DNA from: Cenarchaeum sp.
GTDB taxonomy: Archaea; Thermoproteota; Nitrososphaeria; Nitrososphaerales; Nitrosopumilaceae
Direction: 5' to 3'
Length of the DNA stretch: 64,000 nucleotides
Assembly: GCA_965212015.1 (NCBI GenBank)
Contig: OZ243037.1
Span: 1,248,001-1,312,000 of the forward strand
Shown: one piece after another, positions 1 to 64,000 of the stretch
How positions within the stretch are numbered: the stretch's first letter is position 1
How the letters are laid out: each line of letters begins with the position of its first letter
The notes under the pieces: model-generated
Database searches by the model: none
What the model saw: the letters and a program-made list of their open reading frames with translations, nothing else
What the model was told of the DNA's origin: nothing
Program-made: the position numbers and the translations under genes

Positions 1-38
1 TGCTTGTGATCCCCCCTCAGTGCGTCGGTGGCACTCAT
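1..38 (-). CDS. 5' end of probable hemerythrin-domain protein (partial, runs off the window start)
   Basis: ATG at 38 gives MSATDALRGDHK..., resembling the start of hemerythrin/HHE domains (L-x-x-D-H). Only 12 codons are visible. Confidence 0.45.
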   Translation of the reverse strand, partial: MSATDALRGDHK

Positions 39-193
39 GCAGGCAATCCACCTGGCTCTTAATTTTAATCTGCGGCATTGCCCGCCGGGGAGATTTTTTG
101 CGGCAGAATGCGGCGGGTGAATCGGCGCATTGTTTTCAAGCAAAACATTGTTGACAGGGCTTTTAAATAAACCCGGCAAGGAACTCGAGTTGG

Positions 194-1582
194 ATGATTC
201 CGGTCTTTTTTGGCGTATTGGATATGATCAGGGATTTTTTTAGCCCCGGCGGGTTCCCACCGGACCTGCCTGGCACCATGCCGGGCATCGAGGAGCTAGT
301 CGCAATCCTCTCAATTACTGACAGCTCGATTGCATCCGCACCGGTGCTGCTACTGGCGGCCGGGATTGTAATCTTTCTCGGGGTGGCAGGCGAGTCATTT
401 TTCAAAAAGACGGGGATTCCAGACGTGGCGTTTTTGATGGTCCTCGGGGTGATTCTGGGACCGGTTCTGGGAATAATTCAGCCGGAGGTAATAACGGAGA
501 TCGTCCCCTACTTTGCCGCAATAGCGCTGATCATAATCATGTTCGACGGGGGCCTGAATTTGGATCTAAAACACATGGCAAAGACGGCACATTTTGCAAT
601 CTTTCTGTCGATACTAGGCTTTATCGCGTCTGTGGCCATAGTCACGCTGATTGCCCACTATGGGCTCGGCTGGGAATGGCTGGACAGCATCCTTTTGGGC
701 TCCATCGTGGGTGGAAGCAGCTCAGTCATTGTGTTTGGCCTTGTCAGAAACATCAGCGTCTCTGAGGAGACAAAATCAATGCTGAGCTTCGAGTCGGCAA
801 TCACGGACATACTTGCAACCATCATCGCCTTTATCCTGTTCCAGTCGATTCTTACGGGGGAGTTCAGCCTGACAATGCTAAGCGAGACGATAGGTACTGC
901 GATAATCGTGGGACTCGGACTCGGACTGGGGGTCGGCATCCCGTGGATGTACATTACAACAAAGCTGGGAAATGCGCAGCACGGATACATGCTGACGCTG
1001 GGAATACTCTTTGTGCTGTTCTTTATGGCAAACATGCTTGGCGAATCAGGCGCGCTGACTGCCCTGGTGTTCGGCCTGATGCTGGGCAACAAGCAGAGGC
1101 TGTCGAGGATATTCAGGTTCAAGGTAAGGATGATAGAGCCCGATGATCCCACCCACAGCCAGCTGACGTTTTTGGTCAGGGCGTTTTTCTTTGTGTTTGT
1201 GGGGCTGCTGGCCAGCTTTGGGCAGATAGAGTACGTCGTGCTCGGAATAGTGGCAACCGTTGCAATCTATGTGGCGCGAATCGTGATTTCGCGCGCCATA
1301 CTGACAAAAAAATTCTCAACCATAGACAAAAAGGTGACACAGGTAATGATTCCGCGCGGACTGGCCGCCGCCGTCCTTGCCACGCTGCCGCTGACGATTG
1401 GCCTTCCCAACGCAGAGGCGTACCCGCAGATTGTCTTTTTCATAATACTGACGTCGGTAGTCATAACGACGATAGGCCTGGGTTCTGCAAAAAAGATACC
1501 GCCGCCGGAGCACGTCGAGGGGGGATACGTAAAAAAACCAGACGGCGCAGACGAAGGTGCGCAAGAGGCGGATGTAAAATAA
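194..1582 (+). CDS. cation:proton antiporter (NhaP/CPA1 family)
   Basis: About 12 hydrophobic helices; motifs FDGG, LSFESAITD, PRGLAAAVLA. Start could be 224. Confidence 0.88.
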   Translation: MIPVFFGVLDMIRDFFSPGGFPPDLPGTMPGIEELVAILSITDSSIASAPVLLLAAGIVIFLGVAGESFFKKTGIPDVAFLMVLGVILGPVLGIIQPEVITEIVPYFAAIALIIIMFDGGLNLDLKHMAKTAHFAIFLSILGFIASVAIVTLIAHYGLGWEWLDSILLGSIVGGSSSVIVFGLVRNISVSEETKSMLSFESAITDILATIIAFILFQSILTGEFSLTMLSETIGTAIIVGLGLGLGVGIPWMYITTKLGNAQHGYMLTLGILFVLFFMANMLGESGALTALVFGLMLGNKQRLSRIFRFKVRMIEPDDPTHSQLTFLVRAFFFVFVGLLASFGQIEYVVLGIVATVAIYVARIVISRAILTKKFSTIDKKVTQVMIPRGLAAAVLATLPLTIGLPNAEAYPQIVFFIILTSVVITTIGLGSAKKIPPPEHVEGGYVKKPDGADEGAQEADVK

Positions 1583-1594
1583 ATCCGCAGGCGC

Positions 1595-2506
1595 CTACAG
1601 TTCCAGCATGTCCTTGAGGCCCTTGTAGCGGTTCCGGATGGTCACCTCGGTGACGCTGGCCGCCTCGGCAATGTCCCTCTGCGTCTTGTCCTCGCCGTTT
1701 TTTACGCACGACAGGTACAGTGCCGCCGCTGCCAGTCCCATCGGATCCTTGCCTGCCGATACCTGGTCTTTTTGCGCCCTTTTTAGCACCTTGATTGCAT
1801 AGCGCTTTGTTTTTTCGGTGATTCCAATCATGCTTGATATCCTTGCCACGCACTGAATCGAGTCGGTAACCGGCATCCTTAGATCAAGCTCCTTTACTAG
1901 CAGCCTGTAGCACCGCGCGATGTCCTTTCTCTTGATGTTGGCTGCCTGCTCGACGTCCTTTAGGTTTCGCGGTGTCGAGGTGTCGCGGCACGCAGCATAC
2001 AGCGCAGATGCCATCAGTGCAGAAATTGATCGCCCTCGGACCAGCCCCTTTTCTAGTGCCTTGCGGTAGATGTATGCGGCCTTTTCTATTACGGCGTCTG
2101 ATATGGCCATCTTGTCCTTGAGCCTGTTAAGCTCGCCGAACGCCTGCCGAAAGTTCCTGTCGACAGGCTCGTGGACCTGGCTCCTGCTGTCCCATGTCCG
2201 CAGCCGCTCTATCGTGCTTTTCATCGAGGCCGTAAGCGGCCTTCCGGAGGCATCCTTGTTTACGGGGTTGATGACGGTGGCAAGCCCCATGTCATGCATT
2301 GTAAGCGACGTCGGGGCCCCCGCCCTTGCCCTGTCGCCGTGCTCGCCTTGCGTAAACGAGCGCCATTCCGGTCCGGATTCCTGGAGTTTCTCAGAGAGGA
2401 CAAAGCCGCACTTTGAGCAAAACATCTCTCCGGACTCGTTGTCAGTCACCAGCTGGCCCTTTGCACACCTGGGGCACGTGTCTTTGGGATTGGAATGTTT
2501 TGCCAT
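1595..2506 (-). CDS. tfb: transcription initiation factor IIB (TFB)
   Basis: Zn ribbon CPRC...CSKCG, GPEWRSF B-reader, two cyclin repeats (GRS..., GKDPMGLAAAALY, VTEVTIRNRY). Start trimmed to the ATG at 2506. Confidence 0.95.
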   Translation of the reverse strand: MAKHSNPKDTCPRCAKGQLVTDNESGEMFCSKCGFVLSEKLQESGPEWRSFTQGEHGDRARAGAPTSLTMHDMGLATVINPVNKDASGRPLTASMKSTIERLRTWDSRSQVHEPVDRNFRQAFGELNRLKDKMAISDAVIEKAAYIYRKALEKGLVRGRSISALMASALYAACRDTSTPRNLKDVEQAANIKRKDIARCYRLLVKELDLRMPVTDSIQCVARISSMIGITEKTKRYAIKVLKRAQKDQVSAGKDPMGLAAAALYLSCVKNGEDKTQRDIAEAASVTEVTIRNRYKGLKDMLEL

Positions 2507-2642
2507 GATATCACGATTGTAGGATTTGTCAGGCCCGAGGGATATATGAAGCAACAACTTGGACGCAGTCCCGTCCCGTCCCGAAAGGGGGGTTTTTCTG
2601 GTTTTCAGAATGTAGAAAAGACGGAGACATTGTAGTGCTGGT

Positions 2643-3575
2643 ATGAACCATAAAGTCGTCGCGCTGCTAGCGGCCCTTGCAGTGGCCGGATTGTCTTCTG
2701 CGTCTGCAGAGACTGTCAGGGAATCCGCCGAGGGCGGAATGGACATTGAGATCACGTATCCGGACACCGCCATCATCGGGCGCGATTTTCCGGTTTCATT
2801 TCTGATTCACAACAACGGGTGGGAGGACAAGGAACGGGTGGTCATCCGGTTCGATCCGGACGATGCAATAGTGCCGGTCACAAAAAACAGCACGGGGATA
2901 GAAAAGATTGCAGCCGGCGGCTCTTACGGCGATACCGTGGACTTTGCGGTGCTGCCAGGCGCCTCGGCGGGAATTCATTTTCTCAACCTGGACTATTCGC
3001 AGGTGCTGCTTGAGAACAACGAGACGCCGAGGCCAGAGACGCGCACCAACATTGCAATAGCCCTGGACATAAGGGAGCAGGCCAGAGTCTCCATCCACGC
3101 CGCGGCACCGGAATCAATCTTTGCCCGGGCCGAGTTCCCGTTTACCGTAGAGGTGCTGTCAGAAGACGTGGATCTGAGAGACGTGCACATAGAGATCATT
3201 GCGCCCAAGGACATTGAGTTTAGGGGCGAGACGCTGCACGTCTTTTCGTCCGTCAAGAGGGGCGAGACGCTGGGCATCACGTCTAGAATCATCACGCCGG
3301 CAGAAGAGGTGCAGGCCGAATACAGCGTTCCGTTTCAGATTCTGGTAAGCTATGACGACGCAGGAAAAAGGCAGGAGGACTCGCAGACAGTTTCGCTGAC
3401 CCTGAGGCCGCGGTCCTTTATGGAGCTGACCACGGACGGCGGAATCTGGATAGGCGGGATTTTCATTGCGCCGTACATAAGCCTGGGCACCATAATCGGG
3501 ATTCCCGCAGGCGCGGTTTTTTCATTGCTGATCAAAAAAAGAAGGCAAAAACCCCGGGAGGCAGGCAGGACATGA
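2643..3575 (+). CDS. secreted, C-terminally membrane-anchored Ig-like/S-layer-domain (COG1361-like) protein
   Basis: Signal peptide, two beta-rich repeat domains, C-terminal TM helix followed by KKRR. Confidence 0.65.
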   Translation: MNHKVVALLAALAVAGLSSASAETVRESAEGGMDIEITYPDTAIIGRDFPVSFLIHNNGWEDKERVVIRFDPDDAIVPVTKNSTGIEKIAAGGSYGDTVDFAVLPGASAGIHFLNLDYSQVLLENNETPRPETRTNIAIALDIREQARVSIHAAAPESIFARAEFPFTVEVLSEDVDLRDVHIEIIAPKDIEFRGETLHVFSSVKRGETLGITSRIITPAEEVQAEYSVPFQILVSYDDAGKRQEDSQTVSLTLRPRSFMELTTDGGIWIGGIFIAPYISLGTIIGIPAGAVFSLLIKKRRQKPREAGRT

Positions 3576-5038
3576 TGCCGGCGCCGGCTGCGTTTTTTGC
3601 AGCACTTTTGTGCGCGGTGCTGATTCCGGGTGCGGCAGGGCACGGGATCGGCTACGAGGTGCTCCCGCCGATGCCGCTAGGCGACAGGATGGTGGAGCTG
3701 GAGATAGTCTCCTCGCAGTACGAGAATCTCGGCAATCCCGACAGGGAGATTCAGTTTTCGCTGCGTGACGCAGGTGATGAGTCCCCCGTCGAAGACGTGA
3801 CATACCGCGTAGTGGCCACCAAGGCCGGCGGTTTTCTCTTTGATCAGACGCTTGCGGCGGCAGACGGGGTGTTTGTCTTTGTTTTGGAGGGCGGCGAGTC
3901 CGACGAGGTTTCGCTTGAAAAAAGGGGGCAGGGAGGATGGTTCGAGTCAATAGCAGGCCTGAAAAAGGAGGTCATTTACGCCAGCGGCGCGGCATTTCAG
4001 ACGGGCGGGCTGTACAAGTTCAAGGTGGACATATCATCCGCAGCCGGGCCCCCCATAGCGTACGACGTGGGACTGTCCGTTCCCGACACGGTGTCATTTG
4101 ACATACGGGATCCAAACTTTGGAGTGCAGAGGATAAACCTCACCTCGTACTATGACGAGGTCTCGGATTTTGCATACGATCCGGATTCCAGGGGCGTCTC
4201 GTTTTCAATGCCCTTTGAGTGGGACATTGGCAACATAAACGAGACATCCGTGGTTCACGAGGAGGTGGCGTTCCCAAAGACCTTCGGCGACGTGCTGGTG
4301 GCCCGGTATGACACGCACGTAAACGGGATCAAGATGCCCGAGAGGGTTACCGTAATAGACGATTTTTCAGAGGGGCGCAGGACCGTGCACATGGTGCTCA
4401 ACCAAAACGATCTTCGGGGCATCCTGGACGGACAGGAGCGGGACGTCATGGATTTTTTGCTGGTGCCAAAGGACGGCTCCCCGTTTATCCTGGTCACCGA
4501 GAACGGGCAGTTTAGAATCACAGTCAGCCGGGATCCGGGAGGCTCCGAATCCGGCACCGAGACTTTTCTTTTTGACATTACCGACGTATTCCTAAAGAAC
4601 ACCCCGGTTGCAGTCAGCTATGAGGTGTTCCTGGAGCACGACGGGAGGGTGGTTGCCGGCACGGGGGGAACCAGTGATGATTCGGGCAGGCACAACGAGT
4701 TTGGCGCGCCTGTCGGCGCAGACTCTGGCGTGATGGTCCTCCGGTTTGAGAATCTGGACGGCAATGCACTGGCCCGGGCCGAATTGCCGATAGTCGTCGG
4801 GTCGGATCACGTCACAATCCCGGACTGGTTTCGGGACAATGCCGGATGGTGGTCAGGCGGCAGGATTAGCGACTCGGATTTCATTGCATCGATGGAATAC
4901 GTGACGGGAATGCGCATAACCGGGACTGCAATACCTGACTGGTTTCGGGACAGTGCGGCGGGGTGGTCGGACATGGAAATCTCCGGCGGGGACTTTGCAG
5001 CCGGAGTACGCCGCCTCATGGCAGAGGGGACATTATGA
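3572..5038 (+). CDS. secreted thaumarchaeal surface protein with C-terminal IPDW...AGWW repeats
   Basis: Signal peptide ending AAG|HG; two C-terminal IPDWFRD(N/S)A repeats typical of Nitrosopumilus surface proteins. Confidence 0.7.
   Translation: MMPAPAAFFAALLCAVLIPGAAGHGIGYEVLPPMPLGDRMVELEIVSSQYENLGNPDREIQFSLRDAGDESPVEDVTYRVVATKAGGFLFDQTLAAADGVFVFVLEGGESDEVSLEKRGQGGWFESIAGLKKEVIYASGAAFQTGGLYKFKVDISSAAGPPIAYDVGLSVPDTVSFDIRDPNFGVQRINLTSYYDEVSDFAYDPDSRGVSFSMPFEWDIGNINETSVVHEEVAFPKTFGDVLVARYDTHVNGIKMPERVTVIDDFSEGRRTVHMVLNQNDLRGILDGQERDVMDFLLVPKDGSPFILVTENGQFRITVSRDPGGSESGTETFLFDITDVFLKNTPVAVSYEVFLEHDGRVVAGTGGTSDDSGRHNEFGAPVGADSGVMVLRFENLDGNALARAELPIVVGSDHVTIPDWFRDNAGWWSGGRISDSDFIASMEYVTGMRITGTAIPDWFRDSAAGWSDMEISGGDFAAGVRRLMAEGTL
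4815..4956 (+). repeat. intragenic direct repeat (two copies of about 28 bp) encoding the IPDWFRD repeats
   Basis: caatcccggactggtttcgggacaatgc (4815) versus caatacctgactggtttcgggacagtgc (4929). Confidence 0.7.
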
Positions 5039-5677
5039 CTTGGAGTGTCTGACTGTGGCTAGTATCGCAATTGCAATTCCGGCGGCACCCATCGCCATTC
5101 CGGCATAGCTAATGCCTGCAAGCTGGCCTGCCTGCGCCTTGATGTCTTTTTTAATCGAGCCTATCTCGCCTACGAGTGCGGCATGCCCGTCGATGATCTG
5201 CTTTATGGTCTGATCCTCGGGTTCCGGAAACTCAATGTCCGATCTCTCGCTTACCTTGGGCGGGTGCATCGAGATGCTAACCGGTGTGCCGCGGATCTCG
5301 CCGAGCAAGTTGACCTGATAGAATCCGGATGCCGTGGGGTTTACAAACGCGTGGTACTTGCCGGCTATATTGTGATCCTCGACTAGGGGCAGCGTCGTCT
5401 TTTCGTCCTCAAACACCAGCTGCATCTTTAGGTCCCCGGCGAGTCCGGCTATGCCGTTTTTGAATTCCTGCGACATGGCACACCCCGCGTGGTCTCCGGT
5501 ACACGGATCAAGCTGCCCGATTCTAAGCTCGATTCCGTTGGTCTCGCGGCTGATGACAGGCTCGTTCATCCAGCCTATCTCCAGCCTATAGTCTTCGACA
5601 GAGTCCACCGTATGGGCGTAAACCCCCGGAACCATTGCAGGGGCCACAAAAAGAACCACGACGTACCAAAGATCCAA
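5033..5677 (-). CDS. secreted, membrane-anchored hypothetical protein
   Basis: Signal peptide ...VYA|HTVD, Ig-like body (IGWMNEP, GKYHAFVNPT), coiled coil and C-terminal TM. Start uncertain (TTG 5677). Confidence 0.65.
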   Translation of the reverse strand: MDLWYVVVLFVAPAMVPGVYAHTVDSVEDYRLEIGWMNEPVISRETNGIELRIGQLDPCTGDHAGCAMSQEFKNGIAGLAGDLKMQLVFEDEKTTLPLVEDHNIAGKYHAFVNPTASGFYQVNLLGEIRGTPVSISMHPPKVSERSDIEFPEPEDQTIKQIIDGHAALVGEIGSIKKDIKAQAGQLAGISYAGMAMGAAGIAIAILATVRHSKS

Positions 5678-5726
5678 CACGCGTGGTCTTTTTTCTAGCG
5701 TTAAAAACGTTAAACCGGCTCTAGTT

Positions 5727-7172
5727 TCAGGCATCCGCATACATCGAGACCTCCCAGGCAGTAGGGGTCTGGGCAAACGCGACGTATTCCTTGTATTTCA
5801 GCTCGGAGTACTTTTCCAAAAAGTCCGCAGTAAAGACGTCAATTAGAAACGCATTGTCGCCTTTCAGGGCGTCTAGCGCGCCCTTGAGGGACAGGGGCAG
5901 CGAGCCGATCTTGTATTCGCGTTTTTTTTCTGCGGAAAGCTTGTAGACGTTCTCCTCGACCGGATCGCCGGGATCCAGCTTTCTTTTGATGCCGTCAAGG
6001 CCCGCAAGCAGCAATGCTGCCTCGAGCAGATAGATGTTTGCGGTGGGATCCGGAACCCGGTACTCTATTCGCTTGCTTTTTTCCTGGTTCCTGTTGTACA
6101 TGGGAATCCTGACTGCCGCCGACCTGTTTCCTATGCCCCAGCACATGTTTACTGGCGCCTCGAATCCCGGCACCAGCCTCTTGTAGGAGTTTGTGGTGGG
6201 ATTCGTGATTGCGCACAGCGCCTGGGCGTGCTCAAGTATTCCGCCCACATAGTACCTGCCAGTCTGGCTGAGCTGGGCCACGTCGTCGTCGGCGTCGTAC
6301 ATTACGTTGGTCTTGTCCCTCCATATGCTCTGGTGCGTGTGCATTGCAGAGGCGTTGTCGCCATAGATGGGCTTTGGCATAAAGGTCGCAACCTTGTTGT
6401 TGCGCTTGGCCTTTACCCTCACCATGTTTTTGACGGCAATGACATTGTCGGCCATTTTTGTCATCTCGTCGTACACCAGGTTGATCTCGCACTGCCCCGA
6501 GGTGGCCACCTCGTGGTGCTCTGCCTCGATTTTTATCTTGAAATACTGATAGAGATCATCGCAGACGTCCTTTCTGAACGTCTCAAGCGTGTCTTTGGGC
6601 TGCGACGGATAATAGCCCTCCTTGATGTCTATGGCCGTGCTGATGTTTCCCTTTGCCCACGGGGATTCCTTTGACTCTATCGAGTATCCAGAGCCGCCGT
6701 ACGAGTGCGTTGCGGCATAAGGCGACGGATACACGTTGATCGTGTCAAAGACAAAAAACTCTATCTCCGGGCCCCAGCTGGTGTGTGTCAGGCCGGTCTC
6801 GGTCAGTTTCCCGCCGGCCTTTTTTGCAATCCCCCTCGAATCCCGGTTGTACCGCGATTGGACCGACGTGTTGCCCTCGTACAAATCACAGATCAGCCTG
6901 GCGTTTTTGCGGCGTCCGTTGTCATAATCCGGGGGCATAATCCTAAACGTGTCCGGATCCGGCTTTAGTAACATGTCGGACTTGTTTACCGACTTGAAGC
7001 CCACAATGGAGCTTGCGTCCAGCTTTTCGAGGCCGTGCCTAAAGCTGTTCTCGTCTATGGCATAGCTTGGCATCCCCATCCGCCTCAGCTCCCCGAAAAT
7101 GTCCACAAACCAGAAATCAAGGAACGTGATATTGTCATCCCGGATCGTCTTTAGGACAGCCTGTACATCCAA
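5727..7172 (-). CDS. glnA: glutamine synthetase type I, second paralogue
   Basis: DASSIVGF, GPEIEFF, HHEVATSGQCEI, TFMPKP, MHTHQS, NSYKRLVPGFEAP, NRSAAVRIP, RIEYRVPD. Confidence 0.93.
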   Translation of the reverse strand: MDVQAVLKTIRDDNITFLDFWFVDIFGELRRMGMPSYAIDENSFRHGLEKLDASSIVGFKSVNKSDMLLKPDPDTFRIMPPDYDNGRRKNARLICDLYEGNTSVQSRYNRDSRGIAKKAGGKLTETGLTHTSWGPEIEFFVFDTINVYPSPYAATHSYGGSGYSIESKESPWAKGNISTAIDIKEGYYPSQPKDTLETFRKDVCDDLYQYFKIKIEAEHHEVATSGQCEINLVYDEMTKMADNVIAVKNMVRVKAKRNNKVATFMPKPIYGDNASAMHTHQSIWRDKTNVMYDADDDVAQLSQTGRYYVGGILEHAQALCAITNPTTNSYKRLVPGFEAPVNMCWGIGNRSAAVRIPMYNRNQEKSKRIEYRVPDPTANIYLLEAALLLAGLDGIKRKLDPGDPVEENVYKLSAEKKREYKIGSLPLSLKGALDALKGDNAFLIDVFTADFLEKYSELKYKEYVAFAQTPTAWEVSMYADA

Positions 7173-7246
7173 CGTACATATCTCTGCGTCCGGTTTACTA
7201 ATGCTGTCAAGTAAGATAGTTTTAGCTTTCTTGTAAATAGTGCAAA

Positions 7247-8611
7247 TTAGTCGCGCTTTAGGCTGCGCGCCCCGGCGTATTTGGTGCCAAGCTCGCCGGC
7301 AAACATGAATTCGTCCTCAAATGCCGGCTTTAGGTCGTCCAGCCAGATTGCATCCTCGTCGTATTTGGCATAAAACGGCTTGTTGACCCATTCCGGATTC
7401 CTTCCCTGCAAGAACCGCAGGGACATGACTTTTTGCCCGTTTATCACGGGGGTGCCGTCCACTAGCACCTTGCCGGGAGTCGCAGACATGCTAGGCCCCC
7501 GGACCGTCCTGCCCAGGCCGCTTACCTGCTTGTAGGCGTCCCTGAATATCTCATAGGCCCTCACCAGCGGGACGCCAAAGTAATGCTGCGCCCCCGTGTC
7601 GCGAACCACGAACATATAGTACGGAACGCACCCGAGCTGGACCTGATCCCTCCACATCTTGCTCCATACTGCTGCGTCGTCGTTGATGTGCGCCAGCAGC
7701 GGGGACTGGGTCCTGATCTGGGCGCCGGTGGCGTGAATCTTTTTGATTGCCAGCTTTGCCGCATCCGTCTTTAGCTCCACGTGGTGGTTAAAGTGTGACA
7801 TTATGGCCAGATGAATCCCGCTTTTGGTGATTTCCCGGAATGTTTCCAGCGTCTGCTCTGCGTCGCCGTCAGAGCTGACCTTGTACGGCCAGTACGCCAG
7901 CATTTTGGTGCCGATTCTTATGGTTTTGAGGTTTGGCAGGTCCGCCCCTAGCAGCGTGTCCACGTATCCCCTGAACATCTTGGCGTTCATGATCATCGGA
8001 TCGCCTCCTGTAAAGAGCACGTCGGAGATCTCTGGGTGCTCCCGGACATACTGCACCAGCTGTTCGCCCTCGCGCATTGCAAACTTCATGTCATCCATCC
8101 CGACAAACTGCGGCCATCTGAAGCAAAAGCTGCAGTATGCGTGGCACGTCTGGCTCTGGCTGGGGAAAAACAGGCACGTCTCTTTGTATTTGTGCTGCAT
8201 TCCGTACAGCTTTGTGCCGTCCCGGAGCACGGGCACGTTGAGCTCAAGCTGCCCCGCCGGGTGCGGGTTTAATTGCAGCCTTATCTCGTTGGCCGCCTGC
8301 GCAATCTCTTTTTTGTCGGCATTGTTTTTCAGCTTTTCTGCCATGGCCTCAAAGTGCTGCGTCTTGAGCATGTTTTTTTGCGGAAACGTCAGCACGTACA
8401 TGGGATCGTTGGGAATGTTATCCCAGTCGATTAGCTGCTCTACCACATAGTTGTTGGCCTTGAAGGGCAGCACGTTTCCGACGACTTCCATTTCAAACTT
8501 GGTCTGCTCGGGGAGCTGCTGGATCTGCGGCAGCTGCCTAAAGTTGGCCAGCGTGTATGATTTTAGCGAGGGGGACTCTGTCTCGCTCCAGACAGATTCT
8601 TGCAGCGCCAT
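7247..8611 (-). CDS. KamA-family radical SAM/PLP 2,3-aminomutase (lysine 2,3-aminomutase-like)
   Basis: CxxxCxxC (CHAYCSFCFR), DVLFTGGDP, IRIGTK, HFNH, QSPLL...IND, PYYMF, PLP-lysine region SATPGKV. Confidence 0.88.
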   Translation of the reverse strand: MALQESVWSETESPSLKSYTLANFRQLPQIQQLPEQTKFEMEVVGNVLPFKANNYVVEQLIDWDNIPNDPMYVLTFPQKNMLKTQHFEAMAEKLKNNADKKEIAQAANEIRLQLNPHPAGQLELNVPVLRDGTKLYGMQHKYKETCLFFPSQSQTCHAYCSFCFRWPQFVGMDDMKFAMREGEQLVQYVREHPEISDVLFTGGDPMIMNAKMFRGYVDTLLGADLPNLKTIRIGTKMLAYWPYKVSSDGDAEQTLETFREITKSGIHLAIMSHFNHHVELKTDAAKLAIKKIHATGAQIRTQSPLLAHINDDAAVWSKMWRDQVQLGCVPYYMFVVRDTGAQHYFGVPLVRAYEIFRDAYKQVSGLGRTVRGPSMSATPGKVLVDGTPVINGQKVMSLRFLQGRNPEWVNKPFYAKYDEDAIWLDDLKPAFEDEFMFAGELGTKYAGARSLKRD

Positions 8612-8760
8612 TAGTTGGATTGCCGCCCACTATTGTTAAAGGTTGGTATAAAACCAGAGTCAGGCGCGAAAACTAGGCGCGGCAGGCGTGTAAAAAACCC
8701 CGCTACAGGCGGCTTTCCCAAAATTTTTTAATCGATGAATTGGTGCACAAGTGACTGATA

Positions 8761-10491
8761 ATGGCCGAAGATGAGATAATAAACACCGTCTCAGGCCAGG
8801 TGGGCCAGTTTGAGACGGTCTTTGAGCTTTTGGCCTCGTCGCAGTCCCTGCAGATCGCCTTTGCCATACTGATCGCAGGCATAGTTGCAATCGTGCTGGC
8901 CTACAGGATGCTCTCGAGGTGGACCGCATCGCGCAAGCTGAGCTATATCAGGCCCCATGTTTCAAGGTTCGTAAGGGTCGCCATACTTCCGTTTTTTGCA
9001 ATAGCGCTAATCACCTCCACTAACGCATACATACAGACATTCGAGCTGTTCGATGACGCGTCAGGCGGCTCGGCAAACGAGACCTTTGCCAAGATGCTAA
9101 ACACGATGAACGTGCTGGTAATAGGGTATACGGTGGCGCAGCTTGTCCCCATAATCATGACAAAGCGCGAAAAGACCAGCCTGGAGAGAGATGACTATGA
9201 GATCTGGAAGTCGATGAGGGGGTTTCCGGACGACGAGGGAGATTTCTTTCACAAGCTGTTCAGGTGGATCCCGCCGCAGCATGTTCCGGAGGACATGACA
9301 GACGACGAGTTCCAGAAATACATGGGCACCGACGAGGGCAGGGACTATCTCGAGGAGTTTCGCACCACAAAGGGGATTCCGATCGGAAGCTACGAGAATC
9401 TAGTCGACGAGCCGTTTGAGAAATGGAAGAAAGAAGAGCGCAGGAAATACACGGCGTACTTTGAGAGCTGCGTCTCTGGCGACAACGAGTCGGGAAGAAA
9501 GCTAAAGACGGGACAAAAGACAGAAGAGGTATACCCCATAGATACGTGGAGGGAGGAAAAACGCGTCAGCGGCTACGGTGCAATCGTTGCCGGCGCAAGA
9601 CCGTCCGGATACGCCACAAAAAAGCGAAAGGACGTTCCAAAATCGGTAATGCAGATTATTCCAATCGGCGTCTTTGCGGCAGTGGTTCTCGGGGTGATAA
9701 GCTGGTGGGGCATAGACCTGATAGTCCTTGCAACTGCAACCGGCGGATTTGCAATCGGCATCGGCCTTGCGCTGCAAGAGACGATGCAGAACTGGTTTGC
9801 ATACATTATGATAAGAAAGGACAAGATAGTAGCCGAGGGCGACAGGATCGCCCTAGAGAGCGGCTACAACGGATATGTACACAAGATCACGGCACGGGTG
9901 ACGTACATCCGCCACGGCATGAACGAGTCGTACGCGATAATACCCACGAGGAACCTCATCAACGCCCAGATTATCAACTTTTCAAAGGACTCAAAGCTGG
10001 TGCCGGCAGTAGTCGATGTGGGCGTGTCCTACCTGAACGATCCCAAGCAGGTGGCCTCCATCCTAGTCAAGATCGGAAAGCGGGCAATGTCCGAGATTAC
10101 AGACGAGAAGGGAAGGCACCTGATCAGGCAAAAGAGATGCCCGTATCTGGCAGAGAACAAGGCAAGCTGCGGGTGCGATTCCGGGCTGCACATAGACATC
10201 AGCCAGCCGGTGGTGCGGTTCAACAAGTTCAACGACTCGGCGCTTGACTTTTCGGTGTGGGTCTATGTCAGGGACTATGGCGCACAGTTCAAGGCAAAGA
10301 CGGACATGAGGATGATCATGTACGAGGAGTTCAAAAGGTATGATGTCAGGATTCCATGGCCCATCAGAACCGTCTATCAGGGCGACGAAAAGAGGGAATC
10401 CGAGGAGATTGGAAGGCTTGACGGGGATCGCAACAAGGCAATAGACGAGTTCGGAGTCGGGGACATCTCCAAGGGCGGATCGGAGGAATAG
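8761..10491 (+). CDS. small-conductance mechanosensitive channel (MscS family) with insertions
   Basis: TM segments, GIGLALQETMQNWFA, GDRI, GVSY, PVVRFNKFNDSALDF, IPWP C-terminal motif. Confidence 0.88.
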   Translation: MAEDEIINTVSGQVGQFETVFELLASSQSLQIAFAILIAGIVAIVLAYRMLSRWTASRKLSYIRPHVSRFVRVAILPFFAIALITSTNAYIQTFELFDDASGGSANETFAKMLNTMNVLVIGYTVAQLVPIIMTKREKTSLERDDYEIWKSMRGFPDDEGDFFHKLFRWIPPQHVPEDMTDDEFQKYMGTDEGRDYLEEFRTTKGIPIGSYENLVDEPFEKWKKEERRKYTAYFESCVSGDNESGRKLKTGQKTEEVYPIDTWREEKRVSGYGAIVAGARPSGYATKKRKDVPKSVMQIIPIGVFAAVVLGVISWWGIDLIVLATATGGFAIGIGLALQETMQNWFAYIMIRKDKIVAEGDRIALESGYNGYVHKITARVTYIRHGMNESYAIIPTRNLINAQIINFSKDSKLVPAVVDVGVSYLNDPKQVASILVKIGKRAMSEITDEKGRHLIRQKRCPYLAENKASCGCDSGLHIDISQPVVRFNKFNDSALDFSVWVYVRDYGAQFKAKTDMRMIMYEEFKRYDVRIPWPIRTVYQGDEKRESEEIGRLDGDRNKAIDEFGVGDISKGGSEE

Positions 10492-10542
10492 CCGGTCTCT
10501 TCATTCTCAAAATTTAAGAGCCCCCAGTTTATCAGGGATCCA

Positions 10543-11412
10543 TTGGCACGCACCATAATCACGGGCAATGCGCCGCACCTGGCAAGGGGGGTGGCGAGGA
10601 GGCTCGGGGCAGACCATATAAGATCCAAGCTGCACGTGTTTGCCGACGGCGAGGGCAAGATTACGCTGGAATCAAGGCCGAAGAGGGGCGCCATAATAGT
10701 AATCCAGTCCACCCACCCGCCCGTGGATTCAAACTTGATTCAGGCGCTGCTGCTGATCGGCAAGGCGCGAAAGTTTTCTGCCAACGTCACTGCGGTGATT
10801 CCCTACATGGGGTACGCCCGGCAGGACAAGGAGTTCATACCCGGCGAGATTATAACGCTGGACATAATATCGGGCCTGTTTCGCGCCGCCGGCGCAAAAA
10901 AAATCATTACAATAGACATACACAGTGTGGCAAGCCTCAAAAAGTTCGGAATTACATCAAGGAACATCACTGCCATACCGGAGCTGGCGCGCCGTTTCAA
11001 AAGACTGAACCTGAGAGACCCGCTTGTCGTGTCCCCGGATCTTGGGGGCGCCGGCAGGGCAAAAGAGTTTGCAGAGGTGTACGGGTCAGACCACATTGCC
11101 CTGAAAAAACACAGGGACAAGAGCACGGGGAGGGTCAGGATTATGAATTCCAGCCTGCATGATGTAAAAGGAAGGGACACCATACTGGTAGACGACATGA
11201 TCAGCACCGGCGGGAGCATCATCAAGGCCACCAGGTTTCTAAAGGGGCAAAAATGCAGGCGGGTCTTTGTCGCGTGCACCCACGCCCTGCTAGTCGGCGG
11301 CGCGCAGGCGGAGATCAAAAAGGCAGGAGTCGCGCGGATTGTAAGCGCAAACACCATACCGGGAAGCACAAACGGGGTGGACGTGTCGGGCCTGATTGCA
11401 AAGGCGGTATAA
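10543..11412 (+). CDS. prs: ribose-phosphate pyrophosphokinase
   Basis: FADGE, PYMGYARQDK, VSPDLGG, LVDDMISTGGS. Confidence 0.95.
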   Translation: MARTIITGNAPHLARGVARRLGADHIRSKLHVFADGEGKITLESRPKRGAIIVIQSTHPPVDSNLIQALLLIGKARKFSANVTAVIPYMGYARQDKEFIPGEIITLDIISGLFRAAGAKKIITIDIHSVASLKKFGITSRNITAIPELARRFKRLNLRDPLVVSPDLGGAGRAKEFAEVYGSDHIALKKHRDKSTGRVRIMNSSLHDVKGRDTILVDDMISTGGSIIKATRFLKGQKCRRVFVACTHALLVGGAQAEIKKAGVARIVSANTIPGSTNGVDVSGLIAKAV

Positions 11413-11512
11413 TGTATGTGGGTTTGGTCCGCCGGGAAAAGAATTGGCAGTCAGCACGCAGAAAAACGCGCAATCTATAGGCATAAAAGCTTGACGGGAC
11501 TGTTCTAGTCAA

Positions 11513-12409
11513 ATGAAACTGGTGTTTCTGGGTACATCGGCGGCGCAGCCCACCGGAAAAAGGGGGCTGTCGTGCGTCTGCCTCAGTGTGGAGGGGGAGG
11601 TTCTCATGTTTGATGCAGGCGAGGGGGCGCAGATCTCGTATATGAAATCCGGGCTCGGATGGAACAAAAAGACCAGGATTTTTGTCACGCACATGCACGG
11701 TGATCACTGCATAGGGATTCTGGGCCTGCTGCAGACAATGACGCTGCAAAAAAGAACAAAGGCAGTAGAAATCTATGGCCCCGAGGGAATCGAGGACTTT
11801 GTCGCCGCAAACGCGGGAATACTAAACTTTGGCCTGTCGTTTCCCATAATGGTCACCACCGTGGGCGAGGGGACGGTGCTTGATACTGGAAAATACACGG
11901 TCACGGCGTGCAGTGCGGAGCACTCGATTCGCGCATTCTCCTACTGTTTTATTGAAAAGGACCGGCAGGGCAGGTTCTTTCCCGAAAAGGCAAAAAAGCT
12001 CGGGGTTGCCGAGGGGGGGCTGTGGAACAGGCTCCAGCACGGAGAGGAGGTGCAGGTGGGCGACAGGACCGTCACGCCCTCGCAGGTGCTAGGCGAAAAA
12101 CGCAGGGGCAAAAAGATCGGCATATCTGGCGATACGCGGCCCACGCAGAGACTAGAGGAGTTCTTTGGGCGGTGCGACTGCCTTGTATTTGATTCAACGT
12201 TTTCCGGCGAGTTGGAGGAAAAGGCCAAAAGTACCGGCCATTCGACGTCGTCAGAGGCGGCAACGCTGGCAAAAAACGCGGGCGTAAAAAAGCTGATACT
12301 GACGCATTTTTCGGCAAGGTATGACGACGAGTCCGTCCTGCAGGAGGAGGCACAAAGGATTCACGGCTCGGTGATTGCGGCAAGGGATCTCTTGGAGGTG
12401 GAGGTTTAG
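11513..12409 (+). CDS. rnz: ribonuclease Z
   Basis: [40 protein letters not shown]. Confidence 0.95.
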
Positions 12410-13132
12410 ATGCTCAAGGATGCCATCAGGGCGCTGTTGAATTCAAAAAAAATCGTGTTTGTCACCGGCGCGGGGATTTCCCAGGAGAGCGGAATTCCGA
12501 CATTCAGGGGAAAGGACGGGCTTTGGAGAAGGCATGATCCCATGAAGCTGGCCACGATTGACGCCTTTAACGAGGATCCGGCGCTTGTCTGGGAGTGGTA
12601 CGAGGACCGGCGGAGGGCCGTCTGCTCTGCAGTACCCAATCCCGGACACGCGGCAATCGCTGAGCTCGAGGAGTTTTATTCCGTGTCCGTGCTGACGCAA
12701 AACATAGACGAGCTGCACCAGAGGGCGGGAAGCTCCAGCGTCCTGGAGCTGCACGGCAGCATAGTCCGGACAAAGTGCACCGCCTGTGATTTTCACGGCA
12801 GGGCCGAAAGCTTTGCAGAGCTGCCTCCTGCGTGCGAGTGCGGCGGCATCTTGCGCCCCGACGTGGTATGGTTCGGAGAACCGCTCTGCCAGGAGGTCTG
12901 GAACGGGGCGGCGCGCGAGGCAGAGATGTGCGACATGATGATCATCGCCGGAACGTCGCTCAAGGTGTCGCCGGCAAACAGGCTGCCGGAGCTTGCCAGG
13001 CAGAACGGCGCGTTTCTGGCAGAGATAAATCCAGAAAAGACGGAAATGACCGGCGACATGGACGTCTCTATCAGGGATACGTCATCACGCGTGCTTCCAA
13101 GACTGGTAGAGGCCGCAAAGTCAAATGGCTAG
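12410..13132 (+). CDS. cobB: NAD-dependent protein deacylase (Sir2/CobB)
   Basis: TGAGISQESGIPTFRG, TQNID, LHGS, Zn-site cysteines, RPDVVWFGE, GTSLKV. Confidence 0.93.
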   Translation: MLKDAIRALLNSKKIVFVTGAGISQESGIPTFRGKDGLWRRHDPMKLATIDAFNEDPALVWEWYEDRRRAVCSAVPNPGHAAIAELEEFYSVSVLTQNIDELHQRAGSSSVLELHGSIVRTKCTACDFHGRAESFAELPPACECGGILRPDVVWFGEPLCQEVWNGAAREAEMCDMMIIAGTSLKVSPANRLPELARQNGAFLAEINPEKTEMTGDMDVSIRDTSSRVLPRLVEAAKSNG

Positions 13133-13154
13133 ATTTCGGTTACATACAGCGGTA

Positions 13155-13391
13155 TCATCGCAGGAGGTTGCCTGATGACTCTTTGATGCCGTCTAGCTGG
13201 CTGTTTGCCAGATCAATTGAGCTGTCAAGGCCTTTTTCCACCTGTACTAGCGCGTCGCTTGCAATGTCGCCGGCCTGGTCTTTTATCGAGTCAAAGATTG
13301 GCGGTATGTCCAGGGAAACATCCAGAGTCTGGGGCAGGAACATGAATGCGCCCACTGCAAAGATGCCGCAGATGATTGCTAATTTTATCAT
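13155..13391 (-). CDS. small membrane-anchored hypothetical protein
   Basis: MIKLAIICGIFAVGAFMF hydrophobic N-terminus followed by an amphipathic acidic helix. Confidence 0.55.
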   Translation of the reverse strand: MIKLAIICGIFAVGAFMFLPQTLDVSLDIPPIFDSIKDQAGDIASDALVQVEKGLDSSIDLANSQLDGIKESSGNLLR

Positions 13392-13451
13392 CGTGTTTGA
13401 ATGATAAAGTCGTTTTTTCACGACAGGGATGAAAAGTTTAACGCAATCGAC

Positions 13452-13859
13452 TCAATTTTTGTTGATCGCACTGCCGGTCAGCCATTCTATGACCCGTTCG
13501 ATCCGGTCGGATTCGAGCACAATCCTGATTGGGCCCAGCGGGGATTCGTCGGCGTGGTCGCACAGGGCCACATTGTTTGCAAAGGCGGCCTGCTTGTTGA
13601 GAAAAAACCACGTAGAGCCGCCGTCCGTGTTGTTTTTCAAATGCCGGAGATACGCCCGCTGGCTTTGCCTGGAATGCATCGTCTCGTATATCCTCCAAAG
13701 CGAGTCCAGATCGGCCGTTGCCAGGGCGGTGCTTTTTCCAACCCTTATCTCCGAGTCGGGAAATACATTCGAGATGGCCTGGCGAATCTTTTCTGGATCC
13801 TCGGAGGGATGAACGTCGCAGTGTGCGCTGACCTTACAGCCGATGTTCGGGATTTTCAT
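13452..13859 (-). CDS. UPF0201/DUF54 RNA-binding protein
   Basis: PSEDPEKIRQAISN, LNKQAA, ESPLGPI motifs; usual neighbour of UPF0200. Confidence 0.85.
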   Translation of the reverse strand: MKIPNIGCKVSAHCDVHPSEDPEKIRQAISNVFPDSEIRVGKSTALATADLDSLWRIYETMHSRQSQRAYLRHLKNNTDGGSTWFFLNKQAAFANNVALCDHADESPLGPIRIVLESDRIERVIEWLTGSAINKN

Positions 13860-14407
13860 CAGCTCTCCCAGCGTTGAATGATGGAGGCGGTCCTGTCAAC
13901 TAGCTCCTGTACCGTCATATTGTTGTTTGATATTGATTCGTCGGCAAGTGCGATAGAGGCGCTTATCCCGACTCCCAGCTCCCTCGAGTCCCTCTTGTCA
14001 AAGTTTTCCTTGTCGCGCGGATCGTCCGGCCTTGCCCTTTTGGCTAAAAAGTCGTATCTGGTATCCGTCGAGGCGTGGATGGAGATTATCTTGACGTCGC
14101 ATATTTTTTTGAGGGACTGGATTTCCTCGTTTGAGCGTATGCCGTCCACTATTATCACGTCCGAGTCCGAGTCGTCTATCTGCGGCCTGGCAAGCTGCAC
14201 TACCGCATCCGGGCCGTTTTGGCGGCGCAGCTCAAGCATTAGCCTGCCCAGGTTGCCGCCGGTGGGCTCTAGGTTTCTTCTTTTGGCCTCCCGCCTCACT
14301 GCGTCGCCCAGGTTAACTATCTTGTAGCCTTTTGATTTCAGGCCGTTGGCAATTGTGGATTTTCCCGCCCCGGGCATCCCCGTAAGACAGACGATCAATC
14401 CGGCCAT
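13859..14407 (-). CDS. P-loop kinase, UPF0200/dephospho-CoA-kinase-like
   Basis: GMPGAGKS Walker A, VDGIRS, RDSRELGVG. Confidence 0.85.
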   Translation of the reverse strand: MAGLIVCLTGMPGAGKSTIANGLKSKGYKIVNLGDAVRREAKRRNLEPTGGNLGRLMLELRRQNGPDAVVQLARPQIDDSDSDVIIVDGIRSNEEIQSLKKICDVKIISIHASTDTRYDFLAKRARPDDPRDKENFDKRDSRELGVGISASIALADESISNNNMTVQELVDRTASIIQRWES

Positions 14408-14480
14408 ACGGTTGGCTTGAACCGGTCTTTGCTATGAAGATATCGGAAATAATTATAAGGAAAACAGGACAAAAATCCCA

Positions 14481-15020
14481 ATGCGGGCTTTTGTGGCAGT
14501 CGAGATTACAGACGTGGGGCTGGTAAAAAAAATCTCAGAGCTTCAGGCCGGGCTGAAAATCAAGGCAAGGCCGGTCAGTCCGGCAAACATGCACTTTACG
14601 CTCCAGTTTCTGGGAGACGTTGCAGAGACGGCCATTACAGGCATACAGGCGGCCCTCAGATGCGTCAGCTTTGAGCCGTTCGCGCTGCGCCTTTCTGGAA
14701 TAGGCGCCTTTCCTGGCACAAAGTCGCCCCGGGTCGTATGGGTCGGAGTCGATAGCGCCGGCAGAGACAGGCTTTCAGGGCTGGCAGGAACGGTCAGAGA
14801 CGCGCTGTCGCAGTCGGGATTTGGCCGCGACGGGCAGTTTAGGCCCCATGTCACAATCTTTAGGATTAAAAACAAGGCGGACATAACCAGGGACTTGGAG
14901 GAATTTCAAAATGTCGAGCTTGGCTGCCAGAGGGTGTCCCGAATCAAGCTAAAAAAGAGCGTCCTGACACCGGACGGCCCGGTCTATTCGGATCTGCTGG
15001 AGGTGGCCGCCAAACAATGA
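14481..15020 (+). CDS. thpR: RNA 2',3'-cyclic phosphodiesterase (2H family)
   Basis: MRAFVAV start; two HxT motifs (HFTLQFLG, PHVTI); SVLTPDGPVY. Confidence 0.93.
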   Translation: MRAFVAVEITDVGLVKKISELQAGLKIKARPVSPANMHFTLQFLGDVAETAITGIQAALRCVSFEPFALRLSGIGAFPGTKSPRVVWVGVDSAGRDRLSGLAGTVRDALSQSGFGRDGQFRPHVTIFRIKNKADITRDLEEFQNVELGCQRVSRIKLKKSVLTPDGPVYSDLLEVAAKQ

Positions 15021-16347
15021 AGGCCGTACTGGCAGAGGCGCGAAAAATCGTGACGCCGACTTCGCGCGCAGAGCGCGAAAAAAACGCGATCGCCGGCGAG
15101 GCGTTCAGGCTGATTGACGGGGAGGCCTCAAGGTATCCCGAGATAAGGGGAGTAGAGTTTGGCGGGTCGTATCCCAAGGGAACGTGGCTGCCCGAAAAGG
15201 CGGACGTGGACGTATTCATAAAGTTCGACGCATCCACGTCGAGAAAAAAGTTCACCGAGATAACAAAAAAGATCGGCTTTACATCGCTGAAAAAATACGG
15301 GCCGTACGTGAGATTTTCAGAGCACCCGTACGTGGAGGCCGACATGAGGGGGACAAAGGTCAACGTCGTTCCGTGCTATCTGGTGCAGATGGGAAGCTGG
15401 AAGAGCTCCACTGACAGGACGCAGTTTCACACAAAGTTCATGCTGGAGAACCTGTCAGGCCCCATGAAGGGCAGCGTGAGGCTGCTAAAGCGGTTTTGAT
15501 AAACAACGGGATTTACGGCGCAGAGATATCGCAGCAGGGCTTTAGCGGGTACATAACTGAGGTTCTGGTGTGGAACTTTGGAAGCTTTGAGGGCGTGATG
15601 CGGGCCATCGCGCAGACAGAGACGCAGCAGGTAATCGGCAAGTCGACAAAAGAGTTTGACACGGCAATCACCGTCATGGATCCGGTAGACTCGCAGAGGA
15701 ACCTGGCCGCCGCAGTCTCAAGCGAGAACGTGGGAAGGTTCGTGCTCTTGTGCAGGAGCTTTCTCAAAAATCCCTCCGTCTCGTACTTTACCCGGCAAAA
15801 AAAGAGGGCCAGCCGCGTCCTGCTCAAAAACTGCATCGCCGTAGAGTTCGAATACGGCCACAGGAGTCCGGACATAATCTGGGGCCAGCTAAAGCGCGCC
15901 ACAAGCACGATCTCGACGCAGCTGGGAATGGCAGGCTTTAAGGTCATAAGATCCAGGGCGTATACTGACGAGAGGAAAAAGGCGGGCCTCTATTTTCTGC
16001 TGGAATCCACAGAGGTATCTGGATACCACATCAATACGGGACCCGAGTTTTTCAGCAGGCACGACTCGAGCCGGTTCGTCTCGCAGAACGCAAAAAAGTC
16101 GCTTTCGATGTGGGTCGCCGGCGACGGGAGGATACTTTCGCTTGAAAAACGCGAGGGCAGCGCAAAAAAGTTCCTCGCTGATCTATTAAGGAATAGGCTG
16201 GCAAGATCGGGGATTCCCAGCGGCATAAAATCCGACATTAGACAGGGATGCAGGATATCGATGCCGGGCAATACGGCCGGCAAATCAGTTAAAGCACCGC
16301 TTTTGGAGCTAGTCTCTACTGATGCGACGATATTTCCAGCCAATTAG
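15017..16347 (+). pseudogene. cca: archaeal CCA-adding enzyme interrupted by a 1-nt frameshift (ORFs 15017..15499 and 15496..16347)
   Basis: N-part has GGSYPKGTWL, DVDVF, SEHPY, VVPCY, DRTQFHT. C-part has GIYGAE, GFSGY, DPVDSQRNLAAA. One extra T in the T4 run at 15494-15497 restores RLLKRFL-INNGIYGAE. It may be a sequencing error rather than a true pseudogene. Confidence 0.85.
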
Positions 16348-17074
16348 CGTTTTTGGTGCAGAGCCGTACTCTAGAATACTGGCATATCCCCGGCCTTCAA
16401 AAGGACGGATATCATCAAGGCTCAAGGAGCTAGAAAAGCTCGGAATCACCAGGGTCTCTTTTTGGGGCGGCACCAGGATAGAGAACCTCAACATACTGGG
16501 AAAGGGATACGCCGGGGTGGTGGTGCTAGCCAAGAAAAACGCCAGGGTCGTGGCCCTAAAGATTCGCCGAATCGACTCGCAACGGGAATGCATGAAGGAC
16601 GAGGCCCGGCTGCTGCACCTGGCAAACAAGGCAGGCGTGGGGCCAAAGCTGATCGCATCAAGCCGGAATTTTCTGGTAATGGAGTATCTCAGCGGCGAGA
16701 AGATAGGGGAGTGGATTGCAGGCGCAAAGGGCGGCGCAGGCGAGATAAAATGTATAGTAAGGGCCGTGCTTGAGGACTGCTTTAGGCTGGATGAGAGCGG
16801 CCTTGATCACGGCGAGCTGAACAGCATGGCAAAACACGCCATCGTGGGGACAAGGACTACCATCGTTGATTTTGAGAGCGCAAGCACCAAAAGACGCGTC
16901 TCAAACGTGACTTCGGCCACGCAGGGAATTTTCATCGGCTCGGGCATCTCAAAAAAGATCAACAGGACCCACAGGCTGCCAAAAAAAGACAGGCTGATCT
17001 CGGCGCTGAGGGCATACAAAAAGGAACAAAACAGGGAGAGCTTTGAGGGCATTCTCAAGGTGCTGAGGATCTAA
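16322..17074 (+). CDS. Ser/Thr protein kinase, RIO/COG2112-like
   Basis: LGKGYAGVV glycine loop, ALK, HGEL, IVDFESAS. Confidence 0.85.
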   Translation: MRRYFQPISVFGAEPYSRILAYPRPSKGRISSRLKELEKLGITRVSFWGGTRIENLNILGKGYAGVVVLAKKNARVVALKIRRIDSQRECMKDEARLLHLANKAGVGPKLIASSRNFLVMEYLSGEKIGEWIAGAKGGAGEIKCIVRAVLEDCFRLDESGLDHGELNSMAKHAIVGTRTTIVDFESASTKRRVSNVTSATQGIFIGSGISKKINRTHRLPKKDRLISALRAYKKEQNRESFEGILKVLRI

Positions 17075-17075
17075 G

Positions 17076-17681
17076 ATGACCATACAGGACGCAATCACGC
17101 ACCTCAGCCGGGACCGCAGGCTTGCGGCGGTAATCAGGAGGGTGGGGGACTGCAGGATACGGGTGACCAGAAACAAGTACGAGTCGCTAGTCGGGGCGAT
17201 AATCACGCAGCAGCTGTCGGGGTCTGCCGCAAGATCAATCAAGACAAAGTTTGCTGCCCTTTACGCGTCAAGGTTCCCAAAGCCCGCCGACGTGGTAAGA
17301 ACATCGGATGCAAAACTGAGAAAGACCGGGCTCTCAAAGATGAAGGTGGCGTACATCAAGGACATTTCAGGGAGGATCGAGTCCGGCGAGCTCAAACTGC
17401 AAAGGCTGCAAAAGCTCTCCGATGAGGAGGTCATAGAGGAGCTGACAAGGATTCGCGGGATAGGAAGGTGGACTGCAGAGATGTTTTTGATTTTCACCCT
17501 GCGGAGGATGGATGTCCTGCCGGTGGGCGATCTGGGGTTAAAAAAAGGCGTCAAAAAACTGCGCCGGATGGAAGAAATGCCGTCTGAGGATCATATAAGA
17601 AAGGTCGCAGAGAGGTGGAGGCCGTACAGGACCGTGGCTACGTGGTACCTGTGGAGGAGTCTGGAGCCTGATTCGGCATAG
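17076..17681 (+). CDS. alkA: DNA-3-methyladenine glycosylase II (HhH-GPD)
   Basis: QQLS, IRGIGRWTAEM helix-hairpin-helix, LPVGDLG, WRPYRT. Confidence 0.9.
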   Translation: MTIQDAITHLSRDRRLAAVIRRVGDCRIRVTRNKYESLVGAIITQQLSGSAARSIKTKFAALYASRFPKPADVVRTSDAKLRKTGLSKMKVAYIKDISGRIESGELKLQRLQKLSDEEVIEELTRIRGIGRWTAEMFLIFTLRRMDVLPVGDLGLKKGVKKLRRMEEMPSEDHIRKVAERWRPYRTVATWYLWRSLEPDSA

Positions 17682-17702
17682 ATGCGAAGCGGCCGTACAA
17701 AA

Positions 17703-18182
17703 TCACTGCAGCCCGAGCATTGCCCTCATGGCGTCGTGTTCTGCCTTGTCGCGGCGGTAAAACTCGTATATCTGCGAGAGTACGTCATAGCAGTGAAGCC
17801 TCAGTCTGAGCTGGTTTACCCTGTTTAGCTTGCGGCCGTGCCTTATGTCGTTTCTCAGGGAGAGCAGCATGTGCATTTTGTACCGGAATATGGTCTCGTC
17901 CCGAAAGACGCACTCGAAATAATTCTTCCAATTGTCCCTTTTCAGTATTATCTTTTCATAGCTGTCAAAGTTGAGATACTCGGTTATTTCATAATCCTGC
18001 TTGTTTAGCACGTCGTCGATCTTTTTTGCCCTCTGGTATCTGGCGTCGGTGTCGGCCCTTATCTCCTGCGGGATGCACGCCTCCCACCAGTTATCGGCAG
18101 CAGAAAGGCTTTGCACCATGTAATCCCGTACGGTCTTTTCAAAAAAATCCAGCGTCTGCGAATCGCCTAGTATTTCCACCAT
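17703..18182 (-). CDS. Swt1-like HEPN domain protein
   Basis: WW..., YLNF, NWKNYF..VF and the RxxxxH motif (RNDIRH). Confidence 0.7.
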   Translation of the reverse strand: MVEILGDSQTLDFFEKTVRDYMVQSLSAADNWWEACIPQEIRADTDARYQRAKKIDDVLNKQDYEITEYLNFDSYEKIILKRDNWKNYFECVFRDETIFRYKMHMLLSLRNDIRHGRKLNRVNQLRLRLHCYDVLSQIYEFYRRDKAEHDAMRAMLGLQ

Positions 18183-18254
18183 GGCGTATTTGCCCGTGAT
18201 TTTTTAAAAATATATCGGCGCGTGCCTGACTTGGGCGTCCTGTGTGCCACGGAT

Positions 18255-18860
18255 TCAGGCAGTGCCTGCGCCGCCTTTGAGTTTTTTGACCAGCTGTTCT
18301 TCCGTAAAAAGATACTCGAATCTGCCCGCGCGTTCAATGTTTTTGTAATTCTCCTCGGTGCCGCGAAAGATTACAGATATGAGGCACCTGCATTGGTGCC
18401 CCTCGTCTTTGAGTGCGTTCATTGCCTTTATCGCAGAGTTTCCGCTGGTAATCACGTCGTCCACTATTACGGCGGGGGATTCCGGATTTCCCTCGATCCG
18501 TTTTGCCGAACCGTGCTTTTTTGCCTCCTTTCTCACATAAAACGAGCCCAGCAACGGGTTTTCGGGATCTTTTTTGTGCTCCAAAAAGCTCAGCTGCGAG
18601 ACTGCAGATGCAATGGGGATGGAGCCGGATTCCAGGCCGCCTACTGCCTTTATGCCCCCGATTTGCTTGATCATGTGATAGAAAATTTCTGCCACTGCGT
18701 TTATGCCCTCGGGGTGTCCGTTGAGTTTTCTTAGATCAAAATAATACGGGCTGGACACTCCGGATGCAAGCCTGAAGGGCTTTTCTGGGGAATGGCAAAA
18801 CGCCTGCGTCTCTGCGATTAGCTCCTCTAGTCTCTTGTATTCAGATGACTGCCCTGCCAC
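18255..18860 (-). CDS. pyrE: orotate phosphoribosyltransferase-like PRTase
   Basis: FRLASG.SPYYFD, GGLESG, VRKEAKKHG loop, IVDDVITSG PRPP motif. Start uncertain (GTG 18860 or 18872). Confidence 0.8.
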   Translation of the reverse strand: MAGQSSEYKRLEELIAETQAFCHSPEKPFRLASGVSSPYYFDLRKLNGHPEGINAVAEIFYHMIKQIGGIKAVGGLESGSIPIASAVSQLSFLEHKKDPENPLLGSFYVRKEAKKHGSAKRIEGNPESPAVIVDDVITSGNSAIKAMNALKDEGHQCRCLISVIFRGTEENYKNIERAGRFEYLFTEEQLVKKLKGGAGTA

Positions 18861-19079
18861 TAAACTTTCCACCCCGTCACGAGAGGCCGCGTGTGCGGCG
18901 GCCAGAATCCTCCAACCTGCATCAATACGCGTGCGGCACGCCCCTATATGATCGTAAACTGCCGTGGCGGCGCAATTCCATATCTGGGTCTTGTAGAGGC
19001 GGTGTCCCTGAGCCTTTTTACGCTGATAAGGCAATCCGGTTTGTCGCATCTGTATGTCGCGGCGATTGGGGGCACTTTA

Positions 19080-19157
19080 TGGTGGGACCGGCAGGATTTG
19101 AACCTGCGACCTCTAGCACCCCAGGCTAGCATCATAGCCAATCTAGACGACGGCCCC
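19080..19157 (-). tRNA. tRNA-Pro(GGG), with 3' CCA encoded
   Basis: GGGGCCG/CGGTCCC acceptor stem; CTAGC-CTGGGGT-GCTAG anticodon arm; GGTTCAAATCC T-arm; ends ACCA. Confidence 0.95.
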
Positions 19158-19212
19158 TCATTTTGAGGGAAAAGAGTGAAATTATTAAACCGTGGGATCT
19201 GTTGGATATAAA

Positions 19213-19410
19213 ATGAGAATCTGCTCAATATGCCACAAGATTTCGGGTATCGACGACGATCACACAGATTGCAAGGAAAAAAGACGAATAGAGCTCGAAG
19301 ACGCAGAGATGAAAGAAAAGCTGCCAGAAAAGCTGGATCTGCAAAGCGGTTCTGGCGATCTTGCCAAAGAGATAAAGGCCGTTTTGGACCACATGTTAGG
19401 CGGCAAGTGA
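19213..19410 (+). CDS. small hypothetical protein with CxxC...HxxC Zn-finger-like motif
   Basis: MRICSICHK...DHTDC followed by a charged helix. Confidence 0.65.
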   Translation: MRICSICHKISGIDDDHTDCKEKRRIELEDAEMKEKLPEKLDLQSGSGDLAKEIKAVLDHMLGGK

Positions 19411-19422
19411 CGCGCCTGGTTT

Positions 19423-20163
19423 TCAGCGTTCCTGTGTAGTGGGCCGGATCAGAACCTCGTTGACATTGACGTGCCCCGGCGCCTTTACTGCAAACAGGAC
19501 CGCCTCTGCAATGTCTTTTGCGTGCAGGGACTCCATTTTTTTCGCATTCTCCAGGAATCCCGCAAGCGACTCGTCGGTAATGGTCCTGTTAAGCTCGGTA
19601 TCAACCACGCCGGGCTCGATCGAGGTGACCCGTATGTTGGAGCGCGTGCTGAATTCCTGCCTGAGCCCCTCGCTGAACGCCACGATGGCGTGCTTGGTTG
19701 CACAGTATACGCTGCCCGCCGGAAAGACGACCCTGCCTGCGACTGACGCAATGTTTACAATGTGGCCGGATTTTTTCTCCCTCATGTGGCCAATTACTGC
19801 GGCCGTACAGTACAAAACCCCCCTGATATTGACGTCGATCATCTTGTCCCATTCGTCAACCTTTAGGTTTTTAAAAAAGCTAAGCGGCATAATTCCCGCA
19901 TTGTTTACCAGAATGTCCACAGAGCCCCACCTGTCTAGTACGGCGCCCACAAAAGAGTCGCACTGCTCCTTTTTGGTGACATCAAGGCTTTGCGAGAGCA
20001 CCTCCCCGCCGGATTTTTTGAGTTTTTCGGCCAGCGCGTCTAGCTTGTCGGTTCTTCTGGCGCCTATGGCCACCTTGGCTCCCGCCCCGGACAGCGCCAT
20101 CGCAGTAGAGTACCCGATGCCGCTGCTTGCGCCAGTAATGATCGCAACCCTGTCATCAAGCAT
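19423..20163 (-). CDS. short-chain dehydrogenase/reductase
   Basis: TGASSGIG, NNAG, YCATK catalytic motif. Confidence 0.93.
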   Translation of the reverse strand: MLDDRVAIITGASSGIGYSTAMALSGAGAKVAIGARRTDKLDALAEKLKKSGGEVLSQSLDVTKKEQCDSFVGAVLDRWGSVDILVNNAGIMPLSFFKNLKVDEWDKMIDVNIRGVLYCTAAVIGHMREKKSGHIVNIASVAGRVVFPAGSVYCATKHAIVAFSEGLRQEFSTRSNIRVTSIEPGVVDTELNRTITDESLAGFLENAKKMESLHAKDIAEAVLFAVKAPGHVNVNEVLIRPTTQER

Positions 20164-20236
20164 AGTAATTCCACTGGTGTCCCGCCGCCACATTGTAAAA
20201 ATGTTTTTAGGGCTATGAAAACAAGACACCACGGCT

Positions 20237-20464
20237 ATGAAGCTAGAAAAATGCGCGTATTGCGGGGATATGACTGACCTGCCCTTTGAGTGCAGCTATT
20301 GCGGGGATCCGTTTTGCGCAGAGCACCGGCTTCCAGAGGAGCACCGCTGCGTAAAGCTTACGCAGATAAGGGCGAAAAGATTCGGCGAGCGAGGGGTCAT
20401 CCGGGACGGGGGACGCAACCGCCCAGGCCTGCTAAAGAGAATACTCGGCAGATTCAGACGCTAA
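20237..20464 (+). CDS. AN1-type zinc finger protein
   Basis: CAYC...PFECSYCG..FCAEHRLPEEHRC. Confidence 0.88.
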   Translation: MKLEKCAYCGDMTDLPFECSYCGDPFCAEHRLPEEHRCVKLTQIRAKRFGERGVIRDGGRNRPGLLKRILGRFRR

Positions 20465-20736
20465 TAGACGGATTTTGCGGGATCAAGCTTTGCCCTGCGT
20501 GCCTGATAAAACAGCGCCAGGGCCAGGGCAAGCAGTACTGTAGCAGTCAGCCAGTGCGCGGTAATCAGCGTGACGTACGCTATTGCAAATCCGGCCGACA
20601 CGGAGGCCTGTATGAACAGCTTTATCCACGACGAAAATCCGCAGACGCGGTATATCGCCTCGACTAGAAACAGCGCCGCCACGGGATATATCGTAAGCAG
20701 GAGAAAGTCTATTACATCGACGTCGAGGTGTGACAT
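20461..20736 (-). CDS. small 3-TM hypothetical membrane protein
   Basis: Three hydrophobic segments; fits between its neighbours. Confidence 0.7.
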   Translation of the reverse strand: MSHLDVDVIDFLLLTIYPVAALFLVEAIYRVCGFSSWIKLFIQASVSAGFAIAYVTLITAHWLTATVLLALALALFYQARRAKLDPAKSVY

Positions 20737-20762
20737 GTTGAATCATCAGTCCGCCCGGATTT

Positions 20763-21311
20763 CTAGTCGTCCCATCTTATCTTGCTGACTATGTTTTTTG
20801 CCATCAGGGCCTGGGCGTTCTCGTATGGTATGGTGGCGATGTCTTCTGCCTTGAACGGCCCGTATTTTTCCATGTCGGCCCCCACGATCTGATCCATTTC
20901 CTGCAGGAACCGGACTGCGATGGATTTTGTCTTGTGGTTCTGAGCGATAAATTCAAGCAGTTTCGACTTGCCGTTGAGAATTCCAGTAAGGATCATTTCG
21001 CGCCTATCGCCTACCTCGGTGTTCGCATCAAGAATAAACTTTTCCTCGTCGAGCAGGTTTTCGCAGCCCGCCGCCCGGGCCGCCTTTTCAAGCCTGATTT
21101 TCAGCAGTACGGACGTCATGCCGGTGGTTATCTCGATTATGGTGTTCCGGATTTTCCGCTCCACGCCGTCATATTCCTCGCGCTTTAGCTTTCCAAGAAA
21201 CCCCGAGATCGACTGGTATAGATCCGGATCGAGCTCCTGTACTGCGTCGTTGCCGGTTTCCCTCATGATGATTCCGTGCAACGAGTTCACGCCGATTTCC
21301 AAGCTGGGCAT
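20763..21311 (-). CDS. DNA replication complex GINS subunit
   Basis: Helical A domain (IRLEK, NLLDEEK) plus C-terminal B domain VRFLQ...IVGAD..KYGPF..EDIATIP..NA. Confidence 0.8.
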   Translation of the reverse strand: MPSLEIGVNSLHGIIMRETGNDAVQELDPDLYQSISGFLGKLKREEYDGVERKIRNTIIEITTGMTSVLLKIRLEKAARAAGCENLLDEEKFILDANTEVGDRREMILTGILNGKSKLLEFIAQNHKTKSIAVRFLQEMDQIVGADMEKYGPFKAEDIATIPYENAQALMAKNIVSKIRWDD

Positions 21312-21364
21312 CCTGCCTAATCCTTAAATTGTAGGTGTATTTGTGTTAGCTTTAAGGTATAAAA

Positions 21365-22825
21365 TTGCCGTATAAAGTCAGCCATGGAAAAGCCCTCGAA
21401 TTAAAATATTCAGCAGACGAGGTGTTTTCAAAGATTCAGCACGAGGGAATAAAGTTCATAGATTTGCAGTTTACCGGCCTGACGGGAAGGTTTCACCATA
21501 CGACGATTTCCGCCATTACGTTTACCCCAGAGCAGATGCGTGACGGCCTTCCAAAGCTAGACGGCTCCTCCATAGTGGGCTTTACCAGCATTGACGACTC
21601 TGATCTGGTCCTAAAGCCGGATCCCAACACCTTTGCGATAATCCCGTGGTACACGGAGAACAAGACTGCAAGGCTGCTTTGCGACGTGTACTGGGGCGAG
21701 GATAGGGGCAGGCTGCAAAGGGATCCGCGCGGAATCGCGCAGGGGGCAGAGGAATCCGTCACCGCCGCCGGCTTTGATCACAGCGTGTGGGGGCCAGAAG
21801 TCGAGTTTTTCGTATTTGACAAGATCCACTGGGACGTCTTGACGCCATACAAGGGGCAGTCGTATTCCATCGAGTCAGAGGAGGCGCCGTGGAGCCAGGA
21901 GGGTTCGGGCTATCCCATGGGACTACAGGAGGGATACTATCCAAGCACGCCGTCAGACACGCTCACCCCGTTTAGAAACGAGTGCGTCAATATTCTCAAC
22001 GAGAGCTTTGGGATCCTGTGCGACAACCACCACCACGAGGTGGCCACTGCGGGGCAGTGTGAAATAGACATACGGTACGACTATCTGACAAACGCCGCAG
22101 ACTCTACCCAGTCGTACAAGTTTGTAATCCGGAACGTTGCAAAAAAATTCGGAAAGATTGCAACAATGATGCCAAAGCCCATCTCTATGGATTCGGGCTC
22201 GGGAATGCACACCAACGTAAGCCTGTGGAAGAACAAAAAGAACATCTTTTTTGACGCCACAGAAGAGATGGAGCTAAGCCAGGTCGGAAGATATTTCTGC
22301 GGCGGAATTTTAAACCACGCAAAGGCGCTGTGCGCAATCTCAAACCCCACCACGAACTCTTATCACAGGCTGGTTCCCGGATACGAGGCGCCAGTTTATG
22401 TCGCGTGGAGCGGCAGCAACCGTTCTGCAATCGTGAGGGTTCCCAGGCATTTCAAGGGCGAGGGCTATTCGTTTCTGAAACGGCTAGAGTTCCGCGCCCC
22501 CGACCCGTCATCCAACCCGTACCTGGTCTTCTCGTCGGTGCTCGCCGCCGGGCTAGACGGCGTCAAAAAGAAGATGGATCCCGGCGAGCAGGTACAGGAG
22601 GATATTTTCAAGATGACAAAGGCCGAGAGGATCAAGAGGGGAATCGACATCCTGCCTGCCAACCTAGGCGAGGCGCTCGACGAGCTTGAAAGCGACAGAA
22701 AGTTCCTACAGCCCATATTTCCCAACGACGTAATCAACCGGGTAATAGAGCTGGAAAGAAGGGATCAGAGGGAGATTTCCATCAGGCCGCACCCGCACGA
22801 GTTTTATCTGTACTTTGACGTATAG
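21365..22825 (+). CDS. glnA: glutamine synthetase type I (probable housekeeping copy)
   Basis: DGSSIVGF, GPEVEFF, HHEVATAGQCEI, MPKP, GSGMH, LVPGYEAP, NRSA, LEFRAPD. Confidence 0.95.
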   Translation: MPYKVSHGKALELKYSADEVFSKIQHEGIKFIDLQFTGLTGRFHHTTISAITFTPEQMRDGLPKLDGSSIVGFTSIDDSDLVLKPDPNTFAIIPWYTENKTARLLCDVYWGEDRGRLQRDPRGIAQGAEESVTAAGFDHSVWGPEVEFFVFDKIHWDVLTPYKGQSYSIESEEAPWSQEGSGYPMGLQEGYYPSTPSDTLTPFRNECVNILNESFGILCDNHHHEVATAGQCEIDIRYDYLTNAADSTQSYKFVIRNVAKKFGKIATMMPKPISMDSGSGMHTNVSLWKNKKNIFFDATEEMELSQVGRYFCGGILNHAKALCAISNPTTNSYHRLVPGYEAPVYVAWSGSNRSAIVRVPRHFKGEGYSFLKRLEFRAPDPSSNPYLVFSSVLAAGLDGVKKKMDPGEQVQEDIFKMTKAERIKRGIDILPANLGEALDELESDRKFLQPIFPNDVINRVIELERRDQREISIRPHPHEFYLYFDV

Positions 22826-22829
22826 GTGC

Positions 22830-23096
22830 CTAGATCAGCTGCAGGATCATCACCAGGGATACTGCGATCAGGGACAGTCCGGAGGCCATAAAGACTGTCT
22901 GCCGCTTGTAGGACTCGGTGGCCTTGAAGACCAGTATTGCCCCGCCCAGTCCCACGAACAGGACTAAAATTCCGACGATGACGGGGGAGAAATCCAGGCC
23001 CCTGACAAGCGGGTGAAAAAATCCCGCAAACAGCGCAAAGAGACACGTAAGATAGACGTATTTTGCGCCGCTGATTATCGGGCTGAGCTTGTTCAA
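22830..23096 (-). CDS. small 3-TM hypothetical membrane protein
   Basis: Three hydrophobic helices. Confidence 0.7.
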   Translation of the reverse strand: MNKLSPIISGAKYVYLTCLFALFAGFFHPLVRGLDFSPVIVGILVLFVGLGGAILVFKATESYKRQTVFMASGLSLIAVSLVMILQLI

Positions 23097-23156
23097 TGCC
23101 TGTCTGCGATTGCGTCATCAAATAAACTTTTAAAAAGTTGCGGGACCGAAAACGGC

Positions 23157-24863
23157 CTACATTCCCATGCCGCCCATATCGGGCATGCCGCCCATTCCTG
23201 GAGGCATCCCACCCATTCCGGGTGGCATTCCGCCCATGCCGCCCTCTGCTCCGGGAGGCGGGCCTGCTGACTTTGCCGTGGCGACGACGTCGTCAATTCT
23301 GAGTATCATGCAGGATGCTTCTGCCGCAGCCGAGATGATTTGGTGCTTTACGGACAGCGGTTCGATTATGTCGCTTGTCTTCATGTTTGCGATTTTTGAC
23401 TTCATTACGTCGATTCCGGTCCATTTTTGATCCTTTTGCTGCCTTGATCTTAACGAGGTGATAGTATCGATTGGATCCATTCCGGCGTTTTCTGCCAGTG
23501 CAAGCGGGATTGATTCCAAAGAGTCGGCAAACTTTTCCACTGCCAGCTGCTCTCTGCCCTCCAGGGATTTTGCCCAGGTACGGAGCTTTGTGGCAGCGTA
23601 TGTTTCAGGCGCGCCCCCGCCTGCAACGACGGATGGAAACTCCATGACGTCCTTGACTACCATGATTGCATCGTGCATTGATCTGTCGACTTCGTCTACC
23701 ACCCTCTGGGATCCCCCGCGTAGCAACAGGGTGATGGATTTCGGATGCCTGCATCCCTCCACGAAAACCCAGCGATCTTCCTCGATTTTTCTCTCCTCGA
23801 CTGTCTCGGCCAGGCCCAGATCCTTTTCAAACAGATCATCCAGATTGGTCACTATTCTTGCGCCGGTCGCCTTTGCCAGTTTCGTAAGATCGCTTTCCTT
23901 GATGCGCCGTACTGCCTGTATGTTGGCCTTTGCCAGATAGTGCTGTGCCATATCGTCGATGCCCTTTTGGCACAAGACCACGTTTGCGCCAGAGCCGATC
24001 ACCTTGTCGACCATGTTTTTTAGCATCCTGTTCTCCTCGTCTAGAAACGCCTTTAGCTGTTGCGGGTTTGAAATATTTATTTTCGCGTCAGTCTCTGTCT
24101 TGCTTATCTCCAGAGCCGTGTTAATCAGGGCGATTTTTGCATCCGTGATTTTCTTGGGCATGTTGCCGTGAACAATCTCCTTGTCCAGGACAATTCCCTG
24201 TATCAGGCTGGAATCCCCGACGGATCCGCCGGCCTTTTTTTCCACCTTTATGTCGTCTATATCTATATCAAATTTTTCGCCGTCCTTGCCTGCAACGACG
24301 GTAACTGCCTTTACAATAAGATCCGCCAGCATGTCAGAGTCCTTTCTGACGAGCTTTGTCTGCATTGAGGTTTTTGCAACTTTAACCAGTATGCTCTTGT
24401 CGTTGGCCGTGACGGTCTCAGTTATGTCCTGAAGGAACTGTTTTGTCTTTTTTGCCGCCTTTCTGTAGCCGTCTACAATGATTGTCGGGTGGACGTTCTG
24501 GTTGATCAGGTGCTCTGCGTTTTCTAGCAGCGCGCCTGCAAGGATTACTGCCGACGTTGTCCCGTCGCCCACTTCGTTGTCAGTCGTCTTGGAAATCTCC
24601 ACTAGCATCTTTGCCGCAGGATGCTGCACGTCGATCTCTTTGAGAATCGTGGCCCCGTCGTTTGTAATGGTAACGTCGCCAAGAGAGTCGACTAGCATCT
24701 TGTCCATCCCCCTAGGGCCCAGGCTAGAATGCACTATCTCGGCTATGATTTTCGAGGCTGCAATGTTGTTTTTTTGGGCATCGCGCCCCTTGGTCTCAGA
24801 TCCGCCCTCCTTTAGGAGCACAATGGGCATGCTGCCCTTGGCGGATGCCTGCATGTTACTCAT
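23157..24863 (-). CDS. ths: thermosome (group II chaperonin) subunit
   Basis: LGPRGMDKM, TNDGATIL, GDGTTS, GGGAPE, C-terminal GGM repeats. Confidence 0.97.
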   Translation of the reverse strand: MSNMQASAKGSMPIVLLKEGGSETKGRDAQKNNIAASKIIAEIVHSSLGPRGMDKMLVDSLGDVTITNDGATILKEIDVQHPAAKMLVEISKTTDNEVGDGTTSAVILAGALLENAEHLINQNVHPTIIVDGYRKAAKKTKQFLQDITETVTANDKSILVKVAKTSMQTKLVRKDSDMLADLIVKAVTVVAGKDGEKFDIDIDDIKVEKKAGGSVGDSSLIQGIVLDKEIVHGNMPKKITDAKIALINTALEISKTETDAKINISNPQQLKAFLDEENRMLKNMVDKVIGSGANVVLCQKGIDDMAQHYLAKANIQAVRRIKESDLTKLAKATGARIVTNLDDLFEKDLGLAETVEERKIEEDRWVFVEGCRHPKSITLLLRGGSQRVVDEVDRSMHDAIMVVKDVMEFPSVVAGGGAPETYAATKLRTWAKSLEGREQLAVEKFADSLESIPLALAENAGMDPIDTITSLRSRQQKDQKWTGIDVMKSKIANMKTSDIIEPLSVKHQIISAAAEASCMILRIDDVVATAKSAGPPPGAEGGMGGMPPGMGGMPPGMGGMPDMGGMGM

Positions 24864-24977
24864 GGGTTAAAACCTCCAGATTCCCCTTTTATACCTTTTT
24901 TCACGTCCCACAAGCCGTCAGGGACGAAATCGCACTCTGATCGATGTTTTTAAATTGGGAAAAAAAACCAGCGTTTT

Positions 24978-26303
24978 ATGATAGAGAAATCCGCCGGCAA
25001 AAAGTCCTACAATGACGTTTTTTCCATGCTAAAGAAACACAACAAGTGGTTTGAGAATTCAATTCCCCTTATCGCAAGCGAGAACATTCCAAGTCCGGCC
25101 GTAAGGGAGGCGATGATCTCCGACTTTGGCAACCGCTATGCCGAGGGCTGGCCGGGGGAGAGAGTCTATGCGGGCTGCACGTACATAGACAAGGTGGAGA
25201 TGGAGTGCATAAAGCTCGCAAAAAAGCTGTTCAGGGCAGAGTTTGCCGACGTCAGGCCGGTTTCCGGCGTGGTGGCAAACCTGGCAATCTATTCTGCGTT
25301 CTCAAATCCCGGCGACGTCATGATTGCGCCGTCGATTCCCGCCGGCGGGCACATCTCGCACGGCAAAAAGGAGCATTCGGGTACCGCCGGCCTGGTCCAC
25401 GGGCTGGACGTCGAGTTTTATCCGTTTGACGCAAAAGAGATGAGCATCGACGTGGACAAGACAAGAAAAAAGATAGGCGAGCTAAAAAAGGCGGGGCGCC
25501 TGCCAAAGATTGCAATGTTTGGCGGTTCGCTGTTTTTGTTTCCGCATCCGGTAAGGGAGCTTGCCGACTTTATGAAGGGCCACGGCATGCACGTCAATTA
25601 CGACGGGGCGCATGTCGCAGGCCTGATTGCAGGCGGGCAGTTTCAGGATCCCATAAGGGAGGGCGCAGACACTGTAACTATGAGCACGCACAAGACGCTG
25701 TTTGGCCCGCAGGGCGGGATGGTCTTGGGCAAAAGGCGCCATTCTGAGGCGATAAAAAAGGCCATGTTTCCCGGACTTACAAGCAGCCACCACATACACC
25801 ACATGGCAGGCAAGGCCATAGCGTTTGCAGAGGCGCTAAAGTTCGGAAAGAGTTACGCAGTGCAGGTCATTAAAAACGCAAAGACGCTGGCCGAGTCGCT
25901 GAGCGGTTTCGGCTTTAAGGTACTCGGGGAAAGCCGGGGGTTTACAGAGTCGCACCAGATAGCAGTCGACGTGTGGGACTTTGCAGACGGGGGCAAGGTG
26001 GAGGCGGAGCTTGAAAAGGCCAACATTATAGTCAACCGGCAGCTGATTCCAGGCGACATCAAGGCCGGCAGGAACTATTTCCATCCCGGCGGAATCCGGC
26101 TTGGCGTCTCTGAAGTTACCAGGCTGGGCATGAAGCAGTCAGAGATGAAAGAGATTGCCGCGTTTCTCAGGCAGGCAATAATGGACAAAAAACACCCCGG
26201 TGGCCTGCTATCGAAGGTAAAGTCGTTCAGAAGGGATTTCCAAAAGGTCCACTTTTGCTTTGACGCAAAGCTTCCGGCCTACGAGTATGTCAGGCTGAGA
26301 TAG
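24978..26303 (+). CDS. glyA: serine hydroxymethyltransferase
   Basis: LIASEN, RYAEG, GGHISH, DGAHVAGL, STHKTLFGPQGG. Confidence 0.96.
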   Translation: MIEKSAGKKSYNDVFSMLKKHNKWFENSIPLIASENIPSPAVREAMISDFGNRYAEGWPGERVYAGCTYIDKVEMECIKLAKKLFRAEFADVRPVSGVVANLAIYSAFSNPGDVMIAPSIPAGGHISHGKKEHSGTAGLVHGLDVEFYPFDAKEMSIDVDKTRKKIGELKKAGRLPKIAMFGGSLFLFPHPVRELADFMKGHGMHVNYDGAHVAGLIAGGQFQDPIREGADTVTMSTHKTLFGPQGGMVLGKRRHSEAIKKAMFPGLTSSHHIHHMAGKAIAFAEALKFGKSYAVQVIKNAKTLAESLSGFGFKVLGESRGFTESHQIAVDVWDFADGGKVEAELEKANIIVNRQLIPGDIKAGRNYFHPGGIRLGVSEVTRLGMKQSEMKEIAAFLRQAIMDKKHPGGLLSKVKSFRRDFQKVHFCFDAKLPAYEYVRLR

Positions 26304-26304
26304 G

Positions 26305-29300
26305 CTAGCCTGCAAAATCCGAAAGCAGCGCCTGATCCCCCCGGCTCTTTCCAAAGACCAGATCAATCTCGTCGGAGAGGGCGTGAATCCTTCCGCGCTG
26401 ATACCTGCTGACGTTGTATTTTTCAACCAGGCGTTTTGCAAGCTTGAGGTATTTTTCTACGGACGGTCTTGTGATGGTCTGGATGAGGTCGTGCTTGCAG
26501 GCGCAGCGCTGGGTCAGCGGGGCCCTCCTGTAGCTCCGGCCGCACAGGGTGCACCGCAGGTTCTGCCTTGCATACGACCTGAGGTTTCCCATTATGTCCG
26601 GCACCAGGTGCGTGGAGATGACGTTTGAGACCGTCTCTGCGGTGTCTACCACGTCGATCATGTCTGCGTTTCTTATCTGCAGATCAAACTTGTCAAGCAT
26701 CGAGTCAAGCGTAGAGTACGCGCTGCGCGACTTTGAGGTGGTCAGCGTGGATGTCTGGTGCGTAAAATGATAGTTGCTGAACTGCTCCCTTGTGTCCAGG
26801 CGGGATTTTATTATCTCGACGCAGTCAATGGCGGAGGCCTTGTGCCGCAAAAGCGTGGACTCGTAGAACTCTAGGGGGAATGACTTTGTGACCTCGAGGT
26901 TGTGCGCCTGCGGCTGCGATTCGTGCGGCAGTACCAGCGGCTGAATCAAGAGTGGCGCGTCCATCAGTCCCCCGATCTTGTCGGAGAGAAACTGCCGCGA
27001 AAAGTTGAGCAGTGCGTCCATCAGCAGTATGATCGAGTCTGCGTCCCCGTCTGCGTCCCTGCGCTTGGCAGAATGCCAGTTGGGCGTGGCAAAGCACACG
27101 TGGGTGTTGGTATAACCCACAACCCTTGCGACTATTCCGACGGACGTGTGGGGGGCGAGCCCCACTACCAGGTGGCCCAGCAGCTCGTCAGTGTCCGAAA
27201 CGTTGTAAAATTTTGGCCTGCCGTAAAATTTGTCGAGTTCGGCATCGACGTATTTGCAAATGTTCACCAGATACCTTGCCGACTCGAACGGGATTATAAT
27301 GTCCTGCATTTTGAGCTCGACTGTCTGATCCGGGTCGGTCAGCTCCCTTCCTTGCGCGTCTACAAGATAGCCTAGCTCCCTGAGCCGCTTGGGACTAGTC
27401 CCGATCCATGACGGCTTGAAATGCGTCAGGGGGGAGTTTGTTGCGTCAAATCTCACCGTGCCGTCCTTAAAGACGGTAAGGCCCCTGCTCTGCCTGATCA
27501 GCCCCTTTTCTAGCGGTTCGGCTATCTTGTCCTGGTTGATGAGATCCCTTACGCCCTTGAGCGGCTCTTGCGCCCTGATGCCGGTCTTTTCCTGGGCGTA
27601 CAGCAGCTTCTTTTTTAGCGGAAAATTTTTGTAGGAATGCGAGATGCACTGCCTCTTGCATCTGTCGCAGTACTGTTCGCCTAGTACGGATCTGCACGCA
27701 GGGCACGTATACGCAAGCACGGTCTTTGAGCCGCAGTTCTGGCACCTGATCCCGATGGAAAGCTCGCCGCACTGCTTGCATGTCCGGTCCGATATGTTGG
27801 TGTAAAAGTCCGGCTGTGACGACGCCCTGAGCAGGTCGCGGGTCATTCCGCCCTTGTTGGCAACTGGAAACAGGCAGTGAGTCGGGGGCTTCATCTGCCT
27901 TGGCGCCGCCTTTTCTGGCCTGCCAATTCTCACGCCAATTGAGGTGGAGAACTTGTTGCGTATTGTAATTCCCGAGTATTTTGAGATCAGCTGGGGGACC
28001 GGGACGGATCTGTCAATCTCTGGCTTTTTCTTGAACAGGAGGCGGGAAAATATCCGGGCCTCGTCCCCGTCGAGCAAAATTCCAGAGTCATCAACCCTGT
28101 GCGGCACTGCCAGCCTCTCCAGTATTCTCTTGCAGGAGGGCCGATACCTTATCGAGTTCTCGCCTGTCTCCGAGGGCGCCAGAATCTCTGCAAGCTCGTC
28201 GTGGGAGATTTTATCCCAGTAAAACAGATACTTTGGATGCAGCGGGATTCCGTGATCCTGCGCCAGTCTCACGGACTCGTCTAGCGACGGAATCCTCCCA
28301 AGAAACTCCGAGGCGCCGCCGGCATCCCCGGGGAGTTTTTTCCTTAGATCCTCAATCCAAAACTCCTCGACGTATCCGGAGGGCACCAAATGCGCATTGT
28401 TCTCAAGAAAGTCGCCAAACGAGATTAGAATGTCGCCAAGGTGAAGGATTTTTTCCACCTGGCCCCTGACTTTGATGCCGTGCTCGGCGTCGCGGATTTT
28501 GACTACGTCCCCGTTTTTGAGCCGCACCGTGGGAGTCTCGATAGAGTCAACGAATGCCACGGTGGCGCCCTTGCCGGGAATGTCTATTTTTATCTGTGTT
28601 CCCACGGCGATGGTGTGATCCAAAATCTCTGCGACGGCCGGATGAAACCCTACTGAGGCAAAGCCGGTGTTGCACGACCTGCCGTACCGCAGCCTAAAGC
28701 CCCCAAGCTTGTTTGGGGCAGACAAAACTGAGCGGCCGGCGATCACCTCGCGCATCCTTTTTGCCGCCGCATCCTCCTGGCTTTCGCCGGTCTGGACTGC
28801 GCCTTTGAGCTGGCCCAGCCAGTCCCAGCCGTCAAGCTTGTACAGCTCGATTCTCTTTACAAGTTTTTTTGATCTGCCAATCAGCCCGTCGTTGAGGACC
28901 CGGAGGGCGCCGCCCCTTACCCGGTCGGTCTTTATCCTGGCCATGCCCTTGTGGTTTACCACCTCGAAGGGATCGGTATCCACGCCGTCAATCTCCACGG
29001 GAAGGTTCGAGATCACCCGGATTATGTCCTCGTCTAAGACATGGAACTGAAAGTTTCCGGCCTCGCGTTCGTATATTCGCAGCTCCTCTACAAACCTGCC
29101 CGTCTCGTCGTCAAACGAGTTTGCCTGGTAGCTTGACAGTCCGACTGCCTTTCTTACGTGATCCGCAATCAGTATTGTAACTGCGGATTCCGTTCCGCCC
29201 GCCGAGCGCATGGGTCCGGCAATCGAGACTGAAAGATAGTCGCTGCCGTCCTTGTTTTTCCTTATTCTTATCTCCGAGATTCCCTGCAGCGGGGCAATCG

Positions 29301-29676
29301 TGACGCCCTCTGTGACTATTGCCAGCCCCACCCTTACTGCGAGATCAAGCCTCTGCTCCAGCGTAGAGTTGTCTGCCATGTACTTGCCCAGTGCGATCTC
29401 GCCGGACAGGGTCAGCGCAGAGATCTCCTTGCCGTTGGTCTTTAGCAGCTTGCGCAGCGGTGCGGCGATGTCGATGTCGTGCATCTTGGAGACGCGGTCG
29501 GCCAGGTCAAATGCTATTTTGGGCTCTATCATGCCAGACGAGTCGACAAGCGTGGATTTTGCATCTGCGGCCTTTTCAAATATAGAGTGAGATTCCAGTG
29601 ACAGGCCGGAGTAATAGTCGCGGTACGAGTCCGGCATGTCAATGCCTTCAATGCGGGTTATGGCGTTGTCTGACAT
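26305..29676 (-). CDS. polC: DNA polymerase II (PolD) large subunit DP2
   Basis: AGPMRSAGGT, GGFRLRYGR, GRPEKA, KDGTVRFD, LAPHTS, catalytic KRRDADGDAD, Zn fingers; no intein seen. Confidence 0.97.
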   Translation of the reverse strand: MSDNAITRIEGIDMPDSYRDYYSGLSLESHSIFEKAADAKSTLVDSSGMIEPKIAFDLADRVSKMHDIDIAAPLRKLLKTNGKEISALTLSGEIALGKYMADNSTLEQRLDLAVRVGLAIVTEGVTIAPLQGISEIRIRKNKDGSDYLSVSIAGPMRSAGGTESAVTILIADHVRKAVGLSSYQANSFDDETGRFVEELRIYEREAGNFQFHVLDEDIIRVISNLPVEIDGVDTDPFEVVNHKGMARIKTDRVRGGALRVLNDGLIGRSKKLVKRIELYKLDGWDWLGQLKGAVQTGESQEDAAAKRMREVIAGRSVLSAPNKLGGFRLRYGRSCNTGFASVGFHPAVAEILDHTIAVGTQIKIDIPGKGATVAFVDSIETPTVRLKNGDVVKIRDAEHGIKVRGQVEKILHLGDILISFGDFLENNAHLVPSGYVEEFWIEDLRKKLPGDAGGASEFLGRIPSLDESVRLAQDHGIPLHPKYLFYWDKISHDELAEILAPSETGENSIRYRPSCKRILERLAVPHRVDDSGILLDGDEARIFSRLLFKKKPEIDRSVPVPQLISKYSGITIRNKFSTSIGVRIGRPEKAAPRQMKPPTHCLFPVANKGGMTRDLLRASSQPDFYTNISDRTCKQCGELSIGIRCQNCGSKTVLAYTCPACRSVLGEQYCDRCKRQCISHSYKNFPLKKKLLYAQEKTGIRAQEPLKGVRDLINQDKIAEPLEKGLIRQSRGLTVFKDGTVRFDATNSPLTHFKPSWIGTSPKRLRELGYLVDAQGRELTDPDQTVELKMQDIIIPFESARYLVNICKYVDAELDKFYGRPKFYNVSDTDELLGHLVVGLAPHTSVGIVARVVGYTNTHVCFATPNWHSAKRRDADGDADSIILLMDALLNFSRQFLSDKIGGLMDAPLLIQPLVLPHESQPQAHNLEVTKSFPLEFYESTLLRHKASAIDCVEIIKSRLDTREQFSNYHFTHQTSTLTTSKSRSAYSTLDSMLDKFDLQIRNADMIDVVDTAETVSNVISTHLVPDIMGNLRSYARQNLRCTLCGRSYRRAPLTQRCACKHDLIQTITRPSVEKYLKLAKRLVEKYNVSRYQRGRIHALSDEIDLVFGKSRGDQALLSDFAG

Positions 29677-29682
29677 TGCGGA

Positions 29683-30447
29683 TCACTTTCTGGTGCCGTG
29701 GATCGCTTTTACTATTTCGGCGAGCTTTGCAAGTTTCTGATCCCCCTCCAAGAGAGTCCCAATCACGATGGCGTCCGCCCCGGCATCAGATATCTGTCTG
29801 GCAGTCTCAGCATCCCTGATTCCGCCGCCGACAATCAGGAATCCGTCAAAGACGCCTCGGATCGTCTTGATCATCTCGGGCCTGACGCTGGATTTGGCGC
29901 CAGAGCCGGCCTCCAGATAAACAAACCGCATACCCAAAAACTGCGCCGCCAGCGCATATGCTGCGGCAATCTTTGGCTTGTCAAAGGGAATTCCCCGGGC
30001 GGAGCCCACAAACCATGCCGATGTTCCCTCGCCGATGACCAGGTATGCCGTGGGCAGGGGCTCTAGGCCGAATTTCAGTACGCTTGGCGCGCCCAGCGCC
30101 TGCGCCTGCGTGATAAAATACGGGTTTTCAGAGTTCATCAGGGAGCTAAAAAGGATCGCGTCGGCCTCAGGAACGACGCCAGTCACGTTTCCGGGGAAAA
30201 GAATTACCGGAATCTTTACGGATTTTTTGATGTTTCCAACTACTGCGGACATTTCCATCTGGTCGGTGGCCGACGATCCCCCGACTAGTATTGCAGAGGC
30301 GCCCATCTCCTCTACCCGCCTTGCGAGGCCCTCCGAGCTTGCCATATCGGACACCTCAGAGTCGATAAGGACAAAGAGCAGGGTCTTTTTTCTTTTTAAT
30401 TCGGACTTTAGATGGTTCTCGGTGTCGTTTTTAGGCATAGCACACAT
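29683..30447 (-). CDS. geranylgeranylglyceryl phosphate synthase
   Basis: VLIDS, ILVGGS, ILFPG, YLEAGSGA, VGGGIR. Confidence 0.93.
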   Translation of the reverse strand: MCAMPKNDTENHLKSELKRKKTLLFVLIDSEVSDMASSEGLARRVEEMGASAILVGGSSATDQMEMSAVVGNIKKSVKIPVILFPGNVTGVVPEADAILFSSLMNSENPYFITQAQALGAPSVLKFGLEPLPTAYLVIGEGTSAWFVGSARGIPFDKPKIAAAYALAAQFLGMRFVYLEAGSGAKSSVRPEMIKTIRGVFDGFLIVGGGIRDAETARQISDAGADAIVIGTLLEGDQKLAKLAEIVKAIHGTRK

Positions 30448-30503
30448 TCGGCGGAGGCTCTTTAAAGTTTAAGTGGAGTACCGTTATACTGTTTTGTATA
30501 GCT

Positions 30504-30866
30504 ATGGCGGAGCATAAAGGATCTAATTTCAATAATATTATACAAAAAATTATAGAAAAATCGTTGTTTACAGAGAGACAAATTGAAATTATTTTAGATC
30601 GTAGAAACATTTCAGAGGCGGATTTTAGGATAAGCAGGGGGGCATATTACAGGCAAGTAGGCCAATCTAGGAACAAACTGGCCAGATTCTACTATACCGT
30701 GGCCCTTTTGCGGGGTTTGGGCGTACTTTTGCCCGATGATATTGATGTGATATCAAATCTGGCAGAAAAGATTTCCGTGATAAAAGACAGTGATGTTTTG
30801 GCCGGCCAGGAAGACGAGATTGTAGACGTCATTGACAGGGTGGTTCGGCAGGCATGCAATATGTGA
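30504..30866 (+). CDS. hypothetical protein, probable HTH DNA-binding
   Basis: FTERQIEII...ISRGAYYRQ resembles a Tfx/sigma-like HTH; AT-rich gene. Confidence 0.65.
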   Translation: MAEHKGSNFNNIIQKIIEKSLFTERQIEIILDRRNISEADFRISRGAYYRQVGQSRNKLARFYYTVALLRGLGVLLPDDIDVISNLAEKISVIKDSDVLAGQEDEIVDVIDRVVRQACNM

Positions 30867-30988
30867 TTTGTGATGATCTTGTTGCGTGCAGGCAGTCTCC
30901 AAGGCGTGATTATTGGTGATTCAAATGTTAGTCTAAATGTGAAATTATATTGTTCTATCACAATAAATCACGGTGATTTCATGTATGT

Positions 30989-31567
30989 GTGATGTTGGTA
31001 GAGATTCCCGATATGGATGTAATTTTAAGCTGGGTTGTGGCGTTTCTGGTGGGAGTAATCGGCCTGTCCCTATACTACAAGCTAAAACCACGCCTGAGCA
31101 TCGGACGAAAAGGTGATGAGGGGGCGAGTCTGGAACGCCTAGAGTACTATGAAAAACAGCTGATTGATATGAAAATACGCCTAGATGCACTCGATATGGT
31201 GTCCGAGCCGGAACCGGCAGGCAGTACCGGGAATACCGCACAGGCACCAGCCAAAAACACTGCAAGGCCGGAGTTTGAGGCGGAGGCTGCCAGACCAGAG
31301 CGCAGACGGCGCGAAAGCACGCCTAGTTATGATCACGCAAACATCACAGACTATGTGTTACGCCTAATCACAGACAAGCCCATGACATCACGTGACATAC
31401 AAGTCACAGTAGGCAGAACGAGGGAGCACATCTCCAGACTAATGAAAAAGCTTTTTGAAGACGGCCTTGTAGAAAGAAACACCGCCGCAAAACCATACAC
31501 ATACTCCATCACAGAAAAGGGCAGGACGGGCCTGGGTATAATCAAGCCGGTGCCGGTTGCCGTATGA
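30989..31567 (+). CDS. membrane-anchored winged-helix DNA-binding protein
   Basis: N-terminal TM (ILSWVVAFLVGVIGLSLYY), coiled coil, linker, then MarR-like wHTH (TSRDIQ..VGRTREHISRLMKKL...GLVER...PYTYSIT.KG). Confidence 0.8.
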   Translation: MMLVEIPDMDVILSWVVAFLVGVIGLSLYYKLKPRLSIGRKGDEGASLERLEYYEKQLIDMKIRLDALDMVSEPEPAGSTGNTAQAPAKNTARPEFEAEAARPERRRRESTPSYDHANITDYVLRLITDKPMTSRDIQVTVGRTREHISRLMKKLFEDGLVERNTAAKPYTYSITEKGRTGLGIIKPVPVAV

Positions 31568-31680
31568 TTGGGATCGGGCAGGGGGCTTTCTTTCAAAGTG
31601 TAGATTTTTTATGATAATTTATAATTCTTTTATTTTGATAAATTACATATATTAATATATTACAATATTATAATGCCGGC

Positions 31681-31842
31681 ATGGAAGAGGCGCCTCAGGA
31701 AATATTAGTCAAGATATCATCCACGGGCACAATCTCGCTTCCAAAACTATACCGAAAATACATGGATCTGCAAAAGGGCGACTATGTCAGGGTGGTTTTG
31801 AACAGTGACGGCCTGTCAGTCAAAAAGGCGACGATCACTTAG
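31681..31842 (+). CDS. AbrB/MazE/SpoVT-family DNA-binding protein (53 aa, not in the ORF track)
   Basis: MEEAPQEILVKISSTGTISLPKLYRKYMDLQKGDYVRVVLNSDGLSVKKATIT*, with the AbrB pattern KIxxxGxIxLPKxxR...L..GD.V. Confidence 0.85.
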   Translation: MEEAPQEILVKISSTGTISLPKLYRKYMDLQKGDYVRVVLNSDGLSVKKATIT

Positions 31843-32234
31843 CGTATTGTGGGCTGTTTTTGGGCCAGTTTAATGATCTGATAGGTCCATTCCCGGCCTG
31901 TTTTTGAGCGCTGCACCCTGCCTTTTTGGGCAAATCTGGCCAGATATGTGGATATGATGCTCAGTTTGATCGGCTCGTTGTATTCGTCCTCGTATTTCTC
32001 CAGGACGCCGGTGGATGTGAACCGGCCTACCGGAAACTGTTTGCCGACGACATGCCAGATTTTGGAGCCCACGGAATCCAGATTTACGGCCTTTTGGCCC
32101 TCCTCGATATTCATCAGATCCATCATTTCAAAGATTTTGAGGACTTTTTCCCTTGTGACATTGCCCTCCAGTTTGATGTCATATTTGGCCCCCTCAGAGT
32201 CCTCCATGTCTATCCGGATGCGCTTCTTGGTCAT
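31839..32234 (-). CDS. hypothetical winged-helix protein divergent from cdc6
   Basis: C-terminal FTS...Y...ISTYLARF..KG.V.R...GREWTY wHTH-like pattern; start at ATG 32234. Confidence 0.75.
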   Translation of the reverse strand: MTKKRIRIDMEDSEGAKYDIKLEGNVTREKVLKIFEMMDLMNIEEGQKAVNLDSVGSKIWHVVGKQFPVGRFTSTGVLEKYEDEYNEPIKLSIISTYLARFAQKGRVQRSKTGREWTYQIIKLAQKQPTIR

Positions 32235-32249
32235 TTGGATCAGTCTAAG

Positions 32250-32700
32250 AATTGCCTTAACAATTGAACAGATCCACGAAACTTTGTTAACCAAATAATT
32301 TGTTAATATTGACTGCCTGAGCCACGCCTGACGGGGTTTTCCCCGTTAACATATGCCCTAAAATCATGGCGGTTTTGGGCCGTTTTTCACGCCTAGAGTG
32401 GAAAAAGGGGGGTCGGATGCCATTCTTAACACTGTTAATCACAGATTTCACGCCTAGAGTGGAAAAAGGGGGGTCAAAAAGGGGTTTTTCCACCACACCT
32501 TAACTCTGGGTTAACTCCCTGTTAACTGCAACGACCCACACACCAGTATTTCCACTCTTTGTTTTTTTGATTTTTTTTACAGAGATTCTCTCACATATCA
32601 CTATCAAACCATCATCATACAACCATACATTCCAATCCTATAGGAAATGAAGGTGTGTGGGTACAGAACTGATCGGTGTCAATGATCTTGATCCTTGGTG
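32250..32700. other. probable chromosomal replication origin (oriC)
   Basis: Intergenic region upstream of cdc6 with direct ORBs, an inverted ORB-like box at 32533-32560 (reverse complement AGAGTGGAAATACTGGTGTGTGGGTC), a T-rich tract at 32558-32578, and a further box TAGGAAATGAAGGTGTGTGGG at 32641-32661. Confidence 0.8.
32385..32475 (+). repeat. two identical 30-bp direct repeats (ORB-like) TTTCACGCCTAGAGTGGAAAAAGGGGGGTC
   Basis: Copies at 32385-32414 and 32446-32475; the GTGGAAA core plus G-string is typical of archaeal origin recognition boxes. Confidence 0.85.
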
Positions 32701-32758
32701 TGAAAAATGTCTATGGGATCCATTGAAGTGTCAAGCCAAGATCAGAGATGATCCCGAT

Positions 32759-33976
32759 ATGAGTACCACACTGCAAGACCCGGTTGAAAAGATACTTGAT
32801 GCGGCCATAGCCGGCGACTCGCTGATCAAAAACCGGGACATTCTACACTTTACCTTTATACCGGCCGTCATACACCACAGGGACTCTGAGCAGGAAAGGG
32901 TGACACAGTCGCTGCTACCCATCCTAAAACAGTCCCGCCCCTCCAACCTGCTGGTGTACGGCAAGCCCGGGACCGGCAAGACCCTGGTGGTGAAAAAAAT
33001 TCTCTCCAAAATACAGCAGAGGGTGGAAAAGTCAAACTTTCCAATCAGGCTAATCTATGCCAACTCCAAGGAGGAGACTACCATGTACGGCCTGCTGGTG
33101 AGTTTCGGCAGGCAGCTGGGACTCTCCGAAAAGGAGCTGCCGTCAACCGGCCTTGCAATATCTGCAGTCTTTAAGAAAATCCTTGCCGTAATCAATGGCG
33201 GAAAAATCAATGCGATATTTGTCATCGACGAGATTGATCACCTTGCGCACCTGAGCTCCAAATCACACAACGACATTCTCTATACGCTGACTCGCGCCAA
33301 CGAGAGAATCGAGAGCGGGGGATCCTTTACCATAGTGGGCATATCCAACGATCTCACATTCAAGGAGCGGCTTGATCCGAGGGTCATCAGTACCCTGGGG
33401 GAGGAGGAGATTGTCTTTACAAACTATACCGTCGAGCAGATCAAAAAAATCCTTCAAAACAGGATTGGCGAGGCGTTTGCCCCGGACTCTGTCACCGAAC
33501 CGGCCCTGAACCTGTGTGCTGCCATGGCCGGCGGGGAGCACGGTGACGCCAGAAGGGCCATAGATCTCCTCCGGGTGGCAGGCGAGATTGCAGAAAGGGA
33601 GCAGGCAGGCCAAATCACCGAGGCCCACATCAGAGACGCGTCACAAAAAATAGAGGAGAACAAAGAGATTACGGCCCTGAGATCCTATCCGCTTCACGAA
33701 AAACTAGTCATCCTGTCCATAATAAAGGCGGCCGACTCCTCGACCGGGCAGATTTACGCGGCATACAAGGACCTGACAAAGACGCTCCGCCAAAAGGAGC
33801 TCACCCAGAGGAGGATTACCCAGATGCTAAGCGAGATAGAAATGTCCGGAATCATCACGGGCCGCATAATACACCAGGGAATCCACGGAAGGACCAAAAA
33901 ATTCAAGCTTACAGTCTCTGCCGAAACGGTAAAGGCCACGTTCAAAAACGATTTGGTTCTAGAGGATATCCTCTAG
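32759..33976 (+). CDS. cdc6: Orc1/Cdc6 replication initiator
   Basis: YGKPGTGKT Walker A, VIDEID Walker B, LDPRVIS, GDARRAIDLLR, C-terminal winged helix. Confidence 0.96.
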   Translation: MSTTLQDPVEKILDAAIAGDSLIKNRDILHFTFIPAVIHHRDSEQERVTQSLLPILKQSRPSNLLVYGKPGTGKTLVVKKILSKIQQRVEKSNFPIRLIYANSKEETTMYGLLVSFGRQLGLSEKELPSTGLAISAVFKKILAVINGGKINAIFVIDEIDHLAHLSSKSHNDILYTLTRANERIESGGSFTIVGISNDLTFKERLDPRVISTLGEEEIVFTNYTVEQIKKILQNRIGEAFAPDSVTEPALNLCAAMAGGEHGDARRAIDLLRVAGEIAEREQAGQITEAHIRDASQKIEENKEITALRSYPLHEKLVILSIIKAADSSTGQIYAAYKDLTKTLRQKELTQRRITQMLSEIEMSGIITGRIIHQGIHGRTKKFKLTVSAETVKATFKNDLVLEDIL

Positions 33977-35404
33977 TCAGTCCTTAAAGTCTTTTAAAAA
34001 GACCTTGAGGCTGTTCAGGTTTACTATTACGGCGAATCCCGGGGTGGGAACCTGCCCCACGCTCACCTGAAACGGCGTCTGTCTCTGCCAGGCGCCAGAG
34101 TTGACTAGCAGTATGTTGCGGTACATGTCCAGCTCTGTAATGTGCACGTGGCCCACGTGGAAAATGTCGGGGATTTCGTCTATTACCATCACGTCCTCCA
34201 GTTCCGGGGCTATCGGGGTCTGGCTTCCAAAGATGGGGCTCAGGTGCCTTGCCTTTAGCAGGTGCCGCATCACGTCCACCGGCTTGGCGTAGCTCAGGCC
34301 GGGCGTGGTCTTTACAATGTCGTCTATGCTTTGCCCGTGAAACACGGTCACCTTTACGCCGTTCAGGGAGATCCGCGCGGGATTGCCGATCATGACAAAG
34401 TTTTCGCGCTCCCACAGGCCGGGGCAGTGTTTCTTGGGAATCGCCGGCTGCGGCAGGGCCCTTCTTCCCGGATCGTGGTTTCCCGGAATGACAAAGACCC
34501 GGATGTGGTCGGGTATTCCCAGCAGGATGTCGTGCGCCTTTTGGAGCTGCTCCTCTATGGTCTGGCAGACCAGCTCCCTGTCCTGATCCTTGTAAATTCC
34601 CACCCCGTCGACTAGGTCGCCGCCTATTATGATGAATGCAATCTTTCTTGCTATCGGATCTGGGCTGGACAGCCAGGAGACAAACGCCGCAAACTCTTCT
34701 TCCATAAAGTATTTGCTGCCTATGTGCAGATCCGACAAAAACACGGCGTGGGCCTCAGACTCGGATCTGTTGGGCCGGTGATCCGGAATGTCCGGAACGA
34801 TCAGCTCCTTTGTTACAAAGCCGCCGTTTTTCCCCACCGCAATCTTTGCCATGACGAACTGGTCGTTGAGCAGCGAGTCGGCGACCTTGCGCAGATCCCT
34901 GTCAAAGACGGCCACCTCGACTGAGCCTGACGCATCGTCCAGGGTCAGCCTCACAACGTCCTTGCCCGAGTTTTTTTCATAAATCAGCCCCCAAATGTAG
35001 ATGTCCTTGTTGAACTTTGTGCCCTTGATGGACGCTATGGATTTTATCATTTTTGATTCCGGGCGGTCGGCCATGATGCCCTTTAATTTTGAGAACCTGC
35101 TTGCAAACAGCGCGTTATACCCGTCTACCCCCTCGGCACTGGTAATCCCGCCGGTGGGATCCGAGAGCACCTCGTAATCCGCCCGGAGCTCAGCCTTGCT
35201 GATCCCGAGAAACTCCTCCAAATCCGTCTGGCCGATCAGATAGACCTTTTGCCTTGCCTTCTCCCTGACTATCTCTTTGATTATTCTTCCCAGCTGCGAC
35301 GCATCGACGCCCTCTAGAATCTTTAGCGCGTCTGGATGAATCTGAAACCCCCTGCTCAGTGCATAGTTCAAGGCCAGCGATATTTCCCTGTTCAATGTCA
35401 GCAA
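33977..35404 (-). CDS. polB: DNA polymerase II (PolD) small subunit DP1
   Basis: OB fold, SDLHIGS, GDLVDG, PGNHD, HG, RHLSP, GHVH calcineurin-like motifs. Confidence 0.95.
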   Translation of the reverse strand: MLTLNREISLALNYALSRGFQIHPDALKILEGVDASQLGRIIKEIVREKARQKVYLIGQTDLEEFLGISKAELRADYEVLSDPTGGITSAEGVDGYNALFASRFSKLKGIMADRPESKMIKSIASIKGTKFNKDIYIWGLIYEKNSGKDVVRLTLDDASGSVEVAVFDRDLRKVADSLLNDQFVMAKIAVGKNGGFVTKELIVPDIPDHRPNRSESEAHAVFLSDLHIGSKYFMEEEFAAFVSWLSSPDPIARKIAFIIIGGDLVDGVGIYKDQDRELVCQTIEEQLQKAHDILLGIPDHIRVFVIPGNHDPGRRALPQPAIPKKHCPGLWERENFVMIGNPARISLNGVKVTVFHGQSIDDIVKTTPGLSYAKPVDVMRHLLKARHLSPIFGSQTPIAPELEDVMVIDEIPDIFHVGHVHITELDMYRNILLVNSGAWQRQTPFQVSVGQVPTPGFAVIVNLNSLKVFLKDFKD

Positions 35405-35473
35405 AGGCCGAGAGTTTTAATTAAATCTGATCACGACGCACAACCTATTATATCGTGCCGCCCGCGCTTTGCC

Positions 35474-36007
35474 ATGATGCGCATTTTTGTCTTTCTTGCC
35501 TTTATGGGCATGTTTTCCCTGGCCTACCAGCTGGGATCCATGAGTGCAGTAGACGAGGACGAGGCGCAAAAATTCCTCGACGAGTTCAAGGATCTGGTCG
35601 AGGACATTGATGCGATCGGAATCTTTTCGCACAATATGACCATCGCGCTGCCCATGTTCATTCCCGGTTTTGGCATCGTCTGGGGGATGTTTGCTGCGTG
35701 GTCCACCGGGTATGCGTTTGCATCAATAGCCGCATTGACGCCCCAGCTTGCAGACGTGCCGGCACTGGCGATCCTTTACCTGTCACCCTTTGGGCTGATG
35801 GAGCTTGCGGCGTATTCCCTGGGAACCTCGCGCAGCTACCTTTTGGCCCGCCTGATCTTTCAAAAAAAACCGGTCCGCCCGCACCTGCGAGCCACCGCAA
35901 TTGAGATCGGGATAATGGCCGGACTGCTGCTGGCAGGCGGGTTTGTAGAGTTTCACATGATTGAAGGCATAGAGAGGGGCGACATGGGCATTTTTGAGCC
36001 AAGTTGA
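35474..36007 (+). CDS. SpoIIM/DUF95-family membrane protein
   Basis: IFSHN, PFGLMEL, LLLAGGFVE; four or five TM segments. Confidence 0.8.
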   Translation: MMRIFVFLAFMGMFSLAYQLGSMSAVDEDEAQKFLDEFKDLVEDIDAIGIFSHNMTIALPMFIPGFGIVWGMFAAWSTGYAFASIAALTPQLADVPALAILYLSPFGLMELAAYSLGTSRSYLLARLIFQKKPVRPHLRATAIEIGIMAGLLLAGGFVEFHMIEGIERGDMGIFEPS

Positions 36008-36077
36008 GACTAATTCCCTGTTTAATCTAAAATAATTTAGTAGTAAATTATAAACCAATTGGGCCCAAGCCATAGCG

Positions 36078-37022
36078 ATGAGACTAGTCCTGCCGGCACT
36101 GGCCCTGCTTTTGGCCCTTGGCGCCGGACTTGTGGATCCGGTCACTGCCGAGCTAGAGTCACACCACGCATACGTGCTCAAGGGTTCCGGCTTTGCTGCG
36201 ACCGAACTGATAATCAAAACATCACAGATTGATCTTACGTTTATTGTGGACAGAATCTCCAACGGCCGGGGCGCAGTCAGTGTGGAGGACGGGCTGGTCA
36301 CACTTGACAACAAGACATACAAGATCGGGGAGATGAGCGGGACCGTACTGCGCGACGGAAAATTCCTGAGAATCTCCGGGACAATCCAGGGCAGCTCCGA
36401 CACCGCATTGGATCTCAGGATTATCGGCAGGCTAGTCGAGGACGGCAGAGGCGGCTCCGTTTACAGCTTTAGCGGCAGAGTCATGGACAATACGGAATAC
36501 AAAACGATCTATGCTGCAAAAATCTCCGAGTTTGTGGGCGGTACCACAAAACAGGCCACTAAAATCGCCGACGATACGGTGCACATTCTCAACGGCGCGT
36601 CCCTGCAGGGACTAAACTCGACTTATTCTGCGAGAAGCACCGTCGGGGGAGGCTATTTCCAGCCCGACCGCATCATGGTAAATCCCGGCGGCGCCATAAC
36701 CCTGGTCAACGACGATTCCGTATCCCACCGCCTGGTGAGCGGTGCGGCGGGAAGCGACACCCGGGTGACGGCCAAGGACTTTGTCATGTGTGCAGAAAGC
36801 GACATTGGCGAGCTCCCGAAGGGCTTTAGCTTTGCAAAAACAAACTGCTCGTTTACGCTGGACGGAAAAATCGACACCAAAACGATCGAACCCGGCGGAT
36901 CCGTAAAGGTGACCTTTAAGGAAAGCGGATTTTACAGGCTAATTGACTCTGACTATCCGTGGATGACCATCACGGCGTATTCGTTTAAGAACCTGGACAA
37001 CTCGATCCTGGATCCGAGATAG
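36078..37022 (+). CDS. secreted protein with C-terminal cupredoxin-like domain
   Basis: Signal peptide; F.P..I.V..G..IT..N.D...H and a G.Y...YPWM C-terminus. Confidence 0.65.
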   Translation: MRLVLPALALLLALGAGLVDPVTAELESHHAYVLKGSGFAATELIIKTSQIDLTFIVDRISNGRGAVSVEDGLVTLDNKTYKIGEMSGTVLRDGKFLRISGTIQGSSDTALDLRIIGRLVEDGRGGSVYSFSGRVMDNTEYKTIYAAKISEFVGGTTKQATKIADDTVHILNGASLQGLNSTYSARSTVGGGYFQPDRIMVNPGGAITLVNDDSVSHRLVSGAAGSDTRVTAKDFVMCAESDIGELPKGFSFAKTNCSFTLDGKIDTKTIEPGGSVKVTFKESGFYRLIDSDYPWMTITAYSFKNLDNSILDPR

Positions 37023-37028
37023 CGCGCG

Positions 37029-37733
37029 CTAATAGTTCACGTACGAATCCGGCCTGTTCTGATCAAAGACCATGACGCACATGTCTGAAAACTCCTTGCC
37101 CTCCAGGTCCCTTGCCGTCCCCTCAAATGCAGTCTCGTCCCCCGTTGTCAGCTTTTCAAAAACATGCACCTCCAGCTTTGCCGTATCGAACCCGCGCTCC
37201 CGCAGATAAACTGCAATCTCTGAGGGCATAAAGTGCTTTTGTGGATCCCTTGGCCACGGCCTCGGGACCAGAATGACACTCAGGCCGTCCCGCAGGGCTT
37301 TTTGCAGCTCTAGCTTTTTTCCCTCGATTGACGCAGTCACGTGCATTGTTATGACCCTTGACTTGTCTAGCGGCACTCTGGTTCTTGCCGCCGCCACCTG
37401 CACTGAGCTGATTCCGGGAACCACCGTAACGTCGCCAAAGATCTCAATCAGCCTGTCGACTACTTCGGACTCTGAAAAACTGACGTCGCCGGTAAACGGA
37501 ACGACCAGCTTTTTTCCCCCCAGCGACGAGGCGATTTTCTGGTAGGCGTCCTCCTGGCTTGCCATGGTAATCTCGTGGATCTCCTTTCCCGCAGTAAGGT
37601 GCCTGATCGTCTCTAGGGTATACCCGTAGCCTGCGACCACGTCGCATCCCTTGATGATTCTTGCCGCCGTCCCTGTGACACAGTCGGGATTGCCGGGGCC
37701 CACTCCTACTGCAAAAACGCTGGCCAATCTCAC
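37029..37733 (-). CDS. cbiE: precorrin-6Y/cobalt-precorrin-7 C5-methyltransferase
   Basis: VGVGPG, FTGD, VPGISSVQVAAAR, FEKLT..DE. Confidence 0.85.
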   Translation of the reverse strand: MRLASVFAVGVGPGNPDCVTGTAARIIKGCDVVAGYGYTLETIRHLTAGKEIHEITMASQEDAYQKIASSLGGKKLVVPFTGDVSFSESEVVDRLIEIFGDVTVVPGISSVQVAAARTRVPLDKSRVITMHVTASIEGKKLELQKALRDGLSVILVPRPWPRDPQKHFMPSEIAVYLRERGFDTAKLEVHVFEKLTTGDETAFEGTARDLEGKEFSDMCVMVFDQNRPDSYVNY

Positions 37734-38221
37734 TCTGTGATTTTTTTGCCTTCGTTAATAAACGCAACAAGCGGCTCCCAGTCCACCCTCATGAACTTGG
37801 TCGGCTCCTTTGCCGGATATTTTACCCAGTCCTGCGCCACCGAATACTGGAATTTTTCCCTCTTTTTGTCCTTGACATACTCCATCTCTAGCACGTCGCC
37901 CCACACCTTTGCCTCAAAGCTGATCTTTAGGATATCATCAAATGCCAGCTCTACGTTTTTTGGATTCTTCAGGTCCGTGATCAGGTCGTTTTCCGTGTAT
38001 CCGTCGTGCAGGATCATTGTGTTTTTTGATTTCATGAACTTGAGAACCTGCCTTTGCATGATCGAGGTCCACCACTTTCTCTTGGCTTCTGTCTTGTGGA
38101 CAAAGCACAGGTGTCTGTCGGTGAGCACCAGCATTCCCTCCCTGCCCCCGATGGTCAGAAACTTTTTGGCCTCCCTCCACACGGACACTATGTGGGCCTG
38201 AATCCTCTCGTCTGAATCCAC
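37730..38221 (-). CDS. conserved hypothetical protein (PH-like fold)
   Basis: GMLVLTDRHLCF motif; start trimmed to GTG 38221. Confidence 0.65.
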   Translation of the reverse strand: MDSDERIQAHIVSVWREAKKFLTIGGREGMLVLTDRHLCFVHKTEAKRKWWTSIMQRQVLKFMKSKNTMILHDGYTENDLITDLKNPKNVELAFDDILKISFEAKVWGDVLEMEYVKDKKREKFQYSVAQDWVKYPAKEPTKFMRVDWEPLVAFINEGKKITE

Positions 38222-38297
38222 GCACAAAGTCCGGAAAACACTTGTTAAAAACCAATGTTTAGATTGGCTTTTATTTAGCCAAACATCAGGGCCCGTA

Positions 38298-39788
38298 TTG
38301 AGAAAACTAGTGATTTTTGCGGCGGTTTTTTTGCTGCTTGGCGTGCTGCCGGTGGCCCTTGCACAAGGCGATGACAGGCTCGCAGTCCTGCAGACGCCGT
38401 CGGGCAATATAGTAATCGAGTTCTTTCCGGATGATGCGCCAAACCACGTGGATAATTTCATCAGACTTGCTGGGAACGGGTTTTATGACGGAACCGTCTT
38501 TCACAGGGTCATAAAGGACTTTATGATTCAGGGAGGCGATCCCCTGACAAAACCCGGCGCATACGAGACAGTCAGCCAGTGGGGAACCGGCGATCCGGGA
38601 TACAGCGTTGATGCAGAATTCAACGACATCAAGCACAACCGGGGAATCGTGTCAATGGCAAGATCTGCCAATCCCGACAGTGCGGGCTCGCAGTTTTTCA
38701 TCGTACACGGAGACTCTAACTTTCTAGACGAACAGTACACCGTATTTGGAAGAATCGTCACGCAGGAGAGCTTTGAGACACTAGACAAGATTGCCAGTCT
38801 GGAAATTGCGCAGGGGGCCAACATCCCGCTGGACTGGGGCCAGGGCGAGATAACGTCGGCCAGTATAGTCGACAGGGACTCTATTGAGGATCTTTTGGAG
38901 CTGGAGGATCCGGAAAGAATCGTCAGGCCCGCCATAGTCGAAGGCGGACCGTACACGCACGAGACGCTTGGACTTAGTCTTGACGTGCCGGCCGGGTGGA
39001 CGCTGCAGGCACCCGAGACAGAAGACCAGTCGATTCCGGATATCATCCTGCTGGGCCCAAGCACCGGGACCAACACCCCGGTAATCTCTATTACCGCCGA
39101 ACAAAAAGACGGCGTCACACTAGACGATAAAATCTCACAATCCAACGAAGTTCTTCAAACGGCGATAGATGCAGGCAGACTGGAATTAATCTCCGAGGAA
39201 AAAATCACCGTCAATGGAATCGGGATGTTTGAGAGGACCATCAAAGGCACGTTTGGCATAGGGACAACTGCCAATCTGATGCTCAAGGAAACCATCGTTG
39301 ACTTTGCCGACAAATTTTACATCGTCACATACGTCAACGAGGAGGGCGGCTTTGAGGACAGCCTGGACCTGTTTGACGACACGGTGCGTTCGTTTTCCAC
39401 AGAGTCCCAGAGCCTTGCCCCCAAGGAGGGCTGCCTTATTGCAACTGCGGCGTATGGTTCGGAGCTTGCACCGCAGGTACAGTTACTGCGGGAAATCCGG
39501 GACAACACACTGCTGTCTACAGAGTCTGGCACATCATTCATGGCAGGATTCAGCCAGGTCTATTACTCGTTTTCACCCGCCATAGCGGATCTTGAGAGGC
39601 AGAATCCCGCATTCCGCGAGGCAGTAAAGCTGTTCATCACCCCGATGCTTGCCACCCTGTCCGTAATGACGCTGGCCGAAGAGGGCTCTGAATCACAGGT
39701 ACTGGCACTTGGAATATCAGTCATTGCGCTGAACCTTGGAATGTATGTGGCGGCGCCGGCGGTAATCATCAACAGGCTGCGAAAATAA
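38298..39788 (+). CDS. secreted cyclophilin-type PPIase with PsbP-like domain and CFI-box-CTERM
   Basis: FHRVIKDFMIQGGDP, SAGSQFFI, YTVFG; C-terminal GCLIATAAYGSELAPQVQLLRE domain plus TM. Confidence 0.9.
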   Translation: MRKLVIFAAVFLLLGVLPVALAQGDDRLAVLQTPSGNIVIEFFPDDAPNHVDNFIRLAGNGFYDGTVFHRVIKDFMIQGGDPLTKPGAYETVSQWGTGDPGYSVDAEFNDIKHNRGIVSMARSANPDSAGSQFFIVHGDSNFLDEQYTVFGRIVTQESFETLDKIASLEIAQGANIPLDWGQGEITSASIVDRDSIEDLLELEDPERIVRPAIVEGGPYTHETLGLSLDVPAGWTLQAPETEDQSIPDIILLGPSTGTNTPVISITAEQKDGVTLDDKISQSNEVLQTAIDAGRLELISEEKITVNGIGMFERTIKGTFGIGTTANLMLKETIVDFADKFYIVTYVNEEGGFEDSLDLFDDTVRSFSTESQSLAPKEGCLIATAAYGSELAPQVQLLREIRDNTLLSTESGTSFMAGFSQVYYSFSPAIADLERQNPAFREAVKLFITPMLATLSVMTLAEEGSESQVLALGISVIALNLGMYVAAPAVIINRLRK

Positions 39789-39790
39789 AA

Positions 39791-41134
39791 CTACCAGACA
39801 TCGTCCACCTCGTCGAGCACCTTGTATTCCAGCTCAGTCGGCTTTCTAAAGAACTTCATCCTAGATATGTCCCTGTCAAAAAACAAATCTATCGTCCAGT
39901 CCAGCAGCACCCTGATCCTGTTGTTCCATCTTGGAATCTTTGAGATGTAGACGTTTCTCCAGAGCACCCACGCCCAAAAACCGGAGATGTTTGAGCCCAG
40001 AAACGACGCAATGCCGGTACGCTTTCCGATGATTGCCATCTGGCCCCTTGACTTGAAAACAAACGCGGCCTTGGCCTTGTTCCTAATCAGCGCATGCAGG
40101 TTGGCAGCCGTCGTCTCTGCCTGGGCCTCGGCAAGCTGGGCCGTGGGCGGGAACGGGCGCCCTGTCTCGGGATTGACAAACAGCGAACAGTCGCCTATTG
40201 CAAAAACCCCGGGAAAATCCGGAACCTCGAGAAAGTCATTGACGACTATCTTTCCCTTATCCGTCTTGAACATTGATCTCTTGATCGTGTTTACCGGGGT
40301 TATCCCCGCGGTCCACACCATGGTGCTTGTCCTGATCGTCTCTGCCTCCGGCTCTGTTTTTGAGTCCAGCTTCTTTACGGTTACCGTAATTCCGTCAAAA
40401 CTCGTAACAGCGGTCTTTGGTCTTATGTCGATGCCGCGCTCGCTCATCTTTTCAAAGGCAAACCTTGCAAGCTTTTCACTAAAACCCGGAAGTATCCCGG
40501 CTAGGGCCTCCAGGACTATAACATTGATGTCATCCTTGTGGATGTTCGGATAGTGCTTTCTTGCATCTAGCAGCAGATCCATCAGCTCGCCGGCAGTCTC
40601 AATTCCGGCAAAACCCCCGCCCACAATGACAAACGTCAGCAGGTTCCTTCTGAGTATGGGGTTTGTCTCGTTTTCTGCCTGCTCGAGCATGTCCACTACC
40701 CTGTCCCTTAGCACGACTGCGTCATTGAGCGTCTTCATCGTATATGCGTGCTTTTCGACATCGTTGAGGCCAAAAAAATTCGTCTGGCTTCCAAGCGCGA
40801 CTATAAGGAAATCATAATGTATGGATATCCCCCTCTTTTCCCTGGTTCCCCACAGGTTTACAATGCGCCCGTACGGATCTATGTTTTTTATGCGCCCCTC
40901 GTAAAAAACAGTCCGCTCACATATTGCCCGAATCGGCATGATGATGTGCCTCGTCTCTATCATGCCTGACGCCACCTGCGGCAGCATTGGCGTAAAGAGC
41001 AAAAAGTTGTCCTCGCTGACCAGAACCAGCTCTATGTCCGAGTCTCCCTTGAAATGCGATTCGAGCTTTCTGGCGCACTTTACCCCGGCAAACCCGCCGC
41101 CCAAAACGACTATCTTTTTTTTATTTTTTGTCAT
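39791..41134 (-). CDS. ndh: type II NADH dehydrogenase-like FAD oxidoreductase
   Basis: Two GGGFAG motifs, FTPML, WTAG, FAIGD, PPTAQ. Confidence 0.88.
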   Translation of the reverse strand: MTKNKKKIVVLGGGFAGVKCARKLESHFKGDSDIELVLVSEDNFLLFTPMLPQVASGMIETRHIIMPIRAICERTVFYEGRIKNIDPYGRIVNLWGTREKRGISIHYDFLIVALGSQTNFFGLNDVEKHAYTMKTLNDAVVLRDRVVDMLEQAENETNPILRRNLLTFVIVGGGFAGIETAGELMDLLLDARKHYPNIHKDDINVIVLEALAGILPGFSEKLARFAFEKMSERGIDIRPKTAVTSFDGITVTVKKLDSKTEPEAETIRTSTMVWTAGITPVNTIKRSMFKTDKGKIVVNDFLEVPDFPGVFAIGDCSLFVNPETGRPFPPTAQLAEAQAETTAANLHALIRNKAKAAFVFKSRGQMAIIGKRTGIASFLGSNISGFWAWVLWRNVYISKIPRWNNRIRVLLDWTIDLFFDRDISRMKFFRKPTELEYKVLDEVDDVW

Positions 41135-41256
41135 CAGTACCACCACGTGCGCGCGTCGGCAAACATGCTCATCTCGCACAAGACGCAAACTGCGGGGTAA
41201 TTAAATCTCGTTCCGTGAGGCCGCGCACATTGGAATTCACGCTCGACTGCACCCTG

Positions 41257-41919
41257 CTACCTTCTTGATATCTCTGAGCGCAGGACATCATACGCCTTTG
41301 AGGCGTCATTCTGGTTAAACGTGATGATCATATTGTCCTGTCCAAAGTACGCGTCAACGAACTCTATGCCGTTTTTGTGAAGAAGCTCCACGACATAGGA
41401 TCCCACATCGTCCCTGTCCTCCCCCAGAATCGTAATCTTGATCCGCACCAGGCCCGTATGCCACATGTCCCGGCTGTGGGGGATTGACTGCATTATCCTC
41501 CTCACGCCCTCGAGATCCTCCGTCAGCAGCCTGAATGAATTCGGGAGCTTGAAAAAGTCAAAATCGTTTGTCACCTGCGAGAATTTCTCCAGCAAATCCA
41601 TCGGGTACTTTTCACCAAACTCGTCCGTCGAGATCCTTATATCCATCACCCCGTCAGTCAGTGAAAGACGGGCGTTTTTGAGAAGCAGCTCGTCGTGTAT
41701 CGCCTCTTTTTGCTCAAACGAGTCTGCGTATCTCTTGATGGCGACAACTATGGTGTTCAGATTGACCGGGCCGCCCAGATACTTTTCGACCCCGGGTTGA
41801 ATTTTTACGGCAAGTGCCGTGTAATTTATCAGATCCATCCTCATACAGTCGTAAATTGAGCGGTTTCCAGTCACGATCTCGTGAACGGCGTCAGGAACAG
41901 ACGCATTTGCGGCCCTCAT
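41257..41919 (-). CDS. ACT-domain protein with N-terminal HTH-like domain (putative regulator)
   Basis: INYTALA..I...VNLNTIVVAIKRY N-terminal domain; C-terminal ACT-like domain. Start 41919 or 41940. Confidence 0.7.
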   Translation of the reverse strand: MRAANASVPDAVHEIVTGNRSIYDCMRMDLINYTALAVKIQPGVEKYLGGPVNLNTIVVAIKRYADSFEQKEAIHDELLLKNARLSLTDGVMDIRISTDEFGEKYPMDLLEKFSQVTNDFDFFKLPNSFRLLTEDLEGVRRIMQSIPHSRDMWHTGLVRIKITILGEDRDDVGSYVVELLHKNGIEFVDAYFGQDNMIITFNQNDASKAYDVLRSEISRR

Positions 41920-41989
41920 AGCGATATTATATAATGTCATGTATAAGTGTATTTTGTCATTAATTACCTGATAATTCAAAATACTTATA

Positions 41990-42011
41990 TTATGTCATAT
42001 ATATGACATAA
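41990..42011. promoter_or_regulatory. perfect 22-bp palindrome, candidate operator of the hsp20-cdc48 operon
   Basis: TTATGTCATATATATGACATAA lies directly downstream of a TATA-like TTATAT (41985-41990) and upstream of the SD-like AGGTGA. Confidence 0.6.
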
Positions 42012-42029
42012 GATAGGTGAATATGACAA

Positions 42030-42515
42030 ATGTTCTTCGATGACGAAATCGACAGGTTTTTCAGAAAATCGCCCAGCTCATTTTTTAATCTGGGCGGTCT
42101 TTTCGAGGAGGCCAGACATGCAGACGACGACTCGCTGTGCTACGGGTATACCATAACCGTCGGTTCTGACGGCAAGCCGGCAGTACGCGAGTACGGCAAC
42201 ATAAAACCGCAACAGCTAGCATCCCAGAACAGGCAGCCCCTAGTCGACACGATTGTCGACAAGCAGGCCAAGTCCGTAAAACTGGTAGCAGAGATGCCCG
42301 GAGTAGAGAAAAATGACGTCAAAATCATTGTAGACGGGCAGACTGTGAGCATTGCAGCAGAACGCGGCGAAAAAAAATACCAGGCCAGAGTTCCGCTAAA
42401 GCAGCCAATCCGCGAGGATTCCGCAAGGGCAAGCTACAAAAACGGAATTTTGGAGCTGGTATTTGATCTGGCCGAGCCTGAAAAACCAAAAGGAAAAACA
42501 GTGGAGGTCAAATAA
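42030..42515 (+). CDS. hsp20: small heat shock protein Hsp20
   Basis: YGYTITVG.DGKP.VREYGN, AEMPGVEK, ASYKNGILEL. Confidence 0.93.
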   Translation: MFFDDEIDRFFRKSPSSFFNLGGLFEEARHADDDSLCYGYTITVGSDGKPAVREYGNIKPQQLASQNRQPLVDTIVDKQAKSVKLVAEMPGVEKNDVKIIVDGQTVSIAAERGEKKYQARVPLKQPIREDSARASYKNGILELVFDLAEPEKPKGKTVEVK

Positions 42516-42541
42516 CCTCCCTTTTTTTATGGTGATAAAAA

Positions 42542-44674
42542 ATGATAGAGCTAAAAATACAAGAAATTCCACAGCAGCACGTCGGCACGGGAAGGGCAAT
42601 AGTTGATCCCGAGATTATCGACTCTGCAAAGTGGGGGACCGGGCAGATTCTAGAGCTTACATATAACAAAAAAACCCACGCCAAGCTCTGGCCGGGATCC
42701 CCGGAGGAACACGGTTCCGGAATAATCAGGATTGACGGCCTGACGCGGCAGAACATGGGCGCGGGAATCGGCGACAAGATACAGGTAAAGGCGGTGGAAT
42801 CCGCCCCGGCCCAGCAGATCGTCTTGTCCCCCACCGAAAAGATCCATGCAGACGGACTGCAGGAATACATGGCGAGCAATTTTCTAAACCACGTCTTTAC
42901 CACCGGCGATGCCGTCACGCTTGGAACACAGATGGGCGGCAAGGTGCAGTTTATCATAACGGGAACAAAGCCGGCAAAGCCCGTCATTGTGACAGAACAG
43001 ACCGCCTTTAAGCTCGGCTCGATGACGAAAACGGTGGATGTGTCGCGCCCCAGAGTCACATACGATGATCTAGGCGGGCTTGGAGACGAGGTGCAAAAAA
43101 TCCGTGAAATGGTAGAGCTTCCCATGAGACACCCGGAGCTATTCGAAAAGATCGGCGTGGACGCGCCCAGAGGCGTGCTTTTGTACGGTCCCCCCGGCAC
43201 GGGAAAGACCCTGCTTGCAAAGGCGGTGGCCGGGGAGACCAACGCCAGTTTTACCTATCTTAGCGGCCCCGAGATAATGGGAAAATACTATGGCGAAAGC
43301 GAGCAAAGGATACGCGAAATCTTTAGGCAGGCCGAGGAGAACGCGCCTAGCATCGTCTTTATAGACGAGATTGACTCCATAGCGCCAAAACGCGACGAGG
43401 TCTCCGGCGAGGTAGAAAAAAGAATCGTCTCGCAGCTGCTCACACTGATGGACGGAATGAAAAACCGCGGCAAGGTAATAGTCATCGCCGCAACCAACAG
43501 GCCGGATTCCATCGATCCGGCGCTGCGAAGACCAGGCAGGTTTGACAGGGAGATAGAGATCGGAATTCCAAACCAGGGCGGCAGGGAGCAGATACTTGGC
43601 ATCCATACCAGGGGGATGCCGCTAGAGGGCAGGGTGGATCTCGGACAGATCTCAAGGATCACCCACGGGTTTGTGGGGGCGGATCTTGAAATCCTTGCAA
43701 AGGAGGCCGCCATGAGATCCCTTCGGAGAATCCTGCCGCAAATTGATCTTGACCAGGACAAGATCTCATCGGACATACTGCAAAAAATCAAGATCACAGA
43801 AAGGGACTTTCAAGACGCCCTAAAAGAGATCGGCCCGTCTGCACTGCGCGAGGTCCTAGTCCAGACCCCCAACGTCAGCTGGGATGACGTCGGCGGGCTA
43901 GACTCGCTCAAAGAGGAGCTCCGCGAGGCAATAGAGTGGCCGCTCAAATACGGGGAGGCAATCAATCATGTTGACGCCGTGGCCCCGAAGGGAATACTGC
44001 TTTACGGGCCACCGGGCACGGGAAAGACCCTCATCGCAAAGGCCGTCGCAAAGATGACCGAATCCAACTTTATCAGCATCAAGGGGCCCGAGCTGTTATC
44101 AAAATGGGTCGGTGAATCCGAAAAGGGCGTCAGGGAAATCTTTAGAAAGGCCAGGCAGGCCGCCCCGTGCATAATCTTCTTTGACGAGATAGACTCGCTC
44201 GTGCCGCAAAGAAGCGGCGCCTCAAGCTCGCACGCATCAGAGAACATGGTGTCCCAAATACTGACAGAGATTGACGGTCTGGAGGAGCTGCACAACGTGC
44301 TTGTCATTGGCGCCACAAACAGGCCCGACATAATTGATCCCGCACTGCTGCGGCCGGGCAGGTTCGACAGAATAATCGAGGTTCCAAAACCCGATGAAAA
44401 AGGCAGGCAGAACATCCTTGGGATACACACCAGAAAAAAGCCCCTGGCAACAGACGTGGACTTTGGAAAGCTAGTTGATCTCACCGCCGGAATGACGGGT
44501 GCCGAGATTGCATCGTCAGTCAACCGCGCCGCCGTTGCGGCCCTCAGGCGGTACGTGGGAAATCCTTCGCAAAGTATTAAAGATATCCGGATAAACCAAA
44601 GCGATTTGACTAATTCCATCGACAAAACGGTACGCATACCGCACAAAGTCGAGGAACCGCCAAAGCTGGAATGA
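42542..44674 (+). CDS. cdc48: CDC48/VAT AAA+ ATPase
   Basis: N-domain plus two AAA modules (GPPGTGKT twice, RPGRFDR twice). Confidence 0.96.
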   Translation: MIELKIQEIPQQHVGTGRAIVDPEIIDSAKWGTGQILELTYNKKTHAKLWPGSPEEHGSGIIRIDGLTRQNMGAGIGDKIQVKAVESAPAQQIVLSPTEKIHADGLQEYMASNFLNHVFTTGDAVTLGTQMGGKVQFIITGTKPAKPVIVTEQTAFKLGSMTKTVDVSRPRVTYDDLGGLGDEVQKIREMVELPMRHPELFEKIGVDAPRGVLLYGPPGTGKTLLAKAVAGETNASFTYLSGPEIMGKYYGESEQRIREIFRQAEENAPSIVFIDEIDSIAPKRDEVSGEVEKRIVSQLLTLMDGMKNRGKVIVIAATNRPDSIDPALRRPGRFDREIEIGIPNQGGREQILGIHTRGMPLEGRVDLGQISRITHGFVGADLEILAKEAAMRSLRRILPQIDLDQDKISSDILQKIKITERDFQDALKEIGPSALREVLVQTPNVSWDDVGGLDSLKEELREAIEWPLKYGEAINHVDAVAPKGILLYGPPGTGKTLIAKAVAKMTESNFISIKGPELLSKWVGESEKGVREIFRKARQAAPCIIFFDEIDSLVPQRSGASSSHASENMVSQILTEIDGLEELHNVLVIGATNRPDIIDPALLRPGRFDRIIEVPKPDEKGRQNILGIHTRKKPLATDVDFGKLVDLTAGMTGAEIASSVNRAAVAALRRYVGNPSQSIKDIRINQSDLTNSIDKTVRIPHKVEEPPKLE

Positions 44675-44680
44675 CATTCC

Positions 44681-44899
44681 GTGCAGCTGTTTCTTGACTT
44701 TAAGCCGTGCAACGATTGCAAGGAGATGATGTCCAATCTTGCCAGCCCCGGGACTGTTTTCGGGGACGAAAAGGCGAGAATTGACGAATCCGCAAAATTC
44801 CTCAGGCACCTGACATACAACCACACCGAGGTGATTCAGGCCGTGATGCAGGAGCTTCCAAAAACGAAGCAAAAAGAGGAGTTTGATTTTTTCAAATAA
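44681..44899 (+). CDS. small hypothetical protein with CxxC...HxxxxH
   Basis: PCNDC and RHLTYNH; lies directly after cdc48. Confidence 0.7.
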   Translation: MQLFLDFKPCNDCKEMMSNLASPGTVFGDEKARIDESAKFLRHLTYNHTEVIQAVMQELPKTKQKEEFDFFK

Positions 44900-45087
44900 T
44901 GAGCCAGATCTGTAAGGGCGTATGCGGCCGGACAAAGGCCGCACCAATGCACTGGGACTGCAGGTACCGGCTGGGACAAAAAAGATGCTCCCTGTGCAAC
45001 GTCTTTTTTGCCACTACGGGGGTTCGGTGCCCGTGCTGTAGCACAAAGCTCCGCTCAAAGCCCAGAAGCCGAAAGCACGAATTCTGA
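44899..45087 (+). CDS. small Cys-rich zinc-finger protein
   Basis: Eight Cys (CKGVC, CSLC, CPCC); pattern typical of thaumarchaeal microproteins. Confidence 0.7.
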   Translation: MSQICKGVCGRTKAAPMHWDCRYRLGQKRCSLCNVFFATTGVRCPCCSTKLRSKPRSRKHEF

Positions 45088-45121
45088 ACCTGCCCGCCGG
45101 CGGCAACTGCCCCGGCTGCAG

Positions 45122-45226
45122 TCACCTATATCGCTGCCAGTGACAGTCACAGTTGCATGCCTTTTGGCACCTCATCCTCTTGCAATCCGAGCAGGTCTTT
45201 CCCCTCCAAAACGGCGCGGTATTCAT
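45122..45226 (-). CDS. putative 34-aa Cys-rich microprotein (not in the ORF track)
   Basis: MNTAPFWRGKTCSDCKRMRCQKACNCDCHWQRYR*; CxxC...C...CxCxCH. Confidence 0.5.
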   Translation of the reverse strand: MNTAPFWRGKTCSDCKRMRCQKACNCDCHWQRYR

Positions 45227-45307
45227 GATACTATATGGGCACCGAATCTAATACAGGTTGCGATACGCAGTGCCATCAAACTAATGCCGGATGACGCCAG
45301 ATGCGGC

Positions 45308-46219
45308 CTAGCACCCGAGTCCTTTTTTAAGAAAGGCTATCCTGGTTCTCACCGTCACATCGCTGACACCGGCCTCTTTTGCAAGCTTTTTCTGGCTGAC
45401 ACTCTCGGAGTTTGCGATCGATGCGATGTACAGTGACGCGGCGGCCTGCGAGATCGGGTTCTTGCCCGCCGTAATGCCGCTCCTTGCGGCCTCTTGAAGA
45501 ATTTTGACTGCGTCGCGCTTTGTCTTTTCCTTCAGGCCCAAATTATTTGCAATCTTTGTGATAAACGGCTCTATGTCATACTGGTCCAGGCTCAAGTCCA
45601 GCCGCCTGATGAGGGTGCGAAGATCACGGGTAAGCACCCTTCTTTCGATGTTTGCCGCCCCTGCGACATCGCTGAGCGTCCTTGGTGTGTTTGATTCCCT
45701 GCAGGACGCATAAAGCGACGCGGCGATCAACGAGGCAGTAGTCCTTCCGCGCGTAAGCCTTGCAGACACGGCCTTTCGATAGATGTACGCCGCATTTTCC
45801 GCAACGGAATCGGGCACCGACAGCTTGGTCTTTACGGCGTTTAGCAGTATCAATGCCTTGCCTAGGCCCGAAACTGTCCGGGATTTGCTTCTTTGATCCC
45901 ACATGCGCAGCCTGTTAAAGGCATGCCTGGTCTTGCTTGGAATTGCGCGGCCCGTCGCATCCGCATCCCTTCCAATCACGGTGGATAACCCCATGTCGTG
46001 CATCATCAGAGAGCTGCCCGGGCCCGTCCTGCCCTGGCTTGCCGGCCTGTCCTGCACGTATGCGTGATCGTGCGAGACATCCTCCATCTTTTGCAGCAGG
46101 ACAAGACCGCACCCGCCGCACAGGATCTCGCCCCTCTCCGAATCTGTAATTGTGGGATATGTCCTGCAAGCCTCCAAATCACACCTTGCATCATATTCGC
46201 CGGCATAGCCGTCTGCCAT
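45308..46219 (-). CDS. tfb: transcription initiation factor IIB paralogue (divergent)
   Basis: Zn ribbon, HDMGLSTVI, two cyclin repeats, GKNPISQAAASLY; lacks the EWR B-reader motif. Confidence 0.9.
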   Translation of the reverse strand: MADGYAGEYDARCDLEACRTYPTITDSERGEILCGGCGLVLLQKMEDVSHDHAYVQDRPASQGRTGPGSSLMMHDMGLSTVIGRDADATGRAIPSKTRHAFNRLRMWDQRSKSRTVSGLGKALILLNAVKTKLSVPDSVAENAAYIYRKAVSARLTRGRTTASLIAASLYASCRESNTPRTLSDVAGAANIERRVLTRDLRTLIRRLDLSLDQYDIEPFITKIANNLGLKEKTKRDAVKILQEAARSGITAGKNPISQAAASLYIASIANSESVSQKKLAKEAGVSDVTVRTRIAFLKKGLGC

Positions 46220-46305
46220 CGCCTCCCTTACGGCTCTTGCAAATAAAAGGATAGGGTAGGCGGCAAATTTGGATAAAAAACACAGCAGCCCCGCAAAAAC
46301 AGGAT

Positions 46306-46500
46306 CTAACTGCTGACTATAGATTCCCTCGAGTGCCCCTTGTTTATGATCATCTGGATTACAAACTCTGAGGAATATTCAATCCCGTGCTCTGACTCAA
46401 AATGCTCCCTGAGCTTTTCTAGAGTTGTAAGGTTCTTTTGCCCCTCCAGAATGAAATCACACTCAAAACCGTAATCCCGGCATTCTAGCTTTAATGTCAT
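46306..46500 (-). CDS. DUF1059-family small metal-binding protein
   Basis: LECRDYGFECDF...EHFESEHG. Confidence 0.85.
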   Translation of the reverse strand: MTLKLECRDYGFECDFILEGQKNLTTLEKLREHFESEHGIEYSSEFVIQMIINKGHSRESIVSS

Positions 46501-46686
46501 GTTACATGAACCAAAAACCTAGATTATAAAAACCAAACATTGGGTGCTGATATTCGCTAATCCGGCGCCAGACGGCCGCCTGCGGGAGGAGGCCCCTCCG
46601 GGGGGGCGATCCGGCCCCGGACGCCCCGCATTTTGGGAAACTAAAAGTACAGGCTAGGCACACCTGATTTCTGTGGCTATTTCTTG

Positions 46687-47847
46687 ATGGAGAACAATTA
46701 TGATATCCTGGGCATACGCGAGGGCTCTACAAAAAAGGAGATCCAAGACGCGTTTAGAAAGCTGGTACTCTTGCACCATTCGGACAGGGGGGGAAACATT
46801 GAGCAGTTCAAAAAAATCAAGCAGGCATACGAGGATCTCAAGCAGGGAAAGAAATATCCAGATTCCCCGGAACAAAAAAAGCAGGACTCTAGGGTCTATT
46901 CTGGCGACGACGAGGAGGAGACTAGGAGGAGAAACAAAATCCTGGCCGGCGAGCTGCACAAGGAGATGGCCATGGCGCAGGAATGGGCGGCTGCGCACAA
47001 CAGGGCAAAAACGACCGGCTCGCGCCTTTTTGGATCCAAGACGCTCGGGGAGATGGAATTTGAGAGAAAGGCAAACGGCGCGCTTTCGATAAAGGGAAAC
47101 ATCATGGCGGGCAATCTTTCATACGACGGGCCAGTCATGATGCAGGGAAACATTACGAGTCCCTCGTTTGGCGACTGTACAAACATCACACTGACACGCG
47201 GGGATTTCAAGTTCGTAAACCCCGTGGAAAACAAATACAGGATAGAAAACGGCTCTAGAATAACCGCACTGAACGGGAACATCGTGGTGGGAAACGTCTT
47301 TGGCAAGAAGAACAAGATTCAGGATCCCAGCGGAAAGACGGGCCTGTATGTGACAGTGGAGCACCGCACACATCTTTACGCCCCGCTAGGAAAGATAATA
47401 GTGGAAAACGTCGCAAACACCGTCAATCTGGACTGCGATACGGTCATCTCCCTGAACCTGGAAGACGACGTCCGAATCAAGGCAAAAGACATCATGATCT
47501 ATGGAAACAAGGTCACATACGACGTCGAATTCGCCCTCAAGAGGGGCGGAATCCTGAGGTTTTTTGAGAAAAACTCGGTACTGAGCTTGAGCGACGACGC
47601 AATCGTAATGCTGGAGAACGGAAAGATATTCCTGCTGCACGATCTAAAGACGAAAAAAATACGCAGCCTTGCGCCGGGGCTTGTTCCCCCCAACCTGAAC
47701 TATGACAAAGACGACACCATGGTGGGCAGGGGGTTTCCGATCACGTACGAGATGCTTGATAACTTTGACGGGCCGGCAAGGGCCGCCGGGCAGGACTGGC
47801 AGTCCAGACTGAGCTTTTGGAAAACGCCTACAGAGTCCTCTGGATGA
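46687..47847 (+). CDS. J-domain protein with beta-rich C-terminal region
   Basis: NYDILG...EIQDAFRKL..HHSDRGG..FKKIKQAYE; HSD instead of HPD. Confidence 0.85.
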   Translation: MENNYDILGIREGSTKKEIQDAFRKLVLLHHSDRGGNIEQFKKIKQAYEDLKQGKKYPDSPEQKKQDSRVYSGDDEEETRRRNKILAGELHKEMAMAQEWAAAHNRAKTTGSRLFGSKTLGEMEFERKANGALSIKGNIMAGNLSYDGPVMMQGNITSPSFGDCTNITLTRGDFKFVNPVENKYRIENGSRITALNGNIVVGNVFGKKNKIQDPSGKTGLYVTVEHRTHLYAPLGKIIVENVANTVNLDCDTVISLNLEDDVRIKAKDIMIYGNKVTYDVEFALKRGGILRFFEKNSVLSLSDDAIVMLENGKIFLLHDLKTKKIRSLAPGLVPPNLNYDKDDTMVGRGFPITYEMLDNFDGPARAAGQDWQSRLSFWKTPTESSG

Positions 47848-47880
47848 ATTTTAAAAAGAAATTGAAATGATTGAATCCAA

Positions 47881-48180
47881 CTAGTCTATTAGTTCGGTCC
47901 AACCTTTTACGAAGACTGAGTTCTTGTAAAGTGGAACTGGTTGTCCAACAGTAAAGTCCATCGGTCTCATCCAAAAGATTGCCTTCGTCGGGCACACGCC
48001 AATGCATGCGCCGTCTGAGATGCATCTTTCCGGATAAAAGACAAATGCCTTGCCTCTCTTCCAGCCTTCTACTGGTTTTACTCTTAGCACATCAGGTCCC
48101 AGCGTGGTGCATATTTCGACGCATAGCGCGCATCCAATGCACATCTGTTCGCTGATGTCTGGTAAAATTGCTACTGGCAT
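47881..48180 (-). CDS. 2[4Fe-4S] ferredoxin
   Basis: CIGCALCVEIC and CISDGACIGVCP. Confidence 0.92.
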   Translation of the reverse strand: MPVAILPDISEQMCIGCALCVEICTTLGPDVLRVKPVEGWKRGKAFVFYPERCISDGACIGVCPTKAIFWMRPMDFTVGQPVPLYKNSVFVKGWTELID

Positions 48181-48292
48181 TACAATGCACTTTTGTTTTT
48201 GGATCTTAATATAACTTGCTCAAAACCCCCCAATTATAACGCCGTTTGCGCGGATTATGGGGCGCTTTGGAAAACTGATCGCCGCACCGGAC

Positions 48293-48892
48293 TCAGCACC
48301 CAAAGGCGATCGAGTCTGTGACGCGGTTCTGCCCGTCACAGACATCCACCGATGCCGTCCCCCCCACGCGCCTGATGTGCATGACTGTCATCGGCTCTGA
48401 GACGATCACCTGTCTTCCCGTCGGGGAGAGGACCCACCTGTTCTTTTCGTTAATCCTTGCAATGCTTGCCAGTATTATGCGCGAATCCGTATGCTGAGCG
48501 GCAAGGACAAGCAGCATTATGTACGAGTTTATCAGGCGCCCCGAGTCCCTCTCATCAAAGACATTGTAAAACCCGTTTAACGAATCAATTATCACGACGG
48601 ATCTGCCGTCGGCAATCTTTTCGAGTACGGCCTTTAGCGTGCCCTGGAGTTCGGGCCCGGCGGGCCTGTACACGCGGAGGTTTTTCCTTTTTTGCAGCAT
48701 GCCTGATGCGACGAGCCCGCTGTACAGCAAATCAAAGTCAAGATAGTGCACCGGCACATCTGCCACCCCGATGACACAGTCCAGAAAGGAGGCCTTGAGA
48801 AGAGGCTCGGAGCACAATACGGAGCTAAAACTCTCCCGCCCCAGAACCGCCCTGATTCTTGATGCAAAATCCCCGTCAAGATTTTTATCCAA
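48293..48892 (-). CDS. degenerate RecA-like fold hypothetical protein
   Basis: YLDFD and VIIDSLNG (Walker B-like); no Walker A. Start uncertain. Confidence 0.6.
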   Translation of the reverse strand: MDKNLDGDFASRIRAVLGRESFSSVLCSEPLLKASFLDCVIGVADVPVHYLDFDLLYSGLVASGMLQKRKNLRVYRPAGPELQGTLKAVLEKIADGRSVVIIDSLNGFYNVFDERDSGRLINSYIMLLVLAAQHTDSRIILASIARINEKNRWVLSPTGRQVIVSEPMTVMHIRRVGGTASVDVCDGQNRVTDSIAFGC

Positions 48893-48921
48893 CGATACGC
48901 CAACCACATTCTGATATAATA

Positions 48922-50073
48922 ATGAACACGGACGGGGACGTTGCAGACGACTTTCCCAACGGCGGAAAAATCTATCTAAACAACGCATCAGTATCGCTGA
49001 CCCCCACGGACACCATCAGGGCCATGACTGACTTTCTAGTGTCGTACAGCAAGATGGGTCCGGACTCGATTGACTCAGAAACGTTTGTCACGCAGAGCCT
49101 CCAAAAAACACGGCAGGTCATCTCGAGGATCATAAAGTGCCGGCCGGAGGAAGTCGTCCTGACACAGAGTACCACGGACGGAATAAACGCCGTATCGCGC
49201 GGGCTTTCCTTCGGGCCCGGCTCCAACATTGTAATCAGGGGCATGGGACACGAACACCACGCAAACTATTATCCGTGGCTCAGGCTTGCAGACAGGGTCA
49301 GGATTGCCAGCCTGCAAATCGACCATAACGGATGCTTTGAGATCTCCCAGCTCGAAGAGCTGCTTGATGCAAAGACGGGCCTGGTTGCACTGAGCCATGC
49401 GCTGTACAACACCGGGGCAATCATTCCGGTAGAGGAGATAGGAAAGATGCTGCAAGAAAAAAACATTCCATATTTTTTGGATGCGGCGCAGACGGTGGGG
49501 TGCATCGGCGATTTTGACGTGGGCGCCACAGGATGCAACTTTATGTCCTTTAACGGCTCGAAATGGCTCTGCGGCCCGATGGGAACGGGGGTGTTTTACT
49601 GCAGGAGGGATTCGGCGGATCTTCTCGAACCGCTGGCAATCGGAGGCGAGTCCGCCATGCTGTATGACGGCGACAAGCTGGCGTTCAAGGACGCCCCGGC
49701 AAAGTTCCAGGCGGGGTTTAGAAACTATGTCGGAATGGCCGGCCTAGAGTCCTCGGCGGAATACCTGCTCAGGTACGGAATGGACAACATTAGGAGAAAA
49801 ACCGCCGACCTTGCCTGCCAGCTGCGCGAGACGCTGTCTGACGCATCCGGAATCACGCTTTACGGCCCAGAATCCAGGGATGAAAGGACCAGCATTGTCT
49901 CATTTAACGTGCAAGGCCGGGATCCGCAGTACGTGGCAGAAAAGCTAGAGCGGCAGAAAATCATCCTCGCCGTAAGGGAGGCAGGCAAGGAAAAGCTAGT
50001 CAGGGCGTCGCCGCATTTTTTTAACACCGAATCCCAAATCCAGAAAACCGCCGATATCATCCGGCGCCTATAG
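48922..50073 (+). CDS. class V PLP aminotransferase (cysteine desulfurase-like)
   Basis: IYLNNAS, EHHAN, LDAAQ, NGSKWLCGP.G.G, RASPHFFN. Confidence 0.9.
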   Translation: MNTDGDVADDFPNGGKIYLNNASVSLTPTDTIRAMTDFLVSYSKMGPDSIDSETFVTQSLQKTRQVISRIIKCRPEEVVLTQSTTDGINAVSRGLSFGPGSNIVIRGMGHEHHANYYPWLRLADRVRIASLQIDHNGCFEISQLEELLDAKTGLVALSHALYNTGAIIPVEEIGKMLQEKNIPYFLDAAQTVGCIGDFDVGATGCNFMSFNGSKWLCGPMGTGVFYCRRDSADLLEPLAIGGESAMLYDGDKLAFKDAPAKFQAGFRNYVGMAGLESSAEYLLRYGMDNIRRKTADLACQLRETLSDASGITLYGPESRDERTSIVSFNVQGRDPQYVAEKLERQKIILAVREAGKEKLVRASPHFFNTESQIQKTADIIRRL

Positions 50074-50328
50074 GCCCTCTTGTTCATCTATTACCATCAT
50101 TGTGAGGGTGGACTGTACCTTTCCGATCCTTCTTATCTTGTTGGTAATCATCGAGCGCAAAACATTAGTGTCCTCCGCGGTCAGTTTCAGCACTATATCA
50201 TACACCCCGTAAACCCCCTGGATCTCGTATTTTATCGCGCCCTCCTCCTTTAGGATTCCCTTTACCTCGGCGATTATCGACTCGTCTGATCCAAGATCCG
50301 AGTTTAACAAAACATAGGCTGTTGCCAC
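50068..50328 (-). CDS. stand-alone Lrp/AsnC ligand-binding (RAM) domain protein
   Basis: AYVLLN..LG, GVYGVYDIVLK, IRRIGKVQSTLTM. Confidence 0.85.
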   Translation of the reverse strand: MATAYVLLNSDLGSDESIIAEVKGILKEEGAIKYEIQGVYGVYDIVLKLTAEDTNVLRSMITNKIRRIGKVQSTLTMMVIDEQEGL

Positions 50329-50463
50329 ATTCCGAATTTCATGGGGAGGGTATTTAATCCTTGATCCTGCGGGTTTTTGCGGATTGCAGCCTGCCTTGCG
50401 GCAGGGCCAGATTCCACACGCGTGGAACGTAAACTGATTAACCGGCAAGCCGTGCCACCCCGT

Positions 50464-51096
50464 ATGGGAATAACCGACCTCACGCTGACAATCTCGGAGA
50501 GACTGCCCGTGTTTCCCGGCTCCCCCGGGCCCCGGTTTATTCCGTGGAACGGACTAGTCCCGGACGGCTATAACCTAGAGATGCTGTTTTTGAGCTCGCA
50601 CACGGGGACGCACATGGACGCCCCGCGCCACTTTATAGACGGGGCGGCCGGGATAGACCAAATCCCCGTAGGCAGGCTGGTGACTGACGCGCTTCTCATA
50701 AAAACCGGCCCCTCCAAGTCCATAACCAAAAAGGACATACTGCGCTTTGAGGCAAAAAACGGGATCCCCGGCGGCTCGACGGTCGTATTCTTTACGGGAT
50801 GGTCAGACAGGCCGTCCCGAAAAAACTATTTCGGGGCCAACCCCGGCCTTTGTGCGGACGCGGCAGAATATCTTGCATCAAAAAAGGTCAACATGGTCGG
50901 AATCGACTCGCCAAGCATAGATCTGGGGACCGATCCGAAATTTCCCGCGCACCGCATCCTGTCCAAAAACAACATACTGATAATTGAAAACCTGGCCAAT
51001 CTGAAAGGGATCAAGTCGCGCAGATTCAGGATGGCCGTCCTGCCGCTAAAACTAAGGAACGCCACAGGCTCGCCGGTGCGGGCAATTGCGCTTTAG
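50464..51096 (+). CDS. cyclase/kynurenine formamidase family metal hydrolase
   Basis: HTGTHMDAPRH, GIDSPSID, IIENL, GSPVRAIA. Confidence 0.92.
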   Translation: MGITDLTLTISERLPVFPGSPGPRFIPWNGLVPDGYNLEMLFLSSHTGTHMDAPRHFIDGAAGIDQIPVGRLVTDALLIKTGPSKSITKKDILRFEAKNGIPGGSTVVFFTGWSDRPSRKNYFGANPGLCADAAEYLASKKVNMVGIDSPSIDLGTDPKFPAHRILSKNNILIIENLANLKGIKSRRFRMAVLPLKLRNATGSPVRAIAL

Positions 51097-52151
51097 GATA
51101 TTACCCGGAGCCTGTTTTTCGTGTGGTTTGGCGACAGGCCGCCCGTGATTGGAATGCCGTTGCCGCAAAACATGCATCGGTTTTTACCGTCAAGATTCCA
51201 CTCTTCTATGTCAAAGCCCATCCGCCTTACTGCGATGTTTTTGCATTCCGGACAGTACGTGTGCTCTAGCGGGTGGCCCGGAACGTTTCCCAGGTATGCG
51301 TATTTCAGGCCGGCCTTTTTGGCGATTTCGTGGTGCCTTTCAAGCGTTTTTAGCGGGGTCGGCCCGAACTCCATCATCTTGTAGTCCGGATGGAATCTCA
51401 GAAAATGAATCGGCATCTCCGGCCCGAACTCGTCGTACACAAACCTGCACAGCTTTTCTGCATACTCTAGGCTGTCGCCCACCCCGGGAACGACAAGGTC
51501 GGTTATCTCCACGTGTATGTCCGTCTTGTCCCTGATCTCAATTAGCGTCTCGAAGATCGGCCGGGGATCGGGCACGCCGATGTATTTTCTCGTAAAACCC
51601 GGCTCTGCACTGCCCTTAAAGTCCACCGTGATGCAATCCAGAAACTCGCCCATCATTTTTACGGACTCGGGCGTATCATATCCGTTTGAGACAAAAACAT
51701 TGTACAGGCCGTTTTTGCGGGCCTCCACCCCGCAGTCCCTTGCAAACTCGATAAAGATCGACGGCTCGTTGTAGGTATAGGCGATTCCGTCGGCCCTGTT
51801 TTTCAGCGCGGTCCGGACCACCTGCTGTGCAGTCATGTCCTCGCCTTCCACCCTTCTTCTCTGGCTGATGTCGTGGTTTTGACAGTACCTGCAAAGCCAG
51901 TTGCAGCCGGTGGTGGCAATCGAAAAGACCCTGGAGCCGGGCCTATAGTGCGTGACTGGCTTTTTCTCCACGGGATCCACGTTGCCTGCGATTACCTTGC
52001 CATAAACGTACAGATCCAGCCTTCCGTCCTCGTTTCCGCGCACCCCGCACAGTCCGGCCTGATTCCTGCCAATCTCGCAGTATCTTGCGCATGCCGTGCA
52101 GCGCACCTTGCCGTCTGGCAGCTTTTCGTACAAAACCGCCTCCCTTCCCAT
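51093..52151 (-). CDS. amrS: AmmeMemoRadiSam system radical SAM enzyme
   Basis: CTACARYC, DPVEKKP, GCNWLCRYCQN, YTYNEP, RFHPDY. Confidence 0.9.
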   Translation of the reverse strand: MGREAVLYEKLPDGKVRCTACARYCEIGRNQAGLCGVRGNEDGRLDLYVYGKVIAGNVDPVEKKPVTHYRPGSRVFSIATTGCNWLCRYCQNHDISQRRRVEGEDMTAQQVVRTALKNRADGIAYTYNEPSIFIEFARDCGVEARKNGLYNVFVSNGYDTPESVKMMGEFLDCITVDFKGSAEPGFTRKYIGVPDPRPIFETLIEIRDKTDIHVEITDLVVPGVGDSLEYAEKLCRFVYDEFGPEMPIHFLRFHPDYKMMEFGPTPLKTLERHHEIAKKAGLKYAYLGNVPGHPLEHTYCPECKNIAVRRMGFDIEEWNLDGKNRCMFCGNGIPITGGLSPNHTKNRLRVIS

Positions 52152-52238
52152 AACCCGTACGGGACGCCTTTTACATATAAGCGGGGATGTTCTTGCGCCT
52201 TGCAATACTAAAAATACGAGGCGGCGCCACCTGCATGT

Positions 52239-52730
52239 ATGAGCAAGCCCGGAAACGCGTGGAGAAAGATACACGGCAAAATCACCAAACACCCGACGAA
52301 TTTTTCATGGCTGATCAAAGGCGAGCTTGCGGGCTCTGGAATGCCTACCACGTCTGACGAGCTAGACTGGGCGGTATCACAGGGGATAAAATCAATAGTT
52401 ACAATGACTGAGGAGGCGCTGCCAGGCAGGTGGGTGGGGGATCTGGGATACCTGCACGTGCCCACGCCGGATCTCACCGCGCCGGACATGGACAGGATTG
52501 ATCACGCAGTCGACTATATCGCCGGCCAGATTGCAAAAAACAGACCCGTGATGGTCCACTGTGCCGCAGGAAGAGGCAGGGCCGGCACGATTCTTGCGTG
52601 TTATCTTGTAAAATACAAAAAGCATTCCGCCGCCGAGGCGATTCAAAAGATCCGAAAAAACAGACCCGGCTCGATACAGTCCGACGTGCAAGAGATGGCG
52701 ATAGGATTTTATGAAAAGCACATTTCCTAA
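52239..52730 (+). CDS. dual-specificity protein phosphatase
   Basis: VHCAAGRGRAG (CX5R) and RPGSIQ. Confidence 0.92.
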   Translation: MSKPGNAWRKIHGKITKHPTNFSWLIKGELAGSGMPTTSDELDWAVSQGIKSIVTMTEEALPGRWVGDLGYLHVPTPDLTAPDMDRIDHAVDYIAGQIAKNRPVMVHCAAGRGRAGTILACYLVKYKKHSAAEAIQKIRKNRPGSIQSDVQEMAIGFYEKHIS

Positions 52731-52735
52731 AGCGG

Positions 52736-52879
52736 CTATTGCACAGTCGTTGCCAGCTTTCCGTCGACTATGCTGATTTTGAGCGTCTTGTCCTTGAAGA
52801 CCAGCGTCAGGCCCCCCTCCGGGTCCGGATCCTCGACTTTGAGCAGATCCTGCATCCTGATTCCGTCAAACTTGTCCAT
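52736..52879 (-). CDS. 47-aa hypothetical microprotein (paralogue of 52888..53040; not in the ORF track)
   Basis: MDKFDGIRMQDLLKVEDPDPEGGLTLVFKDKTLKISIVDGKLATTVQ*. Confidence 0.75.
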   Translation of the reverse strand: MDKFDGIRMQDLLKVEDPDPEGGLTLVFKDKTLKISIVDGKLATTVQ

Positions 52880-52887
52880 TCACACAT

Positions 52888-53040
52888 CTACTCCGGAATG
52901 GAAACCGTCTCGATCTTTCCCTCGACTGCCTTGATGAACAGAAATCTGTTGTCCTTAAAGATCACGGTAATGCCCCCCTCCTTGTCCGGCTCTTCGATTT
53001 CAAGTATCGGCTGTCCCAAAAGTCCGTCGTATTTTGCCAT
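52888..53040 (-). CDS. 50-aa hypothetical microprotein (not in the ORF track)
   Basis: MAKYDGLLGQPILEIEEPDKEGGITVIFKDNRFLFIKAVEGKIETVSIPE*. Confidence 0.75.
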   Translation of the reverse strand: MAKYDGLLGQPILEIEEPDKEGGITVIFKDNRFLFIKAVEGKIETVSIPE

Positions 53041-53070
53041 GCAATTCCATCCAATACCTGCCTTATATCC

Positions 53071-53619
53071 CTAATTGATTGTAATCTCAATCTCTTCTGC
53101 GCGGCCCTTGGCGCCCCCGGAATCCGTATAGCCGTGTTTCTGCCACGACGCGTGCGCCTCTGCCGTAATCCTGTGCGTGCCGGCTCCCAGCTCGGATGCC
53201 TTGAAGGTGATCCTTTCGTCGAAATCAAACAGCTCCTGCCTCGTCTCCTCCTCGGTGAGCCTTATTACGGGCTTGAAGTTTTTTGCGACCTGCACCCACA
53301 CCCTCTTGTCCTTCATGGGGTTGACAAGCTTGGGGTTTCTAGTCCAAAAGATGGCCGCCTTTCTGTACGAGTCGATCTCTTGTCCCAGGGCGTGTTTTTT
53401 AAAGCCGGCAGAATAGAGCTTTATCCCGTATTTCATCTTGAAAGAGTTGTCGTACTTGGCATAGGCCTCGGTCCAGTTTTTCTCGTTAAAGGCGTCCCTG
53501 AGCTGCCCCGTGACTGAAAACCCCACATTTATGAAAACGTCCTCATCTGCCGCAAACCCGTCCTTGTTTTTGGCCAGTTTTATGTCCGAAATGAAATTTT
53601 CCGCCAATTCCACTGACAT
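53071..53619 (-). CDS. conserved hypothetical protein
   Basis: 182-aa beta-rich ORF co-oriented with the two microproteins. Confidence 0.75.
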   Translation of the reverse strand: MSVELAENFISDIKLAKNKDGFAADEDVFINVGFSVTGQLRDAFNEKNWTEAYAKYDNSFKMKYGIKLYSAGFKKHALGQEIDSYRKAAIFWTRNPKLVNPMKDKRVWVQVAKNFKPVIRLTEEETRQELFDFDERITFKASELGAGTHRITAEAHASWQKHGYTDSGGAKGRAEEIEITIN

Positions 53620-53654
53620 GATTTATATCCGCAATAAGTTCTTTTTCCGAATAC

Positions 53655-53933
53655 ATGCAAGCCGAGGTAGTCAGTATGTCGCAAAAGAAGGTGAACCTAT
53701 CCATCAAGGAATCAGACGTCGGAACGCTGTACATTGTCCAGCACGAGCTATTCAAGAGCTCGGGAATAGACTTTGCAGGCGTAATCGTAAAGCACCCGCT
53801 TACCAACGAAATCTGGATGAAGGTCAGCTCCAGCACCGATCCGATAAAGCAAATCTTAAAGGCGACGGATACTGCGATAAGCTCCGTCCGGGATTTGGAA
53901 AAACTCTTCAGCTCTAAAATCAAGGTAAAATAG
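53655..53933 (+). CDS. rpoL: RNA polymerase subunit Rpo11 (RpoL)
   Basis: FAGV..KHPL motif; directly upstream of tfs. Confidence 0.85.
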   Translation: MQAEVVSMSQKKVNLSIKESDVGTLYIVQHELFKSSGIDFAGVIVKHPLTNEIWMKVSSSTDPIKQILKATDTAISSVRDLEKLFSSKIKVK

Positions 53934-54242
53934 ATGAAATTTTGCCCAAAATGCGAGCTTCGCCTGAGAAAAACCGGCTCCGGACTGGCATGCCCAAAAT
54001 GCGACTATACCGAGGGCGGCACCGTTCCAAAGACTATCACAAAACAGCAGGAGGTATCTGAGATTAACGTACTGGAGGGATCCGAGGGAAAGGAAGCGCT
54101 TCCCACGATAAAGATCGACTGCGAAAAGTGCGACAGCGACCAGGCGGTGTGGTGGATGCTTCAGACGAGGAGCGCCGACGAGCCGACCACCCAGTTCTAC
54201 CGGTGTACAAAATGCGGCCATACGTGGCGCAACTACGCGTAA
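53934..54242 (+). CDS. tfs: transcription factor S
   Basis: Two Zn ribbons; QTRSADEPTTQFYRC. Confidence 0.95.
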   Translation: MKFCPKCELRLRKTGSGLACPKCDYTEGGTVPKTITKQQEVSEINVLEGSEGKEALPTIKIDCEKCDSDQAVWWMLQTRSADEPTTQFYRCTKCGHTWRNYA

Positions 54243-54276
54243 GCTTTAAAAAATAAACACTATGAGGTGTATCTGA

Positions 54277-55020
54277 ATGTTCTCGGCAAAGACCAGCGGA
54301 TCTGACGACCTAAAGGCGATAATCTCTGCCATCTCCACCCTGGTGGAGGAGGCCACGTTTGTAGCCACCGCGGAGGGAATCACCTTCCGGGGAATGGATC
54401 CCTCCCATGTGGCACTCATTGACATTTCCTGGCCCAATTCGGCGTTTGAAAAATTCGAGTGCGACAGCGACATAAAGTTCGGGGTCCGCATAGACGAGTT
54501 CTCCAAGCTAATCAAGCGGGCAGACAAAAAGGACGGCATTGCAATCAGCATCTCCGAGGACAACATGCTGCTCGTCTCGATCGGCAAAAACAAGAAATAC
54601 AAAATGAGGCTCATAGAAAGCTCTGCTACGGACACGCCCCTTCCAAAGGTTCCGTACGACGCAAAAATCGAGCTGACGACGCCGGCGTTTGACAAGGTGC
54701 TTGGCGACGTGCAGGTGGTATCTGACTATCTGACAATCGGGGCCAAGGAATCAAAGGTTGAATTCTCCGGCAAGGGCGACTCCGGCGAGGTCTTTATAGA
54801 CGTAGAAAAGGACGGCAAGGAGCTGCAAAGCCTGGATGTAAAGACGGACAGCGAGGGAACCTACAGCCTGGAATATCTCAACCCGGTGGTAAAGGCGGTG
54901 GGAACCACGGCGGGAACGATCACCTGCGAGTTCTCTAGCGCAAAGCCGCTTAGAATAGAGTTCAAGGTGGCAAATATCGGAAGAATCCACTTTTATCTTG
55001 CGCCCAGAGTCGAAAGTTAA
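54277..55020 (+). CDS. pcn: PCNA sliding clamp
   Basis: MDPSHVALI, YSLEYL, FYLAPRVE. Confidence 0.96.
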   Translation: MFSAKTSGSDDLKAIISAISTLVEEATFVATAEGITFRGMDPSHVALIDISWPNSAFEKFECDSDIKFGVRIDEFSKLIKRADKKDGIAISISEDNMLLVSIGKNKKYKMRLIESSATDTPLPKVPYDAKIELTTPAFDKVLGDVQVVSDYLTIGAKESKVEFSGKGDSGEVFIDVEKDGKELQSLDVKTDSEGTYSLEYLNPVVKAVGTTAGTITCEFSSAKPLRIEFKVANIGRIHFYLAPRVES

Positions 55021-55056
55021 AGCATTTAAGGATTGGATTCGGCAGGTATTGTTGAA

Positions 55057-56478
55057 TTGAGGCTGGTGGTAAAGTACGGGGGGACGTCAATCTCCTCGCC
55101 CAAAAAAATAAGGGACGTTGCAAAGTTTGTAGTCTCACACGGAAGGAAAAACGAGCTCGTCACGGTGTGCTCTGCCACAAGCGGCACGACGGACAATCTG
55201 GTTAAAGTCTCGGATTATATAAAAAAAGGCGACAAAAAGCGGGCGCAGGAGATCACCGCCAGGATAATACGCGACAACAAAAAGCTCGCAAGGGAAACGG
55301 TATCCCGGGCCCCCAACAGGAAAAAGCTGCTTGAAAACCTGGAACGGGACTTTTCAGAGCTCGCCGAGCTAGTCGACGGAATGGCGCTGCTAGGGGAGGT
55401 AACGCCCCGCTCGATGGACTATCTGCTCTCCTTTGGCGAAAGAATATCCATCAAAATCGTGGCGCACGCGATTGCAGATCTTGGAAAGAGGATATTTGCA
55501 ATGGCCGGCAACGAGGCGGGGATTATGACTGACTCGAACTTTGGCGAGTCAAGGCCGCTGATGGACACCACGCGGTTGCGGGTCTCAAAAAACATATCGA
55601 GCTTGCTCTCAAAGAAGCACTATCCGGTAATCGGGGGATTTACAGGCGCCGATCAGCACGGGCGGATTACCACTTTTGGCAGGGGGGGTTCGGACTATAC
55701 TGCGGCCATCATCGGCTCGTGCATCAAGGCAGACGAGATCTGGCTGATGAGCGACGTCGACGGGTTGATGACTGCGGATCCCAAGATCGTAAGGGAATCC
55801 AGGGTTCTTGGCAGCGTGTCGTACGTGGAGGCAATAGAGATGGCGATGTTTGGCGCCAAGCAGATCCATCCGCGAACCTTCGAGCCGCTGCTGGGCAAAA
55901 AAATCCCCATGAGAATCAAAAACTCGTCTGACACGAAAAGCGAAGGAACGCTGATCACCGCCTCTACCGGGTCGGCTGCAAAAAACACCGTAAAATGCGT
56001 CAGCATGCTGCGAAACAACAGCCTGATTGACGTCAGGGGGGGCAGCATGGTCGGCGCACCTGGCACGGCCGCAAAGATATTCTCGACTCTGGCCAATGTC
56101 GGAGTCAACGTGATGATGATCTCGCAAAACCCGTCAGAGTCCAGCATCAGCATAGTCGTCAAAAAATCCGACATGAACAGGGCGGTAAACGCCATAGAGA
56201 TAGAGCTGCTCGGAAAGATCATCAAAAAGCTAGAGATTACCGCCAATGTCGCAATCGTGGCCCTGATCGGCTCGGGAATGCGCGGCACCGTCGGGGTGGC
56301 CTCCAAGGTATTCGGTTCAATCGCAAAAAAGAACATCAATGTAATGATGATTACCCAGGGCTCCTCTGAGCTGAACCTGGCCTTCGTGGTGGGGGACTCT
56401 GACGGCCAATCCACGGTAAGGGCGCTGCACGCAGAGTTCGGGCTTGGCTCCATAAACCCCGGCGAGGGGGGCAGCTAG
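55057..56478 (+). CDS. lysC: aspartate kinase
   Basis: KYGGTS, GRGGSDYTA, DVDGLMTADP, two ACT domains. Confidence 0.94.
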   Translation: MRLVVKYGGTSISSPKKIRDVAKFVVSHGRKNELVTVCSATSGTTDNLVKVSDYIKKGDKKRAQEITARIIRDNKKLARETVSRAPNRKKLLENLERDFSELAELVDGMALLGEVTPRSMDYLLSFGERISIKIVAHAIADLGKRIFAMAGNEAGIMTDSNFGESRPLMDTTRLRVSKNISSLLSKKHYPVIGGFTGADQHGRITTFGRGGSDYTAAIIGSCIKADEIWLMSDVDGLMTADPKIVRESRVLGSVSYVEAIEMAMFGAKQIHPRTFEPLLGKKIPMRIKNSSDTKSEGTLITASTGSAAKNTVKCVSMLRNNSLIDVRGGSMVGAPGTAAKIFSTLANVGVNVMMISQNPSESSISIVVKKSDMNRAVNAIEIELLGKIIKKLEITANVAIVALIGSGMRGTVGVASKVFGSIAKKNINVMMITQGSSELNLAFVVGDSDGQSTVRALHAEFGLGSINPGEGGS

Positions 56479-57957
56479 ATGAACGCAAGGGCGGTCCTCA
56501 TCGTGGCTGCAATATCCGCAGCATTCGTCGGAATGGCCGCCATTCCAGTCCTCTCAGATCAGTTCGCCGACGCCGGATCCACCAGAAAAGTCCACTTTAC
56601 CCAGACCATTGCCTCGTCGCAGGATCCCGGACAGGGATACGGGGACCAACAGCTAGTGGTGGTCCTCTCGCCGAATGCGGGAACCATCTATGACGGATCC
56701 CTGACATATGCCGCAAGCGATGCGGTGCAAATCGTGGTGCTACACGAGATTGCCGCCCGGCAGTCGCAGGGACAGCCGACCTGGAGCGTCGACGGCGAGA
56801 CGCACTATGCAATGTCGCTAATCGAGCCTGGCACCGGCTCTGGCTCGTTTGAATTTACCGGCGCCGCCCTCGCACTGCGGGCCGGGGAGGGATTTACCGC
56901 CACAGTCAGCGTCGACGGGTGGATAAGGGGGCAGCCGACCGAGGTTATACTGCAGACCCTCGAGATCAACGAGGACGCAGCCCCGCTAAAGCTGTTCAGG
57001 TCCAGCGTTCCTGCGACCATCCCGCTGAACACGGGGCTCTATAACGGCGAGGAGCTTGCATACATTGTCACCGATGCCAGCACGCAGGAGCATGCCGAGC
57101 TGATAACTGAAAAGCTGGGGCGCACCGTGGGGCTATCTGAGCTTCTCTCCAACGTGACGGGATCGCCTGCAAGCGTCTACATGTTCACAGACGGCATCGC
57201 CGACGACGGAATACGCGGATACCAGCACGAGGTCTTTTCGGACACGCCGGCACAGGACCGGTATACCGCCCTGAGATCCGTAATCGACGTGGAATGGAAG
57301 GCCGGACAAAACCCCGAAATCCTGGACTCTGAGGAAAAGATCCTCGAGGCAAAAAAGGCGGGAAGGATAACCCTCGAGGAGACAGACGTAATACTCAACA
57401 TGCCGCAGATAAAGTGGCCAGAAGGCCAAATGTCCGTCAGGGACAACTCTACTGCGATTGACGAGACGCCGTATGAAACGGCGCAGATAATGGAGATAAA
57501 CGAAGAAGAGATGACCGTCACGTTCATTGCGCACAGGGGATGGGGATCAGACGGCGGCACCATATACCACATAATCGCCGACGCCACACCGGCAGGTCCC
57601 GCAGAAATGATGGGGGTGACAGACGCCCCGACACTGGCAGATATTGCCGGCGACTCGTCGGCTGACGTGTTTCATTTCGGCGACGGCATAGCCGGCCCCG
57701 GCCCGCTTGGATTCCAGCCGGTGATTGTGTCTGTAGGTTCCGAAGGCGAGAACTATAGCCCCATATGGAGGGTATCTGTCGTCGAATGGAACGATCCCGA
57801 GCAGGCATCGCTCCTGACAACCACGGCCGACATTGACGCCCTTGATTCTGAGGAGCTAATCACCATATCTGAGGCCCGCCCGCTCAACAACATACACCTG
57901 ATCAACTCGCCCATAGTCGATCCCTTTGAGATGCCAGCAGAGGAACTCAAAGAATAA
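56479..57957 (+). CDS. secreted hypothetical protein with two internal repeat domains
   Basis: Signal peptide; repeated Y(I)..DA(S/T)...F.DGI...G..G(Y/F)Q....Y(T/S).(L/I)..V..VEW...N.P units. Confidence 0.7.
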   Translation: MNARAVLIVAAISAAFVGMAAIPVLSDQFADAGSTRKVHFTQTIASSQDPGQGYGDQQLVVVLSPNAGTIYDGSLTYAASDAVQIVVLHEIAARQSQGQPTWSVDGETHYAMSLIEPGTGSGSFEFTGAALALRAGEGFTATVSVDGWIRGQPTEVILQTLEINEDAAPLKLFRSSVPATIPLNTGLYNGEELAYIVTDASTQEHAELITEKLGRTVGLSELLSNVTGSPASVYMFTDGIADDGIRGYQHEVFSDTPAQDRYTALRSVIDVEWKAGQNPEILDSEEKILEAKKAGRITLEETDVILNMPQIKWPEGQMSVRDNSTAIDETPYETAQIMEINEEEMTVTFIAHRGWGSDGGTIYHIIADATPAGPAEMMGVTDAPTLADIAGDSSADVFHFGDGIAGPGPLGFQPVIVSVGSEGENYSPIWRVSVVEWNDPEQASLLTTTADIDALDSEELITISEARPLNNIHLINSPIVDPFEMPAEELKE

Positions 57958-57984
57958 AATAACTGTGCCGCTGCCACCTGTCTG

Positions 57985-58779
57985 TTGGAAGGCAAGCTCT
58001 TCATCGTGGGCGTCGGCCCCGGACACCACGATCACATGACATTTCGCGCCAAACAGGCAATTACCCAGAGCGATACCATAGTGGGCTATGAGACATACGT
58101 CAACCTGGTCCAGGATCTGATATCCGGAAAGGACGTCTACAGGTATGCCATGACCCAGGAAGTCGAGCGTGCGCACCAGTGTATAGACCTGGCAAAATCC
58201 GGCAAGACAGTCTCCCTGGTCTCAAGCGGGGATCCTGGAATATACGGCATGGCCGGCCTGATCTACGAGACGCTAGCAGAGCAGGGCTGGGAGCCGCAGT
58301 CGGGCCTGCCAGTGGAGATAATTCCCGGCGTCTCTGCGCTAAACTCTTGCGCGTCAATCATCGGATCCCCGCTGATGACTGACTTTGCCGTGGTAAGCAT
58401 GAGCGATCTCTTGGTTCCCTGGGAGATCATAGTCAAGAGGGTGGAGGCTGCGGCGCGCGGGGATTTCGTAATAGTGATATACAATCCCTCCAGCAAAAAG
58501 CGGATTCACCAGCTGCAAGACACCAGGGGGATTCTGCTCAAGTACAGGGGTCCTGCGACGCCGGTTGCCATCATCAAGGGCGCCTTTAGGGACTCGCAGT
58601 CAGTCATACTCACAGATCTGGGGCACATGGAGGAGCACGCAGACAAGCTTGGAATGATCAGCACCGTCATTGTCGGAAACTCTTCTACGTACAACTATAA
58701 GGATCTCATGATCAACCCGCGCGGCTACAAGTCAAAATACAACCTTTCTGGGCAGACAAACCCGGATCTCAAGGTCTAG
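57985..58779 (+). CDS. cbiH: precorrin-3B C17-methyltransferase
   Basis: VGVGPG, SSGDPGIYGMAG, SDLLVPWE, YNP.SKKR, INPRGY. Confidence 0.93.
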   Translation: MEGKLFIVGVGPGHHDHMTFRAKQAITQSDTIVGYETYVNLVQDLISGKDVYRYAMTQEVERAHQCIDLAKSGKTVSLVSSGDPGIYGMAGLIYETLAEQGWEPQSGLPVEIIPGVSALNSCASIIGSPLMTDFAVVSMSDLLVPWEIIVKRVEAAARGDFVIVIYNPSSKKRIHQLQDTRGILLKYRGPATPVAIIKGAFRDSQSVILTDLGHMEEHADKLGMISTVIVGNSSTYNYKDLMINPRGYKSKYNLSGQTNPDLKV

Positions 58780-59813
58780 GTCTCCCCCGTTATTATCCCT
58801 GTTACCTCCTCGCTTATGGCGACCCTGTCTGCTATGCCGGTAACGATGGGAATCAGGTATTCTGCCACGGTTCTTTTCAGGTCAGAGGGGTGCAGCTGGC
58901 CGCTCTTAAATGACTCCTTTAGCTCCTCATAGCTCCCAAAACTCACGTTTCCGCCGAATTTTTCTGGCCTCTCCACTGTCATCTCGCTGTTTTCGTGAAA
59001 TATGATCTGCCTTGAAATCTCTAGCGGCGGGTTGTTTGAAACGTCGCCCTCCTCGCACCACGCCTTGTTGATCTTTGAGCGTATCTTTTCGGCCGAGTCG
59101 TGTATGAACACGCCGGAGTTCGGATTGGACTTGCTCATCTTTGATATGGTGCCGCCCTGCGGCGCGTGCGTCAGGCCGGGCAGCAGCTTGTGGTGTACCG
59201 CCACCGGCACCTTCCAGCCCATCTTTGGAAAGTTCTCGCGCACCAGCATGTGGATTTTTCTCTGATCCATCCCCGCGTGCGCAATGTCGACGTCGAGAAA
59301 GTGAATGTCTGCTGCCTGCATTGCAGGATACAGCAGCTTTCCGAGATCGATTTTTTCCTCGCCCTCGGTCCTTCCCATTATGGTCAGCGTCCGCATGGTC
59401 CTTGCCAGCGACATGTGACTTGTAAACCTCACAAGCTCAGTCCAATAGTCCGGATGATCCTCATACAGTCCAGTGCCCGTCCTGATCGCAGCCTTGGGGC
59501 AGACTATGCGAAACGCGTCCTCGTAGTACTTGGAGACCTTTGTGATCTTTTCAATGTCCCCCCCGAGCTTGTCGTTAATCATCGTGTGCCAGTCGGCCAG
59601 AAACACCGTGCACTCGACGCCTGCCTTTATGAAATCGTTTATCTTGTATCCCGTGCTAATCAGGCTTCCCAGGTGGAGAAAGCCGGAGATCTCCAGTCCA
59701 ATGTAGTGCTTTGGCCTGGAATTAGTCCTGAACAGATCCGCAAGATCCCCCTCCGTGACTATCTCCTCTGTGGGCGGTTTTTTTACCAGTGCAACCTTTT
59801 CGTCGATATCCAA
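58776..59813 (-). CDS. tyrS: tyrosine--tRNA ligase
   Basis: YIGLEISG.LHLG (HIGH), YPAMQAAD, GMDQRK, KMSKS. Confidence 0.95.
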   Translation of the reverse strand: MDIDEKVALVKKPPTEEIVTEGDLADLFRTNSRPKHYIGLEISGFLHLGSLISTGYKINDFIKAGVECTVFLADWHTMINDKLGGDIEKITKVSKYYEDAFRIVCPKAAIRTGTGLYEDHPDYWTELVRFTSHMSLARTMRTLTIMGRTEGEEKIDLGKLLYPAMQAADIHFLDVDIAHAGMDQRKIHMLVRENFPKMGWKVPVAVHHKLLPGLTHAPQGGTISKMSKSNPNSGVFIHDSAEKIRSKINKAWCEEGDVSNNPPLEISRQIIFHENSEMTVERPEKFGGNVSFGSYEELKESFKSGQLHPSDLKRTVAEYLIPIVTGIADRVAISEEVTGIITGET

Positions 59814-59907
59814 ATCAAACCGGCTATGCTGCAAAACCCTATAAACTGTTAGTTTGAGCTATGCCAAAACAGCTACTTTGAAATACCATATTTGCATCCT
59901 GTCTGGC

Positions 59908-60141
59908 ATGACGGTTGCATACGTCCTGATAAAGTGTGATCTTGGCGCAGAAGAGAAGATCATCGAGAACCTAAGAAAGATGGACGAGGTCCTGTTTGTC
60001 GATGAAACCTACGGGGCATACGACATTATTGCCAAAGTCGAGGCATCGAACATTGAAAAGCTCCGCGAGATACTCACGTGGAACATACAAAAGATGGACA
60101 AAATCAGATCCACCCTGACTGTCAACAGGAAGGAGCACTAG
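59908..60141 (+). CDS. stand-alone Lrp/AsnC ligand-binding domain protein
   Basis: AYVLIKCDLG, TYGAYDIIAKV, IRSTLT. Confidence 0.85.
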   Translation: MTVAYVLIKCDLGAEEKIIENLRKMDEVLFVDETYGAYDIIAKVEASNIEKLREILTWNIQKMDKIRSTLTVNRKEH

Positions 60142-60698
60142 TCAAGTCTCTTTCTGGGCCTCGTACTGAGATAAAACGCGTGCGCGCTAATCAGAAACCC
60201 GGACAGGAATATCTTTGTCGCAAATATGAGGTTCCACGGCCGGCCCGTATCCGGGTATGCCACGTACAGCGTGTCTATGTCCGGAACCGCCCCGTCAATT
60301 ATCCCCGCGGCAATCTGCGCGTTGAGCACCGTAAAGTTCCATAGCACCTCGTACAGGCAGATGATTGCAAAACCCAGCAGCATCAGCTGAAGCAGCGGCA
60401 TCCGTATCCCGGAAATCTTGTCGCCGGCGGTCCTCCTCCACCCTATTCTGGACACGCAGTACCAGCTGATTATCGTCGAGAAAAACAGCCATGTTGAAAG
60501 CCTGGCAAAGTTTTCAAACGGAATGACGGTGGTGTTTAGAATCTCGCCCATCACATAGGTGCCGTTTTTTTGCCACTCCTCGTACATCATGAGTGCCCCA
60601 TAGGCCGCAATTGACACCATCATAAAGCTGGCGACGTAAAAGATATAGAGAAACATCCGGTAGCTCCTGTCGTGTTCCTGTAGGTGGTCGGATTCCAT
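60138..60698 (-). CDS. 4-TM hypothetical membrane protein
   Basis: Four hydrophobic helices; YEVLWNF and PWNLIFATK motifs. Start trimmed to ATG 60698. Confidence 0.7.
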   Translation of the reverse strand: MESDHLQEHDRSYRMFLYIFYVASFMMVSIAAYGALMMYEEWQKNGTYVMGEILNTTVIPFENFARLSTWLFFSTIISWYCVSRIGWRRTAGDKISGIRMPLLQLMLLGFAIICLYEVLWNFTVLNAQIAAGIIDGAVPDIDTLYVAYPDTGRPWNLIFATKIFLSGFLISAHAFYLSTRPRKRLD

Positions 60699-60794
60699 TT
60701 GCGCTTTGGCATTATTCGGAATATAAAAATTCACTGCGTCTGACCATACGTCTTTTGCCAATACACCCAAATGCCGCCGCACCCGTGTCCGGAT

Positions 60795-61289
60795 ATGGCA
60801 GAAACCATCCGCAACGCAGGCCCGCTGGAGCGCATTCTCGGCGAGATCTGCAAGGCGGTGCTGCCCGTGCCCGAAGAGACGTTCCTTGGAAACGAGGACT
60901 CGTCCACGGCAGTATGCACCCTCTCCAGCATACGCCTTTTGAGGGAGATCTCGCAGAATAACCTGGACTGCGTGGCCATAGTGGGACGCCTCTTTTCTGA
61001 GAATGCGGGCATTGACATGCTGGTGCGGTTTGTAAACTCGCACAAAAACATCCGGACCGTAATCCTGTGCGGGGAGGATGCGCGCGGACACAGGCCAGGC
61101 GAATCGCTGCTGGCGCTATACAAGAACGGAATCGACGCCGACGGGAGGATAGTCTCCTCGCACAGTCCACACCCGTTTCTCCAGGTAGGCAGCGGGGAGG
61201 TAGGGCGCTTCCAAAGCCAGGTATCCATTATAGACAGGATAGGCGAGACTGATCCGTCAGTAATCATCGCGCTGATAGACCGTCAATAG
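60795..61289 (+). CDS. stand-alone MtrA-like (corrinoid-binding) protein
   Basis: GN..S..AVCTLSS, AIVG....EN.GI, NIR.VILCG....GH..GESL.AL..NG, GRIV...PFL, RFQ.QV.IID.IG; no TM anchor. Confidence 0.8.
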   Translation: MAETIRNAGPLERILGEICKAVLPVPEETFLGNEDSSTAVCTLSSIRLLREISQNNLDCVAIVGRLFSENAGIDMLVRFVNSHKNIRTVILCGEDARGHRPGESLLALYKNGIDADGRIVSSHSPHPFLQVGSGEVGRFQSQVSIIDRIGETDPSVIIALIDRQ

Positions 61290-61630
61290 CCGTTTTTCTG
61301 CCTCTGCCGGTTTATCTCGTTTTTTCTCTTGTATTCGTCCAGGATGTCGTCGGGGGTGAGGCCGAGCTCGAGGGATGCCTGCACCACAAAATGCCAGACG
61401 TCGATTAGCTCCTCGCGCGCATGTGCCTCATCGACTGGCACCGGCTTTTTCCACCACTTCCAGTTCGTGGCGTCTTGCAGCTCGGCTGCCTCGTGAATGA
61501 TTGCAGTGCACAGCGACGAGACTCTCTCCATTCTGTCTGCCGGATACCTTGAAAGATCCATCATGCCCGCAAGACCCTTTTGTAGATCAAAGATCAAACC
61601 CATCCTGTCTTTTTCCCCATCCTGTGTCAA
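61283..61630 (-). CDS. dimeric (all-alpha) dUTPase
   Basis: EAAEL...WKWWK, EELIDVWHF, KNEINRQRQKNGY. Start uncertain. Confidence 0.88.
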   Translation of the reverse strand: MTQDGEKDRMGLIFDLQKGLAGMMDLSRYPADRMERVSSLCTAIIHEAAELQDATNWKWWKKPVPVDEAHAREELIDVWHFVVQASLELGLTPDDILDEYKRKNEINRQRQKNGY

Positions 61631-61692
61631 GCTATGAATCAGCGGCGGAAATATCAATTAAGTCTTTGTGGATCGCATCGGGGGCGCCCGGT

Positions 61693-62586
61693 CTAGAACC
61701 TGACCATTTTCTCGTACTGCCTCATCCTTTTCGAGATGTCTGATTTTTTTACGCGCAACAGTCCGGCAAGCCCGAATCCCTCCACTGCAAACGAACCCAT
61801 GACATTCCCATAAACCGCCGATCTTTTGATCGACGAAAAACTAGCAGAGTTTCTGCTTGCCAGATACCCGATCATGGCACCCGCAAAAGAGTCGCCCGCC
61901 CCGGTGGGATCCACCACGTCCTCCAGCGAAAAACCAGGCGACGGAAACACCACGTCATCGCAGAACATGAGCGATCCGTGCTCGCCCTTTTTGATTATCA
62001 CGTACGCAGGACCCCAGCCCATTATCTTTTTTGCACATTTGACGAGATTGTGCTCCTTTGTGAGAAGCATTGCCTCCTCGTCGTTGATTACGACGGCATC
62101 CACGGATTTGATCATTTTTCTTACCGCCAGCGGCTTTGTGGAAATCCAAAAGTCTATCGTGTCACACATTGAAAATTTTACGCACTCAAACTCTTTTAGA
62201 ATAGAGACATTCTGTTCTGGATCATTGTTTGCCAGATATACGAACCTTGATTTCCTGTGCTCTTCGGGGACCACCGGCTTGAATCCCGCCAGTACGTTGA
62301 GCTCCGTTCCCAGGGTCTCCCTCGTGCTCAACGTGGCGTCATACCTTCCGTCATAGCGAAACGTCTTGCCCCTCCTGACTGCCAGCCCGCGCAGATCCAA
62401 ATATTCTGAGAGCGTCTTGCGGTATTTGTCCGGAAAGTCGCTTCCCACTACTGCAATCAGGCCCGTCCTTGTGAAAAAGCTTGCCGATATCCCCGCAAAC
62501 GTGCCGGCGCCGCCGAGTGCGTTCCTTAAAACCCTCCCTGGCGTTCTAATCGTGTCCAGCGCAGTAGAGCCAAAAACCGTAAGCAT
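61693..62586 (-). CDS. PfkB/ribokinase-family kinase
   Basis: LGGAG, INDEEA, KKGEHG, DPTGAGDSFAG. Confidence 0.93.
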   Translation of the reverse strand: MLTVFGSTALDTIRTPGRVLRNALGGAGTFAGISASFFTRTGLIAVVGSDFPDKYRKTLSEYLDLRGLAVRRGKTFRYDGRYDATLSTRETLGTELNVLAGFKPVVPEEHRKSRFVYLANNDPEQNVSILKEFECVKFSMCDTIDFWISTKPLAVRKMIKSVDAVVINDEEAMLLTKEHNLVKCAKKIMGWGPAYVIIKKGEHGSLMFCDDVVFPSPGFSLEDVVDPTGAGDSFAGAMIGYLASRNSASFSSIKRSAVYGNVMGSFAVEGFGLAGLLRVKKSDISKRMRQYEKMVRF

Positions 62587-62597
62587 GGGTTGGGAAT

Positions 62598-63050
62598 CTA
62601 GTTCTGATGTATAAATGCCCTTGCCTGATCCTCTGTAGGATAGTACACGAACGGAACATCGATCGACGCAAACAGCATGTTGTATTTTGTAGTCCCGTCT
62701 ATTTTTATCTGCGGTGCGCTGCCATAGCCGGTCTCTGAGTTTATCACGAATGTCCCGTCCACCACGGTCTTGCCGATGGCAGAAAGAACGAACGGCTCTA
62801 GCGTGCCGTCACCGATTTTTTGCCCGTCGGCGGTAAGCGTAAACTCTGTCTCGCCGGCAGTCAGGATCAGCAGCGACGGATTGTCAAACTCTAGCTCCAG
62901 ATCGTGGAGCGAGCCCCCCTCGGCCTCTCCTAGCAGCCTGCTGTCGGTAATTACCACCCCTATCTGCGTGGCAAAGACGTACTGCGAATATCCAAAGGCG
63001 CCCAGTCCGATGATCAGGCCCGCTATGGCTATCTTTCTTGAGGGCTTCAT
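62598..63050 (-). CDS. LEA_2/WHy-like membrane-anchored protein
   Basis: N-terminal TM; FDNPS motif; beta-sandwich pattern. Confidence 0.6.
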   Translation of the reverse strand: MKPSRKIAIAGLIIGLGAFGYSQYVFATQIGVVITDSRLLGEAEGGSLHDLELEFDNPSLLILTAGETEFTLTADGQKIGDGTLEPFVLSAIGKTVVDGTFVINSETGYGSAPQIKIDGTTKYNMLFASIDVPFVYYPTEDQARAFIHQN

Positions 63051-63167
63051 GCCTGACTGTCACACTCTTGTTTTTTTAACACAAGGGGGAAAAAAATCAG
63101 ATAACATGTGTAAAAATTTTGATATACTTTTGAATCTCATTTAAGCTACCCAAATAAATCAAATCGG

Positions 63168-63653
63168 GTGCAATATGTACAGTTGGCAAGAATCAGGATA
63201 AAGACAGGCGAGGACGAAATCGAGATCGATTCGAGGGATTTCTATCTGGACAACCATACCGTGGATCAAATCATCCACGACCTGGTAAAGACCATGCAGG
63301 AGGCCAAGATCAGCATGCTTGATGCGTACGAGACAGAGTCGGCCAGGCCGGATACCGGGGCACTAGACGGACTGGAGGATGCAGAGACCTTTGAGCCCGA
63401 ATTCACCGAGCCGGGCCCGGTGCGCCTGCCGCAGATCCGGGAAAAACTGCAGGTTTTGGAGACAAAGTCGTTTTTTGACACGCCCAGGACCGTCTCGGAG
63501 ACCGTCGAGCAGCTAAGGGAGCACGGGTGGGCGGCCAGTCCGCTTGACGTATCGAAGGTACTAGCCAAGATGGCCTTTAGCCGGGAGATACTCAAAAACT
63601 CCCGCGAGCACAGGAGCTTTTATTTCGCCAAAGAGGCGCTGCTCTCTAACTAG
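63168..63653 (+). CDS. hypothetical protein with C-terminal winged-helix-like domain
   Basis: RIRIK.G..EIEI N-terminal domain; FFDTPRTVSE..EQL...G...DVS..L C-terminal domain. Start uncertain. Confidence 0.7.
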   Translation: MQYVQLARIRIKTGEDEIEIDSRDFYLDNHTVDQIIHDLVKTMQEAKISMLDAYETESARPDTGALDGLEDAETFEPEFTEPGPVRLPQIREKLQVLETKSFFDTPRTVSETVEQLREHGWAASPLDVSKVLAKMAFSREILKNSREHRSFYFAKEALLSN

Positions 63654-63831
63654 GATAGCCGCACGCATCACAGGCATCAAACATCGTCCCCTCCAGGTGG
63701 TCAAAGTGGGCATTGCACCCCCTGCAGGTATGGTGCATGTCAAAGTATCCGTCCTCCTCCCTGCCAGTCTGCCTTGACTCCAGATCGGTGCCGCCGCATT
63801 TCATGCAGTGGCAGCCGCAGTCCGTCCTCAC
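63646..63831 (-). CDS. small Cys/His-rich zinc-finger protein
   Basis: CGCHCMKC, HHTCRGC, CDAC. Confidence 0.7.
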   Translation of the reverse strand: MRTDCGCHCMKCGGTDLESRQTGREEDGYFDMHHTCRGCNAHFDHLEGTMFDACDACGYPS

Positions 63832-63880
63832 GCCGATTCCCGCTCATAATCTATTATAGTTGTATTGACCGAGAAAAGGC

Positions 63881-64000
63881 ATGGAGAAAAAACGGGTCGT
63901 CCCCGAGGAGATCGACGATCACTTTCGGCTGTTTGGCAAGGAGCCGTGGGAGGTTGATTACGGGGAAAAGTGCCCGCTCTGCGATACGAGAATTGACGAG
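63881..64000 (+). CDS. small hypothetical protein, partial (runs off the window end)
   Basis: MEKKRVVPEEIDDHFRLFGKEPWEVDYGEKCPLCDTRIDE..., with a CxxC. Confidence 0.65.
   Translation, partial: MEKKRVVPEEIDDHFRLFGKEPWEVDYGEKCPLCDTRIDE

Follow-up and report, generated by a model that had tools for sequence, protein, structure and literature searches.

The locus comprises three neighbouring genes, coding for a KamA-like radical-SAM/PLP 2,3-aminomutase, a paralogue of glutamine synthetase (GS2) and a mechanosensitive channel of the MscS family, and lies in a 64-kb window, by which we mean the whole stretch of DNA that was analysed (Table 1). The positions of the open reading frames match exactly the placement of GS2, the aminomutase and the divergent MscS gene in an earlier note on this DNA. 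The second glnA that the note had located at 21365 is also present, and its product (GS1) is 44% identical to GS2. By ORF coordinates, a gap of 74 bp separates the aminomutase and GS2 genes, and the spacer between the divergent aminomutase and MscS genes measures 149 bp.

Table 1. Features of the aminomutase locus, in coordinates of the window.
Feature	Position	Strand	Remark
GS paralogue (GS2), 481 aa	5727-7172	-	accessory type I glutamine synthetase
KamA-GS2 spacer	7173-7246	-	conserved element ATCTTACT-N8-TTAGTA
KamA-like radical-SAM/PLP 2,3-aminomutase, 454 aa	7247-8611	-	core gene of the module; proposed glutamate 2,3-aminomutase
Shared divergent promoter region, aminomutase/MscS	8612-8760	.	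conserved AACCTTTAACAA box and A/T-rich box
MscS-family mechanosensitive channel, 576 aa	8761-10491	+	divergent from aminomutase; proposed osmolyte release valve
GS1, housekeeping GS	21365-22825	+	context only; outside the module

The gene arrangement is conserved across the Nitrosopumilaceae. Among 20 relatives with 1.5-kb flanks, the aminomutase gene adjoins MscS in 16 and a GS paralogue in 13. In 19 named thaumarchaeal loci it adjoins MscS in 18 and a GS paralogue in 10, with one additional broken GS copy, and it lies beside MscS in all six loci labelled Nitrosopumilus. Since these neighbours recur in most relatives, their adjacency is not due to chance. Phyletic counts were made in 121 Nitrosopumilaceae genomes, 89 of which carry the aminomutase; a search of 16 Nitrososphaerales genomes outside this family did not find the gene. 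The MscS type of this locus occurs in 76 genomes of the family and is accompanied by the aminomutase in 75, which ties the channel gene to the aminomutase, as the earlier note had supposed. A check of co-occurrence suggested in the same note gave a similar result for the glnA paralogue: GS2, present in 65 genomes, is almost confined to those with the aminomutase (63/65). The three exceptions (one MscS and two GS2 genomes without the aminomutase) all lie at contig ends. GS2 is phyletically dependent on the aminomutase and has been repeatedly lost or broken: it is missing from 26 aminomutase-bearing genomes spread over 11 genera, broken copies were seen in L041, G077 and G099, and a remnant of 23 aa persists in L007.

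We compared the aminomutase with curated models of its relatives, and all cut-offs were missed widely. The best curated-model score was to AblA/KamA (TIGR03820; 116 bits, cut-off 525.4), and the KamA family as a whole (TIGR00238) gave 124.5 bits against a cut-off of 199.2 (121.8 bits in the genome scan). Scores were also below the cut-offs for EpmB, the enzyme of EF-P beta-lysylation (TIGR03821; 98 bits, cut-off 369), and for bacterial Eam (TIGR04368; 94.4 bits, cut-off 650; 89 bits in the genome scan). No curated cut-off was reached by any of the 40 nearest full-length relatives, and the Protein Atlas contained nothing beyond generic clusters of KamA or lysine aminomutase, the majority from Pseudomonadota. 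A Foldseek search with the AF2 model of the protein (pLDDT 84) returned LAM (2A5H) as the top match (E 6.5e-16, 436 columns); all further matches had E-values of 3e-5 or worse.

The enzyme shares with KamA/AblA (PDB 2A5H; TIGR03820) the fold, the CxxxCxxC motif (C156, C160 and C163), the PLP lysine motif and the carboxylate-binding Arg, where R165 corresponds to R134 of LAM, the binder of the alpha-carboxylate. A GGDP motif is found at residues 202-205. The putative PLP lysine, assigned by motif position, is K381 in the invariant GK of RGPSMSATPGK. The cysteine motif, R165, GGDP and K381 are invariant in a subgroup of 10 sequences (alignment A2), taken in place of a 39-sequence alignment (A1) that was too diverse for a scan of the locus. 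The lysine-binding Asp293 of LAM, however, aligns to an invariant Arg, Arg337, both with phmmer and in a profile alignment (E 2.2e-35). An invariant Arg at this site should repel basic side chains, and its presence in place of Asp293 points to an acidic substrate. HMM alignments end at LAM residue 322, short of the second position, Asp330, and we infer from strand 371-377 of the model and the hairpin that Ser376 is the equivalent residue.

Bacterial glutamate 2,3-aminomutase (Eam), reportedly described by Ruzicka and Frey in 2007, has Lys and Asn at the LAM Asp293 and Asp330 sites. The protein analysed here would resemble Eam in the proposed reaction and in both replacements, since a basic residue, the Eam feature at the first site, is present as Arg337 and a small polar one, the inferred Ser376, would occupy the second. 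Its score of 94 bits against the Eam cut-off of 650 places it in a different lineage, and the proposed osmolyte context in an aerobe differs from that of Eam, which is catabolic and found in anaerobes.

AblB (TIGR03827), the beta-lysine acetyltransferase that partners AblA in the ablAB osmolyte operon, had no match in the 99.7%-complete genome, and as a control the same search matched six genomes, two of them over the cut-off. No EpmA was found above the cut-off in the genome, where two genX matches both fell below it. The earlier note had described AblB and an EF-P ligase as absent from the neighbourhood, and this absence extends to the genome. In addition, a scan with TIGR04368 detected no canonical Eam in the genome (89 bits), and the locus is the single KamA-family locus there. 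With one such locus, and with no AblB, canonical Eam or EpmA above the cut-off, there is no rival route for another product. The replacement of Asp293 by an invariant Arg in a genome that has neither AblB nor EpmA upholds the view that the aminomutase is not a lysine enzyme, and it is also what distinguishes this system, together with 116 bits against a cut-off of 525.4, from KamA/AblA and the ablAB osmolyte operon.

These observations also bear on the idea that the substrate is lysine, arginine or another compound other than glutamate, and that the product has a non-osmotic use, such as a modified metabolite or natural product. We consider this unlikely, given Arg337, the wide distance to every curated cut-off, the missing AblB or EpmA partner, the linkage of the gene to a dedicated MscS, and the report of beta-glutamate as the family's abundant beta-amino acid (PMC8269262, in the portion of the paper available). 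It would agree with the public annotation of the protein, lysine 2,3-aminomutase, with the best curated-model score being to AblA, and with the class I/II aminotransferases found beside the gene in 4 of the 36 bacterial loci inspected. The same ERD / RGPVMSATPGK signature recurs in a family member that is fused to an amine N-monooxygenase-like domain. This fusion may indicate natural-product chemistry in one lineage or more, and counts to that extent against a function in beta-glutamate synthesis.

[quoted passage not shown] Our literature search found no paper naming a gene for beta-glutamate synthesis in marine ammonia-oxidising archaea. The aminomutase gene, apparently mislabelled as a lysine aminomutase, is on the features described above the best candidate for the beta-glutamate enzyme of these organisms. 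We hold it to be rather more probable than an even chance that the module serves to make and manage beta-glutamate as a compatible solute. The KamA-like enzyme would convert L-glutamate to beta-glutamate in one step, by moving its amino group from C2 to C3, and the MscS channel would open on osmotic down-shock and let beta-glutamate out. The MscS protein scored over the cut-offs for both the MS_channel beta-domain (PF00924; 31.8 bits against 20.2) and the C-terminal domain (PF21082; 28.6 bits against 21). In a further step, the weakest part of this scheme, GS2 might consume ATP and ammonia in converting beta-glutamate to its neutral amide, the solute beta-glutamine; we propose this step tentatively, leaning against it.

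Pairing of osmolyte synthesis with a channel gene has a parallel in the same archaeal family. Widderich et al. are said to have described in 2016 an ectoine gene cluster with an associated mscS in N. maritimus. There, too, osmolyte synthesis genes lie beside the gene for a mechanosensitive channel, whereas the solute and the enzymes are different. A search of the present genome for ectoine synthase gave no match, and the control for this search was likewise silent.

A second parallel comes from methanogens. Tunckanat et al. reportedly described in 2022 a methanogen glutamate 2,3-aminomutase with an N-terminal extension of ~160 aa, assigned its function from substrate-binding residues and proposed it as a maker of the osmolyte beta-glutamate. 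We know of no MscS or GS gene linked to it. Both enzymes are radical-SAM and KamA-type, and both would serve a beta-glutamate osmolyte in an archaeon. By comparison with the description of the methanogen enzyme, however, the aminomutase analysed here is 454 aa long and matches LAM in fold over its full length, so that an extension of this size could not be accommodated. The ablA gene of methanogens is an osmolyte gene induced by salt (PMC1224877, in the excerpt available). The same excerpt of this older review states that NMR had excluded an aminomutase route to beta-glutamate in methanogens and favours a glutaconyl-CoA route, which weighs against the proposed function, as do the failure of the aminomutase to reach the cut-offs of the bacterial Eam (94 against 650 bits) and KamA family models.

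We then turn to GS2. The protein scored 394 bits against Gln-synt_C and 80 bits against Gln-synt_N, and it passed the equivalog model TIGR00653 with 509 bits (cut-off 429), for which GS1 scored 533 bits. The 18 GS2 sequences compared retain the motifs for metal, ATP, ammonium and glutamate, and the GS2 clade keeps the ammonium-site residues Asp50 and Ser53 (in LDASS), Tyr179 (in GYYPS) and Glu212. We predict that GS2 is a catalytically intact, ammonia-using GS. GS-like paralogues elsewhere act as gamma-glutamyl-amine ligases, and a ligase of the PuuA/GlnA3 kind, joining glutamate to a beta-amino acid or polyamine, would account for the partial match of GS2 to NF045547 (gamma-glutamylputrescine synthetase). 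The score of 249 bits is, however, far under the cut-off of 650 and about equal to that of GS1 (244 bits), and with the conserved ammonium site it renders such an activity very improbable. A gamma-glutamylated beta-amino acid, which the earlier note had offered as an alternative product, is disfavoured because of the same residues and the same score.

In a phylogenetic tree, GS2 forms a separate clade with 100% support and a stem of 0.71, and the GS1 clade nests with GS of other Nitrososphaerales families. Eleven fixed changes are specific to the GS2 clade, and together with the long stem they suggest a functional shift. Substitutions at the glutamate site of GS2 (DNASAMH) were considered as a marker of specificity and rejected, since G265A is also seen in GS of other families. 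As GS2 keeps every canonical GS residue and a change of the G265A type occurs elsewhere too, nothing in its sequence points to beta-glutamate.

Beta-glutamate may be made by the aminomutase while GS2 serves as a second, differently regulated alpha-glutamine synthetase, used for example under other nitrogen or salt conditions and residing beside the aminomutase by cluster inheritance. We take this as a serious possibility, somewhat short of an even chance. It fits the score of GS2 in the TIGR00653 model and the retention of its catalytic, ammonium-site and glutamate-site motifs, and a precedent exists in the salt-induced glnA2 of Halobacillus halophilus (PMC2412884, as given in the part available). 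The 26 aminomutase genomes that lack GS2, and the broken copies and remnant, show that GS2 is dispensable. The reverse pattern is far rarer: only two of 65 genomes have GS2 without the aminomutase, both at contig ends, which counts against an independent enzyme, as this should sometimes outlive the loss of the aminomutase. The stem length and the 11 clade-specific changes also argue against a plain isozyme. Finally, GOGAT was not detected in the genome, in a search whose control matched in 14 of 14 genomes. Without GOGAT there is no GS/GOGAT cycle for a second GS to feed, and extra glutamine would not be turned into glutamate.

GS2 has its own conserved promoter-like element, in keeping with separate regulation as an alpha-glutamine synthetase. 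The element, ATCTTACT-N8-TTAGTA, lies at 7196-7217, 25-45 nt upstream of the GS2 start, and variants of it are kept across genera. It occurs once in the 64-kb window, where no occurrence is expected by chance. We considered the element as a regulon motif and rejected this, as a looser pattern found a single other match in the whole genome, itself loosely spaced. For the aminomutase, a AACCTTTAACAA box at 8633-8644 (-) lies 22-33 nt upstream of the ATG, and most of 19 relatives have it at an equal distance. The A/T-rich box for MscS is at 8720-8733 (+), in the shared divergent promoter region.

The conversion of glutamate through beta-glutamate to beta-glutamine, put forward in the earlier note, is thus upheld in part. 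Its first half gains from the non-lysine character of the aminomutase, the link to MscS and the 730 mM of beta-glutamate reported for the family (PMC8269262, same portion). For the second half, the occurrence of GS2 with the aminomutase in 63 of 65 genomes is favourable, and against it stand the lack of any GS2 substitution indicating beta-glutamate, the intact canonical residues, the separate promoter-like element and the absence of GS2 from 26 aminomutase genomes. The GS of Methanohalophilus portucalensis is reported to turn beta-glutamate into beta-glutamine (Robinson et al. 2001, cited in the excerpt of PMC1224877). Like GS2 it is a type I GS, and for both enzymes amidation of beta-glutamate, with a neutral osmolyte as the product, has been proposed; there it is the GS of the cell, whereas GS2 is a separate, dispensable paralogue linked to the aminomutase, with a putative role in beta-glutamate metabolism.

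Stand-alone orthologues of the aminomutase, 57-66% identical, were found at 61 loci outside the Thaumarchaeota, many with marine-taxon labels, which fits a one-enzyme pathway. Some belong to taxa not known as marine (Zoogloeaceae, Burkholderiales and Terrimonas), a distribution less easily reconciled with synthesis of beta-glutamate. A literature search on beta-glutamate in Persephonella found nothing. A wider proposal, which we regard as doubtful, is that this unassigned and widespread KamA-like clade, annotated everywhere as lysine 2,3-aminomutase, could supply the missing glutamate 2,3-aminomutase that accounts for the large pool of beta-glutamate in marine ammonia-oxidising archaea and in many bacteria. 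It would have been acquired once in the Nitrosopumilaceae and become the core of a three-gene osmolyte module. The MscS channel would be the dedicated valve of that module, and the GS paralogue, confined to organisms that make beta-glutamate, would be the first beta-glutamine synthetase devoted to this task.

Marine ammonia-oxidising archaea rank among the ocean's most abundant cells, and beta-glutamate is reported as the dominant small metabolite in them (PMC8269262). With a specific candidate gene one could ask whether its expression marks adaptation to salinity, follow its loss from some genera of the Nitrosopumilaceae, and test whether beta-glutamate, released via the linked channel, acts as a currency of carbon and nitrogen. 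If the assignment is correct, the widespread annotation as lysine 2,3-aminomutase would be corrected and the search widened to the many bacterial lineages with orthologues of 57-66% identity, and GS2, if it is a beta-glutamine synthetase, would represent a new specialisation of a central enzyme. A locus-tag search for N. maritimus genes returned a single match, Nmar_1788, which is an unrelated membrane protein. Among long relatives of the aminomutase, P0224 (608 aa) was considered as a methanogen-type enzyme and proved to belong to a bacterial group of ~530 aa.

The earlier note had described a KamA-like radical-SAM/PLP protein (the aminomutase) encoded 74 bp upstream of, and co-oriented with, a glutamine synthetase (GS) paralogue, GS2, with a divergent MscS gene and another glnA (GS1) elsewhere in the window. 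This arrangement is real, and we found the module conserved in relatives. A spacer of 149 bp separates the aminomutase and MscS genes. The host genome is a single contig of 1.76 Mb (99.7% complete), and a genome scan returned the aminomutase as its one KamA-family locus. The source names attached to near-identical proteins assign it to Nitrosopumilaceae. Listed sizes of G002-G004 and G017, genomes from the same genus and family, are 3.2-4.3 Mb, about twice this value, with low contamination estimates.

Features of the aminomutase locus and the surrounding window
Feature	Position	Strand	Remark
Pair of neighbouring genes (310 and 488 aa)	2643-5038	+	Signal-like N-termini, hydrophobic C-terminal segments; no Pfam or NCBIfam match; probably surface proteins
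Predicted membrane or secreted protein	5033-5776	-	No family match; listed start overlaps GS2 by 50 nt
GS2, 481 aa	5727-7172	-	Family confirmed (Pfam, NCBIfam)
Element ATCTTACT-N8-TTAGTA	7196-7217		Upstream of GS2
Aminomutase, KamA-like, 454 aa	7247-8611	-	Family confirmed (Pfam, NCBIfam)
Box AACCTTTAACAA	8633-8644	-	22-33 nt upstream of aminomutase start
MscS-like protein, 576 aa	8761-10491	+	Family confirmed (Pfam, NCBIfam)
GS1 start region	21365-21421	+	TATA-like TTTAAGGTATAAAA box directly upstream of listed TTG start
GS1	21365-22825	+	44% identical to GS2
Low-G+C stretch	30001-34000		G+C 0.47-0.49 vs ~0.53 in rest of window; may be an island

The aminomutase scored 124.5 bits against the KamA subfamily model (cut-off 199), 116 bits against AblA (525), 98 bits against EpmB (369), and 94 bits against both the bacterial glutamate and the arginine 2,3-aminomutase models (650 and 600, respectively), reaching no curated cut-off among the KamA-type models scanned. 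Searching 1.84 billion representative proteins gave 318 relatives at E <= 1e-30, and the finding that none of 40 full-length relatives reached a curated cut-off indicates, at the level of sequence, that this clade is large and uncharacterised. In one metagenomic protein of the clade, P0124 (882 aa, 47% identity), the ERD and RGPVMSATPGK signature is retained and the N-terminus is fused to an amine N-monooxygenase-like domain (259 bits for TIGR04439, cut-off 700). P0124 has one member only, from a contig of 12 kb, and the fusion could represent either a natural-product variant or an artefact of gene calling.

Alignment of ten sequences of the aminomutase subgroup showed invariant C156, C160 and C163 (CxxxCxxC), R165, G202-G203-D204-P205, R337, S376 and G380-K381. 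R165 lies two residues past the third cysteine, the same spacing as R134 of lysine 2,3-aminomutase (LAM, structure 2A5H). The AlphaFold model of the aminomutase (pLDDT 84.3, pTM 0.86) had 2A5H as its top fold match (E 6.5e-16, 436 columns; next entry E 3.3e-5). Asp293 of LAM is one of two residues that hold the epsilon-ammonium group of lysine, and R337 stands opposite it in both a single-sequence alignment and a profile alignment to 2A5H (E 2.2e-35 for the profile). Since the HMM alignments end at LAM residue 322, we infer the counterpart of Asp330 from the model, in which strand 371-377 leads through a tight turn to G380-K381; by analogy with the strand-loop-Lys337 of LAM, S376 would occupy this position. 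In the bacterial glutamate 2,3-aminomutase, Asp293 is reportedly replaced by a basic residue and Asp330 by a small polar one, a pattern that R337 and the putative S376 equivalence would resemble.

The earlier note had seen no AblB-type acetyltransferase or EF-P ligase near the locus. Across the 99.7%-complete genome, we found neither AblB (the beta-lysine acetyltransferase, TIGR03827) nor a canonical Eam (the bacterial glutamate 2,3-aminomutase), and no EpmA (the EF-P ligase partner of EpmB) above cut-off. A beta-lysine role would therefore be without partner genes; for glutamate to beta-glutamate, one enzyme suffices. According to passages of a metabolomic study, particulate metabolomes of the ocean contain more beta-glutamic acid at greater depth, cultured phytoplankton contain none, and in Nitrosopumilus maritimus SCM1 the compound is the top identified metabolite, at 730 mM (Heal et al., 2021, PMC8269262). 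Those passages name no gene for beta-glutamate, and titles and passages of the literature on beta-glutamate or aminomutases with Nitrosopumilus or ammonia-oxidising archaea gave no gene assignment. The most likely mechanism, as predicted here, is that the aminomutase would convert glutamate to beta-glutamate, to be released via the MscS channel. Should a methanogen glutamate 2,3-aminomutase reported in 2022 be an orthologue, the enzyme would be less novel and the assignment stronger.

Both GS2 (509 bits) and GS1 (533 bits) pass the type I GS model (cut-off 429), with similar scores against solved GS structures. A tree of 38 rows grouped GS1 (11 rows, support 100) with GS of the order's other families and put GS2 (18 rows, support 100) in a clade of its own, the stem of which measures 0.71 changes per site. 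A few genomes of the family carry a third GS type, sister to the GS2 clade and with ~50% identity to GS2 (G106:C70:21775-23241, G101:C38:846-2255 and locus L135); the G101 copy has a TAG stop. GS2 keeps every residue that we take, from the enterobacterial enzyme, to be catalytic: Asp50 and Ser53 in LDASS; Glu129, Glu131, Glu212 and Glu220; Tyr179 in GYYPS; Asn264, His269 and His271 in DNASAMHxHQS; and Arg321, Glu327, Arg339, Glu357 and Arg359. This retention suggests that GS2 should be an active, ammonia-using ligase. It also argues against a gamma-glutamyl-amine ligase, as does the score against the gamma-glutamylputrescine synthetase model (NF045547, 249 bits; cut-off 650), and the gamma-glutamylated beta-amino acid that the earlier note offered as an alternative product is thus disfavoured.

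GOGAT was not found in the genome (search control positive in 14/14 genomes), and hence there is no GS/GOGAT cycle for the second GS to supply. Passages of Roberts (2005, PMC1224877) describe a GS with unusually high beta-glutamate activity in Methanohalophilus portucalensis, in which beta-glutamine accumulates at high salt only; this amidation is a precedent for the proposed GS2 step. [quoted passage not shown] The first step of the route proposed earlier stands as the most likely mechanism, with MscS linked to it, and its beta-glutamine step only as a hypothesis. At eleven alignment columns, GS2 has a fixed state that differs from that of 17 other GS sequences (compared without two long-branch paralogues and one third-type GS), and none of these columns could be tied to beta-glutamate. 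A G265A-type change was rejected as a beta-glutamate marker, since it occurs in GS of other families too.

Gene order and distribution show that the aminomutase and MscS form the core of the module and that GS2 is a dependent, dispensable accessory. The 1.5-kb flanks of the aminomutase held an adjacent MscS in 16 of 20 relatives and an adjacent GS2 in 13. MscS adjoins the aminomutase at 18 of 19 named thaumarchaeal loci (the 19th begins 130 bp before the aminomutase) and at 6/6 loci labelled Nitrosopumilus sp.; GS2 is adjacent and whole at 10 of the 19, broken at one and missing from eight. At L040, a Nitrosopumilaceae locus, MscS lies upstream of the aminomutase on the same strand and is not divergent.

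Of 24 further genomes of the family, 20 had the aminomutase, as did none of 16 from other families of the order. A tally of 121 family genomes, the window's own included, gave the aminomutase in 89, the module's MscS type in 76 (75 also with the aminomutase) and GS2, counted at a best match of E < 1e-170, in 65. The co-occurrence with the glnA paralogue that the earlier note wished to see checked was borne out within this family, 63 of the 65 GS2 genomes having the aminomutase. The exceptions (G076 and G104 for GS2, G076 for MscS) have these genes at contig ends in assemblies 84-91% complete. The aminomutase occurred without GS2 in 26 genomes of 11 genera, eight of which have GS2 in other members, and without the MscS type in 14; 30 genomes had neither aminomutase nor GS2. 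Fragmentary GS matches (E 1e-22 to 1e-109) in seven genomes, three with the aminomutase, were scored as GS2-absent. Three genomes flagged unpublished (G093, G107 and G108) are included; their exclusion gives 63, 2, 25 and 28 for the four GS2-by-aminomutase cells. As related genomes are not independent, we applied no statistical test and relied on the asymmetry: across the 121 genomes, GS2 was lost alone many times and the aminomutase never clearly so. GS2 is visibly decaying in some genomes: in L007, 23 aa of its C-terminus remain immediately behind the aminomutase, the copies in G077 and G099 are partial and contain stop codons, and L041 has three frameshifted pieces.

The AACCTTTAACAA box is found at the same distance from the aminomutase in most of 19 relatives, and MscS is preceded by an A/T-rich box at a distance of 28-41 nt. 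The element upstream of GS2 differs from the aminomutase box and is kept across genera; it occurs once in the window against 0 expected by chance, and relaxing the pattern adds a single, loosely spaced match elsewhere in the genome. This conservation makes it probable that GS2 has its own regulated promoter, and co-transcription with the aminomutase would then probably not be needed. The predicted membrane or secreted protein gene is conserved directly downstream of GS2, and just downstream of the aminomutase in loci without GS2. Its listed start is probably too early, because relatives align only from about residue 34-54 onward. The same probably applies to the TTG start of GS1, given the position of the TATA-like box, an alignment of relatives beginning at about residue 20, and an in-frame GTG at 21419.

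A scan of one genome per species gave 597 aminomutase relatives, the best 80 of which comprised 19 thaumarchaeal (65-77% identity) and 61 other sequences (57-66%). Two of the latter are from Thermoplasmatota and the remainder from bacteria, with labels including Balneolales, Marinifilaceae, Marinilabiliaceae, Saprospiraceae, Dehalococcoidia, Thiohalobacter, Thioalkalispiraceae, Persephonella, a Nitrospirae bin, Zoogloeaceae, Burkholderiales and Terrimonas. For a FastTree with 103 rows, L001, L002, L019 and L024 were left out as duplicates, partial copies or the window's own, and L051 and L106 were dropped by length and stop-codon filters. Its 39 Nitrosopumilaceae rows group together with support 97, and their clade is nested within bacterial rows. 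This fits a single acquisition, then losses, in the family. No archaeal MscS or GS2 type lay beside the aminomutase at E <= 1e-8 in the 61 loci, except for a 38%-identical GS in L105. At 36 of these loci, the nearest neighbours (73 genes, scanned against Pfam) were varied, with osmotic themes in scattered cases only; they included MscS (L056), a cation ATPase with a Na+/H+ exchanger (L063), inositol-1-phosphate synthase (L067) and asparagine synthase (L061). At 4 of the 36 bacterial loci (L072, L075, L078 and L101, from Ignavibacteriota or Bacteroidota), the aminomutase orthologue has a class I/II aminotransferase as its immediate neighbour, and the two may be a conserved pair.

Follow-up and report, generated by a model that had tools for sequence, protein, structure and literature searches.

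Archaeal origins of replication (oriC) with ORBs beside orc1/cdc6 have been mapped in Sulfolobus, Pyrococcus and haloarchaea. Bacterial parS sites lie within the parB/spo0J gene, and ToxR and CadC are examples of membrane-anchored one-component regulators. For Nitrosopumilus maritimus, one mapped origin is mentioned in a passage of a review (PMC4010727), and ORB repeats ahead of the cdc gene are described in a section of PMC5797428. The archaeal partition system SegAB is treated in part of another review (PMC7617429). The regulator TrmBL1, according to the relevant passages of PMC4706686, reads the Thermococcales glycolytic motif TATCAC-N5-GTGATA, and repression or activation depends on whether its sites lie up- or downstream of the TATA box.

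The locus described here lies in a 64,000-nucleotide stretch of the Cenarchaeum sp. genome (the window), where positions 26305-35404 are fully filled by PolD-L, GGGPS, HTH1, TM-wHTH, AbrB, wHTH2, Cdc6 and PolD-S. The order GGGPS, HTH1, TM-wHTH, AbrB, wHTH2, oriC, Cdc6 is kept across the family and extends to at least five other families of this order. An earlier note on this DNA had proposed that the four genes between GGGPS and oriC encode DNA-binding proteins; TM-wHTH and AbrB bear this out with matches above cut-off, whereas HTH1 and wHTH2 yield sub-threshold matches only. The HTH1 gene (30504-30866, plus strand) encodes a 120 aa, all-alpha, Nitrososphaerota-specific protein of no curated family: there is no Pfam or NCBIfam match above cut-off, its Atlas clusters are unnamed and from Nitrososphaerota with a Sigma70_r4 lead at 0.83 only, and its AF2 model has a pLDDT of 60. 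It is found directly upstream of TM-wHTH in 20 out of 20 relatives.

The TM-wHTH gene (30989-31567, plus strand; 192 aa) has matches in all 24 family genomes searched, and in 18 of 20 relatives no more than about 1.3 kb separates it from the ORBs. Its product consists of a TM helix (residues 11-29, mean Kyte-Doolittle hydropathy 2.38), a long helix (43-71), a disordered linker (74-113) and a wHTH (116-181), so that the architecture of TM helix, coiled coil and wHTH put forward previously is confirmed by Pfam HTH_27 (31.9 bits against a cut-off of 22.2, 1.6e-7), by hydropathy and by the AF2 model, where pLDDT is above 90 in the helices and in the wHTH (pattern H-H-H-E-E). We place the wHTH in the cytoplasm, as a Lys/Arg-rich stretch follows immediately after the TM helix; with the anchor at the N-terminus, any DNA bound by TM-wHTH would therefore be held at the membrane. 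The AbrB/SpoVT-type gene (31681-31842, plus strand; 53 aa) matches PF04014 with 27.6 bits (cut-off 24.7), scores just below cut-off with TIGR01439 (27.5 against 28.3) and is present in the loci of 18 of 20 relatives. A second putative wHTH gene, wHTH2 (31839-32294, minus strand, likely ATG at 32234), is transcribed away from oriC and occurs in 19 of 20 loci; its matches are weak (Penicillinase_R, E 0.031; CopY, 0.0017), and in the Atlas a Penicillinase_R lead is seen in 15% of one cluster.

The intergenic region beside orc1/cdc6 is a predicted archaeal ORB/Orc1-Cdc6 origin, which resembles the described archaeal oriC in its repeated ORBs, in an inverted ORB pair around an A/T-rich stretch and in the adjacent cdc6. 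Two exact 30-bp direct ORB repeats with a period of 61 bp (32385-32414 and 32446-32475, plus strand) carry ACGCCTAGA in their 5' arm, which reads AYGCCTRGA in most relatives; the claim that two ACGCCT copies form the 5' part of these repeats was thus correct, and the arm is kept in the family. A further copy, at 32324, lies within a pre-ORB box (32309-32331, plus strand), and a box ending in CCAYGCCTR was seen in most of the 19 origin regions compared. Among the ORBs there are GTTAA(C) boxes (32257-32526, strand not assigned), with 13 copies of GTTAA in 400 bp where 0.27 are expected, the next best cluster of the genome having 4; in the 19 loci with wHTH2 and Cdc6 (window included) this word occurs at 20.7 per kb in the origin region versus 1.5 elsewhere. 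ORBs of a second type form an inverted pair (32535-32661, with 32535-32558 on the minus and 32642-32661 on the plus strand), and the stretch between them (32561-32640, 70% A+T) is likely to be the unwinding element. The orc1/cdc6 reading frame (32657-33976, plus strand; Pfam Cdc6_lid 9.7e-25, Cdc6_C 1.8e-19) opens at 32657, with ATG 32759 as the likely start, and relatives align to Cdc6 from residue 7-41 onward only. Homologous elements recur in each of the 18 relatives compared over the origin region. The presence of two ORB types, a free-standing arm word (the pre-ORB box), dense GTTAA(C) and an extra arm word 1.2 kb away in a gene goes beyond the archaeal oriC as described in the relevant parts of PMC4010727 and PMC5797428. 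The three ACGCCT copies of the origin itself belong to the known kind of element, the archaeal ORB origin.

The earlier note had drawn attention to nine copies of ACGCCT in this region, fewer than one being expected. All nine are where it placed them (minus strand: 30902; plus strand: 31090, 31135, 31177, 31319, 31360, 32324, 32389 and 32450), within 1554 bp for which the genome-wide density (831 copies on both strands of the 1.76-Mb genome, 0.471 per kb) predicts 0.73. The genome-wide count which the note had called for also places the region above background, as no 1554-bp span contains more than nine copies and the next independent cluster has six. Over the whole window ACGCCT is not enriched, with 37 copies against 29.6 in shuffles, 12 of 100 of which reach 37. 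Of the 38 genomic copies of the longer word ACGCCTAG, five are in the cluster. When the best clusters of every hexamer in this genome are ranked, the ACGCCT cluster comes 401st of 2080, behind what are mostly repeat arrays; statistics alone are thus insufficient, and the cluster is notable because the word is the ORB's own. Sequence comparison indicates that the cluster is a composite of origin elements, one conserved coding copy and lineage-specific copies. The three copies in origin elements, namely in the two 30-bp ORB repeats and in the upstream box, are kept across the family, and the minus-strand copy (30902-30907) lies in the intergenic region upstream of TM-wHTH.

Five copies (31090, 31135, 31177, 31319 and 31360, spanning 31090-31365, plus strand) are inside the TM-wHTH gene, and reading the codons verified that two frames are used: the protein has five Arg-Leu dipeptides, four of which are written A-CGC-CTR, and the copy at 31319 reads ACG-CCT (Thr-Pro). 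Codon-pair usage cannot explain the coding copies, as A-CGC-CTN has a probability of 0.017 over the 1882 Arg-Leu dipeptides in 824 long ORFs of this genome, so that four out of five gives P = 4e-7. The synonymous conservation that had been anticipated in orthologues holds for 31177 and fails for the other four: in the order given above, the copies are kept at the homologous column in 0, 2, 6, 2 and 0 of 20 relatives. The copy at 31177, the only family-conserved one, is further kept in 47 of 77 loci from metagenomes, or in 30 of the 46 that remain once duplicates are removed. It does not covary with the ORBs, the gene site having mostly CTA and the ORBs CTG. An ACGCCT array inside the TM-wHTH gene is not supported as a feature of the family by these alignments. 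Apart from 31177, relatives have about 0.9 ACGCCT per kb in the gene and about 0.5 in the flanks, a hand-computed difference that is not significant. In two AT-rich relatives the segment from the TM-wHTH gene to the origin contains 2 of 9 (G016) and 2 of 18 (G006) of all ACGCCTRGA in the genome.

Judged from the aligned loci, the dominant conserved intragenic word is ATCAC/GTGAT and not ACGCCT. Over the HTH1 and TM-wHTH genes there are 18 copies in 1200 bp where 2.5 are expected, the top cluster of the genome (the next has 11), and in 21 of 21 loci the density is 10.2-18.8 per kb inside versus 1.1-3.4 outside, a 6.5-fold enrichment. The top k-mer is ATCACA (169 observed, 12.6 expected), while ACGCCT (36 versus 12) ranks 25th of 2046; ATCAC itself is a 5-mer core with little flanking information. 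Three GTGAT words in HTH1 (30747, 30777 and 30790; 30737-30794, plus strand), the first within a 19-bp inverted repeat (30737-30755), are kept in 18, 19 and 18 of 21 loci, and their Val codons are GTG in 18-19 of 19 cases (z above 10). The intergenic region with the TM-wHTH core promoter (30863-30993, strand not assigned) has nine such words, two of them 10 bp apart around an A/T box and in both orientations, together with a palindrome (30966-30980) and a start codon that lies within GTGATG. Of 41 family genomes, 12 contain a single exact match to a promoter 15-mer, ATCACRATAAATCAC, and in all six of these with gene coordinates it is found just upstream of the TM-wHTH gene. Within the wHTH-coding part, a block with the palindrome TCACGTGA (31364-31409, plus strand) has ATCAC at 31367, 31387 and 31403 (the last degenerate here) in 20, 13 and 12 of 21 loci, and its codons ATC, ACA, TCA and CGT are fixed in 19-20 of 20-21 (z 4.7-10) and in 46 of 46 metagenome loci.

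Both genes show synonymous constraint: the mean codon-identity z is 1.98 in HTH1 (Mann-Whitney P = 2.7e-12) and 1.37 in TM-wHTH (P = 8.7e-7), while six genes nearby in these genomes average -0.12 to 0.16. In HTH1, 29% of the columns are above z 3. The constraint recurs, more weakly, in the 46 metagenome loci (0.93 and 0.51 versus about 0), and no conserved antisense ORF was found. The HTH1 promoter, an A/T box (30461-30473) followed by an operator-like palindrome (30483-30503) that abuts the ATG (30461-30503, plus strand), is nearly invariant in the 21-locus nucleotide alignment.

A separate observation concerns positions 30556-30599 (plus strand), a nearly invariant nucleotide block in HTH1. 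Codon columns 18-30 of this gene have identical codons in 16-21 of 21 genomes that range in GC from 0.33 to 0.66. This strongly constrained block has no conserved RNA fold and contains neither ATCAC nor ACGCCT, and to that extent speaks against an account based on both words.

Of the possible explanations, we favour, with somewhat less than even confidence, one in which the 2 kb spanning the HTH gene to oriC would be an origin-adjacent block of candidate sites for locally encoded regulators, partly within coding sequence. The conserved short words in these genes are probably protein-binding sites. Three ACGCCT copies are part of the predicted origin itself, in the 5' arm of the two ORBs and in a separate upstream box; 31177, read as ACGCCTAGA, would be an old extra copy of the ORB-arm word that is kept against codon usage, and the remaining coding and intergenic copies would have arisen in this lineage. 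The main conserved feature is the set of about 17 ATCAC/GTGAT words across the HTH1 and TM-wHTH genes, about ten of which are held at fixed positions through synonymous sites and which bracket the TM-wHTH core promoter and start codon. At least one of the four local DNA-binding proteins would bind these words and repress its own promoters, and the word-bound proteins may form a nucleoprotein complex beside the origin.

Less probable, and in our view unlikely, is that the DNA as such has no role: 31177 would be a rare-codon pair that slows the ribosome as the signal-anchor emerges, for membrane targeting, and the other copies would be drift in a GC-richer genome, noticed because many windows were scanned. 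Non-optimal codons 35-40 codons past a signal-anchor help SRP recognition, and 31177 lies about 33-35 codons past the end of the TM helix (residue 29). Of the 46 deduplicated metagenome loci, 33 have CGC as the Arg codon at this site; among 1538 Arg codons of control genes CGC accounts for 1.7%, none of 56 conserved Arg columns there has CGC at 50% or more, and it is the rarest Arg codon in AT-rich relatives. The lack of conservation of the other copies and the modest rank of the cluster (401st) also fit. However, the similarly rare CGG (2.8% of Arg codons) is found at 31177 in none of the 46 loci, and CGC is paired with CTR and CGT with TTA, as expected for a conserved word and not for a single rare codon. 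Moreover, the word is still kept in the present genome, where CGC is common (20.7% of Arg codons). The bias of the Arg-Leu codons towards A-CGC-CT (four of five) also stands against this reading, as do matches of coding to origin copies over 9-11 bases: 31088-31097 has 10 bases in common with the pre-ORB box, and 31135-31145 has 11 in common with the ORB.

In the model of the earlier note, the (TC)ACGCCTA copies in the TM-wHTH gene and in the ORBs would both be bound by TM-wHTH, or by a neighbour, and serve as a centromere-like membrane tether or an initiation gate, which we regard as improbable. The membrane anchor and the wHTH are confirmed, its cytoplasmic side being inferred, the gene is close to the ORBs in nearly all relatives, gene and origin share a word in this genome, one coding copy is kept against codon usage, and in L046, a GC-rich genome from the same genus, the gene likewise contains four plus-strand copies. 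The positions of these four differ, however, only a single coding copy is conserved, and the TM-wHTH promoter is bracketed by ATCAC, not by ACGCCT. A likeness to parS and SegAB is limited to how the sites might work, being short, clustered near an origin and partly within the gene of a local DNA-binding protein; the words are of 5-9 bases instead of a 16-bp palindrome, and one protein is membrane-anchored. Membership in ParABS or SegAB is not supported, as there is no ParA/SegA Walker ATPase gene in 26305-35404 that could serve as partner, and TM-wHTH, like the other three proteins, has no Pfam or NCBIfam match to the ParB/SegB family at E up to 1.

We give slightly less credit still to a recognition of ACGCCTRGA by Orc1/Cdc6 as partial ORBs, by which the recognition zone would reach 1.3 kb left into the TM-wHTH gene, for example for extra initiator loading or for coupling expression of the cluster to initiation. 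The word is the ORB 5' arm in nearly all relatives, all plus-strand copies are oriented as the ORBs are, and cdc6 is adjacent. In structures of archaeal Orc1 on ORBs, however, most contacts are made with the GTGGAAA core and the G-run. GTGGAAA occurs in the region at 32398, 32459, 32487 and 32549 only and follows none of the coding copies, which also have no G-run downstream; that these copies, 31177 included, are ORBs can therefore be excluded. The pre-ORB box also keeps the word alone, without an ORB core, which suggests a separate reader. Least probable is a constraint on RNA, in which an RNA-binding protein or small RNA would recognise GUGAU in the HTH1 message and AUCAC in the TM-wHTH message, or the two words would pair with each other in a bicistronic transcript: the two word sets are complementary, on the same strand of consecutive genes, and the constraint is confined to these genes, but three of the four blocks folded have no conserved local fold, the ATCAC block folds into a 4-bp stem only (-0.99, z -4.6 versus column shuffles), an Rfam search gave no match, complementarity stops at 5-6 bases, and the words continue into the untranscribed promoter, in both orientations around the A/T box.

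Returning to the favoured block of regulator sites, the reader of ACGCCTRGA is more likely to be the one that recognises the ORB 5' arm, be it Cdc6 or an accessory factor. The TATCAC half-sites recognised by a TrmB-family wHTH suggest, by analogy, TM-wHTH as a candidate reader of ATCAC; this is a guess, as the TrmB score of TM-wHTH is below cut-off (23.3 versus 25.6; the MarR model is also below cut-off) and its fold matches a generic MarR type. As such a reader, TM-wHTH would have in common with TrmBL1, as far as the latter is described in the relevant passages (PMC4706686), a wHTH that recognises ATCAC-type half-sites in inverted pairs. It differs in its sub-threshold TrmB score, in having a TM anchor and no sugar-binding domain, and in the sites, which number about 17, many of them in coding sequence and many unpaired. 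The top Foldseek matches are the MarR-type proteins ST1710, BldR and ZitR, with the centromere-binding wHTH AspA of pNOB8 at rank 43; the wHTH core superposes at 1.2-2.1 Å rmsd over 64-68 residues, while no solved chain shows more than negligible similarity in sequence (best E = 0.068). In place of the MarR dimerisation helices, which like the TrmB effector domain are absent from the AF2 model, there is the TM helix, one long helix and a 40-residue disordered linker. The attachment of a DNA-binding domain to the membrane by a single TM helix is reminiscent of ToxR and CadC, but the topology is reversed, with an N-terminal anchor, and the wHTH is MarR-like, not OmpR-like. Only about 10 residues lie outside, ahead of the TM helix, so that TM-wHTH has no external sensor domain.

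Membrane tethering of the origin is possible. We consider it a long shot that, in ammonia-oxidising archaea, an N-terminally anchored wHTH conserved throughout the order holds origin-proximal DNA at the membrane by coating an ATCAC array in its own and the upstream gene, and perhaps ACGCCTRGA, and that with three small DNA-binding partners it assembles beside the origin into a complex that serves to position or segregate the chromosome or to license initiation, with no ParA-type motor. For archaeal segregation, the relevant part of a 2024 review describes SegAB alone and calls its action not understood (PMC7617429). Archaeal chromosome segregation and the timing of initiation are poorly understood, and the locus offers concrete candidates in ammonia oxidisers: four uncharacterised putative DNA-binding proteins fixed beside oriC, one of them membrane-anchored, and three or four distinct conserved words to pair with them (ATCAC, ACGCCTRGA, GTTAAC and the HTH-promoter palindrome). 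Should the words be autoregulatory operators only, the results would still chart a small regulatory module located at the origin, a finding of moderate interest. The locus also clearly exemplifies coding sequence whose synonymous sites are constrained by an overlapping DNA-level code, which is relevant to annotation and to studies of evolutionary rates.

A match to TM-wHTH, the gene at 30989–31567 (plus strand) for a winged-helix protein with a predicted membrane anchor, was found in 39 of the 41 genomes searched and in all 24 of the family. In the neighbourhoods of 20 relatives (±5 kb around this gene), HTH1 (30504–30866, plus strand, in the window) lies directly upstream in every case, with wHTH2 (31839–32294, minus strand) downstream in 19 and Cdc6 in 18; of the two relatives lacking Cdc6, one is represented by a record that stops just past wHTH2, and in the other that flank has been lost. 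Each of the 80 metagenome loci of sufficient length has a subset of these genes, and the gene order recurs in no fewer than five additional families of the order (genomes coded L023, L024, L027, L028 and L030). Also at the locus are GGGPS (29683–30447, minus strand; PcrB, 5.9e-53), an AbrB/SpoVT domain gene (31681–31842; PF04014, 27.6 vs a cut-off of 24.7) and Orc1/Cdc6 (32657–33976). The proteins from the genes at 30504 and, on the minus strand, 31839 show sub-threshold domain matches only and fall into unnamed, Nitrososphaerota-only clusters, the weak leads being Sigma70_r4 and Penicillinase_R, respectively. The AF2 model of HTH1 (pLDDT 60) was too weak for a structure search.

TM-wHTH comprises 192 residues and matches HTH_27 (31.9 bits vs a cut-off of 22.2). 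Its AF2 model, based on a 21-sequence alignment, has helices at residues 9–40 and 43–71, disorder at 74–113 and a wHTH at 116–181 (pLDDT >90). Residues 11–29 are hydrophobic (mean Kyte-Doolittle 2.38) and are followed by a Lys/Arg-rich stretch, from which we infer an N-out, C-in anchor that would place the wHTH in the cytoplasm. Foldseek retrieved wHTH proteins of the MarR type, among which the plasmid centromere protein AspA came 43rd, and a sequence search of the PDB returned no similar solved chain (best E = 0.068). The nearest protein among 5.8 billion is 59% identical, while a metagenome scan yielded at most 54%, and relatives are named in the sources only as MarR family, winged-helix DNA-binding or hypothetical proteins.

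The earlier note had drawn attention to a cluster of the hexamer ACGCCT at this locus, and the cluster is real. All nine copies (30902 in reverse orientation, 31090, 31135, 31177, 31319, 31360, 32324, 32389 and 32450) are present, and the claim that fewer than one would be expected agrees with the genome, a single contig of 1,764,220 bp (51% G+C, the window being 1,248,001–1,312,000) that carries 831 copies on both strands, or 0.73 per 1554 bp. Nine is the genome-wide maximum for a span of 1554 bp, the runner-up independent cluster having six. Over the entire window there is no enrichment of ACGCCT (37 copies vs 29.6 in shuffles, with at least 37 in 12 of 100 shuffles). Of the longer word ACGCCTAG the genome has 38 copies, five of them at this locus; of ACGCCTAGAG it has four, three of them here. 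Seven of the 38 ACGCCTAG words lie outside the window and share a recurring context of some 28 bases (genome positions 107740–110642 and 738097–746740), evidently paralogous genes or repeats. The sole ACGCCTAGAG away from the locus, which lies beyond the window at genome position 1496500 (window coordinate 248500), is superficially ORB-like, as a G-rich run comes next. With each hexamer represented by its best cluster in the genome and all scored alike, ACGCCT ranked 401st of 2080, mostly after repeat arrays; the top-scoring clusters, located near window coordinates -504300 and -598700, have the appearance of such arrays.

Two of the copies lie, as had been claimed, within the origin repeats (ORBs) that precede cdc6, here exact 30-bp direct repeats at 32385–32414 and 32446–32475. 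The intergenic region between wHTH2 and Cdc6 follows a plan common to the 18 relatives examined: a box with CCAYGCCTR at its end, a direct pair of ORBs in which the 5' arm AYGCCTRGA precedes the core and a G-run, numerous GTTAA(C) boxes, and a second type of ORB forming an inverted pair around an A/T-rich stretch. This makes the copies at 32324, 32389 and 32450 parts of conserved origin elements. As an origin, the region is of a known type: publications locate the origin of the family where ORB repeats precede the cdc gene (PMC5797428) and describe a single origin for N. maritimus (PMC4010727). What makes the ACGCCT cluster notable is not statistics alone; the word is the ORB's own, and the coding copies in this genome agree with the origin copies across 9–11 bases. 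In a less likely, rival explanation, the coding copies would be partial ORBs read by Cdc6. No covariation of the intragenic ACGCCTRGA with the ORB arms was seen.

GTTAA(C) is a third conserved word class at the locus. It is packed between the ORBs at 32257–32526, with 13 GTTAA per 400 bp vs 0.27 expected (genome runner-up 4) and four of the 63 GTTAAC of the genome; over the 19 loci in which both wHTH2 and Cdc6 were found, the window included, its density is 20.7/kb in the origin vs 1.5 elsewhere. The Cdc6 ORF as listed starts with the GTG at 32657, within the second-type ORB at 32642–32661, and the Cdc6 proteins of relatives align only from residue 7–41 on; translation more probably begins with the ATG at 32759. 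Contigs from four sequencing runs covering the locus (X1–X4) differ from the window at 1, 4, 20 and 19, respectively, of 22 listed positions over 30400–32700. Those of X3 and X4, from a second study, represent a near-identical strain with insertions of one and five bases at 32570 and 32607, in the A/T-rich stretch of the origin, and with substitutions mostly clustered at 32569–32663. None of the variants falls in an ACGCCT or ATCAC word, a comparison without power as only 0.5–0.8 would be expected.

The five copies within the TM-wHTH gene occupy two reading frames, as had been noted: four of the five Arg-Leu dipeptides are encoded as A-CGC-CTR, and the fifth hexamer encodes Thr-Pro. Against the codon-pair usage of this genome (1882 Arg-Leu dipeptides in 824 long ORFs; P(A-CGC-CTN) = 0.017), A-CGC-CT at four of five dipeptides has P = 4e-7. 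The expectation that the motif would be conserved at synonymous positions holds for one copy and fails for four: in a column-wise count on the codon alignment of 20 relatives, the copies at 31090 and 31360 are retained in none and those at 31135 and 31319 in two each, while that at 31177 is retained in six. The latter result was replicated in independent data, with 31177 retained in 47 of 77 metagenome loci and in 30 of 46 after removal of loci at least 90% identical in the TM-wHTH gene. In the control genes of these 46 mostly AT-rich loci, CGC accounts for 1.7% of 1538 Arg codons, and among 56 conserved Arg columns there is none with CGC in at least half of the sequences; at the 31177 site, CGC is found in 33 of 46. 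A rare-codon pause is a rival explanation that would draw on this very rarity of CGC. At this site, however, CGC is paired with CTA or CTG and CGT with TTA, as expected if the whole word is kept or lost together. From the column counts, the metagenome replication and the codon usage, 31177 alone among the coding copies is old and constrained.

The other coding copies are particular to this lineage. L046, a GC-rich genome of the same genus, has four plus-strand copies in its TM-wHTH gene, at different positions. Of all ACGCCTRGA sites in a genome, the segment from TM-wHTH to the origin holds 2 of 9 and 2 of 18 in two complete genomes that are AT-rich, and 2 of 7, 1 of 22 and 0 of 13 in three further genomes. 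HTH1 carries minus-strand ACGCCT in some relatives at positions homologous to 30719 (6 of 20: L032, L035, L042, L046, L047, L048) and 30850 (4 of 20: L046, L047, L049, L050), both lacking in the window's genome; the degenerate form AYGCCTR is present there in 11 and 9 of 21 loci.

A second word class gave a stronger signal. Codon constraint was measured as the same-codon frequency per conserved amino-acid column, scaled to neighbouring genes of these genomes with columns matched by amino acid. With the codon threading corrected, the mean z was 1.98 for HTH1 and 1.37 for TM-wHTH, with 29% and 18% of columns above z 3, vs -0.12 to 0.16 and 1–4% in six control genes (Mann-Whitney P = 2.7e-12 for HTH1 and 8.7e-7 for TM-wHTH). 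The less diverse metagenome set pointed in the same direction (0.93 and 0.51 vs about 0 in controls). Per-column values stem from a run whose control pool held mis-threaded Cdc6 and wHTH2; by these values, constrained Gly and Leu codons adjoin the AYGCCTR positions of HTH1.

The constrained codons repeatedly spell ATCAC or GTGAT, of which this genome has 18 per 1200 bp here vs 2.5 expected (runner-up cluster 11). From the start of HTH1 to the stop of TM-wHTH, their density is 10.2–18.8/kb vs 1.1–3.4/kb in the flanks, in 21 of 21 loci. The most enriched hexamer of that interval is ATCACA (169 observed vs 12.6 expected), ACGCCT being 25th of 2046 (36 vs 12). Many of the words are fixed in position: in HTH1, GTGAT at 30747, 30777 and 30790 in 18–19 of 21 loci and a word at 30828 in 17, though lost in the window's genome; in TM-wHTH, the GTGATG start in 16, ATCAC at 31367 in 20, and words at 31387, 31392 and 31403 in 10–13. 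On the coding strand, GTGAT is the form in HTH1 and ATCAC that in the 3' half of TM-wHTH. The TM-wHTH promoter has an A/T box bracketed by two ATCAC 10 bp apart, with GTGAT on the start codon. A 15-mer spanning both promoter ATCAC words has a single exact match per genome in 12 of 41 family genomes, and it lies just 5' of the TM-wHTH gene in all six with gene coordinates to compare.

In a further, less likely rival explanation, the words would be an RNA-level code. RNAalifold gave an energy of 0 in three of the four constrained blocks and only a 4-bp stem in the ATCAC block (-0.99, z -4.6 vs column shuffles), and there was no Rfam match over 30300–32800 at E up to 1. An antisense gene was rejected as the cause, the antisense frames being short, variable in their boundaries and missing from the wHTH part in some loci. 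Local RNA structure, known RNA families and conserved antisense ORFs do not explain the constraint.

Two further elements were observed in and before HTH1. A block of 44 bp (30556–30599) is almost invariant in nucleotide sequence across genomes of 33–66% G+C; it contains neither ATCAC nor ACGCCT and no conserved RNA fold and, being A/T-rich, could be an internal or antisense promoter. At 30461–30503, a conserved A/T box and a TATACA-N-TGTATA palindrome lie directly against the start codon of HTH1 in almost all of the 21 loci. The palindrome looks like an operator on a leaderless gene, and the A/T box may also serve the divergent GGGPS gene. As the palindrome differs from ATCAC, a second regulator is implied.

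We infer that the words are putative DNA sites for proteins encoded on the spot. The layout of the TM-wHTH promoter would be that of an autoregulated operator, and the further sites inside the two genes suggest a larger complex beside the origin. TM-wHTH is our guess for the reader of ATCAC, by analogy with a TrmB-family wHTH that recognises TATCAC-N5-GTGATA (PMC4706686), and because TM-wHTH has a sub-threshold match to TrmB. For ACGCCTRGA, the more likely reader is whatever reads the ORB 5' arm, since the word also stands alone in the pre-ORB box (32309–32331).

The arrangement resembles parS and SegB-type centromeres in how it would work, with origin-proximal site clusters inside the genes of putative binding proteins; among the features tested, it differs from these families in lacking both an ATPase partner and a domain of the ParB or SegB type. 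No description of the gene cluster or of the words in ammonia-oxidising archaea was found in the openly searchable full-text literature. As far as these searches reach, an order-wide module, beside oriC, of four small genes for putative DNA-binding proteins, a wHTH that has a signal anchor but no sensor domain, and a coding sequence that doubles as a dense putative site array all appear to be new. The earlier note had proposed that TM-wHTH or a neighbour binds ACGCCT and tethers the origin to the membrane or regulates initiation. Through its predicted membrane anchor, TM-wHTH would keep at the membrane whatever DNA it binds, so that the origin may be tethered; a tether of this kind would probably be based on ATCAC rather than on ACGCCT.
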